This document shows positions 1 to 64,000 of a DNA stretch of 64,000 bases, piece by piece. This DNA is from Octopus vulgaris. Lineage: Eukaryota. Position 1 is the first letter of the stretch. The number at the start of each line of letters is the position of its first letter. The translations under genes and the position numbers were made by a program. The stretch spans positions 8,184,001-8,248,000 of the forward strand of contig OX597816.1 of assembly GCA_951406725.2 (NCBI GenBank), in the 5' to 3' direction. The notes beneath the pieces are model-generated. The model saw nothing but the letters and a program-made list of their open reading frames with translations. It ran no database searches and was not told the DNA's origin.

Positions 1-373
1 AGTATACACATCAACAAATGTCTCTGGCAGATCTTCCATCTAAAGTGATTCGGCAGAGTGCCAAACATGACCTGTGGGAAAGGGCCAACCAGGAGCCCCT
101 ACATGTTCAGATTAGACGAAGGAAATGGAGATGGATCGGACACACACTGCGGAAAGAACCCTCAAATGTGACACGACAAGCACTTGACTGGAACCCGCAG
201 AGGATAAGGAAGCGAGGACGCTGGAAATAGACATGGAATCGGAGCATTTTGGGCGAGCTCAGGACCGCCGGCCTGACATGGGAAGCAGTCAAGACCACAA
301 AAAGTGGAAAACAGCTGTTGAAGCCCTATGCTTCACAAGGGGCGAAAAGGATCAAGAAGAAGAAGAAGAAGAA
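1..373 (+). mobile_element. RTE-clade non-LTR retrotransposon, 3' end fragment with (GAA)n tail
   Basis: ORF 18..230 carries the RTE C-terminal signature [15 protein letters not shown]...[16 protein letters not shown]; a broken continuation (WKTAVEALC) is followed by a GAA repeat tail at about 355-373. Confidence 0.8.
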
Positions 374-542
374 GCTTCTAATCCTCTTTTAGTCAAACAC
401 TTACAAAACCTTATTCAGTTCAGTTAAAAAGCTTGGGAAAGCAACACATTGTAAACCACACTAGAATCGGCGAAAACATTTGTCTGCACGCAGGATATGC
501 ATCGCCCCTCCGATGCCTTTTTTTTACATCTGCTTTCTGATA

Positions 543-568
543 GAGAAAGAGAGAGGGAGAGAGAGAGA

Positions 569-614
<46 letters not shown>

Positions 615-636
615 GGGAGTGAGTGAGTGAAAGAGA
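543..636. repeat. (GA)n microsatellite
   Basis: Direct reading. Confidence 0.95.
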
Positions 637-1202
637 CCGAGGGTTCTTTTTTTTTTTTTGAATTTCGAGAGAATGGGATCTAATGAAAACGAATGACAAC
701 TTTTGTTGTTACCTAAGTTTCTAAACAAACGTCATTTAGCAAATTTGTTTATTATTTGACAGAACTCGGTGTGTTGCACGCACGAGCGTGTGTCTGTGCC
801 CATTCGTATAAACGGACATTATTTCCGATTTCTTTGTCAGCATTTCTGAAGATAGTTTTTTTTTTTTTTTGTAATATGCTAGTATAGTGATGAACAAAGT
901 TCTTATATTTTGCGGTTTTTATGGGTCAGATTCCCTTCAGATGTTTTCATACACAAGAACTTATAGGTCAAAACATTTTAACGTGACAATGCATATTTTG
1001 GTCTAAAGAAAAAGAAAGAACACATATAAAAACAAATTAGGTGTGTGTGTGTGTGTGTTATATTATGTTATACTATATTATTAGCTATTAGTGATAGAAG
1101 CAGCGTTTGTAACGAATATTAGTAAGCGAATCCAAACTAACTTGGGTGAGTTGCTTATAACGCCCAGTACCGCGGTAAATGCTCCAACAAATGTTTATTG
1201 GT

Positions 1203-1780
1203 TGTCCCATTTAGTATTTGCCTGGTGTTTGATCCCCCTCAGTTTAATATTAAGGAAGGCAAAGGCAGGATATAAGTTCTGAAATAGTAAGGGGAAAATT
1301 AACCAATTGCTCTCCATGGGTGATCTGAAACTTTTTAGGAAGAATGAAAAAGAGATTCCTTAATACAGACTCTTCAGCAAAGATGTAGGCATGGAATTTG
1401 GGACAGACAAGTGTGCAATATTGGTCATGAAAAGGGGACAGGTAGTGAACAGCGAAGGTATCCAATTACCAGATGGTCAGACATTAAAATCATTGAAAGG
1501 AGGAGGAGAGAGTTATAAGTATCTAGGAGTATTAGAAACGAAAATTGAGGAGTACATCAGACGAGTGAGGAAGCTAAAGAAGTCAAAACTAAATGGTTTG
1601 AATCTAGTGAAGGCTGTAAATACTTGGATAGTATCATTACTTAGATACTCAGCAGCTTTTGTAGATTGGGCAAAAACTGAATTAGCAAAGCTTGACAGAA
1701 GAACTAGGAAGGAATTCAATGTGAATGGAGGGTTCCACCCAAGGGCAAGAGTAGCAAGATTATACCTACATAGAAACAAA
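1203..1780 (+). mobile_element. R4/Dong-clade RT fragment (degenerate)
   Basis: Translates as LIPLSLILRKAKAGYKF...INQLLSMGDLKL...MEFGTDKCAIL...YKYLGVLE...KAVNTW...LDRRTRK...HPRARVARLYL, which aligns by eye to the RT C-half and thumb of the element at 26745-28320. Confidence 0.85.
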
Positions 1781-1789
1781 AATGCCCGT

Positions 1790-2459
1790 CTTTACTTATA
1801 GCAAATAGTATACAGCGTGCTATAGAAATATCCATAGAACAACTTAGAACAATTCCAAACAGAAACACAAGAACAGATCTTACCATTTATAGAGACACAA
1901 AATCCGTGTCACCAAAATATCTTTCACATTGACAAAGCAAGCTTATCGGTCATTGCTGAAAGTAATGAATTGAAGGATATAATCACGGATCGAACCATGA
2001 TTCTAAGTAAAAGACTTGAAACAATTATTACCAAAGGCTAAATTTGACCTAAGCAACAACGACGAATCATTCATTGTATCGAACTGCAATGATAATCGAT
2101 GTGGTACAATCAATCAGCTCATACAAACCGGTCAATATAGGAACACAAAATCCGGAAGAATATTTGCAAATGCAAATATGAACTGCAAAGGCAGAAATTT
2201 AAGTTACAGCATCAAATGCCCGGATTGTGAAGAGATATACGTTGGTCAGACGGAGAATGCATTATCGGAACGTTCACATGTGCACCGACAGCAAATTAGG
2301 GACCCTGATGTCCGTCAGGCATCCCTTTAGGCAACCATCTGGTAACATGAGGTCTGAAAAACAGTTTATGATATTCCCATTCTACAAACTACACAACTCA
2401 AGTGAAGTGGAGTGGAAAGTCAGAGAAAAAAAAAATTATTGATAAATTCAAACCCGTTT

Positions 2460-2462
<3 letters not shown>
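1790..2462 (+). mobile_element. Penelope-like element 3' fragment, GIY-YIG endonuclease (Neptune-type, with Cys-rich linker), pseudogenised
   Basis: CNDNRCGT linker, then NLSYSIKCPDCEEIYVGQTENALSERSHVHRQQI; continues across frameshifts to FPFYKL...REK..IDKFKP. Confidence 0.85.
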
Positions 2463-2490
<28 letters not shown>

Positions 2491-2560
2491 ACTACTACTG
2501 CTACTACCACTACTACTACTACCACCACCACCACCATCACTGGTACCACTAACAACAATA
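2458..2560. repeat. Compound (CTA/CTG/CCA)n trinucleotide repeat
   Basis: Direct reading. Confidence 0.9.
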
Positions 2561-2718
2561 AAAATAAAGGCGATGGTGAGGAATGGTAATAGTCCTAACC
2601 ATATCAACATTGAGTTTCTGGAAAATTGCAACAATAGAATTCAATGAAAACAGGAATGTTGTTTACAACATTCCAAAATATAGCAAAACAATTATTGCTT
2701 TAGGTGCGGCCAAAGTAA

Positions 2719-3335
2719 AGAATCCTTGATCTGTCCATCAAACCGTGACGTCCAAGCCGCATACCAATTGACTAAAATATCTCGTTGGAAAAAGCGGGAT
2801 AAATGCTAACCAAATTGACGCATTCACCAAACCGTGACATCTAAGCTACATATATATATATATATATATATAATTAGCGTTCGTAATACTTTTTTTCGTT
2901 CGGCTTAACAGCCCTTCTTGTCTTGTTATTTTCCTTGTCCTGTCCTTTACTGCTTATATTTTGTACTGTCGTTACTGTCCTGTTTTTGTTACCATTTTTA
3001 CCCCTCTGCAAAAAGATCTCAAATTTTATTTGATTTGCTTTTCGCAGGAAGGAAAGTTTCTTTCGAAGATACGTCTCGCCTTTACCTTCGAAACGTAGAG
3101 TAGATGAAACCATGGCGACTGAAGAAGGGTTTTTTTCCTTGTGTTATTTGTCCTGTACTCTATTTTTTTGTTGTTTAAGAAAAATGTCCAGTTCCTTGGG
3201 TTTGTGTCTATGTTTTCGTTTCTCATTGTGTTCGACGTTTTTTTGGTGTCCTGTATTCACATATGCGTGTATATATATATGTAGAGGTAGGTACGTACAT
3301 ATATGTATATATATATGCATATGTTTTATTTATTA

Positions 3336-3405
<70 letters not shown>

Positions 3406-3770
3406 AGTTTGTATGATGGTGTATAGAATATATTAATCAATGAAAATCTGATTTTCACATTTTATTATTTACAATTTTACAATAAGGAAATAATAAACTA
3501 GTATTTTCATGCATTACGCAATCATCAGGTTTATTTAGTGACAGTCGTGTTCCACATTTGACAACTGTAATGAAATGGTTAGATTTGTCCTTTAAGTACC
3601 CCCCGGAAAATCCGAAACTGTATTTCGACCAATCAGAATGTAGCTTAGATGTCACGGTTTGGTGAATGCGTCAATTTGGTTAGCATTTATCCCGCTTTTT
3701 CCAACGAGATACTTTAATCAATTGGTGTGCGGCTTGGACGTCACGGTTTGATGGACAGGTCAAGGATTCT
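2719..3770. repeat. Inverted repeat pair, about 133 bp arms (2719-2851 and 3638-3770)
   Basis: AGAATCCTTGA...CTAAGCTACAT is the reverse complement of ATGTAGCTTAG...TCAAGGATTCT with a few mismatches. Confidence 0.9.
3492..3535 (-). ncRNA. Minimal type I hammerhead ribozyme motif
   Basis: Minus strand AATAAAC-CTGATGA-TTGCGTAATGCAT-GAAA-ATAC-TA-GTTTATT: 7 bp stem I, intact core, short stem II, 1 bp stem III with tetraloop. Confidence 0.75.
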
Positions 3771-4064
3771 ATATATAAAAACCTGTCCTGTTCTTGTCAC
3801 ATTTTTTTCTTTCCTTGTTTTTACCCCTCGGCAAAGGAATTTTATTTAATTCTTTTGCAGGAAGGATTGATTCGACGGGTCGTGTTCTGTCCTTACCTTC
3901 GAAACACGCATGGAGTCGAACCAGGGACAGCTGATGAAGGGGAATTTTCCTTGCATTGTTTGTCTTGTACTCTGTTTTTTCGTTGTTAAAAAAAGTCCGT
4001 TTCCATGTTTGTTTTTATGTTTTCGTTTCTCGTTGAGTTCTACGTCTATTTGTGGTGTCCTGTA

Positions 4065-4142
<78 letters not shown>

Positions 4143-4249
4143 TCCGTAATAATGAAGGGTGAAATTAATTAATTTGGAATAATTATCAATTACACCAAGT
4201 AGTCTTCGGCATGTAAAAGCCTCATTCGAGGAAAATTTAAGTAATACTA

Positions 4250-4333
4250 AGCAATAAAGGGTTTAGCAACGAATTGCCTTACCACAGACCGAATTTAGAA
4301 ATAGCAGTCAAAGAGTTATAGCTATTTCTTCTA

Positions 4334-4414
<81 letters not shown>

Positions 4415-4505
4415 TTTTTAGTAGAAGAAATAGCTATAACTCTTTGACTGCTATTTCTAAATTCGGTCTGTGGTAAGGCAATTCGTTGCTAAACCCTTTA
4501 TTGCT
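4250..4505. repeat. 88 bp inverted repeat (4250-4337 / 4418-4505) around a (TA)n tract; same family as 11825-12546
   Basis: AGCAATAAAGGGTTTAGCAACG...CTACTAA and its reverse complement; matches 12350-12430. Confidence 0.9.
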
Positions 4506-4506
4506 A

Positions 4507-4583
<77 letters not shown>

Positions 4584-4703
4584 TGTATATATATATATGC
4601 ATGTATATATACATGTAGATGTAGGTACGTACATATATGTATGTATGTATGCATATATTTTATTTATTACATTATATATATATATATATATACACACACA
4701 AAC

Positions 4704-4994
4704 ACACAAATATGAGAGAGAATCCACAATGTGGACGCTCTTACGGTAGATATAGATCCGCAAAGGAACTCAACCACAAAGAATTGTTCTCAAGAAAAAA
4801 TTTTAGTACACTAAGAACGTAAGCGAGCAGGACAAATGAAAAATATTTTTGTTATTTTTCATTTGTCCTACTCGCTTACGTTCTTAGTGTACTAAACAAT
4901 TTTCTTGAGAACAATTCTTAGTGGTTGAGTTCCTTTGCGGATCTATATCTAGCGTAAGAGCGTCCACATAGTGGATTCTCTCTCATATTTGTGT
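4704..4994. repeat. Fold-back of about 142 bp arms with a 7 nt loop
   Basis: 4704-4845 is the reverse complement of 4853-4994 with a handful of mismatches; a diverged relative lies at about 45720-45860. Confidence 0.9.
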
Positions 4995-5095
4995 ATTAAT
5001 AATATTTACTGAATCTCAGTCTTTTATACGCTAGGCCACTGGTGTTTAAATTGATGTTATTAAATTAAGATCCAATTTTTTCACCCTCATTTTGA

Positions 5096-5238
<143 letters not shown>

Positions 5239-5538
5239 CATCATGCAAACTCGGATTTCCACCTTGGCATCCGAAACTCGGAGTTTTATCATGGCTACCG
5301 AATAATTGTCACATATTATATTTACATATATATATATATATTATAAATAGATGAGTGTATTTTACCTTGTTAACAATTAACACGGATAAATGAATGAATA
5401 GTTACCAGGGCAGCAAAATCTCACAAGTAAAGATGTTGTAACTCCTTGTTTATAAAGGTTGAAACTTCGTGTTTACGTTGAATATTTGAATAATAGGAAT
5501 AAAAATGGAGTCAACGCAGGTTTAAACAAGTATTTTTT

Positions 5539-5623
5539 CTTTCTACATATGTTTCAAAAATTCCACTGATACTTATTCAAAAGAATAAAAGGTATAAACA
5601 ATGCAATCTTCTCTTCGGGAAAG
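5539..5623 (-). ncRNA. Type I hammerhead motif (U4C core, long stem II), left palindrome arm
   Basis: Reverse complement of 6480-6564. Confidence 0.65.
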
Positions 5624-6479
5624 TGAAAAAACGAAACTTGTCAATACGACATTTTAGCAAAAAATGATGGATTCGTATAGCGATAGACAGAACGCTATTA
5701 ATATTGTTTAAAAAAACGTTATATGATATAACGTCATAAGTAGCTAACAGAAAGAGTAGGGATATTAATAGTGAATGTTAAATATAAAGGAAATTAAAGT
5801 CTAAACTATATATATAATGATAGAGACTACTTATATACACTAAATGTATGCTTTTGCCAATGCTTACATCTGTATGCTCGTTCTATAACCGTGTTTACTA
5901 GAGTATTTTTAGAAAAAATAATGAAAAATAGCTCAGAATTGCAGAGAAGACAGAATTTCTTGCCTTTGTCATATGGTATCGAAATTGAGAGGATCAACCA
6001 TTCCAAATGAAATTGTTCATTGTGGTCTTTTAAAAGACCACAATGAACAATTTCATTTGGAATGGTCTTTTAAAAGACCACAATGAATAATTTCATTTGG
6101 AATGGTTGATCCTCTCAATTTCGATACCATATGACAAAGGCAAGAAATTCTGTCTTCTCTGCAATTCTGAGCTATTTTTCATTATTTTTTCTAAAAATAC
6201 TCTAGTAAACACGGTTATAGAACGAGCATACAGATGTAAGCATTGGCAAAAGCATACATTTAGTGTATATAAGTAGTCTCTATCATTATATATATAGTTT
6301 AGACTTTAATTTCCTTTATATTTAACATTCACTATTAATATCCCTACTCTTTCTGTTAGCTACTTATGACGTTATATCATATAACGTTTTTTTAAACAAT
6401 ATTAATAGCGTTCTGTCTATCGCTATACGAATCCATCATTTTTTGCTAAAATGTCGTATTGACAAGTTTCGTTTTTTCA

Positions 6480-6564
6480 CTTTCCCGAAGAGAAGATTGC
6501 ATTGTTTATACCTTTTATTCTTTTGAATAAGTATCAGTGGAATTTTTGAAACATATGTAGAAAG
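6480..6564 (+). ncRNA. Type I hammerhead motif (U4C core, long stem II), right palindrome arm
   Basis: CTTTC-CCGAAGA-GAAGATTGCATTG...CAGTGGAATTTTT-GAAAC-ATAT-GTA-GAAAG: 5 bp stem I, stem III AC/GT with palindromic ATAT loop, GUA site. Confidence 0.65.
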
Positions 6565-6606
6565 AAAAAATACTTGTTTAAACCTGCGTTGACTCCATTT
6601 TTTATT

Positions 6607-6664
<58 letters not shown>

Positions 6665-7065
6665 CGCAGGAGTGGCTCTGTGGTAAGTGGCTCGCTTACC
6701 AACCACATATATTATGTATGTATGAATATGTATACATGTACGTGTATATATGTTTATATATGCATGACTGTGCATGCAAGTCTATATAATACACACGCGC
6801 CCGTGCACGCGAGTATCTTTCTTCTTTTCCATTTTATTATAACGGACGTTATAGGATGATGAAGATGATGGTGATGATGGGGCAGTGGTGGTGGTGATCT
6901 ATAGATGTTTCATCGTGCTGATAAAGCAATCTTATGATTACAAAAGTTGAAGTCATGAACATCCTTTCTGTTCGAAGTACGCAGGATTACATCGTCCAAT
7001 CTGCCCAGTATTTACTTAAGACATAAGGGTATTTACTTAAGATATAAAGGTATTTCGCTACTATT

Positions 7066-7299
7066 TCTTATTTCTTTATTTCCCACAAGGGGCTAAACAT
7101 AGAGAGGACAAACAAGAACACACAAACAGTTTAAGCCGATTACATCGACCCCAGTGCGTAACTGGTACTTAATTTATCGACTCCGAAAGGATGAAAGGCA
7201 AAGTCGACTTCGGCGGAATTTGAACTCAGAAGGTAGCGGCAGACGAAATCCCACTAAGCATTTCGCCCGGCGTGCTAACGATTCTGCCAGCTCGCCGCC
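7066..7299 (-). mobile_element. tRNA-derived SINE family B (Meta-domain-like core)
   Basis: Head GGCGGCGAGCTGGCAGAATCGTTAGC, B-box GAGTTCAAATTCC, core GTCGACTTTGCCTTTCATCCTTTCGG; flanked by TSD-like TTCGCTRCTATTTCT. Confidence 0.85.
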
Positions 7300-7584
7300 T
7301 TTCGCTGCTATTTCTAAGTGGTCGATCGAACGCATTCTGTGAGATAAACAGACCGTTTATCTACCACGTACACTGTCACTTATCTCACCCTGTTTATCTC
7401 TGTTTGTCCAACTGTCACAATTACATTTTCTTCACTCAATCCTACTGTTTCACTCGTTATATCTATGGCATTCATATGTGCGTACGTGTGTGTGCGTGCG
7501 TGTGTGATACTGTGTGTGTGTGTGTGTGTGTGATATTGATACTATTGTGAGCGATCGCAATTTGCCAGGACAATATTCTTGCCG

Positions 7585-7620
<36 letters not shown>

Positions 7621-8226
7621 AACTGGCACTCCAACGGTTACGGTGACGAATATTCCCGTTGATCCGCTTAATGGAACAGCCTACTCGTTACTAAAGTAGC
7701 TAGAGGCGGTGGCGGCGGCATTCTCATGGGGGGGGGGCAGCACCACTTTTGGCTCTGCTGTAGACCGTAAGCCTGTAATATGCTATATGGAAATCAAATA
7801 ATAGCGGTTTTAATGTCAGGACACGGACACTACTCACCGTTAAATGTAACAAACGATAGAGTAACACGTGATCTGTTTATCGTTTGAAACGTAGATACCC
7901 ATTCGACGATATCGCTTACAATATATATGTCTGGTGTCAGCCATTTCTTTTCCTTATATGGTCGTATCACATGATCCCAAGCTCTGTCTTTCGTAACCTT
8001 ATATATAAACACTGTAAACAGTGGAATCACTTCAGTGTCATCTAACTCATTATCTTTGGACTGAAATTCAGATTTCTTGTTCCGAAATTCAAGAGTTAGA
8101 AGTAAATGTTGATAAAGCTGTTCAAGTATCTCAGAAAGATCTACGCAAAATATTGATACTGCTGTGTAAGAAGAGGCGATCGCAATTTGCCAGGACAATT
8201 TTCTTGCCGTTATGCCAAAGCTGTAA

Positions 8227-8620
8227 TCTCTCTCTAAATATAAAGCTGAAGTTGTCTGTGTATGGCAGGTTTGGTAGCCTTCAACTAACACTATCTCCTC
8301 CGAGACGCTGAGGCGCAAGTTGATCAAAATTGAGAGTATGATAGAAGAAGGCTTGCTCTTCATTCCGTAGAAGAAAAAATTCAAATCGGACCATGTTAAC
8401 ACCAAAAATTATTTACATCAAAAAGGTGCTTTTTTTCTATGAAAATCCCTATTTTTTACGATTTTTTTACTGCTGTGTCGCCATTTTTCGGTGTATTTCA
8501 ACCAGAAAACTTTTCACTTAAAGAGAATAACAAGCTACATAATGGAAAATTTTTACTTTTCAAAAATTCCAATTCTAAAGGGTCGAAACAAACCCGAGTA
8601 ACGCCGGGCGATACTGCTAG
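8227..8620 (+). mobile_element. Non-autonomous Helitron, family 1
   Basis: 5' TC start, 3' hairpin CCCGAGTAACGCCGGG about 8 nt before terminal CTAG, inserted at A|T with no TSD; copies at 39718-40096 and 52236-52616. Confidence 0.85.
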
Positions 8621-8840
8621 TAGTTAAATAATGTACGTAATATATTTTGAAGTTGCTTTGTTTTTGGAGGGTTTTTTTTGTAAATTTAGAAAAGCATTCT
8701 TTTGCTTCACGGATTTTTTTTTCATAATGTGTTATTCGTCAAAAATGTAGAATTTGTGACTTGTAGTATTTAGCATCATCACTATAATCTCAAGTTCTCA
8801 TCTTTTTAAAAAATATTTTAGACCCTCATTCTATCCCCAG

Positions 8841-9176
8841 ATGAAGCGAACTAAAGAAAGTGGTGCTGCTTATTGGCAAAAGAGAAAGGCAAGAGAAGAA
8901 TTATTAAACAAGAATAAAGGGGAACTATTGGAATACATCAGTCGTATAGAAACTACTACTATTGAATCTGAAGGAGTTTGAGAATCATACACTCTTTAAT
9001 TGCAGAAACAACAATAAAAATACTGAAGTCTTTTTCTCTTATCAATGTCGTCGTGGTCGTGTTCTATTTGACACTCATATTTATCACCCAGAAGATTTAA
9101 CGGGGCTAGGAAGGCATATTTCTCAGCAAATTCATGAAGCTGTTGAAATCCCAAAATTATTTCTTGAATCACTCTT

Positions 9177-9228
<52 letters not shown>

Positions 9229-9545
9229 TATATCTCAATATTATTTCTTGAATCACTCTGTCCAGTGAAGAAATCATTTCTCTTTCCAATTCAATGTCGT
9301 ATGGCAATCCGGCGTCTTGAGATTCTTCACCAAACATTTGTTTCTCCTTTTTAGGTCGACTCTGACGCTTCACGACTCTCCAGATCTAGATTCTTTCTTG
9401 TGGAAGAAAATATTTCGGGACCAGCAGCATACAGAGTGGACATAACAGATGTTGAACCGTGGCCAAGAAAGATTTCCGATGGCACACGAATCTCTCTGGT
9501 ACTTCAAAGTGCGTCAGTGGTTCAAAATCTAGATTCTCATTTTGG
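8841..9545 (+). pseudogene. hAT transposase N-terminal remnant (ZMYM1/Tip100-like)
   Basis: MKRTKESGAAYWQKRKAREELLNKNKGELLEYI at 8841 and DITDVEPWPRKISDGTRISLVLQSASVVQNLDSHF at about 9440-9543 resemble the SGA-K-rich leader and D-x-x-x-W-P pre-TTF motif of these transposases; broken by stops and (TA)n. Confidence 0.55.
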
Positions 9546-9688
9546 AGAAAGAATCTAGATCTGGAGAGTCGACCTAAAAAGGAGAAACAAGTGTTTGGTG
9601 AAGAATCTCAAGACGCCGGATTGCCATACGACATTGAATTGGAAAGAGAAATGATTTCTTCACTGGACAGAGTGATTCGAGAAATAAT
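9240..9688. repeat. Inverted duplication of about 145 bp (9240-9398 / 9546-9688) bounded by (TA)n tracts
   Basis: Reverse-complement match; the left arm has an extra about 15 bp. Confidence 0.9.
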
Positions 9689-9745
9689 TTTGATATATAT
9701 ATATTAATACACACACACACACACACATACACACACATACACACT

Positions 9746-9837
<92 letters not shown>

Positions 9838-9851
9838 CATACATACATACA

Positions 9852-9888
<37 letters not shown>

Positions 9889-9892
9889 ACGC

Positions 9893-10134
9893 ACCCTTTT
9901 AAAGCCTATCCAGGCTCATGGGCCCGGTTTCCCGGTTTCAATGGTGTATGTGTTCCCCAGTTGGACGGGACGCCAGTCCATCGCAGCGTTACTCATTTTT
10001 GCCAGCTGAGTGGACTGGAGCAACATGAAGTGAAGTGTTTTGCTCAAGAACACAATGCATCGCCCAGTCCAGGAATCGAAACCACAATCTTACGATCATG
10101 ATGCTGACACCCTAACCACTAAGTCACGCGCCTC
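9893..10134 (-). mobile_element. tRNA-derived SINE family D (V-domain-like 3' part)
   Basis: Minus strand GGAGGCGCGTGACTTAGTGGTTAGGG...GGTTTCGATTCC, then TGCGATGGACTGGCGTCCCGTCC...GAAACCGGG; relatives at about 23755-24040, 42095-42212, 43490-43565 and 43985-44110. Confidence 0.75.
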
Positions 10135-10149
10135 CCCCCCCACACACAC

Positions 10150-11255
10150 ACATATAATTCATATTTACAGAAAACAAAAGACGATGGTGTAGGAACAACA
10201 AGAAAGTGTATTAGTTTAACGCTCGGGAAGAATGGAGAAGTCTTTTACGTTTCGAGTCTACCCTCTTCGAAAGAAAGGATTTAGACTGGGCAAAAAGGGG
10301 AGATAATGAAAAATAAATGGAGAGAGAAAAAATAATTTTTGTCGGGATTAACGGTTCAACATGACGAAAGACCCAGAAGGCTAAACGAAAGGGATATAAT
10401 TACGGTGATTGGGCAAACGAATTTATTCTCGCGTGTGTATGTGAGAATGGTGTGTGTGAGTGTGTATGTATGGATGGAGGTGAGTGTGTGAGTATGTATG
10501 TGTGGGGAGATGAAAAATATGTGGACCTGTGTGTGTATGTGTGTGACCCAGTGCGTACATTATGTGGAGTGATATGTGTTATATGTACTGGTATGTATGT
10601 GTGTATCCATATGGACGTGTGCATGTGTGCGATTATCAGGCCTTATGTGCTTGCGTGGGTGGGAGTGTGCATGTGGTGTGTGTTCTGTGTTGAATAGTGT
10701 GTAGGCTTGCTCGTATAGTGGTATGTGGGGCGACGCTACTGAAGGGTGTGTGTGGATGTGTGGATACTGGTGTGTGATGTGGATGATGAGAAGTATTCGG
10801 TGCCAGTGTGTGTGGAGTGGGGAGGTATTTGTGGGTGTGTGAAGTGTGTAATGAGTTGAATAGTGTGTATGGGTGTTCGTATAGTTGTGTTTCTATGGTG
10901 ACGGTACTGAGGTAGGCGGTATGCAGGAGTGTAGGTGGAGGGAAGTGACAGGTGAATGTAGGAGATGTATGGGAATCATTGTGAAGTGGTGTCACATGAA
11001 GAGATGTAGCGAGTTGAGCCCAAAAGGCGCGAAAGAACTAAGGGAGAAGATTAATTCCTGTTTACGGCGAAGGCGAGAGTCCGGGTCGCTCCTGCGCAGA
11101 GACAGTTCGAACACAGTCAAATGTTGTAGCGAATGACCGGTAGAGCGGAAATGGCGCGAGGCTGGGATGTCATTGCCGAGTGTTATGTCTCGAAGGTACT
11201 CCGCGACCCGATCAGCCAAGCGACGTCCCGTTTGACCGATGTACTGGGAAGGACA
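10150..11255 (-). mobile_element. Penelope-like element 3' end: GIY-YIG C-terminus plus long (CA)-rich 3' region with degenerate hammerhead
   Basis: CPSQYIGQTGRRLADRVAEYLRDI...PASRHF...RLRRKQELIFSL...PFGLN; HHR-like CTTT-CTTTCGA-AGAG..CTC-GAAACGTA-AAAG at 10242-10277 (-). Confidence 0.85.
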
Positions 11256-11261
11256 GATTGG

Positions 11262-11732
<471 letters not shown>

Positions 11733-11738
11733 CTATAT

Positions 11739-12540
11739 AAAAGGGGGATCTCAGTAAAAACACAGCACTTGAAAGGCAAACACAGACAGGTAAGAAAGAA
11801 AGAATGAAATGACGGCAATCTATCATTCGTTGCTAAACCCTTAATTACTTAGTATTACTTAAATTTTCCTCGAATGGGGCTTTTACATGCCGAAATCTAC
11901 TTGGTGTAATTGATAATTATCCCTAATTAATTAATTTCACCCTTTATTATTACTGATAACCATATTTTATCCCAGTAAATGACCGCAGCATTTTGTCTTG
12001 GCTACACGCGGGTGGAAGGGGGCTGGTGACACAAACTTTCATTCAAACTTTGAATTTCGTGGTACTGGTCATGCTTTGGCTCGCTCTGACACTGAGTTGA
12101 GATGATGCATTCTAGTATCTCAAAATTTAATATACAATTATTCATAATTGTAGTATCCTGCGCCGATGAGAGAAGAAGTTTGGGTAAAGTAGAATTTTCT
12201 AATTCTTATGCTCTCCTAAAACTTGATCTCGAAACGTACGTCCGTAGGTAACTTAAAATTGCATGATAGATTGCCGTCATTTCATTCTTTCTTTCTTACC
12301 TGTCTGTGTTTGCCTTTCAAGTGCTGTGTTTTTACTGAGATCCCCCTTTTAGTAGAAGGAATAGCTATATCTCTTTGACTGCTATTTCTAAATTCGGTGT
12401 GTTGGTGAGGCAATTCGTTGCTAAACCCTTAATTACTTAGTATTACTTAAATTTTCCTCGAATGGGGCTTTTACATGCCGAAATCTACTTGGTGTAATTG
12501 ATAATTATCCCTAATTAATTAATTTCACCCTTTATTATTA

Positions 12541-12546
<6 letters not shown>
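11739..12546 (+). mobile_element. HHR-bearing non-autonomous element: 588 bp unit plus 134 bp terminal redundancy plus 88 bp inverted 5' segment, within (TA)n
   Basis: Direct repeat 11825-11958 = 12413-12546; inverted repeat 11739-11826 / 12263-12350; HHR at 12157-12248. Confidence 0.8.
12157..12248 (+). ncRNA. Type I hammerhead motif (U4C core, 61 nt stem II domain)
   Basis: CCTGCG-CCGATGA-GAGA AG AAGTTT...AAACTT GA TCTC-GAAAC-GTAC-GTC-CGTAGG: 6 bp stem I, G10.1-C11.1, palindromic GTAC loop III, GUC site. Confidence 0.75.
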
Positions 12547-12587
<41 letters not shown>

Positions 12588-13112
12588 TGCTTAAAAGCCG
12601 CCCGACACGGTATATAGCTTTTAAGCAACTGACCCTGAATGGGAAGATCTGCAAACAGATCTCTGACTTATTTTCTAGAATTTGTTGCTTCCTCCAGAGT
12701 CATATCCCAATCATTATCGTATTCGTCGCAAAAAAAAAAAAAAAAATCAGGCCAAAAAAATTGCCCAAAACAATCGCATAATGAAAACATAGGAATCCAA
12801 AATTTCCGGATTGTAGGTCCGGATTCCGCTCGGAATATTATTAATTTACTCATGGAGTTAGCCTTTAGATTATAAAAATTGTTGTCGTTCAAAAAAAATT
12901 TGTTACCCAAACTTCGAATTCATATCAAATGATACAAATGAAATAACACAAACAGGAATACGCATGGACTGCTAAATACTGATTATTTGGAGTGGAACTT
13001 AGGGTTTTAGCTCGTACAATTCACACAGACACACACACACACATACATGATCTATATGTTTTTGTACAATGTATACGACATTGAAATTTTTAATTCTTCA
13101 GAAGCTTCTCAA

Positions 13113-13174
<62 letters not shown>

Positions 13175-13351
13175 ATTTTCATATGCATAAAGGATATACA
13201 CTCGTTTACTCGCATGTACAGCCTTATGTGTAAACCATTACTCAATGTTTAAGGCGAAATTATCCGGAGACACCCGAACTATTGCCGCTCTTCCAATCGT
13301 AAGCAGACGATAATAGCTTTGTAAAGAAGAAATGTTAATTGTTTATTTAGA

Positions 13352-13418
13352 ATGTTTACTGATATTGTCATAAGTCAAGAGTTTATAACTCTTGCCTGAT
13401 GACAACATCAGTAAACAT
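13352..13418. repeat. 67 nt hairpin (32 bp arms, 3 mismatches, 3 nt loop)
   Basis: ATGTTTACTGATATTGTCATAAGTCAAGAGTT-TAT-AACTCTTGCCTGATGACAACATCAGTAAACAT. Confidence 0.85.
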
Positions 13419-13814
13419 ACATTTTGCCAGGAAGCCGCTTAAATCAATATTAAAGGTGAAATTTCTTATATAATTTATTGATAAACATTCACCTCTTCTC
13501 TTTTAAAATTGAACTTAGACAATCAATCCGTCATGAAGGTAAAAAAGACAAATGTCTAAAGAGAAAATTGCTTTTCTTTGTTTAGAGCAGTGTGGGGTAA
13601 TGCAACGTGGGGGGTAACGCACTCAAAGAGGCGCTGGGCATGTTAGATGAGGGGACAGCGAGGTTACATAATTAACGGGCTAAATTTTACTTATAGTAAT
13701 AACTATATTGTACATGATAAAAACTAGTAATGGTTATCAAAATAAAACGCGATCTCATCAGGCAGAAGGAAGTCATTAACTTGCAATGAATAAAGTAAAT
13801 TTACAACTTTAGTC

Positions 13815-14019
13815 TTTACTCTTTTGCTCTTTTTACTCTTTTACTCGTTTCAGTCATTTGACTATGGCCATGCTGGAGCACCACCTTTAGTTGAGCAAAT
13901 CGACCCCAGGACTTATTCTTTGTATGCCTGGTACTTATTCTATCGGTCACTTTTGCCGAACCGCTAAGTTACGGGGACGTAAACACACCAACATCGGTTG
14001 TCAAGCGATGTTGGGGGGA

Positions 14020-14084
<65 letters not shown>

Positions 14085-14255
14085 CACATATACAGCAGGC
14101 TTCTTTCAGTTTCCGTCTATCAAATCCACTCACAAAGCTTTGGTCGGCTCGAGGCTATAGTAGAAGACACTTGCGCAAGTTGCCACGCAGTGAGACTGAA
14201 CCCGGAACCATGTGGTTGGTAAGCAAGCTACTTACCACACAGCCACTCCTGCGCC
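13815..14255 (-). mobile_element. SINE family A, full length
   Basis: Head GGCGCAGGAGTGGCTGTGTGGTAAG...GGTTCAGTCTC through the (AAAAGAGT)n tail; further copies at about 18350-18568(+), 31520-31914(-), 32800-33135(+), 34146-34310(+), 36220-36595(-), 51020-51410(+), 62100-62630(-), 63780-64000(+). Confidence 0.9.
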
Positions 14256-14687
14256 TTTATGAATTTTGTTTATCATTTCATTGTTAAAAGCTTAAACAAT
14301 CCGTTTTTTAGAGTAAAATTTATAAATGATCATCCATTATATGTTAGATTAGTTGTGGTAACTCACTCGCCACTCATGTGGGCGATAGGCATAACAACTA
14401 CTAAAAAGGGGGGGGGGGGACTATAAAAAAGATTAAGAACCATTGGTTTTGAGCTTTACTATTCTTCACCCACACCCACTCTACCCCTAACCACTCCCTA
14501 CAGACACCAACCCTCACAATGCCCAGTCTGACAAAAAATTAAAAAAAGAACTATGGCAAACACACAGGAGCCTCAAAACTACCCACTTCCGCCTTGTAAG
14601 GAAAAATTCATATTCATGTACAATGGACAGACTGAGGAACTGGATAACGAAGTAAATTCGTGGGACGGATTAGTCAAGGTAGATATA

Positions 14688-14917
14688 TATTTCTTTATTA
14701 CCCACAAGGGGCAAAACATAGAGGGATAAACAAGGACAGACAAAGGTATTAAGTCGATTACATCGACCCCAGTGCGTAACTGGTACTTATTTTATCGACC
14801 CCGAAAGGATGAAAGGCAAAATCGACCTCGGCGGAATTTGAACTCAGAACGTAGCGGCAGACGAAATACTGCTTAGCATTTCGCCCGGCGTGTTAACCGT
14901 TCTGCCAGTTCGCCGCC
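14688..14917 (-). mobile_element. SINE family B with about 18 bp TSD
   Basis: Flanked by TTAGTCAAGGTAGATATA / TTAGTCAAGGTATATATA. Confidence 0.9.
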
Positions 14918-15654
14918 TTAGTCAAGGTATATATAGCAGGTGTAAGGGGTCTGCAGGATTATTGTGCGCTGACGGACCTGGAGAACTTGTGGAAGGTGCA
15001 TAGATACATAGAAAACCGTGACTGTGAGTGGTTGTCTAAAAAAAATAGACTCCAGTACAATGCCGAAAAAAATAAGGTACGTGGACATTTAAAAAAAAAT
15101 ATAATATAGACATTTTGGGAAAAGATATTGATTAACTATTGTGTAAAAAATTGTGTTCAAATGATATACCAAATTGGCTGTTCCAAAGGGTAACGTAAAC
15201 GGTGCTGCTACAGGTTCAATGAAGTCGGTCGGAGTGGGGTGGGTTGGGGGGCGAGCGACTTCATTTCATCTTTCATTGTTTAATTTCATTGGGTTTTTTT
15301 TTTGCTCCCACCATGTGCTGTGCCCTCTGTGTAAGGCCTTTATGGCCATAAAATAAAAGAGAGAGCTTTACCATTCTTGATTGAAGACATTATCAAACAC
15401 CGATCTCTCCGCGAAGAAGTGGTCTAAAGTCTAAATCGAAGCTAAAATAGCTTCCCATATAGATAATATTTTGAAAAAAAAATGAATTTAATTTAATAGC
15501 TTGGCTTGATTTGATTTCAAAAGTCAAGGACAGCTGTAATTGTTTGTGTTTGCTCGATAACAATATCAGTAACCGAACAAAGAAAAGGTCGTGCAGTACA
15601 TATGAAAGAACGAGGCATTTTCAGTCTTTCATTCTTTTATCCATTATGTCGGAA

Positions 15655-16392
15655 TATTGGTTTAAAATATTAGCCCAAGGCCAGGAATTAGGAGTAGAGG
15701 TTAAGTTGATTACATCAACCCCCAATGCTCAAAAGGTACTTATTTTATCAATCCCTAAATGAGGAAAGACAAAGTCGACCTCGACGGAATTTGAACTCGG
15801 AACATAAAGACAGACGAAATACTGCTAAGCTTTTTTTGTTCGGCATGGGAACGATTCTGCCAGTTCGCCGCCCTTCCAATGTGAGAATATTGGTTTCAAA
15901 TTCTGGCACAAGGCTAGCAATTCCAGGGGAGTGGATAAATCGAATATATCGACCCCAATGTTCAAGTGATGCTTATTATATCAGCCCCTAAAGGATGGAA
16001 GACAAAGTCGACCTTGACAGAATTTGAACTCGGAATGTAAAGGACGGACAAAATACCTATTTCTATTTCTTTATTACCCACAAAGGGCTAAACACGGAGA
16101 GGACAAACAAGGACAGACAAACGGATTAAGTCGATTATATCGACCTCAGTGCGTAACTGGTACTTATTTAATCGACCCCGAAAAGATGAAAGGCAAAGTC
16201 GACTTTGCCTTTCATCTTTACCGCTCAGTATTTCGCCCGGCGCGCTGACGTTTCTGCCAGCTCGCCGACTTACAATGTAGAAATATTAAGGGGTGATATG
16301 CAAAGTTAACCTTGGCGGCATTCGAACTCTGTGCGTAAAGTCGGAAGAACTGCATTTTTACCAGAGTGGAAACGATTCCGTCAGCTCGCTGC
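15655..16392 (-). mobile_element. Cluster of diverged SINE family B copies
   Basis: At least 4 repeats of the AAAGTCGACC...GAATTTGAACTC block. Confidence 0.8.
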
Positions 16393-16682
16393 CTTGAAAC
16401 AATTTATAGTAATAGCGACTGATATCAGAAAAAATTTGTATGCGAAGATTCTATTTCGTGTTGCAAATAGCAACGCACGAATTTTGTAATTGTACATAAA
16501 TAATTGGTAGGACTTTGGTATTGGAGACAGGCGTAAACATAATTTAGATGTTAGTTGTGGTCTGAATACAAACAGTAAACAATAGAAGAAATCGTTACTT
16601 ATATTAATACAGAGCCAGGAATAGGTGGGTGGGGAGATAAAGTACGAAATTTGTTTCTGCTGGATACAATGACACGAAAAAA

Positions 16683-17270
16683 GGCGACGAGCTGGCAGAA
16701 TCGTTAGCACGCCGGGCGAAATGCGTAGCCGTATTTCGTCTGCCGTTACGTTCTGAGTTCAAATTCCGCCGAGGTCGACTTCACCTTTCATCCTTTCGGG
16801 GTCGATAAATGAAGTACCAGTTACGCACTGGGGTCGATGTAATCGACTTAATACCATGTTTGTCCCCTCTATGTTTAGCCCCTTGTGGGTAGTAAAAGAA
16901 ATAGGTATTTAGTCTGCCGTTACGTTCTGAGTTCAAATTCCGCAGAGGTCGACTTTGCCTTTCTTCCGTTCGGGGTCGATAAATGAAGGACCAGTTACAC
17001 ACTGGTGTCAATGTAATCGAATTAATCCTTTTGTCTGTCCTTGTTTGTCCACTCTATGTTTAGCTCCCTGTGGGTAGTAAAGAAATAGGTATTTCGTCTG
17101 TCTTTACGTTCTGAGTTCAAATTCCGCCGAGGTCGACTTTGCCTTTCATCCTTTCGGAGCTGATAAATTAAGTACCAGTTACGCACTGGGGTCGATGTAA
17201 TCGACTTAATACTTATGTCTGTCCATGTTTGTCCCTTCTATGTTTAGCCCCTTGTGGGTAATAAAGAAAT
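16683..17270 (+). mobile_element. SINE family B trimer (one head, three tandem body and tail units of about 175 bp)
   Basis: GTTCTGAGTTCAAATTCCGC recurs at about 16750, 16925 and 17108; the whole array is flanked by one degenerate TSD (ATAYAATGACAYGRAAAA). Confidence 0.85.
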
Positions 17271-17742
17271 ATATAATGACATGGAAAAATTAAAACTGGG
17301 TCTGCATCTACTACATCCTGCTGCTCAACTATAGGAATTATAGAAATCATATAACCGGAATCATTTAACAAATATGAAATTAAGTGACTGTCATGCTCGT
17401 CTCGACGATTATATACGACGTCAGCGAAGTGATTTGTCATCAACTACGAATCGGAAATAGTTCGTCTAGTCTCATCGCCTGCAGTCATGTCTTAAACATC
17501 CCACTCATTGAAATAACAACAACGGCGAGTAAGTGACGCTCAGAATATGACTAAACGAAACAACAACGTCTTTCATTGCAATGAGAAGATTTCATTTTTT
17601 TTCACTAACAAGAATAGAAACGAAATGATTCGTTTCGAAATTATAAAAAAAAATCTTCTACGCAGAATCATGTCCATGTGTGTGTGTGTTGGGGTGTGTG
17701 GGTGTGTGGTGTGTGTGTGTGTGTGTGTGTGTGCGTGCGTGC

Positions 17743-17777
<35 letters not shown>

Positions 17778-17794
17778 AGTGTGTGTGTGTGTGC

Positions 17795-17851
<57 letters not shown>

Positions 17852-17853
17852 TG

Positions 17854-18236
17854 TGTGGAGGCGCAATAGACCAGTTGTTAGGGCAGCGGACTCGCGGTCG
17901 TAGGATCGCAGTTTCGATTCCCAGACCGGGCGTTGAGAGTGTTTCTTAAGCGAAAACATCTAAAGCTCCATGAGGCTCCGGCAGGGGGAGGGTGGTGAAC
18001 CCTGCCATACGCTTTCACCACAACTTTCTCTCACACTGTCTTCCTGTTTCTGTTGTACCTGTATTTGAAAGGGGCCAGCCTTGTCACACTCTGTGTCATG
18101 CTGAATCTCCCTGAGAAGTATGTGAAGGGTACACATGTCTGTGGAGTGCTCAGCCACTTCAACGTTAATTTCACGAGTGGGCTGTTCTGTTGATCGGATC
18201 AACTGGAACCCACGTCGTCGTAACCGACGGAGTACC
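17854..18236 (+). mobile_element. tRNA-derived SINE family C
   Basis: Head GGAGGCGCAAT...GTTAGGGCAGCGGACTCGCGGTCGTAGGATCGCAGTTTCGATTCC; tail GTCGTCGTAACCGACGGAGT; copies at about 43663-43972(+), 44117-44408(-), 58099-58483(-), fragment 7620-7690(-). Confidence 0.85.
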
Positions 18237-18568
18237 ACCACGATATATATATGTGTGTGTGTGTGTATATATGTATATATATGTGTGTGTGTATGTGTGT
18301 GTGTATATATATATATATGTGTATGTGTATGTGTGTGTGTGTGTGTGTATGTTTGTGTGTCTGTTTGTTCCCCTAACATCGCTTGACAACCGATGCTGGT
18401 GTGTTTACGTCTCCGTTAATTAGTGGTTCGGCAAAAGAGACCGATAGAATAAGTACTAGGTTTACAAAGAATAAGTCCTGGAGTCGATTTACTCGACTAA
18501 AGGCGGTGCTCCAGCATGGCCACAGTCAAATGACTGAAACAAGTAAAAGAATAAAAGAGAGTAAAGAG

Positions 18569-18614
<46 letters not shown>

Positions 18615-18720
18615 TGTATGTATGTATGTATGTATAGTACTTATTCTATCGGTCTCTTTTGCCGAACAAGCAAAAAAAACGGAGACGTAAACATACCAGC
18701 ATCGGTTGGGGGGGGGGGGC

Positions 18721-18786
<66 letters not shown>

Positions 18787-19161
18787 CACACACGCACACA
18801 TATATTTGTGTAAGCCGCAATCATATTTTCCAGGCTTGCAAAACTAATACGTAGCGGTGGCTGTGTTAAATTCTGTAGCTTTGAATGCTCCATAAGCAGT
18901 CTTTCAGTTCTCATGTAAGATCGTTGTCTGTTTATAGACGAACGATTGACGTCAATGGATTTCATCTCCATTTCGGCTGTAGTCAAACGTCTTTATTTAG
19001 ATTACTTTCTTTTCCCCGTGCGTTCCGTTTTCTCTTAGATTTATACAAAACGGAATCTAGTGAATTATGACATATTACGTATGTGTGAGTGTGCGTATAT
19101 GTGTGGGTGTACACGCACACACAAACACACACACACACTCGTATAATTGTGCGTGTGTTTA

Positions 19162-19429
19162 TATATATATTTACACATACAGTTTATCTTATATATATAC
19201 ACAGCTTATCTAACCGACGCCTGTCGTTAGTTCTCTGTAGCTTAATAGAACATGATCCGTTGATCCGTTCTGCTTAAGCATCCAAATGCAGTTGTAACAC
19301 CATTTGCAAGGTTCCAAGGAAACAGAATGGTGGAACGTACATAGCAAACTAATTATATAAACTCGTGTTTATCGAAATTTCTCGTGTGTGTGTGTGGTGT
19401 ATATGTAGGCGTGTATTTGCACACACACG

Positions 19430-19462
<33 letters not shown>

Positions 19463-19698
19463 TTCTTTACTACCCACAAGGGGCTAAACACAGAGGGGAC
19501 AAACAAGGACAGACAAACGGATTAAGTCGATTCTATCGACCCCAGTGCGTAACTGGTACTTAATTTATCGACCCCGAAAGGATGAAAGGCAAAGTCGACC
19601 TCGGCGGAATTTCAACTCAGAACGTAACGGCAGACGAAATACAGCTACGCATTTCGCCCGGCGTGCCAACGTTTCTGCCAGTTCACCGCCTTACATAC

Positions 19699-19735
<37 letters not shown>

Positions 19736-20358
19736 TAGTTAATCCAAACATGAAAACACAAAGAGCAAACATAACAACGCGGGGACGTGGAACAAGTACA
19801 GAGTTATTGGACGCTCAGGAAAGGAAAGAAAGAAGGAGGATTTAACGTTTCGAGCGGAGCTCTTCGTCAGAAACATAGGAAAAGGAAAGGTCCAAGGAAG
19901 GGAAGACGGAGGAAAAAAAAGAAAATCGTCAACAATACACACGCGGTCACATATTGAAATGGTCACATATTGAAATATGTGAGGTTGGAAAGAAGACACT
20001 TCCCGCACACCCATGCTTGTGTCTTTATATATGCGACATGACTTTCTTTCTAAAATAATGTGTGTGTGAGAGTGTGTGTGCGTGCGTGCGCGTGCGTGTG
20101 TATGTGTGTGTAAGAGCGCGCGCGTATGTGTGCGTTTATACATATATGTATGTACACACATACATACACACATACGTACGTACATACATACATACATACA
20201 TATATGTATAAACGCACACACACGCACACACACACACACACGCATACTATTTTGGAAAGAAAGTCATGTCGCATATATAAAGACACAAGCGTGGGTGTGC
20301 GGGAAGTGTCTTCTTTCCAACCACACGGTTCCGGGTTCAGAAACCCGTCGTGTGTATA

Positions 20359-20399
<41 letters not shown>

Positions 20400-20683
20400 G
20401 TATGTGTATGTGTGTGCGTGTGTGTAAGTACGCGCCTACATATACACCACAGACACACACGAGAAATTTCGATAAACACGAGTTTATATAATTAGTTTGC
20501 TATGTACGTTCCACCATTCTGTTTCCTTGGAACCTTGCAAATGGTGTTACAACCGCATTTGGATGCTTAAGCAGAACGGATCAACGGATCATGTTCTATT
20601 AAGCTACAGAGAACTAACGACAAGCGTTGGTTAGATATGCTGTGTATATATATATAAGATAAACTGTATGTGTAAATATATAT
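19162..20683. repeat. Nested inverted duplications: about 268 bp (19162-19429 / 20416-20683) and about 75 bp (19983-20057 / 20248-20322)
   Basis: Reverse-complement matches with few mismatches; a SINE B (19460-19692, -) and an HHR element (19738-19978, -) lie between the outer arms. Confidence 0.9.
19840..19874 (-). ncRNA. Minimal type I hammerhead ribozyme motif (PLE type)
   Basis: GTTT-CTGACGA-A-GAGC TCC GCTC-GAAAC-GTT-AAAT; palindromic ACGT in place of stem III; host repeat 19738-19935 recurs at 24481-24662. Confidence 0.8.
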
Positions 20684-20978
20684 CTTTATATATAAAAGTG
20701 AAGTTGTGTGTCTGTCTCCTACGATTTAGATTCCTAACTACTCCCACATTTTGCGGTGCAGTTTAACCAAAACCGGGTATCTTATAGTCGTGATTCATAT
20801 CGAGCCCTTCTGGGTATTAGCGCGCGTCTACGATGAGTCTACGATTTAAAAAAAAAATTACCATCATTTTTTTCCATTTTTAATGCATTTTTTTGCTATT
20901 TTTTGGCTATAACTCTCTAAAAATGCTTATATAGCTATTTCCCTTACAAACCCGAGCAACGCCGGGCGATACTGCTAG
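20683..20978 (+). mobile_element. Non-autonomous Helitron, family 2
   Basis: A|TC start, same 3' end as family 1 (ACAAACCCGAGCAACGCCGGGCGATACTGCTAG|T), different interior. Confidence 0.85.
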
Positions 20979-21739
20979 TATATATATATATATATATAGT
21001 CAATTCAGTACTGGAAATAGACAACTTCATGGCGGTTGTTTCGCTGCATCAGAACAACCGTTGCAGCGTCAGATCCTGTGATGTAGCATTTCTAGATTGC
21101 CTATACAAATAGGAAATTTCTTGTACGTTCAATATAAGCAATAAACAACTCTGTACGTTTTCCCACTAAGGAAAAATCACATGTCCATGTTTATAAAGGT
21201 CACGCTGCTAGAAACACGACCGTGTTGTGAAATATAGATTCTCTATATTTCACTATGTAGCCCGATTGTATTTTCAAATGTCTACATGTTACATGCATCT
21301 ATTATAATTGCTAAGAGTATTGCTTTAAAATTACTAGTCATTTTTCTTAGAAGACGTAGTTTCCTTATACTTGTGAGATATTTATGCCTCTTATTCCTAC
21401 GACACCTCATTTCTGAAAGCAGGTTTTTCACTCGCATTTTATATACGACCTCTTTTAACTCAAGAAACTCTATAAACCCTATTATAAAGTAAACTGAGTG
21501 TATTTGTGTTCTCGGTGCTCGGCTGTTTCCGTACATCATCGTTCGAAACTGTATACAAGCAGAAAGCTTCTCACATAACTGTCTCTGTCGTCCCGTAGAT
21601 GAAGTATTATATGTCAGCGTAGATTTATGAACATCTGAATATTAAAAACGCGTTCCTGACAGAAACTACTCAATATTTTATGGAGTTATCTCAGTATGAA
21701 TCCTAATTATTTTTACATTTTGTTGCATTCATATATCGT

Positions 21740-21767
21740 TGTACATTTTTATACACACACACACATA

Positions 21768-21849
<82 letters not shown>

Positions 21850-21851
21850 CC

Positions 21852-21909
<58 letters not shown>

Positions 21910-22270
21910 ACACACACATATATGTGTGTGTGTGTGTGTATGCGTGTATGCATATAAACATATATATGTGTGTGCGTACGTATCTGTATGTATGTATGTA
22001 TGTATGTATGTGTGTGTGTGTATGTATGTATGTATGTATGTATGTATGTATGTATGTGTGTATGTATGTATGTATGTATGTATGTATGTATGTATGTATG
22101 TATGTATGTATGTATGTATGAGTGTATGTATGTATGTATGTGTGTATGTATGTATGTGTGTGTGTATGTATGTGTGTATGTATGTGTGTATGTATGTATG
22201 TATGTATGTATGTATGTATGTATGTATGTATGTATGCATGTATGTGTGTGTAGATATGTATGTATGTGTG
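21740..22270. repeat. Compound microsatellite (TATC)n (TC)n (TA)n (TATG)n
   Basis: Direct reading. Confidence 0.95.
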
Positions 22271-22517
22271 GGAGGTGTACACACATATACAGGAGTTGCG
22301 TGAGCCAAGTGTGTGTTCGGCTGATAATGATAAGGTTCAATCCCAGGACCAGGTGATGTATTATCTCCTTGAGCAAGTACTTCATCTCACGTAGCTCTAA
22401 TCTCATAAGCTGTAATGTCTCCTCCACCCCCACCCCCCGCCTCTCACATCCTAGGTGTATTTCTCTGGATCAAAGATAAGAAGACGAGCGATACCTGTTC
22501 ATGACTACAATGACACT

Positions 22518-22629
<112 letters not shown>

Positions 22630-22764
22630 ATATATATATATAATTTTTAAAAATAATTTTTTATATATATTTAAAATAATATAAATTAATTAATCTTATG
22701 TATTGGCTTAAGTTTTTCATTGTATGACTTGCCTAATAGTGGTTTTATCTCTAATTTAATATAG

Positions 22765-23745
22765 TATATATGCAGATGATTCCAAGCTACAGAAGGTCAT
22801 AAATGAGGCGAGTGATCGGACATGCCTTCAGTCAGATCTACTGGCTGTTATCCAATGGGCAGAAAAAAACAATATGCTGCTGAACGAGGATAAATTTGAG
22901 TTAATCCACTTTGGAAAAGAGGATGCCCTGAAACTCCCATACTCCCTTCCTTCAGGTGAAACTCTCGCGGCGTCCAACAACATCAGAGACTTGGGAGTAA
23001 TTGTGGACAACAACATAAGCTGAGCCACTCATATAAACACCAAAGTTGACATGGCCCGCAGAATGTGTTCCTGGATTCTCAGAACTTTCCAGTCGAGAGA
23101 TATCCACACCATTATCCTTCTCTTCTCCACTTTTGCCCGACCCCACCTTGAATACTGTTGTCCACTGTGGTCTCCCCACACAATAAAAGGTATCATAAAA
23201 GTTGAAGCACCTCAAAGGGTAATCACAAAAAAGATAGATGGCATGACAGGCCTCGACTATTGGGGTCGACTAGAAAAGCTAAAACTTTATTCTCTCCAAC
23301 GTCGTCGTGAGCGCTACATCATCTGCATGATGTGGAAAATATTCCATCAGCATTGCCCAAATGATGTTGGCATCACCTTTAAGGTACATCCAAGGCTTGG
23401 GCCCCGTGCCATCTGCCCAAAACAAAAATCGCGCTCTCATCTCATAACAATACGGCACAATTATTTCACCTCAATTGGCCCCGCTCGCTTTAACATTACA
23501 CCAAAACACATTAAAACAGAAACTGACCCTATAGGGTTCAAGAAGTCTCTGGACAGATTCCTTCAAGAAATCCCGGATAAACCCCCTACACCCGGATATG
23601 TCTCTGTAAACAATAACTCTCTACTTGAGTGGGCCATAGTGCCCAAATTCTGACTTGAAAGACTTCACCAGGTGGTGCTATTAAGTTAGACATGGCCTGG
23701 GCCAATAATGGCCGAAACCTATCAAAGTATCAAAGTATCAAAGTA
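22765..23745 (+). mobile_element. CR1-group LINE, 5'-truncated (RT C-half, thumb, 3' UTR, (TATCAAAG)3 tail)
   Basis: YADDSKL at about 22769, NEDKFELIHFG, RDLGVIVD, RPHLEYCCPLWSP, LKLYSLQRRRERY; one in-frame stop at about 23021; 8-mer tandem tail. Confidence 0.85.
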
Positions 23746-24142
23746 TATATATAAGGTAAAGACCCCCTTCGGTCATGAATGACCATGGGATTGCACCTAG
23801 AAAGTTACCCTCCTAGACACAAGTCCGGGCAAGGTTGTTTATGGAAGACCAGCAGTCGCCCATGCATACCAGCCTCCCTTCTCCACGCCACCAGTGTTAT
23901 CCAAGGGAAAGACAAAGGTCGATACAGCTTGGCACCAGTGACGTCGCAACTCATTTCTACAGCTGAGTGAACTGGAGCAACGTGAAATAAAGTGCCTTGC
24001 TCAAGAACACAACACGCAGCCCGGTCCGGGATTCGAGCTCCGTGTTGTGTTCTTGAGTATATATATATATTTATATATATGTGTTGTGTGTGTGCATATA
24101 TACATACGTATATGTACATACATCTATACGTGTATATATATA

Positions 24143-24453
24143 TGTGGGGTGGGGCACAGGACGTCATGAAACGTGTACAACAATAAAGTACGAAGCCTGA
24201 GTACATGGAACATGAACTATACGCTTTCGACAAAACAGTTTCTCCCGCAAAGCAAATTAAATAAAATTTGGGATTTTGAGGAGGGTCAAAATAGGTAACA
24301 CAAACAGGACAGTGAAAGCAAACAGGAAGGACTGCTATTTAATTTGCTCTGCGGGAGCAACTGTCTTATCGAAAGTGTATAGTTCATGTCCCACGTACTC
24401 ATGCTTCGTACTTGTTTGCTGTACACGTTTCATGATGCCCTGTGTCCACATAT
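24143..24453. repeat. Diverged inverted repeat, about 120 bp arms (24143-24263 / 24336-24453)
   Basis: CATGAACTATACGCTTTCGA / TCGAAAGTGTATAGTTCATG and similar matches; visibly more diverged than other IRs. Confidence 0.8.
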
Positions 24454-24573
24454 ACATATACATATATATACGTATATAAAGTTAATCCAAACATGAAAAC
24501 ACAAAGAGAAAACACAGCAACGCGAGGACGTGGAACAAGTATAGTGTTATTGGACGCTCAGGAAAGAAGGAGG

Positions 24574-24608
24574 GTTTAACGTTTCGAGCGGAGCTTTTCG
24601 TCAGAAAC
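24574..24608 (-). ncRNA. Minimal type I hammerhead ribozyme motif (second copy of the 19840 family)
   Basis: GTTT-CTGACGA-A-AAGC TCC GCTC-GAAAC-GTT-AAAC; one stem II mismatch. Confidence 0.75.
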
Positions 24609-24679
24609 ATAGGAAAAGGAAATATCCAAAGAAAGGAAGACGTAGGGAAAAAAATCGCCAACGGATACATATGTATATA

Positions 24680-24730
<51 letters not shown>

Positions 24731-24747
24731 TATATAATATGTGTGTA

Positions 24748-24781
<34 letters not shown>

Positions 24782-24868
24782 ATATACTAGGTATATATAT
24801 AATATGTATGTATATATATATATATATACATACACACACACACACACAGATAGATATACAGACAAGTT

Positions 24869-24964
<96 letters not shown>

Positions 24965-25285
24965 TAACCGAGTGGACAAACAAAAGGAAAAGGTATTCAA
25001 TACATTTAGTAAGAGTTCCATATATTATTATTATTTAAAACAGCTTGATTCATCTTCATGTGATGAATCAAACTGCTGTGGGCCTCTAACAAAAATCCAT
25101 TTCTTTCAGGCCACCGGTAAATAGGCCATGACTAATATCAGCCTATAGTTTGGTAGCCATCTTGAACTTCCTGTATTTCTCTATTCGGTAATCTAAGCCT
25201 GTAAGAGACGGGTTTCTGTTAGAGGATTGCGAAAGTTTTAAATTGCTTTGAGCCGAACTAAACTGTTTTTTAATAATATCTATAC

Positions 25286-25336
<51 letters not shown>

Positions 25337-28300
25337 GGAAGTCGGCTGGACGTGTTTTTCGCTTCTCTGACCAACCCAGCGTGACAACGGAAAAACTGGA
25401 AGATCTACTGTTTTCTGGAGAGTGAACCTTTCAATAGTTTTAAAAAAAAATAAATGAATAAATAAATAAAAAGAAGGGAAAACTATGCCCGGAGATAAAA
25501 CTATCAACAAAAAAAATACAGACGAATACAGATCTGCTAGGAAACTATGCCCGGAGATAAAACTATCAACAAAAAAAATACAGACGAATACAGATCTGCT
25601 TAGGAAACTGCGCTACGAACAATGTTTACGTGCAGAAAATTCTAAACTGACAGATCCGTCTCTTAATGTAAGAGTCGAAGCTCGTCATGCTTCAATGTCA
25701 ACAAAACAACCTACAATCCGCGATGGTCGACGAGCGGACTACAAAAGACCACGTACCCGAAAATTGAACCAAAGTCTGATTGAAAAATCAGCTACTGGAT
25801 CAAATCTTCCCGACACACAGGAGCTGGACGTACCCCGCAACTGGAATATTCCAACAGATGGCCATCCATGCTCGTCACCAAACACTCAAAAGAAAAAGAA
25901 GGAAAAATGGACTAGGGAAGATAATAAAGAAGTTCTTGCAGCCTTCTATCATGCCATATATTTCCTCACAGATAAATCGAACACTATACAAACCTACATA
26001 AACTGGAGACTGAAACACCCTGAAGTAAGACCCTACATAGACAGTAACAAACTCGCCAACGTCAGAAGAAACATTATAAAAAACAATTACTGACTGAAGT
26101 AGAGATTGACCAAATTAAACAAGCAGTAACGGATAGAATGAACGAAGCTGCAGCTAAAGAAGATAATACAGAGGAAATGATTATAGACCAGCTCAGAGCT
26201 AATACAAACGAAGTAAGGATTGAAAGAGTTAGTATAAGTGATAGGCAAAGTGAAATACTCCCTGAACCAAATATAAACACTAAGACAGATGAACATCAAA
26301 TAGATGAAGAAAGTCACACAAATATTGACCCGACAGAACTACATGAGCTAAAAAGTCAAATCATGATTGAATGGCTGAAAATTAAAGAAACCAGTATGGA
26401 TGAACGTGATACACTCCCTAAAATACGCAAATCTAACCAAAACATGAAAATAATTGGTAAAATCCGGCTTGCACTTAAGGATATAATTTCAGCTAATGAT
26501 GTTGATATCACAGATCTCAACCACCTATACTATGCATCCGCGAAAATCTCAACGATCCTATGTGGTGAAAAGATTAGAAAACGGCAACATTTCCACAAAA
26601 AGCCTTCTTGGCAAGAGCGTTTGCAACAACAAATTAAACTATTTAGATCTGACATTGAATATTTGAAAAACCTTAAGGTTCATAAGACTACCAAACCTGC
26701 AAAAACCCAAAAACTAATGAAAAAATATAATATGAAAACTATACTTGATATTGATGCCTACCATAGAAACCATCAAGCAAAAGGTATCTGCTAAAGCTGC
26801 CCGCATAGCGAGGTATGAAAAGCGTATTAGATTCTTCAGGGACAACAACATGTTCAAAAATAACCCCAAACATTTTTACAGGAAGATAGGAAAAACAACA
26901 GTTACTGTAAAGTCTGTACCATCAAAAGAAGAAGTGCAGGGATTTTGGAATAAAATTTGGGCAGAAGAAAAAACACACAGCGAAAAGGCCCCCTGGATTG
27001 ATAGAATATCTAAAGAACTGGACTCCTTAGAAGAGCAAAAGTGGGAGGGTGTCAAGGTAGAAGATATAAGATCTGCTCTCAGGAGGTCAAGCAAATGGAA
27101 GTCTCCAGGAAAGGATAAAATCCCTAACTTTTGGTTGAATGCCTTCCCAGAGAGCCATGAACTGCTAGCAGAACTTTACAACGATGTTTTGCAACACCCT
27201 AGTAGGATGCCTCCTTGGCTAGTTAATGGGTTAACATTCCTGCTTCCAAAAAGTGAAGAAACAAATGAACCCAAAAACTATAGACCCATAACCTGCTTAA
27301 CAACTATGTATAAAACACTAACATCTGTCCTGACGGAATATACCTATAGTTTTTTGACAGACAGCAGCATATTCCCTAATGAACAGAAAGGATGTAAACG
27401 TGGATCCTACGGTTGTAAAGATCAACTACTCATCAATAAGATGATCTTAGAAGATTGTCACAAACGACACAAAAACTTATCAATAGGCTGGATAGACTAT
27501 AAAAAGGCTTTTGATAGCCTTCCACATAGCTGGATTAATAAATGCCTAGAAATGTATAAGATAGCACCTGCTCTGCGAAACTTTTTGTCTGTAAGTATGA
27601 GATCATGGAGAACCACACTAACTTTGAATAGTGACAATGAATCTCTAAATGCTGGTGATGTAAAAATTTCATGTGGCATTTTCCAGGGTGACTCACTATC
27701 ACCGCTCCTCTTCTGTTTAGCCTTAATACCTCTCTCAAAACTGCTCAATGACGCGCAGTACGGATATAAAATGTTTGATAAAAATATAAATCATCTCATT
27801 TACATGGATGATTTAAAGATCTTTGCAAAAAAAGACCAACAACTCAAGGGCTTACTAGCGATTGTCAAACAATTCAGTGATGACATCAGAATGCAATTTG
27901 GCCTCGATAAATGCGCAAAAGCTACCTTTATCAAAGGAAAAATGACAGAAACATCTAACGTTAACCTTAACCAGCAGAATGTCATAAAAGAATTAGACCC
28001 AGCAGAGAACTACAAGTATCTAGGGGTAATTGAAGGAGAAGGAATAAGGCATTCAGAGATGAAGGAAAGGATCAGGAGAGAATGCTATCGCAGAGTAAGA
28101 GCAATACTCAAGACAGAGCTGAATGCGAGAAACAGGATCGAAGCGATCAATGCATTAGCCATAACCAGTCGTGACTTACAGTTTCAGTATCGTTAACTGG
28201 TCAATTACTGAAATATGTAATCTTGACAGAAAAATACGAAAATTGTTGACAATGCATAGAATGCACCACCCTAAGGCAGATACAGAACGACTTTATCTGC

Positions 28301-29565
28301 CAAGAAAAGAGGAGGCCGTGGACTTTTACAACTGGCAATAACAATGAAGATTGCTACAATTGGCCTAGACACCTACCTGAAAAACTCTGAGGACTGGATG
28401 TTAAAACTTGTCTCAAAACATGAAAACAAGAAAGCATCATACTCAGTAACAAAACAGGCAAAGGAATATCTAAGTGAATTCCGAATACAACAAATTTCGG
28501 AATTAGAGATAGACATACAAGAAACAGGCACAGAAAAAGCTAAGCGCATGAAAACCCGTGCTAAATCTGCGGCCTTAGATATTCTGAATGATAAATGGCA
28601 AGAAAAACCTCTCTATGGCAAATACCCAAAGAGAGCAAATAATGCAGATGTTGACAAAGCCCTGACCCATCAATGGCTAATGGCCTCTGGCTTAAAATCT
28701 GAAACAGAGGGGTTTATCATAGCAGCTCAAGATCAATGCCTACCAACAAGAAACTACCAGGTCAACATATTAAAGATCAGAAGCAGTCCAACGTGTCGTG
28801 TTTGCAAGCAACAAAATGAAACCATTGACCATGTGGTCTCCAAGTGCAGTCTTCTAGCGCCTACAGAGTATCTCAACAGGCACGATAGAGCTGCACAATA
28901 TATTCACTGGGTAATCTGTAAAAACCTGGATTTGCCCCATGAAAAAAACTGGTGGGAACACAAACCACCCCCAGTGCTTGAAAATGACCACATCTCACTC
29001 CTCTGGAACTTCACCATTCAAACTGACAGAAAGATAGATGCAAATAGGCCAGACATCATATTGAAAGACTTCAAACAAAGAACATGCCTCCTCATTGATA
29101 TGACTGTCCCAATCGATATAAACGTATCTGTCAAGACCTACCAAAAACTGAGCAAATATAAAGATCTTGAAATAGAAATCAGCAAAATGTGGAAGCTGAA
29201 GACTAAAACAATACCTGTTGTCATAGGTGCCCTGGGAATGATAGCAAAAGGGGCTGATAGCTACCTAACTCAGATACCAGGAAACCCAAAAATGGCAGAA
29301 ATTCAAAAGATAGTGCTCATGGGAACTGCTCATATCCTACGCAAAATACTTTCTATGTAATCTCAAGGTTTAAAACAAACATAATTTTCGGTTTAAAAAA
29401 AAAAAATCTTTTTTTTTAGACATTCATTAGTACAACACCCCACCCCCCAAATATATGGCACACTAGGCATAACAACAACATGAACTTCCAACCCTGTTGT
29501 CTCTTGAGGTCTCTGGGTGAGACTTGGAGCCAACTTGTACTAATATAAAGCAAAAGTCAAACATA

Positions 29566-29566
<1 letters not shown>
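25337..29566 (+). mobile_element. Near full-length R4/Dong-clade RLE non-LTR retrotransposon flanked by (TAA)n
   Basis: Single long reading frame split into pieces; (TAA)n at 25287-25336 and 29567-29640 matches the known TAA-microsatellite target of Dong elements; the true 5' end may extend to about 25036. Confidence 0.93.
25485..29360 (+). pseudogene. Dong polyprotein (N-terminal domain, RT, CCHC knuckle, restriction-like endonuclease) with 4 frameshifts
   Basis: KWTREDNKEVL (N-term); KSPGKDKI, NYRPITCL, IDYKKAFDS, GIFQGDSLSPLLF, YMDDLK, YKYLG (RT); CRVC..ETIDHVVSKC; RHD; RPDII...IDMTVP...KLSKYKDL (REL). Frameshifts near 26080, 26760, 28165 and 28310. Confidence 0.92.
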
Positions 29567-29639
<73 letters not shown>

Positions 29640-29640
<1 letters not shown>

Positions 29641-30045
29641 GGTGGCGGGCCGGCAGAATCGTTAGCACGCCGGGCGAAATGCTTAGCGGTATTTCGTCTG
29701 CTGTTACGTTGTGAGTTCAAATTCCGCCGAGGTCGACTTTGCCTTTCATCCTTGCGGAGTCGATAAATTAAGTACCAGTTACGCACTGGGGTCGATGTCT
29801 TTGACTTACCCCTCCCCGTCTGTCTGTCCTTGTTTGTCTCCTCTGTGTTTAACCCCTTGTGGGTAGTAAAGAAATAGGTATTTCGCCCGTGGTTACGTTC
29901 TGAGTTCAAATTCCGCCGAGGTTGACTTTGCCTTTCATCCTTTCGGGGTCGATTAATTAGGTACCAGTCAAGTCCTGGGGTCGATGTCTTGACTTACCCC
30001 TCCCCACAAATTTGAGGCCTTGTGCCTCCAGTAGAAAGGATTATT
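29640..30045 (+). mobile_element. SINE family B dimer
   Basis: One head plus two body units; further family B copies at about 40688-40830, 48315-48537, 50415-50605, 51672-52102, 55177-55437, 55512-55722, 56405-56605, 57540-57960, 61767-61997. Confidence 0.85.
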
Positions 30046-30690
30046 CTTATTCCTTCGTAACACAGCGTAGGTAAAAATGCACTGGTCTTTAGTCATCTGT
30101 CAAGCCACAATAAAGACATCTGACGGATAATACTTTCCTTAAGATGTGCGCTGTTCCCAATAAGGCTGCTTTTTGCAAGACATCAATCTTACATTGGATT
30201 TCCAGTTGCCTTAAGAAGTCTTGAAGTTTCAATGGGATTGAACCCAGCGCTTCGATCACCACTGGTATCACTTTTACATTACCCTCTCGCATTCCATACA
30301 GTCTTACCATTTCCACTTTCAATTCGGAGTACTTGGTGATTTTTTTCAACCTCTTTCCTCACAACATTCATGTCATTTGGCTCCATCAATGATCTGACAA
30401 TATTTGTCTCTCTTATTCAATATGACAATATCCGGCCGACAGTGTTCGATTACACGATCCGTCTGAAAATCATAGTCCCAGAGTATCGTTACTTTTCCAT
30501 CCTCCTGCATAATTTTACTTGGTATATGTTCATACCAGTTCTCTGCATTTACGGCATAAGAGCCAATGAAGATACACACACACTTTATCGTGGCGGCGCT
30601 TGTATTCCTTTTGTGCAAGGCTCTCTCATTCACTTATCAAGGGGGTCACATTTTCCACACTCTTTCCACAGAGTCAGCATTTCTGGGTGT
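30046..30690 (-). mobile_element. Second Dong family, 3' fragment (REL domain and 3' UTR)
   Basis: WYEHIP...ILWDYDFQTDRVIEHCRPDIVI; KITKYSELK...IPVVIEALG...LQKAALLGTAHILRKVL; the 3' UTR matches 57430-57535. Confidence 0.88.
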
Positions 30691-31913
30691 CAGAAATTTG
30701 GCATAACTACGGATTTCTGCCCCACCCTCCACTCCGACTTTGGATGAACATAACTTTCAGAAAAATGGATATTTTTAAATGAAATTTTCTACGAATATGT
30801 GTTATATCATGTAGATTCCGAATATACAGAAGTTTTTTTTTTGGGGTGGGCGGGGTAAATTTCGGAAAATTCGGAAAATCCACCGGAGTCCACTTCAATT
30901 CGTCTTAACCTTCAAGAAAATGAATATTTTTGTGCGTTTGTGCATCCGTAGATTTCTACGACACACACACACACACACACACACATGTTTGTAATTTAAA
31001 AAGTTCAAATGTTCAATATCATGTTTTATTATAGAGATTATGTAACAAATTACACTTTACACTTCTATATTTAACTGCGCGTGTATATTCCTTATGTTTG
31101 TTTCTGGTGTCTTCTGCCTTTCTATTACAAATGTTTACCTGGCAATTTACTTAAAGTCAAAAATAATCGTATGCAACAGATAAGTTGTCTTAATAACATA
31201 TTTCTGTGTACCAGACATTTAGCTGCTATTTTTAGCATAACGAGTTTTCTGGTGAGGGCTTTATTTGCTTTCCTTGCTTGTTTGTTGCTTCAGCAGAAAT
31301 CTACGGATGCATAAACGCACAAAACGGAGGAAATGAAACAAGTATGGACGACTTGTTCCCCGAGAAAAATAATCTTGTGGCTAGTAGACCCGCGCTCTTA
31401 ACCACTACGCCATATACCATATGGCGTAGAGGTTAAGAACGCGGGCTACCATCCCTAAGATTCCGAGTTCGATTCCAGGCAGTGATCTGAATAATTATTA
31501 TAATTTTTCATTTTTTTTCATTTTCTTGTTTCAGTCATTCGACTGTGGCCATGCTGGAGCACCGCCTTTAGTCGAGCAAATCGACCCCAGGACTTATTCT
31601 TTGTAAGCCTAGTACTTATTCTATTAATCTCTTTTACCGAACCGCTAAGTTACGGGGACGTAAACACACCAGCATAGGTTGTCAAACGATGTTTGGGGAA
31701 GGGGGAGCAAACACAACACACAAACATACACATATATATATACATATATACGACGGGCTTCTTTCAGTTTCCGTCTACCAACTCCACTCACAAGGCTTTG
31801 GTCGGCCTGAGGCTATAGTAGAAGACACTTGCCCAAGGTGCCACACAGTGGAACTGAACCTGGACCCATGTGGTTGGTAAGCAAGCTACTTACCACCCAG
31901 CCACTCCTACGCC

Positions 31914-31979
<66 letters not shown>

Positions 31980-32026
31980 TCGAAAAATACCTTAGGAATG
32001 AGAACCCAGGTTCGAAATTTCCCCAA

Positions 32027-32072
32027 GACACCTGATGAAGGCTGGAGGGTATATCAGCTGAAACTTTGTGTT
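32027..32072 (+). ncRNA. Minimal type I hammerhead motif (one stem III substitution)
   Basis: GACAC-CTGATGA-A-GGCTG GAGGGTATAT CAGCT-GAAAC-TTT-GTGTT, just downstream of an (AAT)n tract. Confidence 0.7.
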
Positions 32073-32122
32073 AACAACAAACAAGATGAGGACAAATATC
32101 CGTCAAATGTAAATAATGTAAA

Positions 32123-32646
32123 TAAGGTAATCTTTATGTCCAACTAAGGATGGATGCATTGTTAAAACACCGAATACTGCGTTGTTAGGTTATTAGCTTT
32201 GAGAGATCCTTTCATATAGGCACTTGGTGCATAAAACCGCATACATAGACCATAGCAGATGAAATTCATCTGGCATGGCCACTGGAATTCAAACTGTTTA
32301 GTTAAAAAAAAATAATTTAAAAAATCTGTGAGCGGAACTGAACAGATACCAATTCCCATATCACTTGATTTCGTTCTATTGGAACCCAGTGTAAACACCG
32401 GTCGCCGCATGCCAGCCAAATCTCACTGCTACGATATGAAGAATTTCAGCCTCTTTTCAGACGCTGTTTCGCAAATAGCCAGCAGCTAACTAAAAATTAA
32501 TTATTCTGAATTTCGTCTGTTACACTCTATATGTATAGTTTTATGCACGAAGCGCCTACAAAAGAGGATCTCTTGAGGCTAATAACGTAGTATTCGGTGT
32601 TCCAACAAGGCAGCCGTGTTAAGTTGGATATAAAAATTATCTTTTG
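32123..32646. mobile_element. Old MITE-like element with about 125 bp diverged terminal inverted repeats
   Basis: AACACCGAATACT / AGTATTCGGTGTT, GTGCATAAAAC / GTTTTATGCAC, GAGATCCT / AGGATCTC and TCCAACT / AGTTGGA occur in mirror order. Confidence 0.6.
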
Positions 32647-32955
32647 GTATTAAATGTAGAAGGTTAGCATCTGAACCGAGTCGAGAGATTAGTATAGCAG
32701 TGATGTTCTGGTGATCTGAAGAGCTTGCCTTCTACATCTGCATTGATTTGTAATTGTAGAATTTTAATGGGCAACGTGTAGCATATACATTGGTGCTGAG
32801 ATGTAGAATAACTTAGGCTTCCCAACCACATGTCCCGGGTTCAATCCTACTGCATGGCATCTTGGGCGAGTGTCTTCTACTATATAGCCTTGGGACAGCA
32901 AAAGTCTTGAGTGGATTTGGTAGACGGAAACTCAAAGAAGCCTGCTGTATATATG

Positions 32956-33023
<68 letters not shown>

Positions 33024-33578
33024 TCGGCAAAAGAGACTGATAGAATAAGTACCAGACTTACAAAGAATAAGTCCTGAAGTCAATTTATTCGATTAAAACC
33101 TTTTAAGGCGGTACTCCAGCATGGTCACCGTCAAATTTTTCATATTCTTTCTGAAAAGTTGCAACTGGGATTTCAGAATGATACCCGCTCTCTCCGGCAG
33201 TGGGCCCCGATACTGCGTTGTATCAGAATAGAATAGAATAGAATTTATATGTTTCTTGTGACTAGGAACATGATTCCAACTGATTTTAAATAGAGCCAGT
33301 GTCGGTAAATATATCAAATTATAAAACCATCGACAGAGAAAAACTTTAGACGAGAAAACTATTGTCAGCAAATATTTCACCTGCTCTGCTTTGTTTGGTG
33401 ATGGAATTTCCTTTCAATATTGTTCCTGAATTCGTTTTGTTAGTGTCACAGAAATTGTATTCTACATTCTTTAATAAACAGACGGAAATCAATAATATTC
33501 TATATACAAAATGTGGTTCTGGCCAAGACTCTTTACAGACTCCGGTAGGTCTGCAAATATATGTGTGTGTGTTGTGCG

Positions 33579-33650
<72 letters not shown>

Positions 33651-34664
33651 ATATCTATCTCTATAAGTAGTAGGAACTTATTAAACATCATGAGTGTTCT
33701 GAGTTCTAGACCGCTTGAATACCTGGAAAAAGAAATGATGAAAGATCATTGCCGACATTAAGATTAAGTCCTTAAGTGTGTAATCCTCCAGGGTTACCAT
33801 CAACAGACTTACACTTCTGTTTTGATAAGTTCTTAGCGTCGGTAGAGTGAGAGTAGGTTCTCTACAAGCCGAATAAGCGATGCAGGTTCGACTCCAGACG
33901 AACTATTTCATTCTTTTATCTACCATGTATCTGCAGATTTCAAATGTAGTCGATTGCCTGGTCATGGATGGACTCTACTTGCATATTACATAGAAATTTA
34001 ACAGTAATGTCTCACTTGCCTGTTTGATGAAGATGTTTCGGGACATAATCTTTTAAAACTTAAAAAATTCCTACATTGAATTTTAACGATATTTGCCTAA
34101 CGGATATAAAAGTAGTTGTTCATGCCTTTCCATGAAGTTACATAAGGCGCAGATGTGACTGTGTGGTAAGAAGTTTGCTTCTCAACTATATGGTTTCGGG
34201 TTCAGACCCACTACGTGACACCTTGGAAAAATGTTTTCTAATACAGCCTTGGGCCAACCGAAAGCTTGTGGGTGGATTTAGTAGATCAAAACTGAAAGAA
34301 GCCCGTCGTACAATATATATACATACATGTAAAATTTAAAATCGGATAAAATCTTTATAAGAATTTATCAAGTAGTCAGCGTGAAAAACCTGATAAGGGG
34401 AAAATTATAATTATTCCCTTTAAATATTACCTTTAAATTCATTTATATTAAAGGCATTAATACACATAATTATTCCCTTTAAATATATTTATTTCTATTA
34501 AGGGCATTATTATGGTGGTTTTAACTTTAAGAGTCCCTCATAGCGTGAGGCATTTATCTGTATTAATGCCCTTAATATAAATCCATCCATAAATACATAT
34601 ATATATACGTATATATATGCATGCATGCATGTATGTATGTATGTATGTATGTATGTATGTATGT

Positions 34665-34812
34665 ATGTATGTATGAGAGTATGTGTGTTTGTGTTTGTCA
34701 CACTACCGCTTCATAACCGGTGTTGATGTGTTTACGTCCCGGCAATTGAGCAGTTCGGAAAAAGACCCCAATAGAATAAGTGCCAGGCTTTACTAAAAAA
34801 AAAATTTTTTTT

Positions 34813-34887
<75 letters not shown>

Positions 34888-35765
34888 AATAACAAGTACT
34901 GGTTTCAATTCGTTCGATTAAAATTCTTCAAGGCGGTGCCCCAGCATGGCCGTAGTCTAATGGCTGAAACAAATAAAATATAAAGCCATGTGTTCGATAT
35001 GAATTATCTATATCCAGAAACCTAACCATATCGTCACTTTAGTTCACACAGAAGTTGGTCTCTTCTGTCCGGCCGTTGCCAACAACTCGAAGTACGACAG
35101 GAACAGAATTCTGAAAAATAAAAGAAAAATATGTTCTTGGGTGTGGTACATATTCAGAATAACTCTCATGAAGTTTCAAGAAGAATATCTCAACGTTTCT
35201 TTTAAGTAAACCAAAACTTTGATCGTGGATATTTGCGTTTCAATATTGAAACATTACCAGGGCGGTGAGCTGGCAGAATCGTTAGCATGCAGAATCGTCT
35301 GCCTTTACGTTCTGAGTTCAAATTCCGCCGAGGTCGATTTTGCCTTTAATCCTTTTCGGAGTCAATCAATTAAGTACCAGTTCCGTACTGGAGTTGACCT
35401 AATCTACTGGCCCCCTCCCTCAAAATTTCGGTCCTTGTGCCTAGAGTAGAAAAGGATATTGAAACATTACCCAAACTTCCCGATTTGAGAAATTAATTGG
35501 AAGAGAAACGGAATTCCTTTTACTAGCTTGTTTACCATAAACTTTACATATTTAAGTTGTTGCTTTTCTTTTATAATTCCCCCAACGGGAGAGACCAACT
35601 TCTGTGTGAACTAAAGTGACGATATGGTTAGGTTTCTGGATATAGATAATTCATATCGAACACATACCTTTATATTTTATTTGTTTCAGCCATTACACTA
35701 CGGCCATGCTGGGGCACCGCCTTGAAGAATTTTAATCGCACGAATTGAAACCAGTACTTGTTATT

Positions 35766-35836
<71 letters not shown>

Positions 35837-35978
35837 TCTCTTAGTAACGCCTGACACTTATTGTAAGGGGTCTTCTTCCGAACTGCTCAATTTCCGGGAT
35901 GTAAACACATCAACACCGGTTATCAAGCGGTAGTGTGGGACAAACACAAACACATACTCTCATACATACACATATGTA
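34665..35978. repeat. Inverted duplication of about 390 bp (34665-35062 / 35591-35978) containing a SINE A 3' half, (GA)n and unique flank
   Basis: Includes non-SINE flank TGTGTTCGATATGAATTATC...GAAGTTGGTCTC in both orientations. Confidence 0.9.
35259..35456 (+). mobile_element. SINE family B with 16 bp TSD
   Basis: ATATTGAAACATTACC at 35243-35258 and 35457-35472. Confidence 0.9.
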
Positions 35979-35982
35979 TGTG

Positions 35983-36039
<57 letters not shown>

Positions 36040-38171
36040 GGGAGAATTCACAAAAAAACAAAAGACGAAGACAGGTGTAGACAAGAAACAGATGTATTAG
36101 TCTGTTCTCAGACATTTGTTAGCAGGGGCTAATCCTTACAGGGTCTAATTTCTATCCCAACTTTTTTCCATGAAATGATGGTAAAACGTAAAATATAGTC
36201 ATTTTACATACGCTTAATCTTTTACTCTTTTACTTGTTTCAGTCATTTGACTGCGGCCATGCTGGAGCACCGCCTTTAGTCGAACAAATCGACCCCAGGA
36301 GTTATTCTTTGTAAGCCTAGTACTTATTCTATCGGTCTCTTTTGCGGAACCGCTAAGTTACGGGGACGTAAACACACCAACATCGGTTGTCAAGTGATGT
36401 TGGGAGGGGACACAGACACACAAACGCACACACACACACATTCACACACATTCACACACACACATTCACACACACACACACACACACGCATATATATATA
36501 TACAAGAGGCTTCTTTCAGTTTCCGTCTACCAAATTCACTCACAATGCTTTGCTCACTCCGAGATTATAGCAGAAGACACCTGCCCATGCTGTCACGCGT
36601 TAATTACAATTTTGTTATCCTCAAGTACAATTAACAAAACAAGGAAAGCAGTCGTTCGCAATATTTTTTGCTAAATTATTCATTTTAGAAATATAGATTT
36701 AAAAAATTTTCCATGTGAAATTTGTAATTCTACATTTGGTTTCCCAATGTGCCACGAAATAGAGATTGGGAAGCCCTATGTTTCCCGTCTCTACTTAGCC
36801 ATACAATCTAAACTGATTCTTTATTAGCCACAAGGGGCTTTACACAGAATGGGACAATACAAACAAGACAAACATAAACTCGGGGAACTTAAAATACAAA
36901 AAGAAGATGAATTCAGACGAAAAAATTAAAGAAAACGAATGAAAATATGAAAAGATATAAATGAGGCGCAATGCCCACTCGAACCCCGAAGTCGGGTGGT
37001 TACATTTCGACAGTTATTTTTTTTTTCCTTTTTCATAGATGAATTTCACAAAAATTATCATTGAATTTTTCTTTTTAGACTCTCATAGTCCATTATGGTA
37101 GGTAGGCTTTCATGTAGCCGACACCATTTCACCAGTTTTATGTTCTTTGCGAAGCCCTCCATGAATTTGTCGTAACTCTCCCCAGGTATCAAAATGCCGC
37201 CATCATTTGAGTCAATATAAACATGGTGACGTGATATTTCGTTGTGTTTTGTCACAAATGAAATCATTCAAGTAATAAAATATTTCGACATTTTCTTCCC
37301 TGGAATATTGTAAACTCTGAGATCGATAATCTCTTAAACATGTAGATCGATAATCTCTTAAACATGTAGACCACGTCAGCCAGGTTGGAGGAAAACGTTA
37401 CAAATTAACTTTGATAATCCATTTAACCTTCAAATGCATTTTCTCTTCAGATATTTTATTTCAAAAAGAAACCCGCCGGAGTTAATTGTTTTGCTTTATT
37501 GTTGCGGATTTTCTAACGAGATAATCGAAATGAAATAAAATTGTATTTTAAGAAGAGATTTTGAATTTCCAAACAGAATTTATGAAGATCCATCCAGAAC
37601 GTTGGGTTTTGAAAAATTAATGGGCCGAAAGTTTTCTTTTAGGTTGGGGATTTAATCCCAACATTTTCACGGCTATTTTGTCGAGATTCAGTAATTTTAT
37701 ATATCGTTGAAGCAAAATTTAGTGATAAAGTCAAAATAATCTCGTCTGTTTCCGACTGATTGACATTAACGTCTTACTCACAGACGGCTGAATGCTATAT
37801 TTATATCGACGAATTTTCCATAATCGATAAAACATTCAAAGAGCGAAATATCTAAGGAATTATTCTGATGTTATGGTTTCATAGTTACAAGGTTTGCTAT
37901 TGAAACTACTTAGACATTGGAAATGTTCGTTTACAATTATTTATTCATGTCTGGTTTGTTTGAAATAAATTAACTGCTGAAAATTCGTCTACTGTTATAA
38001 GACATCGACAAATTATAGGTTTACTATATAAACCAAGGTGCAACAGACGACAGATATATATATTAATATCAACAACTAAAATCATTTTATAAATAAAAAC
38101 TGTAGAGACATATTTTAAACGTTAGATGGCGACATACTTTATCCAAAAGAAATTCGTTCCTCCTTTGAAGA

Positions 38172-38233
<62 letters not shown>

Positions 38234-39084
38234 GTATTACATTATATCCCAAGTTGATAATTTCCTCAATTGGTTTTTTTAGGAAACACAATAGTCTTCG
38301 TTTGTAGTTATCTCGCTATTTTTTTGTATTACTGAATTATTAAAAAGCTAACGTTTGCCGCTAACGGCAACAAATCAATAAACGAGCAACAGAAAATGGC
38401 CGTAAATAACACGAAGAAATAGAAACGATAGCGGGAGGAAGCTGTAGAAAGATAAATAGAAGAGAAAATTAGAGTGGGCGATGACTAACGAAATGATGAG
38501 GCGGAAATTCGCGAAAGATATCTCCAGTGAAATATTTATCAAAGATACGAAAACACAATGACATTTTCAACGGTGTTTTTCTAATCACGAACATTTGGCA
38601 TGTTTTCTTTCATTTGTCTCGGTTCCTGCATAGAAACAGACGAAAACTACACAAAAGACTGCCTTACTTTTTCTAGGTCGCATTCACAATATATGGCTTC
38701 GATTCACTTCAAATCATTTACATTTTCATGGCCACAGCAGATTTTACGTAATTAGCGAAGGATGATTAAAAAAAGTGATAGGTCTTTTCATATATATATA
38801 TATACACGGTATATTATTAGTAGTCAATAACGTATCATCATAAAACTATATTTTAAATGTATGTGGAATATATAATTATACTGTTTCCAAATCGTATTAT
38901 GTACAAAGTAAAGAATACTTGATATGAATATATATATAAACATTTTTATGTATGTAAGTATGTATGTATGTATGTATTTATTCAGCAATGCGTGCATACA
39001 TCTTTCTCTTCTGTATTTAATCATTTAAATTATTCCTCTGAAGAAGGAGCTAGTTTCTCACATTCTCCTAATCTATTCTTTGCT

Positions 39085-40620
39085 TTATTTGATAAGCCCA
39101 GTCACGCAACATCGTCAAAACAACTCGCATCTTTATTTGTTATAATGTGGGTTTTTCCCCGCTCGAGTTGCTCTAAATCCAACTTTGACCTTATAGAATA
39201 TTATTTTTCAAATTTCTTTTTCATTTCTTTTCCCTTGAACTTATATTTGTTTCCATTTTCACTCTATATTTACATTTCTATTCACTGTTCCAATCTCTTT
39301 AATTACTTGCTCGTCTGGTAATAACCTCACATGACAACTTTTCTACTCCGTAAAATCAAAATCCGTGCTTCTTCTCCGAAATCTTCCCCCGTATCGATAC
39401 TAAATATACGAATTACAACTCCTTGACATTCGCTCTTTTCTTCCATATTAAGAGGTTCCATGAATAGGGGATGATTCATTTTAGACTATTTTCTAAGATA
39501 TAATCAACTGCAACTTTCCGTAAAATCAGCGTTAAAAGTATCATACCCACAACGAACAATAGAGATGATAAACTGTCTCCTTGGCAGACTCCTCTCTATT
39601 TCAACTTCTCCCTGTAACTTATTTGATGGCTTGTGTTCTCATTAATAGTTTTGTATCCAATGGAGCCAGTAAAAATTATCCACTCCAAATAACTTGGAGC
39701 GTTCTTTTATCCACGAACTAGCAGTATCACCCGGCGTTGCTCGGGTTTGTTTCGACCCTTTAGAATTGGAAGTAACTTTTGCATTATGTAGCTTGTTATT
39801 CTCTTTAAGTGAACATTTTTCTGGTTGAAATACACCGAAAAATGGCGACACAGCAGTCAAAAAATCGTAAAAAATAGAGATTTTCATAGAAAAAAAGCAC
39901 TATTTTGATGTAAATAATTTTTGGTGTTAATATGGTCCGATTTGAATTTTTTTCTTCTACGGACGGAAGAGCAAGCCTTCTTCTATCTTACTCTCAATTT
40001 TTGTCAACTTGCGCCGCAGGGTCTCGGAGGAGATAGTGTTAGTTGAAGGCTACCAAACCTGCCATGCACAGACAACTTCAGCTTTATATAGAGAGATGAA
40101 GAACCGAATCAAACACTTTTCCGTAATCTATTCCGGCTACAGCCGAGTTCTAATGTCTTCTCTCACAATATCTTATTAGAACTTGATTTTTAGTCCCAAT
40201 GCTTTATCTATGACAGTCCATTTATTTCTCTACCAATAAATTTTCAGCTTTAATAAGTACGTATTAACTGCAAAATTAAGTCAACAGCTTTCTCATCAAA
40301 GGAAGGTCAATGAGCGACAATTATCAACACATTTTCCCTTTGATTCGTCTTTCATCCATGCGGGCATCTTATTCTGACAGCTTATTCAGTTCCACAAATG
40401 TTCTTTCATGCATCAATTTGAATGTTTTAACCAACATACTTGAACATGAGCAAGGGCTGGAGTTTTACCAAATGACAATTTTGTTACACCACCTGTAAAA
40501 TGTATTCATTTTCATGCTTAAAGATTTTCATACTATTCCCAAGTGATTTCAACCATTCGCATCGTATTCATTTTTTTTTTTCTTTATTCCAAATTTTCCC
40601 CCAGAACTTCTTTCTTGTAC
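39085..40620 (-). mobile_element. Old Dong-clade RT fragment interrupted by a Helitron
   Basis: Minus strand reads DYGKVFDSVLH|SWIKE across the Helitron insertion, then QGDSLSSLLFVVGMILLTLILRK...NHPLFME. Confidence 0.75.
39718..40096 (-). mobile_element. Non-autonomous Helitron, family 1
   Basis: Reverse complement of 8227-8620; inserted at A|T within a His codon of the Dong RT with no duplication. Confidence 0.88.
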
Positions 40621-41017
40621 ACTTGGTACCTCACGTTGGTAACTTACATATTTCCGTAGAACTCCTTATATATTCTTTATTAGCCATCCGAGTTCAAATT
40701 CCGCCGAGGTCGACTTTGCCTTTCATCCTTTCGGGGTCGATAAATTGAGTACCAGTTGCGTACTAGAGTCGATCGAATCGACTGGCCCCCTCCCCCAAAT
40801 TTCGGGCCTTGTGCCTAGAGTAGAATAGATTCTGTATTAACCATATTCAATCTAGGATTATCGCTTTATTGGTTTAATCTTTATTCATGTCTTTCTGTTT
40901 AAAACTCGCGTTACATCACGTTACATTCAAAGCACTTAAAATATTATTTTTCCCTCTAAAATATATCGTTGAAGCATTTACTAGCGAGACAGGCCATTAT
41001 GCTTTACCAGGCTAATA

Positions 41018-41068
<51 letters not shown>

Positions 41069-41070
41069 TA

Positions 41071-41153
<83 letters not shown>

Positions 41154-41200
41154 GAGGTAGGTACGTACATATATGTTTATATATATGCATATATTTTATT

Positions 41201-41241
<41 letters not shown>

Positions 41242-41246
41242 TGCCC

Positions 41247-41286
<40 letters not shown>

Positions 41287-42269
41287 CTATCTAGCTATCT
41301 ATCTATCTTGTCCCCCCTCTCTCTCTCTTTCTCGCTCATTGATTATACACAACCCTCAACAGATAACTCTATGGTTTGTCCTTTTTTAACTGTTTAACTG
41401 ACTTTTCCCCATTGTTTAAAATTCTTGGAATTTTATATGAAGTTGTAAGCTCTTTAAAAAGAGCCACAATATTCCCCTAAAATATCTCGTTCAAGAAAGC
41501 TGGAGGTAGCTATCGGGGCAGGCCATTTCGTTTAAGCAAGTGCATGTATGTGTGACAGCCCTCGTTCTTGGTTGAGTGTACAATTCTAGCAGCCCAGCTG
41601 AAAGGTGAGTGGGGGCGTGGGTGCAACATAACAAAGGGGAATAATCAGGACAAAAATCCGTAACTAACAGCAACGGGAAACCGGTTCAACGCGAACATGG
41701 TCGGCTCGTTAGCGACTGAATTCGTAATCCCCACCGAGATTGGACAAGAGATTGGAAGGAGGGAAATTTGGAGACATACTGCGATGTGAAAAGAAAAATT
41801 CTTTAAAGTGCGGATGAATTCAGCGTGTGTCCTATTGATGTTGTTGAAATTCCAATGAAGGAACCTTGGATCAAGATTAGAAACCGACTCTTTCCCTATT
41901 GTCAGATAAAGGGGAAACAGTCAAATCATTGATGGAGATGTTACTGGGAAATACACACATATATACATACATACTTTGTATCATTTTAGCTTTCGAATGA
42001 TGCCACCCCGCTAGCTAGGCGAGCAGACCAACAATTATCCATGCACATACACACCCCGATCGGAAGACTAGTCCGTCACAGGTTAAGCCTTTTACAGCCG
42101 AGGAGACTGGAGCAACGTGAAAAGGTGTATTTTGCTCAAGAACAAAACGCACCGCTCGATCCGGGATTTGAACCCTCGATCTAGCGATCGTGATTGCAAC
42201 ACCCTAACCACAAGGCTATATATATGTAAATTTGTAAATTAAAGAATGTATGCAATAGAAAAGGTAAAG

Positions 42270-42357
42270 TAAAACTACATATGTTTCCAAGCTAAATTTA
42301 ACATGCTTTACATAACTTGTAACATAAAAACACCCTTTAGTTTTTCCTCAGATCTAA
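42270..42357 (-). ncRNA. Type I hammerhead motif with long stem II (partly decayed)
   Basis: TTAGAT-CTGAGGA-AAAACTAAA...TTTAGCTTG-GAAAC-ATAT-GTA-GTTTTA. Confidence 0.6.
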
Positions 42358-42603
42358 TTAACTGCAGTTGTTTGTATCGCTGCAAGGGGAAGAGTGAATG
42401 ATTCACTAATAATAAAATAGTAGATGCAAATAGCAGATCAAATAACCAATGAGATTCATTGCCAACAGGGAGACACTATTTGATTGGAGAACGCAGGAAG
42501 TGTTTACAGATGTGAATTAACTAAGGGAGAAAGAATCTGGGTATAGGAGGAAAGGGCAGCGGAGATAGCAAAAATGAACACGGGAGGTAAGAAGGTTTAG
42601 AAA

Positions 42604-42964
42604 GGCGGCGAGCTGGCAGAAGCGTTAGCACGCCGGGCGAAATGCTTAGCGGTATTTCGTCTGCCATTAAATATTAAATAAGTACCAGTTACGCACTGGG
42701 GTCGATATAATCGACTTAATCCATTTGTCTGTCCTTGTTTGTTCCCTCTGTGTTTAGCCCCTTGTGGGTAGTAAAGAAATAGGTATTTTGTCTGCCGCTA
42801 CGTTCTGAGTTCAAATTCCGCCGAGGTCGACTTTGTCTTTCATCCTTTCGGGGTCGATTAAATAAGTACCAGTTACGCATTGGGGTCGATATAATCGACT
42901 TAATCCGTTTGTCTGTCCTTGTTTGTCCCCTCTGTGTGTAGCCCCTTGTGGGCAGTAAGGAAAT
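42604..42964 (+). mobile_element. SINE family B dimer with 16 bp TSD
   Basis: TAAGAAGGTTTAGAAA on both sides. Confidence 0.9.
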
Positions 42965-44413
42965 AAGAAGGTTTAGAAACAGGGCAATAAACTCAGCCTT
43001 TTGGCGCCGAAGAAATAGTGAAAGACAAGTGGAAGAGAAGGAAAATTAGAAAATACAGGATTTGGCGTCACCGTTAAGAGAATCAACTCACAGCCACAGG
43101 CATCGAAATGCTGTAAATATTAAAATGTATAAAGAATAAATAAATAAACGAAAACCAAAAAAACAATGTTGGTGCGTAAAAAATACAAAAACTACGCACA
43201 AAATGAAAAAAACAATTGCGTGGGCGTATATAAACACATACATAAAATGTATTAAAAAAACATAAAAAAATATATTATATTAATACTTTTTAAAATATAA
43301 AGCATTTGAAAATTAGAAAATGGTTTCAACGAAAATAAAATAAGAAGGCTCAGAGAAAATATGTAAACATGGAGCAATCCTGCAAAATGTATGTGTAAAA
43401 GTGTGCAAACGTATATACGATTATAAGTAGGAGTAAAAATGAAATTTATAGATATTGATCAATAGAAATAAAATACAAGAAGAAATGTTTCCTTCTCGAG
43501 CCACGCCAGGCTCATAAGGGCCGGTTTCCCGGTTTCAATGGCGTTTGATATTCCCCACCTGGATGTGACACTAGGGTTGCTGCTTTGGTGTTAGGGTAAG
43601 GTGTTAGAAGTGGTGACATAATAAAGGTGGAGGTTTCAAATCTCTGCCAGGAAGTTCATTTCGGGCGTTGTGAGTGTTTATTGAGCGAAAACACCTAAAA
43701 GCTCCACGAGGCTCCGGCAGGGGATGGTGGTGATCCCTGCTGTACTCTTTCACCACAACTTTCTCTCACTCTTACTTCCTGCTTCTGTTGTACCTGTATT
43801 TCAAAGGGCCGGCCTTGTCACTCTCTGTGTCACGCTGAATATCCCCGAGAACTACGTTCAGGGTGCACGTGTCTGTGGAGTGCTCAGCCACTTACACGTT
43901 AATTTCACGAGCAGGCTGTTCCGTTGATCGGATCAACCGGAACCCTCGTCGTCGTAACCGACGGAGTGCTTCCAGGGACACTAGTCTGTCGCAGGGTTAT
44001 TTCTTTTTGTCAGCTGAGTGAACTGGAGCAACGTGAATTGAAGTGTTTCGCTCAAAAACACAATGCATCACCTGGTCCAGGAATCGAAACCACAATCTTA
44101 CGATCATGGGTCCAATACGTGCAAGTGGCTAAGCACTCCACAGACACGTGTACCCTAAACGTAGTTCTCGGGGGAGATTCAGCGTGACACAGAGAGTGAC
44201 AAGGCCGGCCCCTTGAAATACAGGTACAACAGAAACAGGAAGTAAGAGTGAGAGAAAGTTGTAGTGAAAGAGAACAGCAGGGTTCGCCACCCACCCCCTG
44301 CCGGAGCCTCGTGGAGCTTTAGGAGTTTTCGCTCAATATACACTCACAACGAAACAGCGATCCTATGACCGCGAGTCCGCTGCCGTAACTACCGGGCCAT
44401 TGCGCCCCCACCC

Positions 44414-44464
<51 letters not shown>

Positions 44465-44687
44465 GAGAGAGAGAGAGAGACACACACACACAATACTCCT
44501 ACTTCTACAACTACTTCTACTACTACTACTACTACTACTACTGCTACTTCTACCTAGTACCACTCCCTCAATTACCCTCACCCCCTTGTAACCTGCCTTC
44601 ACCTATTCTACTTAAACATCTCAAACTTACCCCACCTTACCCATACAATGGCCATTCTTCAAGTACTCTTCTTGTTATTTCCAGCAA

Positions 44688-44806
44688 TGGCTCTGACGAA
44701 AGTAGCATTGATTTTCTTAAGTCGTTCAATTTGCCTCAATCGATCAATAGACCAACTGAGTAAATGTAATGCACCTATAATGACTACTGGAAACAGCTCT
44801 AAGCCA
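44688..44806 (+). ncRNA. Type I hammerhead motif with about 90 nt stem II domain (stem III mismatch)
   Basis: TGGCT-CTGACGA-AAGTAGCATT...AATGACTACTG-GAAAC-AGCT-CTA-AGCCA; palindromic AGCT loop III. Confidence 0.65.
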
Positions 44807-45191
44807 AATTTGCTCTAAAAAGGAATTTTTCTCATGACCATTACTTTTAACTTATATATATATCAGAAAAAAACCCCACCTTTTATCAATTCAATAATGA
44901 AAAATTAAATTTTACCATCTAGAAAAATTACGTGTCGTTATTCTTCCAAATATATACGTTTTATTTATTATTTTGCACATTACTTAATCTTGTTATATGT
45001 TTTATCTTATATCTAATCTTTCTATAAGTTGTAAGTTTTCTAAATGGTGGGAGTTTTTTTCTAATTTATATATATATATATTATATTTGGTAAAATTTGA
45101 TTTAGTATTTCTAAATTGAATTTTTCCCTGTAAGTTTGGAATAATATTCCCTCATATTATTATTATTATTATCATTATTATTATTATTATG

Positions 45192-45223
<32 letters not shown>

Positions 45224-45334
45224 ACTTATACATGTGTGTGTGCGGGCGCATTTGTGCATGTTTGTATATACATATGATAGGCTTCTTTCTGTTCCAGTCT
45301 ACCAAATTCAATCACAAGGTTTTCCCGAGGCTAT

Positions 45335-45552
45335 ATACAAGGGGAGGTCAAAACTTATCCACACTTTCATCGAAACATCATTATTATTGTCACACTGCCT
45401 TCTGCGCATGTGTAATTATAGTTGGTACTATTGTGGTCACGTGATCGAAGTTTGAACCTGGTTGCGCTATTTTCCTTTCTGGCTTTACAGTGTAAGCATC
45501 GTCTCTCCACTAGAAATGAGCACCAAAGAAAAATAAAGAGCAGTGATCCGAG
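45335..45552 (+). mobile_element. Possible mariner 5' end fragment
   Basis: TA-CAAGGGGAGGTCAAAACTTATCC TIR-like start and MSTKEK*RAVIR resembling a mariner N-terminus. Confidence 0.4.
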
Positions 45553-46174
45553 AGTGTAATTTGTAGAACTGTATACATGTCCAGTCTCATGCGGACGTCT
45601 CGTGTATAGTTCCGAAAATTATATTTGCAATGACGGTCATGCTGAGGAGCTACGAACAAATTGCGTAAGTAAAATTACTTAAATGTTGAGAGTGAAATAT
45701 ATCCATGATTAATCTATAGTTTTGTTATTTCTCATTTGTCTTGCTCGATTACGTTCTGGCGTTTGCTGAATTTTCTTGAGAACATTTCTTAGTGTAAGAC
45801 CATAGCGGATGTACTTCTAGCATAAGGGCTGTCCACGTTGTTGTCATCCCTCTCATATATATATATATGTGTGTGTGTGTGTGTATGTATGTAATATAAT
45901 TTTCTGAACCTTCAGATTTTAATATGCTAGACCACTGGTTTTCAATTCATATTAATCAAATTAATATTCAATTTTTCACCTTCATTTTAAATTTTAATTA
46001 CAGGAGATTCCGAAGTTGGCTGGAGGCCGTAGTTGAATCCAATGGCGGTTTTATTGAAATAATTTTACACTTTATTATTTCAAGATAGTTTTTATGTAAT
46101 CTTGATAATTATATCTGTTAAAATGAGATGTCAGTGTTATTTTAGACGACAATATATTCACCGCACCTTGTATA

Positions 46175-46242
<68 letters not shown>

Positions 46243-46344
46243 GTGGATTTGTTTTGGCAGCCAGATTTGTGCCTGATTAGCGGCACTGGGAAAAGACAAT
46301 TAATGTTGTTTTATATTACAGCCATTCTTTGGTCGCCATAGGCT

Positions 46345-46690
46345 ATTCAACTTAAGAGTTATTGTTTGCAGAGATATATTCGAGCGTAGGTGGTTTATTT
46401 GCAATTTATTGGAGATATTCATCAGGAACAAATTGAATGCTATTATATCTTTCTCTTGTGTGTCTTGGCATGGTGTTAAAGAGAGCAGGGCCAGTTGAGG
46501 TGAAACAGTTCTGTCTTAGCGTTGTCATGTAATGCGAACATAATTATTGTAGAGAGCGGTTGGCAGGGGGAACAAGCCTTGGGGGAATTTTAAAATTAAT
46601 ACCAAAATTATTTGAACAATGATTTTGGAATATTTTCCACGTCATACAAATAATATAGCGTTCGCGACGGCGTTGGTGGGAATAAAATTT
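46345..46690 (-). mobile_element. CR1-group LINE 3' fragment
   Basis: KFYSHQRRRERYIICMTWKIFQNHCSNNFGINFKIPPRL, homologous to 23280-23410. Confidence 0.8.
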
Positions 46691-47540
46691 GAACTTCTCT
46701 TTGAATTTCATTCTTTTCTCCTTTTCTCCAATTCCACGCTTGGTCACCTGTTCCTTATTCACTGTCTTTAGTAGTTTCTCTGTGTTGTTCTGTAAATATT
46801 TTACTTGGCTTTCTTCTTTCCGTCTGCACAAACTCTTCCACGGCAATTAAGCCTCTTCCACCCTGCTCTCTCTTCAAGTACAGCCGGTTGATATCAGTTT
46901 TCGGATGGTGGGCTCCATACATTTTCAACAGCGTTCTCGTTTTCCTGTCGAGTTTCTGCATGTCGTTTTTGGTCCAGTCAACAATTCCAACTCTATGTCT
47001 AATTACAGGTACAACTCTTGCATTTATTACTTCAGTAACATTTTTTTAAATCCAGCTTTGACTTCAGATTTTGTTGGAACTCTTGGATTCTTGTATGAGT
47101 AGCGGGTTTGTTACCTGCAGCCTACGTTCTCATGTTGTCTGTTCTTTTCAACTCTCCAATACTTTCCTGACGATCCTGGCCATACCAACGAGACAAACCT
47201 TTTGAAATAGCTCTACTGGGCCCTCTATTCCGATTTCCCTTACATTCCTCTTCATGCTTTCTGATATTTTCCCCAAAGACCCAACGATAATTGGCGCTAT
47301 CTTCACCTTCTTCATTTTCCACAGTAGACCTATCTCATATTTAGGAGAATTGTATATGTCTGTTTTCTCGCTTTGATTTTTGACTATTCGTGGATCAAAG
47401 GAACACGAATCATCAATTATAGAGCACATGTGGTTCACTTTGTCCAGCACCATTAGGTCTGGTTTTTTGTGCTCAAGCACCTGGTCCGTTTGGATTGGGA
47501 AATCCCACAAGATTTTGCAGGTCTCCAACTCCGCCACTCT
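46690..47540 (-). mobile_element. Two Dong-clade fragments (thumb region and REL C-terminus)
   Basis: LDRKTRTLLKMYGAHHPKTDINRLYLKREQGGRGL (46755-46961); KILWDFPIQTD...KPDL...PIIVGSLG...IVRKVL (47148-47537). Confidence 0.85.
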
Positions 47541-48534
47541 GTGGTTTGTTGTCCGAGAACATTACCGTCACAGAACTCGTTTGATATTCCATCTCAAGTG
47601 TATTTCAACAACAATGAAGCATAGAGAAGATGCAGTGCTGGGATAGAGTACCGTGTCATCTGCAGAGGCTGGGGTACTGTCAATAACTGCCTTGGAAGAA
47701 AGGGCTGTACTTGTCAGCCTGTAAAAATTATCTTAAAAGGTTTTCCTGGAGTAATATGACAACATAGTAGCCATTTTTCAACCGTACAATACTTGCACCA
47801 AACATGGTAAGAGAAAAAAAAATCTCTGAGAATTGGACAAGTCAGAATCCAGATTTGATTCCAATAAAGAATTTTAGGATAGAAAATTATTCGACGAAAA
47901 TGTGCAAACTCTTCTCGTTTTTTGGAAGCCGTGAAACGAATGAGACAATATTGACATTTTTGGTTTAAAAAAAACAGCTACCCGATAGGTTTGCCCCTAA
48001 GTCTGGCGAACTTCAAAAATGATAAAGAATTCTAAAACTTATTCCTGTTTTTGCATGGATTTTCAAAATAAAATAAAGCAGTGGCTGCAAAAATTGATTA
48101 AAAATTGATCCACCCCATTTTTTGTTCGAGCGTGAAAACTAATTCACTTCTTATTTTTATGGTATTAATTCTTTATCTTTTTGTGAATAAATGATTGATT
48201 CAATAAAAAATATGACTATTATTGATTATAAACAAGAAACTGTTGTTCTTTTTTTTATTAAAAAAAAATAACAAAAAGTAGTTTCTTGTTTAGAATCAGT
48301 GAATAAGCCATAATACTGGTTTCAAATTTTGGCACAAGGCCAGCAATTTCGGGGGAGAGGGAGGGGGAAGTCGATTGCATCGACCCCGGTACTCACCTGG
48401 CACTTATTTTATCGACCCTACAAGGATGAAAGGCAAAGTCGACCTTGGCGGAATTTGACCTCAAAATATGAAGACGGATGACATGCCGCTAAACGTTATG
48501 CTTGGCGTGGTAACGACTCCACCCACTCGCCGCC

Positions 48535-48591
<57 letters not shown>

Positions 48592-49093
48592 TGGTATAAA
48601 AGATGGGCTACAGCAAATACTCTGCTCAATACCACAGATTTTCTTGCCAGTTGTTTGACCTTAACCAGTCGAGCATGTCCCTTAGGGGCTGACAATATGT
48701 GCATCTCTGATCACGAGCAGAAGTAGTGGGGGAGCATCATAGCCATGTGTTGAGAGGGATTGTTTGGGGTTTGAATAATTCACCTCTGGAAACATGTGTG
48801 TTTCGTTCAACATCCTTAAACAATCTTTATTCAGGGACCTTTTGAGTGGGATGGGTTACTCGACCAGAAGAAAATTCTAATTGGACCCCACCTGCAAGGT
48901 CATGTGCTGTTTATCTTGATATGGGATCACCATGTCGCGCACATATGGTTGTGATGCATGTGCCTAGTGTACCCTTATCAGACGGGTAGTCATGATGGGT
49001 ATACTGGGCTTCGTATATTTTACCCCAGTGTCACTTTGATGACATGCACTGCTATCTCACTCAATAATAATAATAAAAATAATAATAATGATG

Positions 49094-49148
<55 letters not shown>

Positions 49149-50716
49149 TAATAATAATAATGGACTATGTTTGAAGAATCTTTGTTCCATTGCCATTTGT
49201 ACAATTTCATGTCACGTCATGATTTAGTGAAATACAGAAACTTTCATTTCTTCTCTTGTAGACTCGATATGGTTCACTACTGATATATCGATACCTCTGT
49301 ACATCAGCATATTATTGAGAAAAGAAAAATCATCGACAATCGATCCCGCAACCCAATTACAATTTTTAGTAGAAGCTATTAACTTTCATTTTTGTTAATG
49401 ATGCCTTTAGAAAAAGTATGAACACCACAACGTCTTCTGTGTCCTTCATGAAAATATATTAATTACTGGAAATTTCTCGGATTTTATACTGGCAAAGAAA
49501 GCCAACAGAACAATACCGAATGTCTATAAACTTAGATTCACAGCGTCCGTCAGCACGTCTGCGTCGTGTTCGCTGTAGCGTTTTTAGCTTCTTACAGAAA
49601 TATCGAGGTAAAGATTCTGACAAACACAAAATATTATCGATGTTTTCGACACAGAGAAAGCTCGTATGATATAAAGACATAAAAAAAAGTATGTACTTTG
49701 TTGGAGCAACGAACCGGAAATTGTTTTATAACCTCCAAAATGGTGAAATGTTTCACTTCAAATCTCAAGAAAGACATGATATTTAAATTAAATAAACCAA
49801 TTTATTAATTTTGTTTTTGTCTCTGTACACGGACACAGTGTTTTGTAAATATATAAACTTTGTTAAAACACGTAAATACTTTAATATTTAAACTCAGCAT
49901 TGATAAATAGGGGAGTTAGTAGTACAATAAACGTATATAACTGTTTTCCGGGACGTCATGAAAATAGAAAAATAGTATAAATAATATTGACTGTTATCTA
50001 ATAAAAACAGAACTGCATGTCTCGAGGAGTTTCTTTTCAAGTTGGAAAAGCAACCGTTTATAAGAAAAGTATTGATTTCAATCCAATTCGTAAAATGTCC
50101 TATATTCTAAGGAACTTGAAGCTTTCCCAAAAAGCAATAGTAGTCCACGTGTCTATGATTCACGTCACTTGGAGTTCGTTACAAAGAGAATATTGATTTC
50201 AGAGGGACGCTTAAGGTAACAGTTTAGCTGTGAATTAACCTGGCGTACTGTTAGTTATTTTACAGGTAAATTAGCCAAAGCGTGATTTGTACTCGATACA
50301 TAACTGAATCTTGCATGATTTTAACTACTGACATTTTTATTAACCTTCTTTTGATTGAAGCAACTTTCTAAAAAGCAGGGATTTGAACTCAGAATGTGGA
50401 AGAACATATTTATATAATCCTTTCTACTGAAAGCACAAGGTCTGAAATTTGGGGTGGTGGGGACCAGTCGATTACATCGACCCCAGTGTTTCATTGGTAC
50501 TTAATCTATCGACCCTGAAGGAATGAAAGGCTAAGTCAACCTCGACAGAATTTGAACTCAGAACGTAACGACGGGGGAAATGCTTAGTGGTATTTGGCCC
50601 GGCGAAATTTTTCATGTATATATATATATATGTAGGTCCCGGGTTGAGTCGGGGTTAACCACAGTAAATAAGGTACTCAATACATAGCAGAGTAAATTAA
50701 TTTATTTTATAGAAGG

Positions 50717-50765
50717 AGATTCTACAGGACTAGAACCGTTTCATTCAAATGAAATCATCAGGAAG

Positions 50766-50767
<2 letters not shown>
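50717..50767 (-). ncRNA. Type I hammerhead motif with 4 bp stem III
   Basis: AGCTTC-CTGATGA-TTTCATTTGAAT-GAAACGG TTCTAGTC CTGT-A-GAATCT; stem I 5 of 6 bp; abuts (TA)n. Confidence 0.65.
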
Positions 50768-50811
<44 letters not shown>

Positions 50812-52235
50812 TGTGATTTCGGAGATGAAAAAGTCCAACAAATCAACATCAGGACTTATTTTATGGGACAAAATGGAGGAAAAGGAAAGTCAGTTTTAGC
50901 AGGAGGTAAATTCATGATGGAGCAAGACTAATTAATACAAGGAATTTAGTCACTGCTCTGATAATAAGGATTAGCGAGACTCTCCGAAAATTCAAGATTT
51001 TTGTGTGTGTGTGTGTGTGTGTGTGGTAGGTAGCTTACTTACGAACCACATAGTTCCGGGTTCAGTCCTACTGCGTGGTACCTTAGGCAAGTGTCTGCTA
51101 CTATAGCCTCGGGCCGACTAAAGCCTTGTGAGTGGATTTGGTAGACGGAAACTGAAAGAAGCCCGTCGTATATATGTATATGTATATATATGTATGTGTG
51201 TGTGTGTGTGTTTACGTTCGTGTTTGTCCCCCCAACATCACTTGACAACCGATGCTGGTGTGTTTACGTCCCCGTAACTTAACGGTTCGGCAAAAAGATC
51301 GATTGAAGAAGTACTAGGCTTACAAAGAATAAGTCCTGGGGTCGACTTGCTCGACTAAAGGCGGTGCTCCAGCAGGGCTGCAGTCAAATGACTGAAACAA
51401 GTAAAAGATAGAAGAAAGAAAGATTCTTCTTATTTCAATTTTGATGTAAAAATCTATCAACGATTTTCATGATAACGAGCTTGACGGCGGATTGTAATTA
51501 TAGTTGTACATACGACAGTATGATAAACATTTATTATGTTGTTATTGACTTACAGTGTTGATGACAATATATGTCCAAGCCATGCTAGAATGTAAAGCGG
51601 GTGTAAATGATTATGATGATGAGTATAGTTCAGAAAATATAAATTTAAACAAAAATATTTGGAGATCAGTTAATAATCCTTTCTACTATAGGCTCAAGGC
51701 CTGAAATTTTGGGGGTGGGTGGGGAGTAGTTAAGTCGATTACATCGACCCCAGTACTCAACTGGTTCTTATTCTATCGACCCCGAAAAGGTGAAAGGCAA
51801 GGTCGGAATTTGAACTCAGGACGTAAGGACGGGCCAAATGCCGCTAAGCATTTAGTCCAGCGTGCTAAGGATTCTGCGAGCTCGCTGCTTTAAGATCAAT
51901 TATTAATGGTTTCAAGTTTTGGCACAAGTCTAGCAATTTCGCGTGTAGGGTTTAGTGTTTCAATAGTACTTAATTTATCGACCCCGAAAGGATGAAAGAC
52001 AAAGTCGAAACTCGGCGGAATTTGAACATAGAACGTGCAGACAGACGAAATGTCGCTAAGCATTTCGCTCGGTGTGCTAACAATTCGGCCAGCTCGCCGC
52101 CTGGAAGATCATTTAATAATAAAATGAGAAAACCATGATGTTTACCTCATTACAGACAATACTGTGTTGAAGACCACACCGAGTGCAATGTTTTTCGTTC
52201 AGTTCTTTATTTGCCGTTTCTCTAATCAGTCTACA

Positions 52236-52616
52236 TCTCTCTATATATAAAGCTGAAGTTGTCTGTGTATGGTAGGTTTGATAACCTTCAACTAACACTA
52301 TCTCCTCCGAGACCCTGCGACGCCAGTTGACCAAAATTGAGAGTATGATAGAAGAAGGCTTGCTCTTCCTTACGTAGAAGAAAAAAAATCAAATCGGACC
52401 ATGTTAACACCAAAAATTATTTACATCAAAAAGGTGCTTTTTTCTATGAAAATCCCTATTTTTGACTGCTGTGTCGCCATTTTTAGGTGTATTTCAACCA
52501 AAAAATTGTTCACTTAAAGAGAATAACAAGCAACATAATGCAAAATTTTTACTTTAAAAAAATTCCAATTCTAAAGGGTCAAAACAAACCCGAGCAACGC
52601 CGGGCGATGCTGCTAG
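52236..52616 (+). mobile_element. Non-autonomous Helitron, family 1
   Basis: A|TC...CCCGAGCAACGCCGGG...CTAG|T. Confidence 0.88.
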
Positions 52617-53188
52617 TAACTTTAATTTGCAACTCCTTGTTCCATTGACTACGGTAAATATATTTTTGGTGGACATTGAGTCTTATTTATTTTAAATGAT
52701 ATATTTGCATGCCTTTTTGTCATTCTATTTCTGGTTATCAATATTCGTTCTCCGGTTAAAGTAATATTTATTATCGATGCTTCGGCAAATTAATGAGAAG
52801 CACAATCGAACGATCAGAGAAAACACTTATCTCAGCGGCAGTAGAATAATCTTACTTTGATTTTGTTTCGGCTGGCGTTTAAATGTCCTGTCGAGCAGGC
52901 GCCTGTGAAATGTAATCGTGTTTCGTTTCGCCTTTCCATTACATTATAAATCATACATCTTATATGATCGGTGTCAATCAATAATCTCGAAAGATAACTA
53001 TTTGTTTTTCTTTTTTTTGTCACTAACGTCCTGTCTTTTGAGCGTCCACCATATTCCGTCCTCCAACTGCTTCTCGGTCGTCATCGACACTTCTCCCACA
53101 ATATCTCTTTGCATCAAAAATATAGAAGGTAAAGAATATATCAGATCCGGGCTCGATCTCAGAAAGCAGGTGAATTTCAGTTCAATAT

Positions 53189-53640
<452 letters not shown>

Positions 53641-53928
53641 CATTGTTGTTCTAGAGTGGAGGATTGAAATGCTGTCGTTTTATAACAGCCACGGCCGGTT
53701 GAAATATTGGAAATAATGGTCTGAGGGGAAGCATCAGAGTTGTTCCGTTGTGCAAGTCTTCCTGCTTCCGCACCACCCCCTTCACCTCTGCCTCAAGCAC
53801 TTACGCAGCCTTTTCTGAGTGCTACTGGCGGAAAGGGGGGAAGAGGAGGAGGAGGAGGAGGAGGAGAATAGACAAGACAGGGGAGTTGGTCTTGGGTTAG
53901 TCTTTTGGGAGTCTTTGTATGGGCTCTC

Positions 53929-54290
53929 AAGAAGAAGAAGAAGAAGAAGAAGATGAAGAAAAACAACAACAACAACAGGAAGAAGAAGAAGAAGAAGAAG
54001 AAGAAGAAGAAGAAGAAGAACAAGAAGAAGAAGAACAAGAAGAAGAAGAAGAACAAGAAGAAGAAGAAGAACAAGAAGAAGAAGAAGAACAAGAACAAGA
54101 ACAAGAACAAGAAGAAGGAGAAGAACAAGAACAAGATACAGCAACAACAACAACAAGAGGAAGAGGAAGAAGAAGAAGAAGAAGAAGAAGAAGAAGAAGA
54201 AGAAGAAGAAGAAGAAGAAGAAGAAGAAGAAGAACAACAACAACAACAACAACAACAACAAGAGGAAGAGGAACAACAACAACAACAAGA
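53929..54290. repeat. Compound (GAA/CAA)n array
   Basis: Direct reading. Confidence 0.95.
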
Positions 54291-56344
54291 CGCACAGAAT
54301 GTGGAATATTTCGTTTTGAAATAAAAATAGATTATTTGAAAATATTTCTCGATTCGGAAATCATTTGAGAAATTCGATTCCTCGTGAATACTATTTGAAG
54401 GTATAAATGGTTTTAGCGCTACTTTGGCCTAGGTTTCGAGTATTGCCCTTGAGACAGCTGCTTAAGAAAGCTTTTAGAGACGTTCTTATACTACGCCTCG
54501 ATGAAAAGAGCAAAAAGCACGAGATAACAGCGTAAGTTCGTACCAGACGACGACGCCGACGCCATTTAAGCTAAAAATGAATTGATGGGAATAAACTTGT
54601 ACGGTTTACGAAAGAAAAAAAAATCAATGATGGACGAACAATTTCTTCGATGCCAGTTGTGATCGATAATGAACAAGATTATTGAATAATAGATCTGCAG
54701 AAAGATTTTCTCCTTCTCTTAGTTTCACTTCTCTCTCTTTCTCATTGTTCTTCACTTCCTTTCTCTTTGTCCCCCCCCCCCATTACTCCTCCTTTATTTT
54801 CCCTTTTCATCTCAATCGCTCACTATCTTCCTTTCCTCCTCTCCCTCACAACTTCCTTTCTCTTCTCTCTCTCTTTCTTCCTCTCTTTTCCACTGGATGA
54901 CTTACAGCCATTATGTAGTTTAACTTGGTGGAAGCCATTTTGCAATGAGAAAATATACAGAAATATATTCAACCTTTTCACAAACAGCCAAGCGAAATAT
55001 TTCGAAGCCATCTATCGTTTAAAACGATACCTAGACCGACCTACAGCTTACGTGACTATAGCTGAGTGTGTGTACGTGTGTGAGTGCGTGTGTGTATGAA
55101 AGAAGAAAGAGAGAGAAAGAGAAAGTGTAGGAATGTGTTTCAATAAGAGTCTGCGCGCGCGTGTATTAGTATGCACCTATTTCTTTACTACCCACAAGGG
55201 GCTAAAGATAGAGGGGACAAACAAGGACAGACAAACGGATTAAGTCGATTAGATCGACCCCGGTGCGTAGCTGGTACTTATTTAATCGACCCCGAAAGGA
55301 TGAAAAGCAAAGTCGACCTCGGCGGAATTTGAACTCAGAACGTAGCGGCAGACGAAATATCTATTTCTTTACTACCCACAAGGGACTAAACACAGAGGGG
55401 ACAAACAAGGACAGACAAACGGATTAAGTCGATTACAGACAATAGACAAAATATTTTAATAATTTTTTTAATACAATTCCTAATAATATTTAATTATAAA
55501 AAAAAATAATGAGGCGGTGAGCTGGCAGAAACCTTAGCACGCCGGGCGAAATGCGTAGCGGTTTTTCATCTACCGCTACGTTGTGAGTTCAAATTCCGCC
55601 GAGGTCAACTTTGCCTTTCATCCTTTCGGTCGATAAATTTAGTACCAGTTACGTACTGGGGTCGATCTAATCGGCTGCTCCCCACCAAAAGTTTTTTGGG
55701 CCTTGCACCTAGAGTAGAAAACAATATTTAATTATAAAAAAAATTTTTTAACATCTAATAGCTAGGAGGGCCCATCCGAGTAAAATAAGGATTGAAGGGG
55801 TTAAAAATAAATTTTAAATAGTTGAGATCAAAGAATATGGATATTTAGATTTTTCTTTCAGCTTATCTTAGATTCTTCATAAAGATTAAACACACTCACT
55901 GGTTGCAATTCACTTCCTGTTTTAGGTTATATTCCCAGAAATGCTCGTCACTCTTTTCTTGTGACTTCGATGACCTTAAATTCTTCAATATGGGGACCGT
56001 TCACCTCACCCTGATGCCCAACATGTTTATGAAAAGATTTTCTTTCAGACAAAGGCCACAGCATCATGTCGGTCAACGGTGTATATACATCTAGTATAAC
56101 ATCTAATATATGTCTAGTATAACACACACACACACACACACCTTGAACAAACAGTATCTGGATTATTTTTCCAGTTTTGTTACTTAATTCTTGAGAGCAA
56201 TCAGGTTCATTTTTAGTATTCTCGTTTGTCAGAGCAGTCGAGTTTATTTCAGATATTCTCATTTTAAAATCATTTCTGGCTAATCTTTGAGAGAACGTTG
56301 GTGTTGCCTTGGCGGAGGGTTGCGCTCCCTGAGTGCTCTTGTTA

Positions 56345-56405
<61 letters not shown>

Positions 56406-56602
56406 GGCGACGAGCTGGTAGAATCGTTAGCATGCCACGCTTAGCGGCATTTCGTCCGTATTTACATTCTAAGTTCAAATTCCGTCGAGGTCGATTTTGC
56501 CTTTCATCCTTTCGCTGTCGATAAATTAAGGACCAGTGAATCGCTAGGGTTGATGTAGTCACCTCCCCTCAAATTTCAGGCCTTGTACCCATAGTAGAAA
56601 GG

Positions 56603-56641
<39 letters not shown>

Positions 56642-56647
<6 letters not shown>

Positions 56648-56794
56648 TAGTTTTATTTTTATAGCGCGCTTTCACTTCACTACCGAGCGCAGCTCTGTGT
56701 GCCTTGGGTATGTGCTGTGATTTCCCCCCCAAGGCACACAGAGCTGCGCTCGGTAGTGAAGTGAAAGCACGCTATAAAAATAAAACTACTGAAT
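56642..56794. repeat. Hairpin with about 67 bp arms and 19 nt loop, extended by (TTA)n/(TAA)n
   Basis: TTCAGTAGTTTT...GTGCCTTGGG / CCCAAGGCAC...AAAACTACTGAA, one mismatch seen. Confidence 0.9.
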
Positions 56795-56813
56795 AATAAT
56801 AATAATAATAATA

Positions 56814-56878
<65 letters not shown>

Positions 56879-56879
<1 letters not shown>

Positions 56880-57537
56880 GGTAGTGGGTAGCAATTTTCT
56901 TCACTACTTCAGGGAGTGACGACCCTGCCTGACACGATCCCGGGCTCAGCTGGCTCCGGCTGATAGTATCCGGTATGGGTCCCTTTCCAGGGTTACGGAA
57001 AGGAGACAACCCTCAAAGAAATCTGGAGTGAAACCCCTAAGGCAGTTTAGTGTTCGACTTGACACTCTTCCAGCAGCTCCTGCAACCAGGCTGGTGCCAA
57101 ACGTAATGCTCTGCACTCCTTTGGGCTACGTCAGCAAGATCGAGAGAGGAATACGGACGACTGGGCTACCCAGGATTTTCTTACATCTATCCCAGGCCTG
57201 CGCAAAACTGGAGAGGAAACTGCAGAGGACATGAAATGTAAAAACCAGACTGGGTTAGTTTATGCGCAACTCCATTGTCTCCCGAGACAAAAAGATGCCA
57301 ACAACAATTATTATAATAATAAAGCGATGCCGGTGGTGATCGGAGCGTTGGGCTCAATCCCGTAGAAACTTCAAGACTTCTTAAAGCAACTGGAAAACCC
57401 ATGCAAGATTGATGTGTTGTAAAAAGCAGCCATCTTAAGGAAAGTATTACCTGTCTGAGGTCCTTGTTGTGACTTGGCAGATGGTTAAAGACTCCGGTGC
57501 ATTTTTACCTACACTGTGTTACGAAGGAATAATAATA
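56879..57537 (+). mobile_element. Candidate internally deleted Dong element (GC-rich 5' segment joined to REL C-terminus and 3' UTR)
   Basis: 57320-57535 matches the 3' end of the family at 30046-30300 (PVVIGALGSIP..LQDFLKQL); ends in GGAATAATAATA; begins at a TTA tract; the 5' UTR assignment is inference. Confidence 0.6.
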
Positions 57538-58823
57538 TTAATGCGACGAGCTGGCAGGTTTGTTAGTACGCCGATCAAAATGCTTAGCAACGTATCATCC
57601 GTCTTTATGTCTTGAGTTCAAATACCACCGGAATTACTTTGCCTTTCATCCTTTCGGGGTCGTTAACATAAGTACCAGTTGAACACTGGGGTCATTGTGA
57701 TCGATTAACCCCCCACCCTCCAAAATTGCTAACCTTGTGCCAAAAATTTGAAATCCTTATTATTGTTTTTGTTGAGGCGACGATCTGGTAGAATCGTTAG
57801 CATGCCGGATAAAATGCTTAGCAGCATTTCGTCTGTCTTCACGTTCTGAGATCAAATTTCGCCGGGTTGACATTGCCTTTCATTCTTTCCGGGTCAATAA
57901 ATTAAGTTCCGGTGAAACCCCCCAAAATTTCAGGCCTTGTGCCTTTAGTAGAAAGGATTATTATTGTTAATAAAAATAAAATAAAAGCAATATACAGTAT
58001 ATATGTTGCCAAGATAGAACCATTTGCTTTGACCCTCAGATACTGAAATATAACTGACCAGAGATGTAATTTACGATGACCTCCAACATTTATGACCGTG
58101 GCACTCCGTCGGTTACGACGATGAGGGTTCCAGTCGATCCGATCAACGGAACAGCCTGCTCATGAAATTAACGTGCAAGTGGTTGAGCACTCCACAGACA
58201 CGTGTACCTTTAACGCAGTTCTCGGGGAGATTCAGCGTGACACAGAGTGTGACAAGGCCGACCCTTTGAAATACAGGTACAATAGAAACAGGAAGAAAGA
58301 ATGAGAGAAAGTTGTGGTGAAAGAGTACTGCAGGGTTCGTCACCCACACCCCTGCTGGTGCCTCGTGGAGCTTTTAGGTGTTTTCGCTCAATAAACATTC
58401 ACAACGTTCGATCTGGGAATCGAAACCGCGATCCTACGACCGCGAGTTCGCTGCCCTAACCACTGGGCCATTGCGCCTCCACACATTTATGATAATCTTG
58501 TCAAATATTGTTTGCTTATAATGTCAATACTTTTACAGATACTTATCACAGGTGCCTAGAGCGATACATGAAAAGGAGGGAGAAACCGGCTTCTTAGGAA
58601 TGGATAGGCGCAGATATAGCTTTGTAGTTATGAAGTAAATTGCGTAAGCACGTGAATCTGTAGCTTCAGGTTCGATACCACCTCACAGTACTACGGATCC
58701 AAATGGTTCTTGCAGAGTCCTCAGCTGCAGTCCCGGTTTGACCAATACCTTGTGAATTGGAACTGTGGGGAAGTTATTTGTGTGTGAATGTGTATATGTG
58801 TGTTGTGTGTTAATATATATATA

Positions 58824-59722
58824 TTGGGTTGTCCGGAAAGTTCGTGCCGATTTATAGTAGCTTACCTTTCGACTTATTTTAGAACATGTTTGAGTCCATA
58901 AAATAGGATTTGACTACACCTCCATTTAGAGCACTGTTTAAGCTATCTTTTCGTGGAAGAAGGTTTATGTTCCTATAACCTGTGTTAATTCTGTAACCCT
59001 TTAAAATGGAAGATAAGAAAGTTCATTTTCGGCACTTGATGCTTTTCTTTTTTCCGTAAAGGGAAAAATGCCTCACAAGCAACCAAAGAAATATACGCAA
59101 TTTACGGTGATGTTTCTTTATCCGAAAGAACTGTACGGAAGTGGTTCGCAAGGTTCCAAACTGGAGATTGTAGCCTTATTGATAAAGAGCAATCAGGCAG
59201 ACCATCCACTACAGATGGTGACCAAATCAAGTCATTAATTGAGAATAACCCACATTGCACAACCCGAGAATTGGCAGAAAGCTTCAACCTATCAAAATCC
59301 GTCGTTCATGAGCACCTGGTAAAGCTTAGGTACACAAATCGCTACGATATTTGGGTACCACATGAGTTGAGTGAGAAGAACCTTTTGGATCGCATTTCCA
59401 TCTGTGAACGGAATGAAAACGCGCCTTTTTAAAAGCAAATTGTGACAGGTGATGAGAAATGGATTATCTACCGAAATGTTCAGAGAAAGCGACCCTGGAG
59501 TAAGCGACATGAGCCACCTTAGCCACCCCAAAAGCGATTCTTCACCCTAAAAAAGTCTTGCTTTGTGTCTGGTGGGATTGGAAAGGAATTCTGTACTATG
59601 AGCTCCCAAGAAACCAGACAATTAATTCTGAGAAATACTGCGCACAAGTGGACGAGTTAAAAGCAGCAATTCAAGAGAAACGTCCAGAATTGGCCAACAG
59701 GAAGGGTGTTGTTTTCCAAGAC
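58824..59722 (+). mobile_element. mariner (Tc1/mariner) transposon, 3'-truncated, pseudogenised (mellifera-like)
   Basis: TA followed by TTGGGTTGTCCGGAAAGTTC TIR; from ATG 59006 MEDKKVHFRHLM...SGRP...WVPHEL...IVTGDEKWI...HPKKVLLCVWWD with frameshifts and a stop. Confidence 0.92.
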
Positions 59723-59737
59723 CGAACGTCTTAAGAC

Positions 59738-59831
59738 TATATATGCGCATATTGTGTGAGAGTCTTTCTCTGAATACATCTGTATGTGTATGTGTGTTAT
59801 TTATCCTAAATAAAACTTCAAATTGGCTTTC

Positions 59832-59926
<95 letters not shown>

Positions 59927-60170
59927 AAGTGTAGGTGGCATACGAGTGGGTATATATTTAAAAAAGAAGTTTGAAAACGCCACTATGTAAGATAAATTTC
60001 TTGAAAAAAACGAACCTTATCAAAAATATTTTTATAAGTTAAGTGTAATAAAAAAGTTCATAATTGTTTCTTACTAGTCTCAATAGAGTCCACGTAGTGG
60101 TGTTTTGTCTGGGGGCGGGGGGAGCATAATGGCTGTCTTGTGCGTTGACTAGAATCGTTGGCTGTAATCG

Positions 60171-60242
<72 letters not shown>

Positions 60243-60603
60243 CGACCGCATCTACACAATGGATGTGTATTGTTTGCGCACCGTTTCGCTGCAATTTAGC
60301 GCCAATGAACCGTCAAATAAACGAGATAGGTACAATGGGTGTCTACAGTTGATAATGTTTACAACACAAGTGCTGCTTTTAATTCGTCATTGAATACGCG
60401 CGTGTGTGTGTGTAGGTTACCATACTACTTTAAACTAGGCCTCCTGACTGAGAGGGAAGCCGCCATTAACCGTTTTTCAGCAAGACATTCACACAACCAC
60501 AACTTCAACCTCTGTTCTATCCGGAATTTTAGTGGCACACCTATTTGAGCATTCAGAGACATACCTATTAGTTTGAGTGATCTTGACCTAAACTCCTCAT
60601 ACC

Positions 60604-60660
<57 letters not shown>

Positions 60661-60922
60661 ATAGATATATATGTGCATAGATATATATGTGCATGTATAT
60701 ATATATATATATATATGTATATGTGTATATATATATGTATAAGTATATATATATATATGTATATGTATATGTGTATATATATATGTGTATGTGTGTATGT
60801 ATATATATACACACAAACACATACATACATAATACAAAAATACATATATACAGGCATACACATATGCATATATATATACACACATATACCTACTATATAT
60901 GTGGAAAATATATACATATATA

Positions 60923-60981
<59 letters not shown>

Positions 60982-61042
60982 ATATTGTGTGAGAGTCTCT
61001 CTCTGTATACATCTGTATGTGTGTTATTTATCCTAAATAAAA
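59738..61042. repeat. Dispersed direct repeat of about 90 bp (59738-59834 / 60972-61042), each next to TA-rich sequence
   Basis: ATATGCGCATATTGTGTGAGAGTCT...TTATCCTAAATAAAACTT..AATTGGCTTT. Confidence 0.8.
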
Positions 61043-61068
61043 CTTAGAATTGGCTTTCATTTCATTTC

Positions 61069-61110
<42 letters not shown>

Positions 61111-61161
61111 TTACTCAAATACATTCCTACTCTCTCTCTCTCTCTCTCTTTCTCACACACA

Positions 61162-61723
61162 CGCGGAATTGACTCGTTACTACTTCTGAAATGGTGTGAG
61201 CATCCGGGCAATACATCGTGCTGACAACTTCCGCATGTGCAAATGGTCGTGAATGATTTTTTATCCACGGACCCGACACTTATCTTCACTTCTTGGGCAA
61301 GTTGCCGAATAGTTATGCGGCGATCCTGCAAAATAGATCCACTTTATGAATGGTGTCGTCATCAATGGCGGAATGTGATCCTCCAGGAACAGGACCAGTT
61401 TCCACCGATGTCCAACCACATTTGAACTGGCGATGCCAGTGCTTGACTACGTCGTTTGGTGGTGCATCGTCCCAATAACCTTTTTTTATCTCATCGAAAG
61501 TCTCTTTTGGTGTACGACCTTTCAAGTATAAGAACCTGATCACCGATCTGCATTCAAGCCGCTTAAACCACTTCAACAGTCATAAAAAAAACAAACGAAT
61601 ACTAGTAGAAAGCTGCAATTTACTATGTGACATGTAAAGACATGTATGATTATACCCGTACAAGTTCCGTTTCCTGCAAAGACCGGAATTGGGTCAGGGG
61701 AAATCTTTAATGAACACCCCGTG
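61162..61723 (-). mobile_element. mariner 5' fragment (irritans-like)
   Basis: TIR-like CACGGGGTGTTCATTAAAGA; ECRSVIRFLYLKGRTPKE...VKHWHRQFKCG...DRRITIRQLAQEVKISVGSV. Confidence 0.88.
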
Positions 61724-62270
61724 GTATTAGTACACTTGTATACTATGGTATAAGTATAATGACATAGGCGGCGAGCTGGCAGAAACGTTAGCACGCCGGG
61801 CGAAATGCGTAGCCGTATTTCGTCAGTCGTTACTTTCTGAGTTCAAATTCCGCCGAGGTTGACTTTGCCTTTCATCTTTTCGGAGTCTATAAATTATGTA
61901 CCAGTTACGCACTGGGGTCGATGTAATCGACTTAATCCCTTTGTCTGTCCTTGTTTGTCCCCTCTGTGTTTAGCCCCTTGTGGGTAGTAAAGAAATATAT
62001 AAGTATAATGATACCGGTGCAATGTGTATACAATATATAATGATAAGAGGACAGCAATACTCTTCAGAGAAAATATCAATGAAACCATTTATCTCCTGTC
62101 TTTTACTGTTTACGTGTTTCAGTTGTTACAATGTGGCCATGCTGTGGCACCGCTATGAAGAATCTTTAGTCGAATGACACGACCTCAGTACTTTTCATTA
62201 AGCCTGGTACTTACTCTATCGGTTCCTTTTCACGAACAGCTAGGTGGTAGAGACTTAAACAAACAGAAAC

Positions 62271-62317
<47 letters not shown>

Positions 62318-62333
62318 GTTAAAGATATATATG

Positions 62334-62381
<48 letters not shown>

Positions 62382-62857
62382 GACGGGCTTCTTTCAGTTT
62401 CCGTCTACCAAATCCACTCACAAGGCTTTGGTTGGCCAAGGCTATAGTAGAAGATTCTACTATATATAATATGAGCTTCTTTCAGTTTCTGTCCGCCAAA
62501 TCCACTCACAAGTCTTTGGTTGCCTTGAAACTATAGAAGAAGGCGATTGCTCAAAGTCCAACGCAATGGAACTGAACCCAAAACGATGTGGTTAGGAAAC
62601 AAACACCTTGCCACACAGTCGCGCCTGAGCTTTTATTATGAAATTATCTCATAAAACGAATTGCTAACTTCATTCTCCTTGTTAATGTTTGTATAAACTC
62701 TACTACATTTACGGATTTTCAGACACATCATCAGTAAAACTCCCCATTTCCGTTTTATACTTGTATCTGATAGCCGTGGACGGGCTTAATAAAGCAAATA
62801 CCAAGGTCAAAACCAAATGGAATTTATTTATTTGTGTATGTAAATAAATAAAATATA

Positions 62858-63018
62858 GGCGCAGGAGTGACTGTGTGGTAAGTAGCTTGCTAACCAACCA
62901 CATGGCTCCGGGTTCAGTCCCACTGCTGGCATCTTGGGCAAGTGTTTTCTGCTATAGCCCCGGGCCGACCAATGCCTTGTAAGTGGATTTGGTAGACGGA
63001 AACTGAAAGAAGCCTGTC

Positions 63019-63068
<50 letters not shown>

Positions 63069-63069
63069 T

Positions 63070-63101
<32 letters not shown>

Positions 63102-63315
63102 AGTTTGTGTGTCTGTGTTTGTCCCTCTAGCATTGCTTGACAACCGGTGCTGGTGTGTTTACGTCCCCGTCACTTAGCGGTTCGGCAAAGGAGACCGATA
63201 GAATAAGTACTGGGCTTACAAAGAATAAGTCCCGGGGTCGATTTGCTCGACCAAAGGCTGTGCTCCAGCATGGCCGCAGTCAAATGACTGAAACAAGTAT
63301 AAAAGTATAAGAGTG
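62858..63315 (+). mobile_element. SINE family A, full length
   Basis: Head to tail as at 13815-14255. Confidence 0.9.
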
Positions 63316-63333
63316 AAATATATATATATATAT

Positions 63334-63779
63334 ATATAGTGGTCGTATACTGTCAACTCAATGTGACAGTCCCGTAAGGGAATTACACCACCGCCATTTA
63401 ACCCTAGGAAACATCGACGTCTCCTGTCGGCTTTGACACATTTTCCGTGTCCTTATATTTGCAAAGGGGAGGCAAGCAATCACCCCGCCAGCTGGGACTA
63501 AGCACCTGAAGACATATGTTTCTGAGTCTATTGCTCGTCGTCAGTTCAGGGTAGCCTGCCTCGCTCGCTGAGATGACCGCAACCTCTTCGCAAATATATC
63601 ATATTTTCAGTAAAATTTATTTACTGATCACCGAAATTAGAAATATTGAATTTCTAAATGTCTTAGAGAGACATGAGCGGTGGTGGAGCGATATAGTGGT
63701 CGTATACTGTCAACTCAATGTGACAGTCCCGTAAAGGAATTACACCACCGCCATTTAGCCCTAGGAAACATCGATGTCT
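63334..63779 (-). mobile_element. Retrozyme-like element: 357 bp unit plus 89 bp terminal redundancy with central HHR
   Basis: 63334-63422 matches 63691-63779 (3 mismatches seen); HHR at 63505-63550; adjoins (TA)n. Confidence 0.8.
63505..63550 (-). ncRNA. Type I hammerhead ribozyme with intact core
   Basis: CCTGAA-CTGACGA-C GAG CAATAGA CTC A-GAAAC-ATAT-GTC-TTCAGG: 6 bp stem I, palindromic ATAT loop III, GUC site (cut between 63511 and 63510). Confidence 0.85.
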
Positions 63780-64000
63780 TCTACCATAGTGTCTTCTGCC
63801 ATAGCCTCGGGCCGACTAAAGCCTTGTGAGTGGATTTGGTAGACGGAAACTGAAAGAAGGCCGTCGTGTATATGTATATATATGTATGTGTGTGTGTGTA
63901 TGTTTGTGTGTCTGTGTTTGTCCCCCCAAGATTACTTGACAACCGATGCTGGTGTGTTTAGGTTCCTGTAACTTAGTGGTTCGACCGATAGAGTAAGTAC

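Follow-up and report, generated by a model that had tools for sequence, protein, structure and literature searches.

A young 588-bp hammerhead-bearing element in Octopus vulgaris, best filed with the non-LTR retrozymes, and its probable insertion by twin priming between (TA)n runs

Introduction

What kind of event places a non-coding unit, a repeat of its own start and an inverted piece of its interior side by side between two (TA)n runs? The question is raised by an insertion at 11727-12584 of a 64,000-nt stretch of the Octopus vulgaris genome (contig OX597816.1, positions 8,184,001 to 8,248,000 of the forward strand), which is called the window throughout. The literature is cited here for its accessible sections. 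In these, Penelope-like elements (PLEs) are described as leaving partial tandems, inverted 5' copies and a bias to (TA)n as insertion marks, with Neptune, Naiad and Hydra as (TA)n-targeting EN+ clades, with non-autonomous forms such as MRC1, and with Octopus families of Naiad and Hydra given as (TA)n-targeting (PMC8557442). The origin of the tandem and inverted structures is called open (PMC8557442, PMC11167929), and the published case for a mobilisation of animal retrozymes by PLEs is based on shared ribozymes, co-occurrence and sequence similarity (PMC8557442, PMC11167929); retrozymes have been proposed as PLE derivatives (bioRxiv 10.64898/2026.07.22.740005). Here we present a description of the insertion, of a relative in the same window and of the family in public contigs, together with the reading that we hold to be rather probable, namely that the young copy is a non-LTR retrozyme placed by twin target-primed reverse transcription, with an enzyme of presumed Penelope-like RT/GIY-YIG class and a likely circular template.

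Structure of the insertion

The features of the insertion are as follows (window coordinates, strand, description).

11670-11731, no strand: left (TA)n target run, with (CA)n at 11612-11669 ahead of it
11727-11736, minus strand: probable beginning of the inverted arm, equal to 12361-12370 in reverse complement, after which 9 nt (12352-12360) are skipped and one base is extra
11738-11826, minus strand: inverted arm, exact reverse complement of 12263-12351
11825-12412, plus strand: 588-bp non-coding unit, circularly permuted, 36.9% G+C
12157-12248, plus strand: predicted type I hammerhead (sequence motif)
12249-12352, plus strand: intron-like stretch, GT...AG, 104 nt, pyrimidine-rich, as read from the sequence
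12413-12546, plus strand: terminal redundancy, pseudo-LTR-like, exact repeat of 11825-11958, its end at 12546 being one at which copies of the family recurrently stop on the 3' side
12545-12584, no strand: right (TA)n target run

The two direct repeats (11825-11958 and 12413-12546) are identical at 134 of 134 positions with a period of 588, exactly as an earlier note on this DNA had it when it described a 588-bp unit and a 134-bp repeat of the unit start between (TA)n runs; the copy at 11738-12546 thus comprises 1.23 units and one ribozyme motif. The inverted copy that the same note gave as 88 bp is present and exact, but it measures 89 bp (89/89 identical to 12263-12351 as reverse complement) and likely extends by 10 further bases, i.e., the arm likely begins at 12370, with 9 nt skipped. 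Of the 40 (TA)n runs of at least eight units in the window, only one ends in the manner of 11727-11736, with a match to the inverted arm. At the other end of the arm its last two bases (AT) overlap the unit start, which gives a 2-nt microhomology. Because no mismatch was found over the 223 duplicated bases (bound on divergence about 1.3%, 95%), the insertion is young, and the recent event proposed from the apparent identity of the repeats is confirmed.

To the right of the (TA)n run lies a separate high-copy repeat (12589-12700), which opens with a short inverted repeat and has a fixed boundary at 12610 in many public contigs.

The family in public contigs

The element was found in 20 of the 24 public runs listed, which derive from nine studies and three organisms and none of which is recorded as RNA. 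Four of the 20 runs were examined in detail (X1, X2, X4 and X8, all from organism A, with X1, X2 and X8 of DNA type); they yielded 2393, 1293, 90 and 3547 contigs, respectively, some of which fall on the unrelated repeat at 12610-12700. X4 may be an RNA run and is not counted here as evidence of expression. Coverage of the unit is complete from end to end; in X1, X2 and X8 the summed depth, which is not a copy number, ranges from tens of thousands to hundreds of thousands and shows that the family is abundant. Since both junctions, 11958/11959 and 12412/12413, are spanned by contigs with at least 31 letters on each side (X4 records 18 and 19; X2 record 14), the unit closes on itself and leaves no room for an ORF; the contigs are too short to display arrays, and in them the junction of a circle would look the same as that of a tandem.

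Among the 24 of 355 loose ends listed, (TA)n follows the site equivalent to 11958 in 12 (X1) and 20 (X8) contigs, 11965 in 22 contigs (X8) and 12443 in two contigs (X4). The right end of the family thus recurs at two sites 7 nt apart (11958 and 11965), each joined to (TA)n, and four further joints, on the opposite strand or displaced and represented by one contig apiece, point to other breakpoints. The inversion junction of the 11738-12546 copy was absent from the 32 contig pieces and five joints listed. Both 134-bp repeats carry alleles that are rare in the family, the other letter accounting for 91-97% of depth at 11921/12509 and for 63-100% at 11877/12465; therefore a single molecule, or a single source locus, served for both passes. 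The element had no exact-pattern match in either of two scans of metagenome contigs.

The relative at 4141-4510

A second copy in the window consists of three parts.

4141-4337, minus strand: sense arm, covering 12349-12546 and extending to the alternative end (equivalent to 11965)
4338-4409, no strand: (TA)36 spacer between the arms
4416-4510, plus strand: inverted arm, covering 12347-12443

The relative with an inverted piece of its own and a different breakpoint, as reported earlier, is real. Its sense arm is identical to the reverse complement of 12349-12546 at 184 of 197 aligned bases, and its two arms are identical to each other over 88 nt, which argues that they come from one template. 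The inner ends of the arms agree within 2 nt (12347-12349); at its inner end the inverted arm has two bases which match the template and are missing from the other arm, so that it was hardly copied from the latter, and it shows a 1-nt slip beside its outer end. The hammerhead is absent from 4141-4510. A strong helix that would have stopped both arms at 12347-12349 was considered and dropped, as the stretch is predicted to be unpaired or half paired. Both window copies share the two-armed form with an adjacent inverted 5'-truncated copy, and both have (TA)n on either side.

It is very improbable that the unit is instead the pseudo-LTR end of an autonomous PLE, or a satellite-like repeat, and owes its arrangement to DNA recombination or mis-assembly. 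Nine X1 contigs hold a different sequence before 12351 (agreement 0.62) and depth climbs behind 12340, for which reason there may be a partner with the last 200 bp in common; against this stand the bridged junctions, the closure of the unit at 588 bp and the same two-armed form in an independent relative.

Coding potential, fold and hammerhead motif

The longest stop-free stretch in the closed 588-bp unit is 67 aa. A Pfam scan of two of the seven stop-free stretches listed for the unit gave no match, and the unit holds no ORF for an RT or a GIY-YIG endonuclease. Its circular fold is predicted at -154.2 kcal/mol as compared with -122.0 +/- 6.3 kcal/mol for 40 shuffles (z = -5.1). Family variants break confident predicted pairs in 5 of 36 cases versus 10.4 +/- 2.4 expected (P 0.016), a weak signal that derives from 40 of the 61 variant rows (four outside the unit being dropped), from variants that are not independent and from the fold of the 11825-12412 copy. 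The intron-like stretch starts exactly where stem I of the hammerhead ends, and stops on its 3' side at the point where the relative's arms have their inner ends and the nine X1 contigs their loose-end site; no spliced joint for 12249-12352 was found in the four runs (X1, X2, X4, X8), and two X4 contigs span it unspliced.

The hammerhead motif is composed of a 6-bp stem I, the core CCGAUGA (12163-12169), a 61-nt stem II (12170-12230), GAAA at 12231 and a palindromic stem III of 8 nt, with the predicted cut after 12242. Among 3000 dinucleotide-shuffled versions of the unit, one contained such a motif. The short stem I and the extended stem II had been recognized in the earlier note, which overlooked that the core is the U4C variant and not the canonical one. 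At the gathering score Rfam does not report a hammerhead at 12157-12248, nor is one among the 17 matches obtained at E up to 10; that a U4C core with a 61-nt stem II is missed by Rfam means that standard searches undercount such ribozymes.

According to the accessible literature, U4C cores have lower activity in vitro yet support viroid infectivity, palindromic stems III permit dimeric hammerheads (PMC3088659), and eight of nine Xenopus retrozymes were without cleavage in vitro (bioRxiv 10.64898/2026.07.22.740005). The predicted ribozyme may be a weak one in view of the U4C core, of a catalytic fold predicted to lie 3.9 kcal/mol above the best fold of the monomer, and of a G to A change at 12172. 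This change accounts for 65-92% of depth in the three DNA-type runs and is among the 40 of 61 variant rows; it would break a pair of stem II, unless a partner change lies outside those rows. The canonical U4 is present at 28-55% of depth in the DNA-type runs (about 30% in X1, 29% in X2 and 55% in X8), and in stem I a G-U pair is often replaced by A-U in the public contigs (29-69% of depth). Other loose hammerhead-like matches in the window (6485 on the plus strand, 5618 on the minus strand, 45642 on the plus strand) gave unconvincing folds and were treated as chance.

Probable insertion by twin priming

With the predicted cut as origin, unit positions 21-128 belong to the inverted arm and 171-588 followed by 1-304 to the main arm, i.e., the inverted part maps just upstream of the 5' end of the main arm, with a gap of 42 nt. 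A '5' deletion + 5' inversion + internal deletion' is the published twin-priming pattern in the sections seen (bioRxiv 10.1101/2024.08.27.596794). In both window copies the outer ends are RNA 3'-side ends joined to (TA)n on both flanks. At each of the four ends (11958, 11965, 12443 = 11855, and 12370) stands an alternating TA word, of 3, 4, 3 and 5 nt, respectively, where TA runs of at least 3, 4 and 5 nt occupy 23, 5 and 2 of the 588 positions; the match is partly due to the drawing of boundaries beside (TA)n, and the end at 12370 depends on accepting the 9-nt skip. Two inverted arms could be mapped, their outer ends differ, and no fixed second start is evident. Twin priming is favored over a fold-back because each outer end is a 3'-side end of the RNA placed on a TA microhomology, and because the inverted arm lies upstream with a 42-nt gap.

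On the reading that we hold to be rather probable, the enzyme would nick both strands of the (TA)n run. The cDNA primed from one nick would start inside the RNA on a short TA word, 304 nt past the cut site, and run 722 nt, once round the circle plus 134 nt; the cDNA primed from the other nick would start on another TA word, 128 nt past the cut site, slip once and extend about 100 nt toward the cut site. The two cDNA ends would then be joined through the 2-nt microhomology, leaving the 42-nt gap. Internal initiation at two sites with cleavage and extension of both strands is known for the PLE of the anole (PMC11167929, as far as accessible), the initiation of which has no need of target homology.

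A rather improbable alternative, part of the original proposal of a template switch or fold-back during integration, is that a 722-nt first cDNA annealed on itself, copied about 100 nt and was joined to (TA)n by microhomology repair. The inner junction with its 2-nt microhomology would suit such a step, as would the palindromic (TA)36 spacer of the relative, which could form a hairpin, and a near-perfect palindrome with 559-bp arms elsewhere in the window. On the other side, two bases offer little annealing across a loop of 436 nt, the outer end falls on one of only two five-base TA words among 588 positions, small slips adjoin the outer ends of both inverted arms, and the inverted arm of the relative keeps template bases missing from its partner. 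Twin priming fits the geometry of both window copies better.

Under twin priming the nature of the template is the next question. No scar marks the point at which the main arm crosses the ribozyme cut site, and the arm continues past its own start; the template must therefore have been either circular or, if linear, at least 872 nt long. The same element and enzyme acting on linear RNA, read through from a tandem source locus and with one hammerhead uncut, is an unlikely but noteworthy variant. It agrees with the end of the inverted arm 20 nt before the predicted cut site, as near a 5' end, although such a distance is not unlikely by chance. The weak U4C core and the dimer-type stem III would leave multimers uncut, but the canonical core makes up 28-55% of depth in the three DNA-type runs. 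Likewise, uncleaved RNA is reported as the dominant substrate of the anole PLE (PMC11167929, accessible part), whereas circles are the form in which retrozymes accumulate in coral, mussel and axolotl (PMC7229834, accessible part). The circle is only narrowly preferred to a read-through dimer as the template.

In its most far-reaching form, which we put forward tentatively as possible but short of probable, the insertion directly records how a Penelope-type enzyme copied one covalently closed 588-nt ribozyme RNA on either side of a break in (TA)n, with each nick priming on a short TA word within that RNA. If this is true, twin priming on a circle would account in general for pseudo-LTRs and inverted 5' copies and be the way in which animal retrozymes move. 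As the family is young, abundant and short, and its copies record both priming sites and the overhang, its mobilisation can be tested by counts of breakpoints.

Comparison with retrozymes

With the metazoan non-LTR retrozymes, as described in the accessible text (PMC7229834; bioRxiv 10.64898/2026.07.22.740005), the unit has in common that it is non-coding, low in G+C and equipped with a type I hammerhead, as well as a predicted strong self-pairing, abundance and head-to-tail closure. The class is already known and the 588-bp family is a likely member of it; on the best reading of the sequence, the element is filed with the non-LTR retrozymes, i.e., as a non-autonomous PLE, with self-cleavage and a circular RNA as predicted properties. 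The definition of retrozymes in those sources asks for the ribozyme in at least two consecutive tandem units, whereas the 11738-12546 copy has 1.23 units and one ribozyme. Unlike retrozymes as described there, the element has an inverted arm and targets (TA)n, and it is further set apart by its U4C core and 61-nt stem II. That the unit is larger than typical metazoan retrozymes, as the earlier note had it, is true against the 170-400 nt given for invertebrate circles (PMC7229834) but not against the wider published range of 51-972 bp (bioRxiv 10.64898/2026.07.22.740005). Literature titles and abstract openings, a search outside which most subscription papers lie, gave no cephalopod retrozymes and no twin priming of retrozymes, and the word 'ribozyme' is absent from the main text of an Octopus repeat annotation (PMC13282606).

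Comparison with Penelope-like elements and L1

The EN+ PLEs, in the accessible part of their description (PMC8557442), share with the element the pseudo-LTR partial tandem and the adjacent inverted 5'-truncated copy, which the earlier note had correctly named as PLE marks, and in addition the microsatellite target, the lack of a discernible target-site duplication and a hammerhead in the repeated unit. Unlike them, the element has no RT or GIY-YIG ORF; its 3' ends lie 7 nt apart (among the 24 of 355 loose ends listed), as compared with a PLE tail of 30-40 bp, and none of the File S2 hammerheads seen has its U4C core. Five short words of the element gave no match in the consensus files of the supplement of that paper, and the part of the Hydra-1_Obim consensus without its 3' end showed no likeness to the element by eye. 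An autonomous PLE sharing the 3' terminus was found neither in the window nor in the metagenome contigs nor in that supplement. The proposal of a non-autonomous, PLE-mobilised element accordingly holds for its non-coding, high-copy, (TA)n-targeted and two-armed character, while its autonomous partner was not found and the mobilisation by a PLE is what we infer.

Within the sections seen of the work on the anole (PMC11167929), copies of the Poseidon element PAc of Anolis likewise end inside the RNA, downstream of the hammerhead and at two neighboring sites, and the two systems share an AT-rich target and extension of both strands; the PAc initiation sites are without target homology, whereas the four ends described here have 3-5 nt of TA microhomology. 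L1 twin priming, as far as its source is accessible (bioRxiv 10.1101/2024.08.27.596794), likewise combines a 5' inversion with an internal deletion, a short microhomology at the inner junction and a longer first arm. Unlike L1, the element has no poly(A) tail and its first arm is internally primed; this arm passes its own start, a product that linear L1 RNA cannot give.

Other features of the window

A decayed GIY-YIG-like frame is present at 2007-2330 on the plus strand (Pfam GIY-YIG, E 0.0084, below the cut-off). The stretch at 10992-11417 on the minus strand, without a Pfam match, is presumably another such frame. Both are possibly remnants of PLEs with a C-terminal endonuclease, and neither has DNA similarity to the element. 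A frameshifted LINE-type element (25470-29360, plus strand) with RVT_1 and zf-RVT matches is preceded by a 62-bp tandem repeat, and a Mariner-type transposase fragment (59040-59432, plus strand) matches the Mos1 HTH (E 1e-13).

The near-perfect palindrome at 5482-6621 has two 559-bp arms that are 98% complementary, a 22-nt spacer inside a 40-bp tandem and (TA)n at its right end; it may have arisen as a fold-back, or else a different family inserted there in two-armed form. Inverted pairs of 136-470 bp with 87-96% identity, each within 1.5 kb, are also located at 34597-36038, 19163-20683, 43666-44351 and 2716-3773.

Follow-up and report, generated by a model that had tools for sequence, protein, structure and literature searches.

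Layout of the 357-bp repeat

The window, by which we mean the whole 64-kb stretch of DNA that was analysed, carries near its right end a non-coding unit of 357 bp with 44.8% G+C, together with a truncated copy of itself joined head to tail. The locus extends over 1.24 units and bears one ribozyme motif. Its left end abuts a (TA)10 tract, and neither a TA tract nor a target duplication was found on the 5' side of the 357-bp copy. The features are the following.

63319..63338, no strand: (TA)10 tract at the 3' end of the element in RNA sense (minus); likely target and primer site, a role proposed after PMC8557442
63334..63690, minus: full 357-bp unit, non-coding and strongly self-paired (repeat, ORF and folding analyses)
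63381..63390, minus: 10-nt motif common to the 357-bp unit and a 588-bp hammerhead element (shuffle test, post hoc)
63454..63598, minus: continuation of helix I as a predicted long, interrupted rod, which keeps the sides of the cut together (folding; self-match of 63454-63469 with 63583-63598)
63505..63550, minus: type I hammerhead motif, predicted cut 63511/63510 (motif descriptor, fold prediction)
63634..63690, minus: candidate "tail" of the Penelope-like element (PLE) type, 57-62 nt, between the 3' end of the locus and a second fixed end (suggested by loose ends in relatives)
63691..63774, minus: 5'-truncated upstream copy of 84 bp with 2 differences, a pseudo-LTR-type partial tandem (repeat alignment)
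63775..64000, plus: SINE-like repeat lacking its 5' part; its edge shows a 15-bp duplication and an 8-base partial microhomology to the unit (repeat comparison)

The direct repeats at 63334-63425 and 63691-63782 are spaced by 357 and are 96% alike over 92 nt, which confirms the period given in the first-pass annotation. Its repeat length of 89 bp is about right. Compared base by base, the repeat measures 84 bp with two differences (63378 and 63401); the eight bases that follow match the unit in part and agree as well with the 5' edge of the repeat at 63775..64000, which we take to be a SINE, so that the last bases of the longer figure represent microhomology. A 15-bp duplication lies at the SINE edge (63775-63804). 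The SINE had been held to cut the right repeat, which is possible, but a 5' joining by microhomology fits equally well.

No ORF had been reported, and in the unit read as a circle the longest ATG-started frame indeed has 53 codons and the longest stop-free one 64. The 273 non-coding bases between the repeats hold no reverse transcriptase or GIY-YIG ORF.

The hammerhead motif

The hammerhead lies on the minus strand as it had been described, with a CUGACGA/GAAA core, a 6-bp helix I, a GUC site in mid-unit and a C-A mismatch at 10.1-11.1. Helix I pairs 63550-63545 with 63510-63505, the CUGACGA box occupies 63544-63538 and the GAAA box lies within 63522-63519. Helix II has 3 bp and the opposed C-A, and helix III has 2 bp and a palindromic loop; the cut after GUC is predicted between 63511 and 63510. 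A strict descriptor run on both strands of the 64 kb matched at 63550-63505 alone, and a relaxed one gave two matches in the window. Among 5000 dinucleotide shuffles of the element, none contained the motif with a helix I of at least 6 bp and six contained any relaxed match; shuffled 64-kb windows yielded 0.015 motifs each (200 shuffles). Rfam returned no hammerhead at E values up to 1, its best hit being a partial type II match of 12 bits (E 8.6). The helix sizes are those of a canonical type I hammerhead and the core is complete, and helix II ends in C-A in most relatives. The word "intact" used earlier thus applies to the core alone, and the ribozyme is a predicted motif.

In the monomer, helices I and II have pairing probabilities of 0.70-0.97 and helix III one of 0.01, and for the helix III palindrome, pairing between two copies is predicted at -7.6 kcal/mol. 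Helix III is therefore predicted to be stable solely in a dimer, in which form the ribozyme would mainly cut. A locus with one ribozyme would offer one cut, and we infer that it would release no 357-nt monomer.

Relatives in public sequencing runs

The run index lists 24 runs from 11 studies and under 4 organism labels, 20 of them containing part of the stretch, in contigs and not in raw reads. No RNA run is listed there as containing it, which speaks neither for nor against expression. Four of the 24 (X1, X2, X11 and X16, two organism labels) were aligned to the monomer at 80% likeness. All four gave matching contigs, numbering 1489, 1850, 175 and 32. A single-copy unit, which would have spoken against the first-pass annotation, is excluded by the 1489 and 1850 contigs, which come from two DNA-type runs. 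The depth profiles of the runs guessed to be RNA follow that of DNA (log correlation with X1 of 0.97 and 0.88); these two runs may be DNA, or host transcripts carrying fragments, and allow neither expression nor silence to be inferred.

The C-A mismatch at 10.1-11.1 is the majority state among close relatives and not damage to the copy at 63334. By depth, U-A makes up 25% in X1, 18% in X2 and 40% in X11, and the ribozyme may be weak, because the paired state is in the minority.

Ends and joints were drawn from 24 of 250 loose ends and from 32 of 3584 pieces; joints into the TA-rich start of the aligned stretch were excluded from the tally. Five of the nine listed joints connect opposite strands, each being a single contig at 80% likeness. 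Long X16 contigs, again single ones among the pieces listed, exit the unit toward its 5' side at 63444, 63478, 63498, 63555 and 63647. Such inversions and 5' truncations, each seen on single contigs, are PLE traits. The junction from 63690 to the unit start also occurs in at least three contigs from other places and is thus a feature of the family. None of the 32 pieces listed spans the whole unit, and a two-ribozyme array is not among them.

A second fixed boundary lies at 63634, where at least 16, 15 and 3 contigs of three runs end. The flanks there are unlike each other and AT-rich (agreement 0.48-0.64), reaching up to 255 letters in X16. This end lies 57-62 nt from the first, and among the pieces listed the two never share a contig. 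The relatives thus point to a pair of fixed 3' ends and not to a freely permuted unit.

Summed depth on the arc from 63634 through the junction to about 63478 was 15.6, 19.7, 21.2 and 28.8 times higher than at 63505-63621, contig depth being no copy number and unable to rank parts of the unit. The commonest loose end behind 63478 remains homologous over the 30 letters listed, up to about the cut site, but its helix I strand is a different one. Most copies might stop at or before the cut, of which the depth arc gives a mere hint; it may simply reflect a large subfamily with a diverged ribozyme arc that is less than 80% alike.

Eighteen X2 contigs, among those listed, leave the unit at 63671-63672 into one common unlike sequence (agreement 0.69-0.77), which is a candidate for an older subfamily or for a longer partner element. 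If this conserved sequence led into a longer element, the unit could be no more than the pseudo-LTR of a long PLE with coding capacity, of which the locus would hold two truncated pieces in tandem, in keeping with the description of PLEs as bearing hammerheads in their pseudo-LTRs and leaving mostly truncated copies (PMC4209133). We consider this unlikely. The copies abut head to tail with a period of 357 and without an ORF, the unit folds as one domain, and one in 100 of the contigs aligned in X1, X2 and X11 runs on into unlike sequence for at least 20 letters, the contigs being short. The helix sizes, moreover, are canonical and not those of the minimal PLE type presented in PMC4209133.

Exact-pattern scans for the unit found no copy in metagenome contigs and none in prokaryote genomes. 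Two viral contigs contained a 17-base pattern, a word so short that the matches were taken as chance.

Folding of the unit and pairing of variants

The minus-strand monomer folds with a z score of -6.8 in linear and -7.8 in circular form, against -4.2 for the plus strand. The z score alone is not decisive, because a z of -7 is also attained by two of the 20 control stretches drawn from the window. These two, 6001-6357 and 24001-24357, fold as strongly as the unit (z -7.6 and -7.0, 12 shuffles), and the former contains a 40-bp tandem with a palindrome. In the predicted fold the whole 357-bp unit forms a single domain, with the ribozyme at the tip of a long rod, and a monomer reaching from cut to cut holds both of its ends in helix I.

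Of 71 variants, 40 were listed and 30 of these were entered first, leaving aside eight of low frequency in X1 and X2 as well as two that resemble misalignment at a small insertion private to the copy. In the set of 30, the minus-strand pair is kept at 16 of 17 paired variant sites, nearly always through G-U states, and four pairs vary on both sides. With all 40 listed variants included, 19 of 26 keep the pair (P 0.064 against random transitions), and 10 of 14 do so on the plus strand (P 0.14). Variants in the rod keep the pairs 63463/63589, 63464/63588 and 63478/63578, and the 40 variants spare all 15 core positions of the hammerhead, a weak indication. The structure thus appears to be mostly kept at the RNA level in relatives of the unit. 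A DNA-hairpin element of the MITE or Helitron type appears less likely, given the one-strand G-U variants and the PLE-like inversions and truncations.

On the plus strand, 63676-63753 spans the unit junction and can be drawn by eye as a four-way junction of short hairpins with a closing stem of 9-10 bp, which received no score from ARAGORN or Rfam. It covers both candidate start regions and could be a protein-binding structure. A tRNA-derived SINE, suggested by a plus-strand cloverleaf drawn by eye across the junction, was dropped; ARAGORN found no tRNA gene in the window and there was no Rfam match.

A 588-bp element and other contents of the window

A second non-coding element occupies 11732-12543 on the plus strand. 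It has a period of 588 bp, an identical direct repeat of 131 bp, an identical inverted repeat of 89 bp and (TA)n on both sides. Its type I hammerhead, in mid-unit at about 12157-12248, departs from the core at one position and has a loop II of 53 nt; the element folds with a z score of -6.5. Unrelated to the 357-bp unit but of the same layout, it represents a second retrozyme-like family of the PLE type.

The two units have a 10-mer in common, located 42 and 44 nt from the TA tract; this was reached in 23 of 20000 shuffles, the motif having been noticed first and tested afterwards. Their best local alignment is a match of 16 of 17 positions, reached in six of 1000 shuffles and likewise tested post hoc. 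Near-matches to the 357-bp unit at 4288, 4467 and 12399 were rejected as copies, as they belong to the 588-bp family, and so was a match at 42004, which has no further likeness. Two short stretches, 4139-4336 and 4416-4510, belong to the 588-bp family with 92-93% likeness. They face opposite ways between TA tracts and end at about the same internal point as the inverted repeat of the 588-bp element.

The recurrence of this layout bears on whether the 84-bp repeat could be the product of local DNA duplication or recombination at the SINE edge, next to a vestigial ribozyme. Microhomology and the 15-bp duplication at the right edge would agree with such an event, as would the predominance of C-A in helix II. 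That the 588-bp element has the same layout independently, that the junction sequence recurs at other places and that no listed variant touches the core positions all speak against it, and we regard it as very improbable.

Other remnants were seen in the window. A PLE-type pseudo-LTR fragment at 19738-19900 (minus) contains a minimal hammerhead (19870-19844) that lies some 130 nt away from a TA tract, and a piece near 24600 is related to this fragment by translation and an 11-base match. GIY-YIG endonuclease-like remnants at 2007-2330 (plus) and 10992-11275 (minus) probably come from PLEs of two kinds; Pfam gave an E value of 0.008, below the cut-off, for one of these frames and nothing for the other, with Atlas values of 0.95 and 0.96. 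A near-complete non-LTR retrotransposon in several frames spans 25470-29360 (plus; RVT_1 E 1.4e-27, zf-RVT E 1e-05) and is followed by (AAT)n, and the N-terminal fragment of a Mariner/Mos1-type transposase lies at 59040-59432 (plus; HTH_48 E 1.2e-13). Within the 64-kb window, no 3' sequence shared with an autonomous helper PLE was found. Ten short probes from the two units gave chance matches only with the Naiad, Chlamys and Hydra sequences in the supplement of PMC8557442.

Comparison with known systems

Non-LTR retrozymes have been described from coral, mussel and axolotl (PMC7229834). Vertebrate retrozymes are presented as PLE derivatives by Li et al. 2026 (10.64898/2026.07.22.740005), whose working definition is two complete ribozymes in tandem and who also count single-unit "monomer" copies; the locus at 63334 would count as a monomer in these terms. 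With metazoan non-LTR retrozymes (PMC7229834; 10.64898/2026.07.22.740005), such as the 350-390 bp units of Mytilus, it has in common a short, non-coding and strongly self-paired unit with less than 50% G+C, a canonical type I hammerhead, many copies and co-occurring PLEs. Its size and composition fall within the range used for retrozymes (150-450 bp, below 50% G+C, no protein). It differs from them in its extent of 1.24 units with one ribozyme and in the C-A of helix II. A (TA)n target and two fixed 3' ends are not described in the retrozyme sections compared.

PLE copies are characterised as 5'-truncated, partially tandem, often inverted and biased to microsatellites, the non-autonomous forms likewise (PMC8557442). 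The 357-bp family resembles non-autonomous PLE derivatives such as MRC1/Chlamys and the (TA)n-targeting Naiad, Hydra and Neptune (Craig et al. 2021, PMC8557442) in its partial tandem, 5' truncation, inverted pieces, microsatellite target and lack of a clear target duplication. It differs from Naiads in its canonical-type hammerhead, and the short probes match none of the Naiad or Hydra elements listed there. In work with a purified PLE, cDNA synthesis began within the RNA on the 3' side of the hammerhead, at a pair of sites delimiting a tail, and uncut RNA served as a template in vitro (PMC11167929). A start 3' of the hammerhead, two nearby tail-defining sites (putative ones in the 357-bp unit) and AT-rich targets are thus traits in common with the Poseidon PLE of Anolis (Frangieh et al. 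2024, PMC11167929). Poseidon, in contrast, is autonomous and has a tail of 30-40 bp instead of 57-62, and the part of that report compared here does not describe copy ends accumulating at the cut site in the genome. Base pairing between RNA and DNA where copying starts is not put forward as the rule of targeting, since in vitro the anole PLE needs no homology to begin (PMC11167929).

The palindromic helix III recalls the dimer-type design described for minimal hammerheads of PLE pseudo-LTRs (Cervera and de la Pena 2014, PMC4209133). One drawing of the motif also has the extra base between positions 9 and 10.1 found in these hammerheads. Unlike them, it has a 6-bp helix I with an extension, a short helix II and a further base between 11.1 and G12.

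The SINEs and microsatellites of the window have an octopus-like look, so that the host may be an octopus. A search of the openly accessible literature found no report of such a hammerhead or retrozyme element from a cephalopod, and "cephalop" has no match in the main text of PMC7229834. The 357-bp family adds to a known kind, for which no cephalopod example was found in the open literature.

Proposed copying route

We propose that the 357-bp unit is probably a non-autonomous, retrozyme-like passenger that is copied by the enzyme of a PLE. Read in RNA sense, the locus consists of the truncated upstream copy and the full unit, then (TA)n, which matches PLE insertion anatomy, and the targets, (TA)10 at the locus and AT-rich flanks at 63634 in relatives, are of the PLE type. 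The PLE remnants in the window, the like layout of the 588-bp element and the derivation of vertebrate retrozymes from PLEs (10.64898/2026.07.22.740005) support this reading, while the lack of a helper match to the short probes counts against it. Judged by its sequence, the locus would work like a retrozyme monomer and at the same time as a non-autonomous PLE-type element.

The first-pass annotation saw in it a candidate circular-RNA retrozyme, inserted as a permuted 1.25-mer. Much of this description holds, as the unit is multi-copy, non-coding, retrozyme-sized and folded, carries a type I hammerhead, lies at (TA)n and reflects more than one round of copying; freely variable permutation points were not seen, and two fixed 3' ends are suggested instead. 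The mid-unit, "permuted" position of the ribozyme needs no circle, being what a PLE reverse transcriptase normally yields by priming internally, 3' of the hammerhead (PMC11167929). Neither does the 1.25-mer single out a circle, because partial tandems are a normal outcome of PLE insertion (PMC8557442).

A true non-LTR retrozyme, in which arrays of two or more ribozymes elsewhere would give rise to an abundant 357-nt circle, joined at 63511/63510 and copied round, is a possibility to which we give distinctly less weight, and as the circle-specific version it overlaps with the PLE-borne reading. Size, G+C and helix sizes fit the mussel units of 350-390 bp, whose circles are abundant (PMC7229834). 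The cut-to-cut monomer is predicted to close its ends in helix I on a long rod, the 63690-to-start junction recurs in three other contigs, and circles have been proposed as the source of PLE tandems (PMC4209133). Against this stand the lack of a unit-spanning contig among the 32 of 3584 pieces listed, the single ribozyme at the locus with its C-A in helix II, and two fixed ends in place of free permutation. In addition, uncut RNA serves the anole PLE as a template in vitro (PMC11167929), and of nine Xenopus dimers only one was reported as cleaved (10.64898/2026.07.22.740005).

For the passenger copied by a PLE enzyme, the route might be as follows. A source locus with head-to-tail units would be transcribed on the ribozyme strand, and a PLE endonuclease would nick (TA)n or AT-rich DNA. 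The reverse transcriptase would then start inside the RNA at either of two fixed positions, which lie 172-177 and about 234 nt to the 3' side of the cut. Most events would break off before the cut site or on reaching it, giving fragments that lack the ribozyme and are sometimes inverted. The event at 63334 would have read the full unit and 84 further bases, which would presuppose a tandem RNA left uncut, a jump between templates or a circle; the copy that resulted, with its single ribozyme, is most likely a dead end, a monomer that would not release unit-length RNA.

A more far-reaching version, which we hold to be doubtful, joins these observations. Copy ends would record the RNA template used in vivo, with two fixed starts, about 15-30 times more stops at a self-cleaved 5' end than passes, and passers that read round a ligated circle; the shared 10-base and 17-base motifs would form the recognition code of one TA-targeting PLE that serves several retrozyme families.

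Significance

How animal retrozymes enter DNA and what role the hammerhead plays in PLEs are questions called open in PMC7229834, PMC8557442 and PMC11167929. A map of copy ends could discriminate between cut RNA, uncut tandems and circles as the template; should it show nothing special, the family would be one more retrozyme-like family. In the 357-bp family, RNA features of the retrozyme type meet insertion scars of the PLE type within a single element.
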